The notes under the pieces are model-generated. The model was not told the DNA's origin, searched no databases, and saw only the letters and a program-made list of their open reading frames with translations. Made by a program: the position numbers and the translations under genes. From assembly GCA_040326155.1 (NCBI GenBank), contig JBEQLE010000086.1, positions 1 through 16,308 on the forward strand: 16,308 nucleotides of DNA. Reading direction: 5' to 3'. The stretch's first letter is position 1. Every line of letters begins with the position of its first letter. The DNA is from Leptospirales bacterium. Its GTDB lineage: Bacteria > Spirochaetota > Leptospiria > Turneriellales > JAOUFE01. Positions 1 through 16,308 of this stretch are shown one piece after another.

Positions 1-767
1 ACGCTTCGCGAGCTTCAGTTGTACTTTCTCATATACAGAAAACTTTAGAAGAAAGTGCCCTCTCCCTCAATATTCAAACTTATACAAACCATTGTCTTAT
101 TGCATTGCAAGGTCCCGAAAGTGAAAAAATATTATGCAATGTTTTTCCCCAACACAAACAAAGTATACAAGATTCAGGATATTACCGTTTTAACTCTTAT
201 GATGACGACGGTTTAATTATGATCGCTCGAACCGGTTATACCGGCGAAGATGGTTTTGAATTATTTATAGCGGCTGATGAAGCCCTAAAAGTATGGGAAG
301 AACTTGAAAAACAAAAAGTTCAAAAATGCGGTTTAGCCGCCCGAGATTTACTTCGAATGGAAGTTTTCTATCCACTATATGGAAACGAGCTTAGCGAAGA
401 GATTACTCCTTATGAAGCTTCGTTGGAGCGTTTAGTGGATGAAACAAAAGAGTTTATTGGAAAACCCAGGCTTCTGGAAATAAAAGAGAAAACACGGCAA
501 AAAACAAGAGGAATTATAATGCAGACAGCCGGCGCCATACCCAGGCAAGGTTATAAAGTATGCGATGAGAATGGAAATGAAATAGGCAAATGCACCAGTG
601 GCGGGTTCTCTTTTACATGGAACATGGGTTTTGGTATAGTGTTACTAGATGAAAAATACGCAGAACAAGACCAAAAAGTCTGGGTGGAAATTCGCTCTCA
701 ACAAAAACCCGGTATTATTCAAATCAAAAGTCCATTAAAAGGATCGATCAAAAGAAAGAATGGATGA
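1..767 (+). CDS. gcvT: Glycine cleavage system aminomethyltransferase T (5'-truncated by window edge)
   Basis: Frame is open from position 3 (ASRASVVLSHIQ...LIALQGP). GcvT motifs: ALQGP, ARTGYTGEDGFE, CGLAARDLLRME..YPLYGNE, IPRQGY, G..TSG.FS. Confidence 0.95.
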   Translation, partial: ASRASVVLSHIQKTLEESALSLNIQTYTNHCLIALQGPESEKILCNVFPQHKQSIQDSGYYRFNSYDDDGLIMIARTGYTGEDGFELFIAADEALKVWEELEKQKVQKCGLAARDLLRMEVFYPLYGNELSEEITPYEASLERLVDETKEFIGKPRLLEIKEKTRQKTRGIIMQTAGAIPRQGYKVCDENGNEIGKCTSGGFSFTWNMGFGIVLLDEKYAEQDQKVWVEIRSQQKPGIIQIKSPLKGSIKRKNG

Positions 768-1686
768 GCCTTCTAAGAAAGACAACCGGCACGATACTAT
801 TTTAGACCGGTTAAACTCTGATTTTCAAGAGTATCACGACAAATTTTCGCAACAATTTCATCTGAAAATACCGAAAAATACAATTAAAACTGTCCATTAT
901 TATCGCGATACGCTTTTTCCTTATTTAAAAGATTCTGTATATAAATCGAATATCTGTTATCTGCTTCAATCAGTAGATTACCAACTCTGGTTGTACAAAG
1001 TGTTTCGCCCTTCCCTCTCTCTGGAAAATGCTTATTTTTATCAACTTCTTGTTTCAATGGGTATCATTGTTGAAGCCATCGTAGTTGCGATTTTGTTGAA
1101 TCCATTTATGGAAGAAGATGCTAAAGATCGTTCCTTAGGTTCTGTTGGCCAGGACTATACCTATATTCATGATCATATTACTAAAAATGCCTTTTCTGGA
1201 AACATACGGTTATTAGAAAAGGTGAATATTTTGCCTGTTTTGACAATTGAAAAATTGCAGGCGATTCGTGTCGAAATTCGCAACCTGGTTCATATACAAA
1301 ACTGGGAGGGACGTTTATACCAGTCGCTTGGTTATGACAGGTTTTCGGGACACTTGAACGACTTTGTTCAATTTCTGGACGATGTGAAAGAGAACATCAA
1401 GCCAAATGAAGACGCCGAAACTGTCATTACAAAGCTCGGGTTCTCTTCGAATGTTGAAAAAGAGGGTTCGATTATAGACTACAAAGAAAAAGGCGGTTTT
1501 GGGTTTATTCGTTGCAGGCAGACTCATACAGATTACTATTTTCATATCTCTTTTATAGACAAGGCAAAAACCGATTTAAACAAACTTCGTAACGGACTGC
1601 AAGTGCGTTTCAAACTGAGAAAAGGTGCAAAAGGCTTAGAGGCGTTCGACCTCACCTTGCAAAACCGAAATGATGAAAGCCAGTAA
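760..1686 (+). CDS. Two-domain protein: N-terminal helical domain with HEPN-like motifs plus C-terminal cold-shock (OB-fold) domain
   Basis: C-terminal ~70 aa has RNP1/RNP2-like KGGFGFI and YYFHIS plus V.F..RKGAKGLEA.DL (CSD is confident). N-terminal GIIVEAIV and IRNLVH resemble HEPN E...RxxxH (inference). Overlaps gcvT by 8 nt and pgeF by 17 nt. Confidence 0.7.
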   Translation: MDEPSKKDNRHDTILDRLNSDFQEYHDKFSQQFHLKIPKNTIKTVHYYRDTLFPYLKDSVYKSNICYLLQSVDYQLWLYKVFRPSLSLENAYFYQLLVSMGIIVEAIVVAILLNPFMEEDAKDRSLGSVGQDYTYIHDHITKNAFSGNIRLLEKVNILPVLTIEKLQAIRVEIRNLVHIQNWEGRLYQSLGYDRFSGHLNDFVQFLDDVKENIKPNEDAETVITKLGFSSNVEKEGSIIDYKEKGGFGFIRCRQTHTDYYFHISFIDKAKTDLNKLRNGLQVRFKLRKGAKGLEAFDLTLQNRNDESQ

Positions 1687-2395
1687 ACTACATATCGAAA
1701 AACGTTTTAAAACAGCGGCCGGAACCTACCATCTCGATATCTGGGGAAAACCACAGGGGTCAGAATTACAACAGGACGACTCCACCTATGAAAATTTAAT
1801 TCAATATTACAAAGAAGAAAAATCGGTTTCTCTGTCGTTTTTAAAACAGGTGCATGGAAAAGCGTTTGTTGAACTTTTAGATGATAAATTACCCATCAAT
1901 CACATCAATCCTATCAATATAAAGGCCGATGGATTTTTTACATCTGAGCCAAACCACTCCATTGGTATAAAAACAGCCGATTGCATACCCATCCTTTTTT
2001 ATAACACACAAAAAGCAGTAGCCGGTGGTGTGCATTCTGGATGGAAAGGGTTAAAAGAAAAAGTTCTGTTTCATACTCTATCTGAAGCTGCCCGAAAAAA
2101 CCAGGCAAAAGTTGAAGATTTTCGTTTTATCGTGGGGCCCTTTATCGGGGGCGACTCTTACGAGGTAAAGTCCGATGTTTATACTGTTTTTTCACCAGAA
2201 TGCTTCGACAACAAAGATGACATTTCCTGGAATTTCAAGATGAAGACAGAGCTACAAAACCAACTGGCGCAACTACAGATAGACGAAAGTCATATTACCT
2301 GGTTTGATGCAAATACGTTTGAAAGTCCCGATTTTTACAGCCATCGGTGTGGTGAACCAGGGAGAAATATTAATATAATTTATCTTAAAAAGTAA
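1670..2395 (+). CDS. pgeF: YfiH/PgeF family protein (peptidoglycan editing factor / purine nucleoside phosphorylase)
   Basis: Family motifs LKQVHG, ADG, KTADCIPI, HSGWKG, VGPFI..YEV, FYSHR...GR. Confidence 0.93.
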   Translation: MMKASKLHIEKRFKTAAGTYHLDIWGKPQGSELQQDDSTYENLIQYYKEEKSVSLSFLKQVHGKAFVELLDDKLPINHINPINIKADGFFTSEPNHSIGIKTADCIPILFYNTQKAVAGGVHSGWKGLKEKVLFHTLSEAARKNQAKVEDFRFIVGPFIGGDSYEVKSDVYTVFSPECFDNKDDISWNFKMKTELQNQLAQLQIDESHITWFDANTFESPDFYSHRCGEPGRNINIIYLKK

Positions 2396-2410
2396 GAGCG
2401 TAAGTTCTTA
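2393..2410. terminator. Small hairpin between convergent pgeF and HPt genes
   Basis: TAAGAGC-GTAA-GTTCTTA: 7-bp stem (one G-U) with a GNRA loop, overlapping the pgeF stop. No clear U-tract. Confidence 0.25.
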
Positions 2411-2429
2411 GCCCCGGCAATTTGTATCT

Positions 2430-2768
2430 TTAAAAGGTTCCCCGATATTCCCGAACACTTTCGATCATTTGATACATTTGCTCAATGGATTCTTCAAAAC
2501 CACTGTAGTCGTCATCTTTACATTTCTGGTTTAATATGGTTAATATATCACCCAGATCTTTCAGGCCCAGACTCATGGATGAACCTTTCATGGTATGAAT
2601 GGCAAATTTAACATCTTCATATTTCTTACTCGCCAGGGACTCTTTAGCTGTATCAAGATATTTTTCGGCATTGACCAGAAATTTATCGAGCAGAAGGCAT
2701 ATTAAATCATCGTTACCATCGGAAAGGTCTCGAAGCTCGCTCAACTTTTCTGCAATAATTAGACTCAC
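2430..2768 (-). CDS. Stand-alone histidine phosphotransfer (HPt) domain protein
   Basis: VKFAIHTMKGSSMSLG matches the HPt HxxKGSS motif in an all-helical protein. Start placed at GTG 2768, which follows an AGGTGG RBS (the ORF track extends to 2864). Confidence 0.88.
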   Translation of the reverse strand: MSLIIAEKLSELRDLSDGNDDLICLLLDKFLVNAEKYLDTAKESLASKKYEDVKFAIHTMKGSSMSLGLKDLGDILTILNQKCKDDDYSGFEESIEQMYQMIESVREYRGTF

Positions 2769-2912
2769 AATAAACCACCTTTGAAAATAAGTTCTAAGAT
2801 ACAGAACTATCGATAAAACAAGTTGTCCACTTCTTTTCTGGCCTGAAAATAAAACAAAAAGCATGTATACCTGGTATTTTTGGAGAAAAACGACATAATA
2901 TTACTATTTTAT

Positions 2913-2941
2913 TTGACAAACCAAACCCTTTATACTACACT
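2913..2941 (+). promoter_or_regulatory. Sigma70-type promoter for the 96-aa ORF
   Basis: TTGACA (2913-2918), 17-bp spacer, TACACT (2936-2941). Confidence 0.6.
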
Positions 2942-2994
2942 GCCGTTAAGTTAATGCAAAGGTATTAACTTGTTAGCCGATTTTTGAAGGGACT

Positions 2995-3285
2995 ATGAAA
3001 CTTAAAAAAATCGAAATCGGCATAAATGATGGCGTCTTTTTTGGAAACGAGAAAAGACACAAAAACCACAATCGTGATCAACGTGACAAGAAAGAGAACA
3101 AGTCCAAAGTAATTTGGATGGACCGTGTGCATTCAAAAGCTCCCGGAAAGTCATTTGAGCAAATGTTGCTTGATGAATTTAAGGGCGTCACTGCATCTAT
3201 TTCAACTTCTAAGGAAGATGGAAATAAGAGCAGTGTAAGCAATGCGCAAAAGGCGGCTAATTTTCTTACCGAGTACTGGGCTTAA
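2995..3285 (+). CDS. Hypothetical small, highly charged protein (96 aa)
   Basis: ATG preceded by a GAAGGGA RBS and a good promoter. No motif recognised. Confidence 0.65.
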   Translation: MKLKKIEIGINDGVFFGNEKRHKNHNRDQRDKKENKSKVIWMDRVHSKAPGKSFEQMLLDEFKGVTASISTSKEDGNKSSVSNAQKAANFLTEYWA

Positions 3286-3811
3286 AGCGTAAGCCCAGTA
3301 CACCCGTCACCCATAAGCATATCAAATTTAATCCAAACAGATAAAACCAGACTGTAAAAGAAGCCTCTAAAGCCGGAGTCGTTCTTTCCGGAAAAAGTAG
3401 AGTCACTACAAATATAAAACTGATAATTGCCAGACAAGCATATTGTATTAAACGTAGAATTTTTAAGACTGCGGATGAAAACTTATGCCAAAATACCGGT
3501 AAATAAGAAGATAAAACCAGTACACCTATGGTCAATATGACGGCAAAATAGTCATTCGAGAAGATTCCATGTAGAGCATTCGACCCCAGGCTTCGCGAAT
3601 TGTAACCCATCCAGTACATTAAAGAGAAGAGACCGGCAGTTAAAGTAAGTATTAAGAAAATACGTTCTAGAGTTGACCTGGACAGAATATTATCCCATAT
3701 AAAAATAACTATTTTAAAGAAAATTTTATAAAAACCTAACATATTTACGTAGATTAGTTTAAAAACAAAGAAGACATCCATAGACATTATGTAGCCATTG
3801 AGAGGAGTCAA
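3266..3811 (-). CDS. Hypothetical integral membrane protein (about 4-5 hydrophobic segments; start uncertain)
   Basis: Long hydrophobic stretches in the translation. Fills the gap between neighbours, with a 20-nt convergent overlap. Confidence 0.7.
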   Translation of the reverse strand: MTPLNGYIMSMDVFFVFKLIYVNMLGFYKIFFKIVIFIWDNILSRSTLERIFLILTLTAGLFSLMYWMGYNSRSLGSNALHGIFSNDYFAVILTIGVLVLSSYLPVFWHKFSSAVLKILRLIQYACLAIISFIFVVTLLFPERTTPALEASFTVWFYLFGLNLICLWVTGVLGLRFKPSTR

Positions 3812-3834
3812 TATGCCAGTACAATAATTTTTTA

Positions 3835-3863
3835 TTGACTAGATACTACCCAAAATGTATTTT
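3835..3863 (+). promoter_or_regulatory. Putative sigma70 promoter placing +1 at or near the ATG at 3870
   Basis: TTGACT (3835-3840), 17-bp spacer, TATTTT (3858-3863). Confidence 0.4.
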
Positions 3864-3869
3864 AAACCC

Positions 3870-4610
3870 ATGAAACAAATATTTTATGTAATGATATTAC
3901 TAACCGCATGGTCATCTGCAATTTCATCGAGTCCTCGCGAAGGGCATTTAGCAAAAATTAAAGAAGACATGCTTGTTGGTACAAAAGAAGAAAAAATTAA
4001 GGCAATCCAATATTGTGGATTTTCTCGTGAAAAATCGTGTTATTATATTTTGGTCAAAGCGCTGAAAGATAAGGACCCGGATATTCGAGCAGAAACAGCC
4101 GGGGCGCTCGGTATGTTACGCATTTTAGAAAGCATTGCCGTACTTGAAGGCGCGTTAAAATCAGAGAAAGAGTTAAATGTGAAACTTGCCATAATTCAAG
4201 GAATCGGTTACAGTGGGTTTCATGTAGGGGCTTCCATTATTTTACCCTATCTGCAAGATAGTGAAGTAAAACTCCGACTGGTTACAGGCAGAGCATTGGC
4301 TAAGATAAAAGCTCCCGATTCATTAAGCACAATTAATAATGCCATTGAAACGGAAAAAGACGATCTTGTTCGTGTTACTTGTATTTATGCCAGTCTGGGA
4401 ATCAATGTAAACCATCCAGAAAATATTGTAAGGCTCTCCGAATATTTTTTTGACGACTCTGTTTCGGTCCGCTACCAGGCAGCAAGAGCCGCTCAAGATT
4501 TGAAAATTAAAGAGTTGTTAGCAAGGTTAGCCACGGCAATTGAAATTGAAGAGTTACCTTGGCTTAAAAATGAGTTTAGATTAGCATATAAACTTACATC
4601 TAACGATTAA
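3870..4610 (+). CDS. HEAT/PBS-lyase-like repeat protein with N-terminal signal peptide
   Basis: Repeated LxDxDxxIR/VRxxAAxALG units (LKDKDPDIRAETAGALG, LQDSEVKLRLVTGRALAKI, FFDDSVSVRYQAARA). MKQIFYVMILLTAWSSAIS is signal-like. Alternative start at 3855. Confidence 0.85.
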   Translation: MKQIFYVMILLTAWSSAISSSPREGHLAKIKEDMLVGTKEEKIKAIQYCGFSREKSCYYILVKALKDKDPDIRAETAGALGMLRILESIAVLEGALKSEKELNVKLAIIQGIGYSGFHVGASIILPYLQDSEVKLRLVTGRALAKIKAPDSLSTINNAIETEKDDLVRVTCIYASLGINVNHPENIVRLSEYFFDDSVSVRYQAARAAQDLKIKELLARLATAIEIEELPWLKNEFRLAYKLTSND

Positions 4611-5685
4611 CCTGGTTATAGCTTTGGATTCGTCCACCGCCTAAAATATAACGCTCGTCAGGGTCGTAAAAAACAGCCGATTGGCCAGGGGTAACTGCAA
4701 AAACCTGTTCATTCAGTTTTATACGAACCTGATCGGGGTTTTCACCGCGAAACAAAGTCGCTTTTACAGGTGGGCTATTATACCTTATCTGGGTTAACAT
4801 CTCGAGACCAGTTTGCGGTATGCTTTCAGGCACCAGTCCCATGTACTTTACGTCTGTAGCTATAAACTCACTATGCTCCAACTCTTCTTTTGTACCAACA
4901 ATGATATCGGCGTTTTCTTTAATTTCTAAAACATACAAAGGATGACCGACGGCAATAGGAAGCCCCCTCCTCTGCCCGATTGTATAGTTTTCTTTGCCTT
5001 CATGAGTCGCGAGCACTTCGCCATCTTTGTTGAGTACATTTCCTTTTGTAAAGGTAAGGCCTTCGTTTTTTAAGAATTCACGGTAATCCCCGTTTACAAA
5101 ACAAATTTCCTGAGACTCGTCCCGAGTTGCTGCAGGTAAATCGTTCTCTTGGGCAATCTCCCTGACTTGGGACTTCTTATATCCACTTAAAGGAAAAATC
5201 GTTTTAGAAAGAACATTTTGGGATAAACCATATAGATAATAAGCCTGGTCTTTGACTTCATCATCCACAGGAAAAATCGCTTTTCTTCCATTTGGCAATG
5301 TTTGTACATCGGTATAATGACCGGTTGCCAGATAGTCATAGCCAAGTTCCATAGCTTTATCAAACAGAGCCCCGAATTTTATTTTAATATTGCAATAAAT
5401 GCAAGGGTTGGGGGTAATTCCACTTTGATACTCTTCGAGAAAGGGTTCAATTACATTTTTCTGAAAAGGATCTTCCAACTCAACCAGATGAAACGGAATC
5501 TTCAAAAGTTCCGTTGTGTTTTTTACAAATTCAACATTGAGTTCAGATTTTTTTTGATCGAATTCAGACTGAAACCGAAGACGCATATGAGCGCCCCCGA
5601 CTTCATATCCTTTTTGCTGTAACAAAAAAGCCGTAACCGAAGAGTCTACCCCTCCGGACATAGCAACTAATACTTTTTCAGGCAT
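4600..5685 (-). CDS. mnmA: tRNA 2-thiouridine(34) synthase MnmA
   Basis: VLVAMSGGVDSS, TPNPCIYCN..IKFG, ATGHY, KDQAYYL, ESQEICF, YTIGQRRGL, AVTPGQSAVFY. Start placed at ATG 5685 (MPEKVLV). Confidence 0.97.
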   Translation of the reverse strand: MPEKVLVAMSGGVDSSVTAFLLQQKGYEVGGAHMRLRFQSEFDQKKSELNVEFVKNTTELLKIPFHLVELEDPFQKNVIEPFLEEYQSGITPNPCIYCNIKIKFGALFDKAMELGYDYLATGHYTDVQTLPNGRKAIFPVDDEVKDQAYYLYGLSQNVLSKTIFPLSGYKKSQVREIAQENDLPAATRDESQEICFVNGDYREFLKNEGLTFTKGNVLNKDGEVLATHEGKENYTIGQRRGLPIAVGHPLYVLEIKENADIIVGTKEELEHSEFIATDVKYMGLVPESIPQTGLEMLTQIRYNSPPVKATLFRGENPDQVRIKLNEQVFAVTPGQSAVFYDPDERYILGGGRIQSYNQVNR

Positions 5686-5701
5686 AATTTTATCTAACAA
5701 T

Positions 5702-6859
5702 TTAATATCGGGGCATGCTGGTGTCAATCTCTTCAGACCACTTATCGAGACCGCCTTTCATGCTTTTTACTGTTTTATAACCCCACCCATGTAATAATCG
5801 AACTGCGTCGCGAGATCTCGCCCCGACTTTACAGATAACGATCACATCTTCATCCATAGGAATTTCACCTAAATGCGAAGCAAGTTTGGCCAGTGGTATT
5901 ACATTGGAATTTTCAAGCAGACAAATTTCCGCTTCTTCAGGAGTTCTTACATCGAGAAGATATGGTTTTTTTCCACTGTCTAATATTTCTTTCACAGCAT
6001 CGACCGAAATTTCAAGTTCAACATCACCATCTTCGACATTAACTCCATGTAATGAAACACCACAAAATTGCTCATAATCAATCAATTCTGTAATGGTTGG
6101 GTTAGGCGAACAAACGCTACATTCAGGATCTTTTTTAATTTTTAGTTCTTTGAACTTCATATCAAGCGCGTCAAAATTAATAAGGCGGCCTACCAGGGGT
6201 TTTCCCTCACCTGTAATAATCTTTATAGCTTCAGTAGCTTGCATAATACCAATTATACCAGGTAATATACCTAAAACACCACCTTCTGAACAAGAAGGAA
6301 CCATTCCAGCTGGTGGAGGATCGGGGTACAGGCAACGGTAGCATGGCCCGTCTTTGTGGGCAAATACGGTAGCTTGACCGTCAAAGCGAAAAACAGAACC
6401 AAAGATATTTATTTTGCCCGTCTGTACACAGACATCGTTTACCAGATAACGCGTTGGGAAATTATCCGTTCCATCAATAATAATATCGTAATCTTCGGAA
6501 ATTTCCAGAGCATTTGCCGCAGTAAAAGGAACTTCATATGTTGTAATTTTAATATGCGGGTTCATTTTTTGCATTCGTTCTTTCGAAATGCCCGCTTTAG
6601 ACTTTCCTATATCTTCCGTAGTATACATAACCTGCCGTTGCAGGTTCGAATAATCTACTACATCAAAATCGACAATTCCAATATGTCCAATACCGGCTGC
6701 GGCTAAATATAGTCCCAATGGAGAACCGAGTCCTCCTGCGCCGATCAACAATACGGAGCTGCCTTTTAATTTTTGCTGACCTTTCATGCCAACTTCGGGC
6801 ATAATTAAATGTCGTGAATATCGTTTTATCTCTTCATTTGTTAGTTTTGTATCGATCAC
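5702..6859 (-). CDS. moeB: MoeB/ThiF E1-like adenylyltransferase fused to C-terminal rhodanese (MoeZ/MoeBR type)
   Basis: RYSRH, IGAGGLGSP, DFDVVDYSNLQRQ, DGTDNF.TRY, CYRC and CSVC zinc motifs, SCSEGGVLG. Rhodanese motifs LDVR, ICKVGARS, MKGGL..W. Confidence 0.93.
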   Translation of the reverse strand: MIDTKLTNEEIKRYSRHLIMPEVGMKGQQKLKGSSVLLIGAGGLGSPLGLYLAAAGIGHIGIVDFDVVDYSNLQRQVMYTTEDIGKSKAGISKERMQKMNPHIKITTYEVPFTAANALEISEDYDIIIDGTDNFPTRYLVNDVCVQTGKINIFGSVFRFDGQATVFAHKDGPCYRCLYPDPPPAGMVPSCSEGGVLGILPGIIGIMQATEAIKIITGEGKPLVGRLINFDALDMKFKELKIKKDPECSVCSPNPTITELIDYEQFCGVSLHGVNVEDGDVELEISVDAVKEILDSGKKPYLLDVRTPEEAEICLLENSNVIPLAKLASHLGEIPMDEDVIVICKVGARSRDAVRLLHGWGYKTVKSMKGGLDKWSEEIDTSMPRY

Positions 6860-6923
6860 ATTTATCCTCTTTTTTAATATTTACTTATTATACTAATATT
6901 TACGATATTAATCCAAAAACTGT

Positions 6924-7466
6924 TTAATTTAAAAACGGATCTTTCACATTTTTTGCAAAATAACTATAAATACCGCCATTATGCAAAAGTGCTTCTCGCC
7001 AGACCACTACAGGATTCTCATGAAATATAATATTTTTAGTGCCTTCGGCCACCACCCAGGTTTTTGCTTCCAACTCTTCTTCTAGTTGAGTTGCAGACCA
7101 CCCGGCATACCCATGATAAACATGAAAAGGTTTCTCCGTTTCAATAAGGTCTTCTAACAGTGCTAAAGACGTTCCCAGATATATATTTTCAATAACTTGT
7201 TCGCCCTCTACATCGGCACTATCGGAATAAAAAAGTACAAAAAGTACTTCCGGACGAACCGGTCCACCTTCGTATATGGGAATATTCTTAGCCTTCGTGC
7301 TCATCTTTGGTAACACGTCATACAGACTTGAATCAAGAGGCCTATTTACAACGAGACCAAAAGCGCCCTCTTCGTTATGTTCAATTAGAAAAACAACGGA
7401 TTGGACAAAGTTATCTTCTTTTAAAGTAGAACTCGATATTAAGAATTTTCCTTTTAAGGATTGCAT
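6924..7466 (-). CDS. YqgE/AlgH family protein (DUF179)
   Basis: F.QSVVFLIEHNEEGAFGLVVNRP, IYEGGPV, GYAGWS..QLEEEL...W. Confidence 0.93.
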   Translation of the reverse strand: MQSLKGKFLISSSTLKEDNFVQSVVFLIEHNEEGAFGLVVNRPLDSSLYDVLPKMSTKAKNIPIYEGGPVRPEVLFVLFYSDSADVEGEQVIENIYLGTSLALLEDLIETEKPFHVYHGYAGWSATQLEEELEAKTWVVAEGTKNIIFHENPVVVWREALLHNGGIYSYFAKNVKDPFLN

Positions 7467-7469
7467 GCC

Positions 7470-8429
7470 TTACTGGAGAAACCCCATTCTTACCAGATCC
7501 ACTTTAAGTGCATCTACACCATCAGAACTTTTGTTTAAAGATTTTCTCTCTTCCGGGGTAAGTTCAATTTCGATAATTTTCTCAACTCCGTTTCCACCCA
7601 AAACAACAGGTACGCTGATAAAAATATTTTTATAGCCATACTCCCCGTTTAAAAATGAAGCAGCTGAAAAAATACGTTTTTGATCAAGCAAAATAGCTTC
7701 GGCCATTGAAATAGCTCCCGCCGCCGGAGCGTAAAAAGCCGAACCCGTTTTTAGTAAACCGACAATTTCGCCACCGCCGTTACGTGTTCTGTCGACCATC
7801 GCGTCAATTATGTCCGGGGTCATTCCGGGGTATTCAGGAAGTGGAATTCCGCCGATAAAAGAGTATCTTGCCAGGGGAACCATGTTATCGCCGTGTCCGC
7901 CAATTACAAAAGTTCGAATATCAGCCACACTTATACCGGTTTCCATCGATATAAAAGTACGAAAACGAGAAGCGTCCAAAATACCAGACATTCCAATGAC
8001 ATGACGTTTATCAAAACCGCTTATTTCAGAAAAAAGATAAACCATCGCATCTAAAGGGTTAGAGATCATAATAACAATGGCGTCGGGAGCATATTTTTTA
8101 ACGTTTTCGGCAACGCTTTTAATAATAATGGCATTTTTCTCCAGAAGGTCGTCCCGGCTCATACCAGGCTTTCGCGGCATTCCCGCTGTAATAATGACAA
8201 CATCAGCGCCTTCAATATCGCCATAATCGTTGGTACCCATGATGTTTGAGTTTAACCCTTCGACAGGAGTCGATTGAGCGATATCCAGAGCCTTACCCTG
8301 CGGCAAGCCCTCGACAATATCAAAAAGTACAACATCCCCGAGTCGTTTTTGTATGGCCATTAAGGCAAGATTGCCCCCGATATGACCTCCACCTATAAGT
8401 GCAATTTTATTTCTACTGAATCTAGCCAT
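7470..8429 (-). CDS. mdh: Malate dehydrogenase (LDH-like tetrameric type)
   Basis: IGGGHIG, EGLPQGKALD, TAGMPRKPGMSRDDLL (MDH substrate loop), SNPLDAM, GGHGD.MVP, GGEIV.LLKTGSAFYAPA. AGGAG RBS upstream. Confidence 0.97.
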   Translation of the reverse strand: MARFSRNKIALIGGGHIGGNLALMAIQKRLGDVVLFDIVEGLPQGKALDIAQSTPVEGLNSNIMGTNDYGDIEGADVVIITAGMPRKPGMSRDDLLEKNAIIIKSVAENVKKYAPDAIVIMISNPLDAMVYLFSEISGFDKRHVIGMSGILDASRFRTFISMETGISVADIRTFVIGGHGDNMVPLARYSFIGGIPLPEYPGMTPDIIDAMVDRTRNGGGEIVGLLKTGSAFYAPAAGAISMAEAILLDQKRIFSAASFLNGEYGYKNIFISVPVVLGGNGVEKIIEIELTPEERKSLNKSSDGVDALKVDLVRMGFLQ

Positions 8430-8584
8430 TGTTCTCTCCTTGATCTGCTTTCATAATTTAATAACGATATGAAACAAATCAAAACAGATGGTATAACCTG
8501 TCAACAATTTACGAAAAAGAGATTCCTTCTTTATAATGATTGTTGCTTCTGTAAATTCCGCATTCTCTAAGGAAATGTAACAGA

Positions 8585-8793
8585 GAAGAGATTTTTATAA
8601 GGAAAGCAGGAAGGAACGGCAGGAAAAGATGAAAGGACAGGATTAACCGGTTCACATGATTTGAGTGAAGATTATGTGCAAATTCAATATCCCATCTCTC
8701 TTAACCTGTAAATCCTGTTAATCCTGTCAAAAATTATTCTTGTTTTCTTTCTCCTCCATTCCTGTAATTCCTGCTTTCCTTGCACTACTCTTC
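8585..8793. repeat. Nested-palindrome repeat, complete copy A (REP/MITE-like)
   Basis: Outer perfect 14-bp IR AAGGAAAGCAGGAA (8599-8612) / TTCCTGCTTTCCTT (8768-8781). Inner perfect 12-bp IR GACAGGATTAAC (8636-8647) / GTTAATCCTGTC (8717-8728). GAAGAG/CTCTTC at the ends. Aligns end to end with 12004-12199. Confidence 0.9.
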
Positions 8794-8808
8794 GTTTTCA
8801 GTTATGAG

Positions 8809-8838
8809 ATAAGAAAGTAAGAACGGCAGGAAAAGATG
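8809..8838. repeat. Left-arm fragment of the repeat (copy B, left piece)
   Basis: GAACGGCAGGAAAAGATG (8821-8838) is identical to 8614-8631, and is preceded by ATAAGAAAGTAA resembling ATAAGGAAAGCAG. Confidence 0.8.
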
Positions 8839-8978
8839 CTGATTTCATTAAGATTTCTATAGCAATGTAAACTATATTCTTGACAACCTGCCTGAAAAAA
8901 ACTCAAATATTTACTGGATAAGATGTCCTGATATTTAGTATTATAACATTGATTTAGCAATTCATAACAGGAGTATTT

Positions 8979-9260
8979 ATGATATCACTCAAAGAAGCTT
9001 TAGAGGAAGTAAAAAAAAATTTCCTTGATTTGTATGGAGAAAACATTACCGACATCAGGCTGGAGGAAATTGATAATCGTGATATAGATGATTCATACCA
9101 GCTTACAGTCTCTTTTTTGATGCCAGAAAAAAACCTGCCTACTAGCCTTGGCGCAACATTAGCAGTTGCAACCAGGCCATATAGTAGATTGTATAAACGT
9201 GTTTCTATTAACAGGGAAGATGGTACAATTATTAATATAAAGATCTATAAAGATGAGTGA
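8979..9260 (+). CDS. Small protein upstream of PIN gene; putative antitoxin/partner
   Basis: AGGAG RBS, 93 aa, 8-nt overlap with the PIN ORF. The DIRLEE...YKRVSIN..DG.I.NIKI pattern is one I recall in proteins paired with PIN genes (not verified). Confidence 0.7.
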   Translation: MISLKEALEEVKKNFLDLYGENITDIRLEEIDNRDIDDSYQLTVSFLMPEKNLPTSLGATLAVATRPYSRLYKRVSINREDGTIINIKIYKDE

Positions 9261-9717
9261 AGTAATATTAGATACAAATGTTTTTACATTACTGATTGTC
9301 GGCCAAATAAAACCAGAAAAGATTGGCAGCCATAAAAGAACATCAATCTACAATAATGAACATTATAACTATTTGCTGGATATTCTAACAAACTACGATT
9401 CAATATTGATAAACCCGAATATCGTTACCGAAGTAGATAATTTATTGAATAATTTTTCTGGGGATGATAGATATCTTTATCTAAGTTTAACGAAAAATAT
9501 ATTCAAAGTCAGTAAAGAAAAATATATTAAGACCAGCGAAATCGTTGATACATGGCAATATGAAGCTCTAGGAATAACGGATTCAGCATTATTGATTATG
9601 GCTAAAGAGTGCGACCTCCTAATTTCAGGCGATAGTGAATTATGCGATTATGCTAAATCATCTGGTATAAATGTTTTCGATTTTAAAGAGTATGTCAATT
9701 TAACGACATATAAATAG
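9253..9717 (+). CDS. PIN domain (VapC-like) ribonuclease, putative toxin
   Basis: PIN acidic residues intact: ILDTNV, IVTEV, GITDSALL, LISGDSEL. 154 aa. Confidence 0.88.
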   Translation: MSEVILDTNVFTLLIVGQIKPEKIGSHKRTSIYNNEHYNYLLDILTNYDSILINPNIVTEVDNLLNNFSGDDRYLYLSLTKNIFKVSKEKYIKTSEIVDTWQYEALGITDSALLIMAKECDLLISGDSELCDYAKSSGINVFDFKEYVNLTTYK

Positions 9718-9835
9718 TAAGTATCCGTGCTATATTCGAGTATATTCTGTTTCGATTATTCGATTGAATTTTTAAGAGTAATTAATCTCTCGAATCTACT
9801 GTCATACCTTTCAAGAATAATTAAGTTTTTATTTT

Positions 9836-9915
9836 ATATGACGTCTTGAGGCAAGATGACCCGCCAACCAAGCGCCAGCGCAGTCGTGCCTGAGCTGATT
9901 AAAATTTGGTTATGC
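9836..9915 (+). other. Degenerate integron attC-like site
   Basis: 80-bp GC-rich patch in AT-rich DNA. It ends in GTTATGC (9909-9915, R'-like), begins with ATATGAC (imperfect R''), and has an internal imperfect IR AGGCAAGAT/GTCGTGCCT. The next gene starts immediately after it. Confidence 0.4.
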
Positions 9916-10928
9916 GTCGTAATAAATTGAGACGGAAAAGATATGAAAAGAACATTTATCATATCGATAAATTGTTTGATAGTTTTAAATCTAATGCCTT
10001 AATTTCCTTAAAAACAGCACTGGTCTCTTATATGGAAGCAACTCATGAAACATTTGGGAGTCGATATGAAGAAGCCTCAGATGAATATCACATGATCGAT
10101 ATAAATTTACAATTTCTAAAAGGCTATACAGAAACTATAATCCATTTCCATCATTTCATAGAATTGTCTTTAAAGGAAATACTAAGAGGTGAAAATGAAG
10201 TTTTCACAGTTGATTTTAAAAATCCGAAGGTAGCGTTTTCTGATATTATTGAAATGACTTATTCTGATAAAGATTCGATTTATAGAGAGCAAACAGTAAC
10301 TTTTATAGAAGCCTGGAGCAGAATTAAGATTCTGATTAATCACGGAAAACTTAGTGAGTACAAAGATATAATGGATGGATGGAGCCCAGCAATACACTTT
10401 TTAAATAAACTTAGAAACAGTATATGGCATCGTGGAACTTTGGTGATGGAATAAAATGATTTTAATGAATTTATTGGTATGCAAATATTGCCTATTTCCA
10501 TAAAATTACTTGAAACACTTTACAAGAATCAAGATAAAGAATTATGGAAAAGTAAAAAAATTGCAATTGACATTGATCCCATACGAGCCATAGTCAAAGA
10601 GTATACAAATGGTAAAGTTGTTAATTTGTATTATATCTATGTGCTTAAGAAGATTGGTTTGGCAGCGTATAATGAAACTCATTCATTTAACTTTAACGAT
10701 CAACCCAAACTAAAGAATGTAGATTCTAAAATAAAAGAAGAATCTGTGCAAGTTGATTTTAGTGAAAAAACCAAAGGGTGCCCTGTATGTGGCGAATTTA
10801 AACTGAAACTATATTTCATGGGTAATCCTGAATATTTTCAATGTCTAAACTGTGGGTTGTTCATTGAATTTGGCAGAGAAACACTTGAAAATAGTCCCTA
10901 TGAAGTAAGTTACCTGTGGAAAAAATAA
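9912..10928 (+). pseudogene. HEPN-motif protein with C-terminal Zn ribbon, interrupted by an in-frame TAA at 10452-10454
   Basis: ORFs 9906-10454 and 10479-10928 are in the same frame, separated only by TAA plus NDFNEFIG. Motifs HHFIELSLKEIL and LRNSIWH (Rx4H), then CPVC...CLNC at the C-terminus. Confidence 0.7.
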
Positions 10929-11030
10929 CCCATCTTTTTTAACCTGTAAATCCTGTTAATCCTGTCAAAATTCTTCTTGTTTTCTTTCTCCTCCATTCCT
11001 GTAATTCCTACCTTCCTTGCACTACTCTTC
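10929..11030. repeat. Right half of the repeat (copy B, right piece)
   Basis: Near-identical to 8691-8793 (CCCATC..TTAACCTGTAAATCCTGTTAATCCTGTCAAAA..TTCCTGTAATTCCT..TTCCTTGCACTACTCTTC). Starts at the base immediately after the stop codon ending at 10928. Confidence 0.92.
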
Positions 11031-11268
11031 ATTCTCCACATTCGCCCTGTATAAAATAAAAGGGGAAGCGTAGAACCGCTTGGCGGTCGAAGCGGGGGGA
11101 AAATATAAAACCGGCAATAGGAAAAACCCTGTTTTCCCCGCATAGGAATTAATAAATTATTGTTAATGATTGACGGGCATCTTTTTGAATAAATACCGGA
11201 GAACCGTATGAGAGGCATCCATAAAACAGGTGTTTGCTAAAAGCTCAAACAGTTTTGTGTCTATACGA

Positions 11269-11949
11269 TCAGAGAGTTTGCCCGATGACTGAAGTGACAA
11301 TGTTTTCCAGCTCTTTTTTCTTGTGGTGCAAACCGTACAGGATTATAAAACCCTGGGGTTTCTCATCGATAATATGCAGGCCCATCTCAATGTGGTAAGG
11401 CTCCGTTACCGGAGACAAATTGATCTTTAGAATATCTAGCTCAGTGTCATTCATGTAGCGACCTTTGAAGTAGAAATGTTCCACTTCGTTTGTTCTTTTT
11501 AAAAACAGATAATCCAGTTTTGTCGGCTTCCATGGCTCGTCGGAAAATTTCAGATCGATCTTTTTGCCCTGCAAATGAGAAATCACCTCGGAGCCCAGCC
11601 CGGCAAAAACATTTAAAGAATCTCTTTTGTTCACGTCAAAACCTTCGACTAAAAAATGAATGGCCAGTTCACTGTCGCTGTCTACATAGCGTTTTGTATT
11701 GGTATCGAAAAATTGAAAATATTTTTTTCTCACCCAGAGCTTGGCAATTGCCTGGGACACATTCCAAGCCAGAATTTCACCTTCGACCTCCCCTTCAAAA
11801 GCATCCTTCGTAAACGGGTCGAACGACTTAGTGTATATTTTAAGGTTTTTACCGTCTTGTGTAATTCGAGTGGTATTTTCATAAGCCCCCTGGGCGTCTT
11901 TATTGTAATCGTATTCGGACCACTCCGTTGTGATGTCTGGTATTGGCAT
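11269..11949 (-). CDS. Hypothetical soluble protein (226 aa)
   Basis: Longest ORF in the interval, protein-like composition, AGGT upstream of ATG, hairpin downstream of the stop. No family recognised. Confidence 0.75.
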   Translation of the reverse strand: MPIPDITTEWSEYDYNKDAQGAYENTTRITQDGKNLKIYTKSFDPFTKDAFEGEVEGEILAWNVSQAIAKLWVRKKYFQFFDTNTKRYVDSDSELAIHFLVEGFDVNKRDSLNVFAGLGSEVISHLQGKKIDLKFSDEPWKPTKLDYLFLKRTNEVEHFYFKGRYMNDTELDILKINLSPVTEPYHIEMGLHIIDEKPQGFIILYGLHHKKKELENIVTSVIGQTL

Positions 11950-12003
11950 AAAGTCAACCTATTTCAGATGTATGTTTGGTGTAAATAGATATAATAAAAA
12001 AAA

Positions 12004-12199
12004 TTTTATAAGGAAGGCAGGAAAAGAAAAAGATGAATGGACAGGATTTACATGATTAACATGATTTTAAGAAAAGAATGTGTGAGAATTAAATATTCCA
12101 TCTTTCTTAACCTGTAAACCGGTAAATCCTGTCAAAAATTCTTCTTCTCTCCTTGCTCCTCTTTTCCTGTAATTCCTGCTTTACTTATAGTTCACTCTT
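12004..12199. repeat. Nested-palindrome repeat, complete copy C
   Basis: Outer IR TATAAGGAAGGCAGGAA (12007-12023) / TTCCTGCTTTACTTATA (12173-12189). Inner perfect IR GACAGGATTTAC (12040-12051) / GTAAATCCTGTC (12122-12133). Same orientation as copy A; ends about 20 bp from the ispG stop. Confidence 0.9.
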
Positions 12200-12218
12200 T
12201 TCTTTATGAATCAATCTA

Positions 12219-13304
12219 CTATTCCGGCCAGGCTTCAATCAGTTCGACGACTTTTGTGTAAACCGAGTTTACCGGTATTTGACCCTGCGACTTCCCTTCT
12301 ATGTATAAAATGGCATAATCTTTACCGAGCGATACCCCGATGTCGGCGCCGCGAGCTTCTCCCGGACCATTGACCACACAGCCCATTACAGCCAGCGTCA
12401 GGTTCTTTTTCAGCTTCGAGGTTTTCGCTTCGAGCTTTTGTACAGCGCTAATCAGGTCTGCTTCGAGTCTACCGCAGGTCGGGCATGAAATAATAGTTAC
12501 ACCAAACGAAGCCAGACCAAGCGAACGAAGAATTTCTTTACCAGCCTTTACTTCGTCGACTCCATTCCCGGTCAGACTTACCCGAATGGTATCGCCGATT
12601 CCTTCAGCAAGTAAGGCTCCCATACCAACCGAAGAGCGGATAGTTCCCTGAAAAAGAGGGCCCGCCTCGGTAACGCCCAGGTGAAGAGGATAATCGACTC
12701 GGGTGGCCAACTCTCGGTATGCTTCAATCATCATCCAGACGTTGGAAGACTTTAGCGAAACAATTATATTATAAAATTCAAGCTCTTCGAGTATTTTAAT
12801 ATGGCGCATCGCGCTTTCGACCATGGCTGCCGAACAGGGGTAATTATACTTTTTCAAGATATCTTTTTCGAGCGATCCTGAATTGACGCCAATGCGTATG
12901 GGTACTTTAAAGTTTTTACAACCGTTTACGACCTCTGCAATTTTATCGGGCGAGCCAATATTCCCTGGGTTAATTCTTATTTTGTCCACACCTGCGTCCA
13001 GGGCCTGCAAGGCCAGGCGATAGTCAAAGTGTATGTCGGCTACCAATGGTATGTGTATTGCTTTTTGAATGTTTATAAGAGCTTTGGCCGCTTCGGGGGT
13101 ATTTACCGTACTTCGTACAATCTGGCATCCCGCTTCCTCGTACTCCTGAATTTGATCGACGGTTTTTTGCCAATCTTCGGTTTTCGTTTTCGTCATCGAT
13201 TGAACCGAAATGGGAGAATCAGAACCGATGGGAACATTGGCGACATTTACACCTCGGGTTTGTCTCCGGTTCTTCGGGTATAAATCATTATCCTGGGGCT
13301 TCAT
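12219..13304 (-). CDS. ispG: (E)-4-hydroxy-3-methylbut-2-enyl-diphosphate synthase
   Basis: PISVQSMT.T.T, PLVADIHFDY, KIRINPGNIG, RIGVNSGSLE, HLGVTEAG, GIGDTIRVSL, ISCPTCGR, AVMGCVVNGPGEA. Confidence 0.98.
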   Translation of the reverse strand: MKPQDNDLYPKNRRQTRGVNVANVPIGSDSPISVQSMTKTKTEDWQKTVDQIQEYEEAGCQIVRSTVNTPEAAKALINIQKAIHIPLVADIHFDYRLALQALDAGVDKIRINPGNIGSPDKIAEVVNGCKNFKVPIRIGVNSGSLEKDILKKYNYPCSAAMVESAMRHIKILEELEFYNIIVSLKSSNVWMMIEAYRELATRVDYPLHLGVTEAGPLFQGTIRSSVGMGALLAEGIGDTIRVSLTGNGVDEVKAGKEILRSLGLASFGVTIISCPTCGRLEADLISAVQKLEAKTSKLKKNLTLAVMGCVVNGPGEARGADIGVSLGKDYAILYIEGKSQGQIPVNSVYTKVVELIEAWPE

Positions 13305-13347
13305 GAAGGATACTTTTGAACCGTATTGACACCGGTTGAATCTTTTT

Positions 13348-13376
13348 TTTACGCGATATTGAATTTATTGTATAAT
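13348..13376 (+). promoter_or_regulatory. Candidate sigma70 promoter in the divergent ispG/porin intergenic region
   Basis: TTTACG (13348-13353), 17-bp spacer, TATAAT (13371-13376). A further TTGACA at 13421 has no well-spaced -10. Confidence 0.35.
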
Positions 13377-13515
13377 AAGTATATATTGAGTGTACAAATA
13401 TAGTGGAAAGCTTAACGAGCTTGACAATGGTTGTAACATTGCATCTATGTAAAAGCAATTCCGTTATGTTATGAGTGGAAAAAAAAACGATAAAATTAGT
13501 TTTAAGGAGAAAAGC

Positions 13516-14721
13516 ATGAGTATCATTACATATTTTAAATTCATTATAAAAGCTTCGCTTGTTATTTTCATGGGGTTGTTCCTGGCAGTGAACACGATCT
13601 ATGGCCAGGATGGCGACATCGGGGGCGACTACATGTCCGGAGATTATCGACAAAAACTGGCCGACAAAGGGGTTGGTTTTGAATTTGTCTATTCTACCGA
13701 ACTCGGCTACAATGCGATCGGTGGTGTAAAACAAGGTGGCGTATCTTTGAGTAACTTTGATATGACTCTCGATCTGGATATGGAAAAACTGGTTGGCTGG
13801 ACCGGTGGTGAAATCTTTATCTATGGTCTACATGGTTTTGGAGGCTCCCCAACCGCTTTGGTAGGCGACTGGCAAGGCACCAGCAACATTGAAACCGGAA
13901 TGGACTATGTAAAACTCTACGAAGCATGGGTCCAACAATCCTTTGGTGACGGAATCGTATCCGTACTTTTTGGTTTGCACGACCTGAATTCAGAGTTTTA
14001 TGGGAACGATCCTGCGGGTCTGTTTCTAAACAGTTCTATGGGTGTCGGAGCTGAAATTGCGCAAACAGGATTAAATGGTCCCTCCATTTTTCCATCTACC
14101 GCGCCTGCCCTTCGGGTGGCCGTTAACCCAACTGAAAACCTCTACATTCTTGCGGGTTTATACAATGCCAGAGCCGGAGACCCTGCTGACCCTTCAGCTA
14201 CCAACGCTGATTTTACGTTTCAAGATGGATTTTTGTATATAGGCGAACTGGGTTATTACGTTGAAGGTGATATTAAAGTTGCCGCCGGCGGCTGGGGATA
14301 TACCTCCCCTGAACTCGACATGGCAACCGGTAAAGACGCAACGCCATATGGCGCTTATCTTTTATTCGATAAAACCTTCGGTGAAGTCTTTTCTGTGTTT
14401 GTACGCGGAGGCCTGACCAACCAGAATATTTATGCTGTGGCCTATAATATTATGGAAGGTATCGTTTTATCGGGATCTTTGTGGAATCGTCCCGATGACC
14501 AACTTGGTTTAGGCGCATCTACCATTATAGCGGGAACACCCTACTCCGACCTGGTCCCCCTGGCCGACTCGGCAGAAACCTCCATAGAGCTGACCTACCT
14601 GCTACAGCTTTCACCCTGGTTTTCCCTGCAACCAAATTTTCAATACGTCCTGAACCCCGGGCTTGACCCGAATTTGGATGATGCCTTGATGATTGCATTG
14701 AGAGCTACGATCTCATTTTAA
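13516..14721 (+). CDS. oprB: Carbohydrate-selective porin, OprB family
   Basis: R.KL.DKG..F...Y..E, LDLDMEKLVGW.G, GD.QG.SNIE, LYEAW.QQ, DLNSEF, LFLNSS.G, GPSIFP, RPDDQLG, E..IELTY......LQPN.QYV.NPG, terminal Phe. Signal-like N-terminus. AAGGAG RBS at 13504 favours ATG 13516. Confidence 0.88.
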   Translation: MSIITYFKFIIKASLVIFMGLFLAVNTIYGQDGDIGGDYMSGDYRQKLADKGVGFEFVYSTELGYNAIGGVKQGGVSLSNFDMTLDLDMEKLVGWTGGEIFIYGLHGFGGSPTALVGDWQGTSNIETGMDYVKLYEAWVQQSFGDGIVSVLFGLHDLNSEFYGNDPAGLFLNSSMGVGAEIAQTGLNGPSIFPSTAPALRVAVNPTENLYILAGLYNARAGDPADPSATNADFTFQDGFLYIGELGYYVEGDIKVAAGGWGYTSPELDMATGKDATPYGAYLLFDKTFGEVFSVFVRGGLTNQNIYAVAYNIMEGIVLSGSLWNRPDDQLGLGASTIIAGTPYSDLVPLADSAETSIELTYLLQLSPWFSLQPNFQYVLNPGLDPNLDDALMIALRATISF

Positions 14722-14782
14722 GATGGGCAACGATCTCATTTTAAGGTGAGCAACGCTCTCGTTTTAACACGAACAACGCTCT
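14702..14782 (+). repeat. 23-bp tandem repeat x3.5 starting inside the porin 3' end
   Basis: GAGCTACGATCTCATTTTAAGAT / GGGCAACGATCTCATTTTAAGGT / GAGCAACGCTCTCGTTTTAACAC / GAACAACGCTCT. Confidence 0.9.
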
Positions 14783-14834
14783 TCAAAAATTATGTGTATG
14801 CGGCTTGTCTGCATACACATAATTCAACCAGTTC

Positions 14835-15503
14835 ATGGAAAAACAAACTGAAAATCTATTAAAAAGCTCGAAAGAGAACATAAAAATTGTATCCGGTTGT
14901 GTTACCATTGGTATCGCGCTCGTACTTTTATTCTTTCTGTGGCCAAAAATTAACGCAGAATTAGATCGTATGAAAGCCCTTAACGAGGCCATTGCAAGCG
15001 GGGAATCCTCCATCGTCTTGTCAAATTCCGAGATAGCTTTTGAAGGTATAATTACAGACAATAACAAAGTAATTTATGAAAATATAGTAGTGGGATGCAT
15101 TTTTGAAAGACCCCCGCTTATAAATGGCGCCAAAAGCAATAGCATGAAGTTGAAAGAAAAAAAGGCTGGCCCGATGACAATGCAGGCCGGTGAATCTACC
15201 TACACAGTCCATTTAACCGACCTTTGCCCGAAAGGCGATTATGTACAACTCGTAGATAAGACGAAAGAGACGCTGGTGTATCGGGGTTTTACAATCGGGC
15301 AAAAACTAACCATACTAGGCGCTTTAAACAAAAGTAACAATATTGTTCAACACGCCAGGCATTTTGGTTCGGGCAATATGAAGTATACTGCCCATTTAAC
15401 AAAAACGCGAAAAGTCATTCTTTTTATAATAGCTTTACTGTTTTGCTCCGGACTGTTTTTAATATACTCTTATTTCAGAAGTCGCAATAACGCTAAAGAA
15501 TAA
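14835..15503 (+). CDS. Hypothetical membrane protein (two TM helices flanking a soluble beta-rich region)
   Basis: Hydrophobic segments IVSGCVTIGIALVLLFFLW and VILFIIALLFCSGLFLIYSYF. 222 aa. Confidence 0.75.
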   Translation: MEKQTENLLKSSKENIKIVSGCVTIGIALVLLFFLWPKINAELDRMKALNEAIASGESSIVLSNSEIAFEGIITDNNKVIYENIVVGCIFERPPLINGAKSNSMKLKEKKAGPMTMQAGESTYTVHLTDLCPKGDYVQLVDKTKETLVYRGFTIGQKLTILGALNKSNNIVQHARHFGSGNMKYTAHLTKTRKVILFIIALLFCSGLFLIYSYFRSRNNAKE

Positions 15504-15514
15504 TTTGTTTTCTA

Positions 15515-16308
15515 TCAACTTGCTTTTTTACGTTTTCTCGCCGTAGGGTCCAGAAGCTTCTTGCGAATTCTTAAACTGTTCGGTGTAACTTCCAGAATTT
15601 CGTCGATATCCAGCATATCCATCGACTCTTCCAAAGATAGATCTAAAGGTGGAACAAGTTTTAAAGCCTCGTCCGTACCGGAAGCTCTAACGTTCGTCAG
15701 TTTTTTCTCTTTAACAGGATTCACGTCGAGGTCGTTATCGCGTGAATGTAGTCCAATGACCATTCCGGCATAAACATCGACTACGGGGCCTATAAAAAGT
15801 TCGCCACGTTCCTGAATGTTAAACAAAGCGTAGCCGCTGGTTTTACCATTTTCCATGGAAATAAGGGCTCCCGATTTGCGTCCTTCCATTGCACCAGCGT
15901 AAGGCCGGTAATCAAGAAAAATAGAGGAGAAAGTTCCTTCGCCACGAGTTTCGGTTAAAAAGTAAGATCGAAAACCAATGAGTCCGCGAGTGGGTATTTC
16001 ATATTCGACACGAGACATTTCATCAGAAAGTTGGGTAAGCTGAGTCATTAACCCTTTTCTTCGGTTTAACTCTTGAATAATTCTTCCTGAAGCAGTTTCA
16101 GGTAAATCGAGAACCAGGTGTTCATAAGGTTCAAACTTTTGCCCTTCTTCGACTTTCAATATTACTTCAGGTCGAGAAACCCCTACTTCGTATTTTTCAC
16201 GACGCATATTTTCTATCAAAATGGAGAGATGTAATATTCCTCTTCCCGAAACTTTAAATGTATCAGGTGAGCCAGTGTCTTCCACTCTTAACGCAACATT
16301 GTGCTGAA
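15515..16308 (-). CDS. typA: Translational GTPase TypA/BipA, C-terminal part (5'-truncated by window edge)
   Basis: [87 protein letters not shown]. Confidence 0.97.

Follow-up and report, generated by a model that had tools for sequence, protein, structure and literature searches.

Integron cassettes carry accessory and toxin-antitoxin (TA) genes, are poor in promoters and are bounded by imperfect palindromes, as are the loci described here. Their attC sites hold the complementary cores R'' (RYYYAAC) and R' (GTTRRRY) in a folded bottom strand. In ERIC and Correia/NEMIS, imperfect palindromes form intergenic repeats whose interior occurs in short and long variants. The neisserial 'minimal mobile elements' are hot spots between conserved genes at which alternative accessory cassettes are swapped by homologous recombination. 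The IVS of Coxiella has been termed a selfish element, whose 28-bp stem is cut by RNase III, and evidence for horizontal transfer of IVSs in Leptospira is cited in the same source (PMC4990558, accessible part). MITEs and MICs possess inverted-repeat ends with or without passenger genes and are moved in trans by a transposase (accessible parts of PMC5444012 and PMC4337579). The Leptospirales are reported to be especially rich in such DNA, with a median of 154 MITE-like elements per genome (PMC11602168, in the text available). Among hairpins built from tandem words, the nearest published relative appears to be the heptamer repeats of Xanthomonas and Nostoc (PMC4692102, in the part accessible).

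The window analysed here is the whole of a 16.3-kb contig (16,308 nucleotides) from a Leptospirales metagenome-assembled genome of 171 contigs that is 94.7% complete. Between mdh and ispG it holds two intact copies, A and C, of a dispersed hairpin family and an interrupted copy, B, whose arms enclose 2.1 kb of AT-rich cargo (Table 1). 23S rRNA IVSs that contain an ORF (Coxiella, Leptospira, Salmonella) are like B in carrying a gene in the loop of a long inverted-repeat stem and in being sporadic and AT-rich. However, B lies outside rRNA, contains three transcription units in its 2.1 kb where those IVSs have a single small ORF, and has unequal arms whose pairing is weak. No gene for PF05635, the four-helix-bundle IVS protein, was found in its genome. 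The likeness to MITEs and MICs consists in short multi-copy palindromes that occur beside longer forms in which the same ends enclose passenger genes. On the other hand, the hairpins lack sharp ends and mostly also target-site duplications, no matching transposase was found among four families, and the interruptions are not bounded by complete ends but lie inside the element, in its loop or inner stem. With integrons, the family shares a suggestion of cassette-like exchange at two copies (C125 a and b). It differs in that there is no IntI and in that its copies are dispersed in core intergenic spacers and not arrayed; its members are ~200-bp palindromes of tandem words, unlike attC, and no complementary R''/R' cores were seen by eye in either of two repeat families of this genome. 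ERIC, Correia/NEMIS and the minimal mobile elements are unrelated in sequence. Also similar in build are word-hairpins around GxxExxY nuclease genes, which have arms of 7-9-nt words and the same ACAGGATTn word. Compared with these, B encloses kb-sized TA/defence cargo instead of a single ~130-aa nuclease gene, and it is a composite of two word types, ~200 bp in size, with one inner arm missing. Arms in the word-hairpin cassettes lie 20-60 nt from the small gene, whereas B has its left arm 140 nt upstream of ORF1 and its right arm at the stop codon. In the open-access papers searched, the arm sequences as text gave no match, three of four terms on IVS proteins with inverted repeats found no paper, and none on hairpins was found for GxxExxY, PDDEXK_3 or PF13366 in the accessible portions of the sources.

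Table 1. Features of the interrupted hairpin locus and its surroundings (positions in the window)
Feature	Positions	Strand	Basis or remark
mdh, malate/lactate dehydrogenase	7470..8429	-	Pfam Ldh_1_N 1.5e-40, Ldh_1_C 7.7e-30
Copy A, intact palindromic element	8576..8804	+	nhmmer E 4.6e-45, model positions 3-190
B-left, outer (T-word) arm only, without inner arm, abutting copy A	8802..8838	+	81% to 8595-8631
Non-coding cargo head	8839..8978	+	sequence
ORF1, 93 aa, candidate antitoxin, conserved partner of PIN-like gene	8979..9260	+	ORF list
ORF2, candidate toxin with a PIN-like nuclease domain, 154 aa	9253..9717	+	homologues, structure model
Second dispersed repeat, worn 3' part	9873..9923	+	nhmmer E 5.7e-8, model positions 108-155
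HEPN-like + zinc-ribbon gene, one frame, in-frame TAA at 10452-10454	9906..10928	+	read-through alignment
B-right, centre-right, inner arm and outer arm	10924..11036	+	92% to 8686-8799, E 1e-40
Third dispersed repeat, GC-rich	11051..11145		~20 BLAST matches on other contigs
226-aa ORF without family, between B-right and copy C	11269..11949	-	ORF list
Copy C, intact palindromic element	11995..12209	+	nhmmer E 1.5e-52, model positions 4-190; inverted repeat I1
ispG (GcpE)	12219..13304	-	Pfam GcpE 7.9e-147

The hairpin family and its interrupted copies

A genome-wide nhmmer search returned 91 matches, which were merged to 54 loci, and 29 of these are almost complete in length. Members are imperfect palindromes of ~200 bp. 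Their arms consist of tandem, inverted short words (7-9 nt): the inner word ACAGGATTn is present two to three times, and the outer words are of the AAGGAAGGCAGGAA type and of the (A)AGGAAGGC type. The outer arms TATAAGGAAGGCAGGAA / TTCCTGCCTTCCTTATA recur across the family as terminal inverted repeats. In copy A, an outer T-word arm is followed by an inner ACAGGATTn arm, the centre and the mirror arms. Copy A was predicted to fold with -35.7 kcal/mol, compared to -19.3 ± 3.4 kcal/mol in 200 shuffles, none of which reached as low a value (z -4.83). Identity among family copies is 70-85%, and the closest pair is formed by the adjacent right parts of A and B, at 92%. In a comparison of cognate arms with the copies left unoriented, left arms and right arms were each more conserved across copies than complementary within a copy. 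Many arms of the outer T-word type stand alone: 57 of 111 arms lie outside hairpins, and pairs of solo arms 300-8000 bp apart show a weak excess of the plus-then-minus arrangement (7, compared to 5, 3 and 2 in the other orientations). Repeats of the family also stand at several contig ends, for example of C35, C98 and C51. Neither the window nor four loci with other interrupted copies matched an Rfam family at E <= 1. The hairpin family is lineage-specific; the palindrome was absent from 39 of 40 genomes drawn from its host's taxonomic family, order and class, and the only one with matches (G013) had four weak ones.

A reading of the window made from sequence alone had proposed that empty and loaded forms of one element coexist. 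This holds, and B does not stand alone: together with six further interrupted copies, the genome carries seven (C156 B, C125 a, C125 b, C138, C106 a, C106 b and C84). In all seven, a true-left and a true-right half lie in the same orientation and order as judged by the best nhmmer strand, with some polarity calls resting on weak matches (E 0.058 for one C125b half). The breakpoints cluster at two positions. One breakpoint lies in the loop in all seven copies, and the other lies in the loop in three and at the boundary of outer and inner arm, the base of the inner stem, in four. The halves add up to one model in C138 (3-73 + 57-178), C106a (4-84 + 107-183) and C84 (4-81 + 92-178). C125 a and b have sister arms and identical boundaries around unrelated cargo proteins.

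The inserts measure 0.26-6.4 kb and have a GC content of 27-36%, compared to 39.6% for the genome; their size, gene content and gene direction vary among the copies. These AT-rich inserts are rich in TA and defence-type genes and encode the PIN-like pair of B, an OLD/AriA-like ATPase-TOPRIM protein, a defence-type MBL domain, HicAB and unknown genes. In addition, YoeB/YefM sits between two loaded copies. A second dispersed repeat, with 70 matches genome-wide, is enriched in the inserts (8 of the 70 within 16.5 kb, where 0.27 would be expected). Foreign genes appear to dock at these hairpins repeatedly, although no enzyme for this is in view.

The spacer between ispG and mdh, which harbours A, B and C, is 3.8 kb long, compared to ~190 bp in G001. 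There the order is ispG, ~190 bp, mdh and algH, with no element in the spacer. G001 is the only genome of the same family with adjacent ispG and mdh within the DNA examined, and the nearest genomes share ~62-65% IspG identity. The expansion of the spacer is lineage-specific. The 226-aa ORF between B-right and copy C matched nothing in Pfam, PADLOC or NCBIfam and does not lie beside ispG in the G001 stretch examined.

Arms and cargo of copy B

The left and right pieces of B stand in correct order and polarity on either side of 2.1 kb, and 59 bp of copy A (8632-8690) have no counterpart between them; coordinates and letters of both observations, made earlier in the sequence-only reading, were confirmed. 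B-left abuts copy A within 2-4 nt and differs from it at seven positions, all in the first 20 nt. It shares the exact 18-mer GAACGGCAGGAAAAGATG with copy A (blastn-short against the genome, E 0.002) and matches the arm of another copy (C129:20681-20703) in 23 of 24 columns. It is therefore a true family arm and not a chance match. Its end coincides with the boundary of outer and inner arm, as in C125a, C125b and C106b. B-right is a direct repeat of A-right over 114 columns, with eight differences and one gap (repeats D1/D2 at 93-94%), while its next-best family match reaches 85%. Copy B is a genuine interrupted member of the family.

Three finer claims about the junctions stood in part. The right piece, said to begin immediately after the last cargo stop codon, is a real arm; however, its homology is already visible from 10924, at least five nucleotides before the claimed start and ahead of the stop (TAA at 10926-10928). 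In the nhmmer alignment, where it covers model positions 67-186, it may begin at 10901. The final codons of the cargo gene may thus be derived from the element. An 8-bp inverted repeat at the junctions is present in the letters (AAAAGATG at 8831-8838 and CATCTTTT at 10931-10938), but it is mostly inherited from the element, since copy A itself carries AAAAGATG and CATCTCTC. The two cargo junctions, read from the sequence, show microhomology (GGAAAAGAT and GGAAAAAAT). A compensatory pair, T8818:A11010, also exists, yet the B pieces pair no better than their composition predicts: the duplex of B-left and B-right (-25.9 kcal/mol, z -1.4) is not beyond purine/pyrimidine-matched shuffles, whereas A-left and A-right gave a z of -4.2 in the same test. 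Because B-right is a 92% direct repeat of the adjacent A-right, a recombination that duplicates an arm explains B as well as an insertion into the centre does.

Scans for promoters and terminators in the region gave nothing above shuffles. ORF1 and ORF2 are co-directional and overlap by 8 nt. The pair is conserved in G118, where the ORF upstream of the PIN homologue is 35% identical to ORF1 (E 6e-15), and it constitutes a conserved two-gene PIN-like module. ORF1 matched no named family in profile searches. For ORF2, no match was found in Pfam or NCBIfam (E <= 0.01/0.1), and the name PIN rests, as far as sequence goes, on the names that the sources give to its homologues. Of these there are 58, and residues D7, E60, D110 and D127 are invariant in 30 sequences. 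The structure model of ORF2 (pLDDT 93.6) found PIN proteins as its best PDB matches, namely 1o4w, VapC (5x3t/5h4g) and HARP, with TM 0.5-0.58. A metagenome scan with the PIN-like protein gave one locus at 29% identity. The predicted complex of ORF1 and ORF2 scored 0.75, compared to 0.00 for the best control; at least 85% of the contacts agreed between runs, and the partner had a pLDDT of at least 76. Of 157 solved complexes, 116 attained this mark, as did 2 of 215 mismatched pairs; the counts are approximate as a custom alignment was used. The model supports a predicted binding of ORF1 to ORF2, which are a candidate type II TA pair.

The HEPN-like/zinc-ribbon frame seen previously is present, but it is broken by the in-frame stop. 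When read through, with X at the stop, it can be aligned across this position to a protein of 365 aa, at 32% identity over 279 columns and E 5e-31. Candidates for the Rx4-6H motif, found by eye, are RNSIWH here and RNRLVH in the only homologue. The Zn_ribbon match is weak (0.0048). PADLOC PDC-S64 was matched at 3.8e-4 by the N-terminal half only and not by the read-through protein, and the N-terminal half as a lone query found only itself. What had been taken for an attC-like site in front of this gene belongs to the second dispersed repeat. The site (9840-9916) ends with GTTATGC, and no complementary inverse core was seen by eye. One GC stem is conserved in the repeat, and five of its seven pairs have changed on both sides; RNAalifold had missed this stem in the repeat family, and the pairs were then counted on the named structure.

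Machinery and possible routes of gene gain

The search for transposases and recombinases covered four Pfam families (PF01797, PF01609, PF00665 and PF00589). PF01797 (Y1_Tnp/RAYT) had no match in the genome, so that no transposase of the REP/RAYT type was found. PF01609 (DDE_Tnp_1) gave two matches, both fragments. PF00665 (rve) gave five, mostly short fragments, one of them in a 358-aa open frame on contig C107. The four tyrosine recombinases (PF00589) are all Xer-like, and three score as XerC/XerD. The XerD beside C106a was considered as an island integrase and rejected, as it scores above the XerD equivalog cut-off. For the integron integrase TIGR02249, the best score was 181.8 compared to a cut-off of 265, with the middle of the model unmatched, in line with the earlier remark that no integrase is in view. 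Target-site duplications were absent at the assumed ends of 13 of 15 hairpins, and the other two showed 2 and 5 nt within A-rich flanks. The ends of the elements are fuzzy. An active gene-capture system, as the sequence-only reading had envisaged, is not indicated by these results.

The inner arm reaches far beyond this lineage. Its 21-mer occurs exactly in more than 121 genome stretches from many phyla and is multi-copy, with 83, 81 and 35 arms in three genomes and none for the backwards control. At 62 of 126 sites a partner arm lies within 100 nt, and empty hairpins far outnumber loaded ones. Genes of PF13366 (GxxExxY) lie between ACAGGATTn arms in 3 of 13 cases, in three genomes of three phyla. 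More generally, word-repeat inverted arms scoring at least 15 were found at 25 of 30 PF13366/PF05635 genes (14 of 17 tested for PF05635), compared to maxima of 9-13 among shuffles. The present genome has a single PF13366 gene (C126:27701-28042), and outer T-word arms of the hairpin family flank it; no such gene lies in or beside B. The strict conservation of the inner word across phyla suggests a sequence-specific protein, and a passive model alone leaves it unexplained.

The interrupted hairpins are real and recurrent. Their reading as sites of gene insertion is partly supported, and the mechanism put forward here is a proposal, in which we infer the direction of events, insertion rather than loss, as well as the enzymes involved. 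In the reading that we favour, and to which we would give an even chance, the family marks sites where horizontally acquired, AT-rich TA/defence DNA joined the chromosome. Long hairpins would act as passive hot spots of recombination and breakage and as portable homology, and host recombination and repair would join foreign DNA either in the loop or at the inner-stem base, with no need for a dedicated integrase. This might have occurred by insertion into a broken hairpin, or by a single crossover in which a resident arm recombined with one on the incoming DNA, which would leave the direct repeat of A-right and B-right. The cargo of B would then be part of the accretion that fills a formerly short ispG-mdh spacer. 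It is unlikely, in our judgement, that a trans-acting enzyme instead moves a mobile unit in which the arms serve as ends or as recognition sites, with cargo captured or exchanged site-specifically, be it a MITE/MIC with an unseen transposase or a hairpin cut by the PD-(D/E)XK 'GxxExxY' nuclease. The two structural positions of the breakpoints, the shared boundaries of C125 a and b with different cargo, the multi-copy 21-mer and the association of PF13366 and PF05635 genes with word-repeat arms, also at the sole PF13366 gene of this genome, would fit such a system. However, it is at odds with the fuzzy ends, the general lack of target-site duplications, the missing Y1 transposase and integrase, the variable size, content and direction of the cargo, and the lack of a nuclease gene in or beside B. 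Moreover, copies that are only 70-85% alike give no sign of recent movement.

The spacer might also be an ordinary hot spot in which B-left is an independent fragment, B-right a local duplicate of A-right and the cargo a product of an unrelated route. Solo arms are common, so that a half with an outer arm only could be such a fragment; B-left is degenerate and its pairing with B-right is poor, the statistics on adjacency are weak, and the Leptospirales are reported to be rich in MITE-like elements (PMC11602168, in the text available). Nevertheless, a coincidence of this kind seems distinctly improbable to us given seven interrupted copies with consistent polarity and a breakpoint in the loop, three of which have halves that add to one model, and a B-left that abuts copy A and ends at the same boundary as three other copies. 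That the assembly produced a chimeric contig by a join at the repeated arms is hardly credible. The window is a whole contig of a fragmented assembly, and the family repeats at other contig ends would be in keeping with such an error, but the differences between A-right and B-right leave a longest exact run of ~34 nt (by eye), shorter than usual final k-mers. In addition, mdh-algH on one side and ispG on the other keep synteny with G001, so the ends of the contig belong together.

A more far-reaching reading, which we regard as a long shot, is that word-built hairpins are docking sites of integrase-free gene capture across phyla. A hairpin-borne GxxExxY nuclease would cut cognate hairpins and repair would take up available DNA, thereby loading TA/defence genes into core spacers by way of the very structure through which the nuclease gene spreads. 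At a later stage, the arms might serve to insulate the insert in the RNA, as RNase III does for rRNA IVSs. The spirochaete family, with 7 interrupted copies among ~54 loci, would then be the first case of kb-sized defence cargo in word-hairpins.

Meaning for gene gain

Defence and TA genes turn over fast, and, to our knowledge, the mechanism by which most islands are joined to the chromosome is unknown unless an integrase is present. Here, a family of about 54 hairpins, seven of them interrupted at two positions, together with a spacer that has grown, ties a structured intergenic repeat to gene gain in a concrete and testable way. Should the arms be no more than passive hot spots, they would still be useful for annotation, as they would explain contig breaks and mark accessory DNA, and they would warn against calling such pieces a dedicated cassette system. 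The inner word is identical across phyla and elsewhere encloses an uncharacterised nuclease family, so that a single pair of hairpin and nuclease would bear on a very large class of intergenic elements.

Palindromic elements and the interrupted copy B

The window, one entire contig (C156, 16,308 bp), belongs to a 4.26-Mb assembly of 171 contigs with 39.6% GC, and carries a 3.8-kb interval between mdh and ispG (see table). Positions reported by the sequence-only reading, those of the stop codon and both 8-mers among them, were checked on the sequence and are all correct. Copies A and C each form an imperfect palindrome. Folded as DNA, copy A reaches -35.7 kcal/mol, compared to -19.3 ± 3.4 in 200 shuffles, none of which was as low. 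An nhmmer profile built from A and C gave 91 matches in the genome, which merged into 54 loci (29 near full length); with a further profile of 193 positions, made from eight copies of the short form, 139 matches were obtained, both strands counted. In the element, a variable purine-rich segment separates the outer arm (around TATAAGGAAGGCAGGAA) from the inner arm, GACAGGATTTACA(G/T)GATTAAC; a centre of ~40 or ~100 nt follows, and then the mirror arms. Left and right arms differ consistently, and the copies therefore have polarity. Element ends are fuzzy, likeness among copies is 70-85%, and target-site duplications were absent at 13 of 15 hairpins checked. Of 40 relatives searched, 39 gave no match to the family and one, G013, gave four weak matches.

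Features of the mdh-ispG interval, further interrupted copies and example copies of the second repeat family
Feature	Location	Strand	Size	Description
mdh	7470-8429	minus		left flank of the 3.8-kb interval
Copy A	8576-8804			first feature after mdh
B-left	8802-8838			second in order, after copy A
Cargo genes	between B-left and B-right	plus	2.1 kb	
B-right	10924-11036			after the cargo
GC-rich repeat	11051-11145			after B-right
ORF	11269-11949	minus	226 aa	without assignment
Copy C	11995-12209			last feature before ispG
ispG	12219-13304	minus		right flank of the 3.8-kb interval
Interrupted copy	C138		spacer 1.6 kb	MBL-fold gene, defence-type PADLOC matches
Interrupted copy	C106a		spacer 6.4 kb	OLD/AriA-like ATPase-TOPRIM and unknowns
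Interrupted copy	C106b		spacer 3.9 kb	HicAB and others
Interrupted copy	C125a		spacer 1.2 kb	small ORF and ~220-aa ORF, without family
Interrupted copy	C125b		spacer 1.1 kb	small ORF and ~220-aa ORF, without family
Interrupted copy	C84		spacer 262 bp	without ORF
Second-family copy	C98:42030-42227			
Second-family copy	C161:288-484			
Second-family copy	C106:10714-10914			

Copy B had been read as one palindrome split by its cargo. B-right matches A-right with 92% identity over 114 columns (E = 1e-40), and every other copy with 85% or less. B-left shows 81% identity to A-left, unevenly distributed, with an exact 18-mer at the inner end and seven mismatches in the outer 20 nt. Because 23 of 24 columns also match the arm of a copy on contig C129, B-left is a genuine arm of the family. 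B-left stops precisely where the inner arm would start, and B-right begins within the centre, with homology from 10924 at the latest and perhaps from 10901. By order and polarity, the halves are thus compatible with a single interrupted copy. The duplex energies count against this simple reading: B-left with B-right gives -25.9 kcal/mol (z = -1.4 relative to shuffled purine-rich sequence), A-left with B-right -32.8 kcal/mol and A-left with A-right -38.8 kcal/mol (z = -4.2 against shuffles). A compensatory change across the two pieces is present as one pair, but carries little weight given the poor B duplex. Likewise, the 8-bp inverted repeat at the junctions is real but mostly taken over from the element itself, and so also speaks against the simple reading. 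The same layout would arise equally well from a single crossover in which the resident A-right recombines with an arm on a circular molecule of incoming DNA; consistent with this origin, A-right and B-right are direct repeats enclosing B-left and the cargo, and B-left adjoins copy A within 2-4 nt. The arms of B are genuine and fit in order and polarity, whereas their weak pairing, the direct repeats and the inherited 8-mers weigh against a plain split.

The genome is the sole member of its genus, and IspG identity to the nearest genomes is only 58-66%. In the same-family relative G001, the gene order is ispG, ~190 bp, mdh, algH, and this spacer lacks the element, so that the whole 3.8 kb would be either specific to the lineage studied here or lost in G001. 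At 28 other ispG loci, mdh was not seen within the ~1.5 kb examined. The 3.8-kb interval was the product of several events.

Cargo genes and a second dispersed repeat

The cargo has 28-33% GC, compared to 40-48% in the flanking housekeeping genes. ORF2 (154 aa) has no Pfam match; some of its 58 homologues carry the source names 'PIN domain-containing' or 'predicted nucleic acid-binding protein', residues D7, E60, D110 and D127 are invariant across 30 sequences, and the top PDB matches of its structure model (pLDDT 93.6) are PIN proteins. No family was found for ORF1 (93 aa); a second spirochaete genome has conserved it as the upstream partner (35% identity, E = 6e-15). The ORF1-ORF2 complex model scored 0.75 compared to 0.00 for the best control. 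Among solved complexes, 116 of 157 get to this mark, and among mismatched pairs 2 of 215; both counts are only a rough benchmark, since a custom alignment was used. Runs share at least 85% of contacts, with a partner pLDDT of at least 76. The predicted complex supports binding between ORF1 and ORF2. Within the phylum, the distribution of the pair is patchy (9 of 401 genomes, this one counted), and some copies are broken. The HEPN-like/Zn gene is a single frame (9906-10928) interrupted by TAA at 10452-10454; its read-through, with X at the stop, aligns across the break with one 365-aa protein (32%, 279 columns, E = 5e-31). The stop may reflect a pseudogene, read-through or a sequencing error. 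ORFs of 182 and 149 aa lie on either side of it in this HEPN-like/zinc-ribbon gene.

The supposed attC-like site (9873-9923) turned out to be the degraded 3' portion of another dispersed repeat; this second family is ~150 nt long and has 70 nhmmer matches and no matching Rfam family. By eye, this repeat contains a promoter-like stretch. In its GC stem, both sides change in five of seven pairs, 88% of cells are paired compared to 14-47% with the partner slid, and the observed covariation was reached by 0 of 500 shuffles. An ORF follows 19 of the 42 good copies; 17 were scanned and gave two AAA_15/AAA_21 ATPases, one PIN_12, one PRTase-CE and 10 without family. Eight of the 70 matches lie in the spacers of seven interrupted copies (0.39% of the genome), where 0.27 are expected. 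The second family is thus strongly enriched in accessory regions, often upstream of defence-type genes (AAA_15/AAA_21, PIN_12, PRTase-CE). The GC-rich repeat next to B-right is a third repeat (~95 nt, ~20 BLAST matches on other contigs), and its stretch CTTGGCGGT also occurs in the 5' flanks of certain second-family copies.

Recurrence of interrupted copies and of the inner arm word

Further split copies do exist: a genome-wide motif scan combined with nhmmer found six more half pairs beside B, with spacers mostly of kilobase scale. Spacer GC is 27-36% in all seven. By best-scoring strand, the halves are true-left and true-right in one orientation in 7/7, with some calls weak (E = 0.058 for one C125b half). 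A cruder control of arm orientation is less impressive: non-hairpin arms 300-8000 bp apart were plus-minus in seven cases, plus-plus in five, minus-plus in three and minus-minus in two. Breakpoints cluster. The loop holds one breakpoint in all seven copies; the second is also there in C138, C106a and C84, and is at the boundary of outer and inner arm in B, C106b, C125a and C125b. The arms of C125a and C125b are sisters with the same boundaries, the cargo proteins are unrelated, and YoeB/YefM is situated between the two copies on the other strand. The region C125:15640-19000 (L001 2600-6000) thus presents two loaded copies in a row around YoeB/YefM, and a GC-rich palindromic motif (GTAGTTCGGAATGCGACCGCACTACA-like) is found repeatedly at edges there and in C106b.

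Among the matches listed, the inner 21-mer is exact in more than 121 species-genome stretches from many phyla, including Acidobacteriota, Verrucomicrobiota, Chloroflexota, Planctomycetota and Bacteroidota. Five such genomes hold 83, 81, 35, 9 and 1 arms at two mismatches or fewer; the backwards control gave 0. For 126 unique sites, the distance to the partner arm is up to 100 nt in 62, 101-300 nt in 11 and more than 300 nt in eight; no partner was found at 45, with at least 1 kb of DNA examined at 20 of these. Some loops contain a GxxExxY-type ORF (L126; motif by eye). Inner-word sites (L049-L169; G430-G432, three genomes from three phyla) number tens per genome; most form short hairpins between genes, right after stop codons, and the word is AT-rich even where the genome is GC-rich.

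In the same three genomes, the inner word itself brackets 3 of 13 PF13366 (GxxExxY) genes and 0 of 17 PF05635 (23S IVS four-helix bundle) genes. Inverted tandem-word arms scoring at least 15 flank 25 of these 30 genes, compared to shuffled maxima of 9-13. These arms (L181-L210) are tandem 7-9-nt words, mostly 20-60 nt from the gene ends, and the word varies gene by gene. The sole PF13366 gene of the genome under study is flanked by outer T-word arms of the family. At this gene (C126:27701-28042, minus), three pyrimidine T-word arms lie upstream and one purine T-word arm downstream, and another small hairpin adjoins it (region C126:27480-28420).

According to PMC4990558, ORF-bearing 23S rRNA intervening sequences (IVSs) have a 28-bp terminal stem and are excised by RNase III, and evidence for their horizontal transfer in Leptospira is cited. 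Two further papers describe MITE-like elements as unusually abundant in Leptospirales (PMC11602168) and tandem heptamer repeats close to ORF ends in Xanthomonas and Nostoc (PMC4692102). No publication containing the arm sequences was found, and a literature search over partial texts found none linking GxxExxY genes to hairpins.

Possible routes of cargo entry

Four transposase/recombinase families were searched in the genome, which is 94.7% complete. PF01797 (Y1) gave no matches, PF01609 two fragments and PF00665 five matches, mostly short fragments, with one in a 358-aa open frame. Four matches were obtained for PF00589: one XerD over its equivalog cut-off, two XerC/XerD-like, and one that scores 181.8 with the integron-integrase model (cut-off 265), the model's middle being without match. 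Of the tyrosine recombinases, one of 352 aa lies close to a contig end (C12:8247-9305; L211 1248-2306, minus). It scores 206 bits for XerA, 184 for XerC and 182 for integron integrase, all under the cut-offs, and no member of the repeat families was seen next to it.

The observation of an interrupted palindrome stands, and the phenomenon is recurrent within this genome. Where AT-rich TA/defence DNA is joined in, hairpin arms are present and breakpoints cluster. This is an association, which supports the proposed gene-capture reading to that extent, short of a dedicated system. An enzyme-driven joining of cargo at the arms is still alive as a model, given the strict conservation of the inner word across phyla and its link to a nuclease family. 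The most parsimonious mechanism is recombination or repair by the host at a structure that is both fragile and repeated. Foreign DNA could insert into a loop that has broken, one inner arm being lost; alternatively, a resident arm could cross over with an arm borne by incoming DNA. The interrupted hairpins are a variant of two known kinds, MITE/MIC-like repeats and IVS-like hairpin cassettes.
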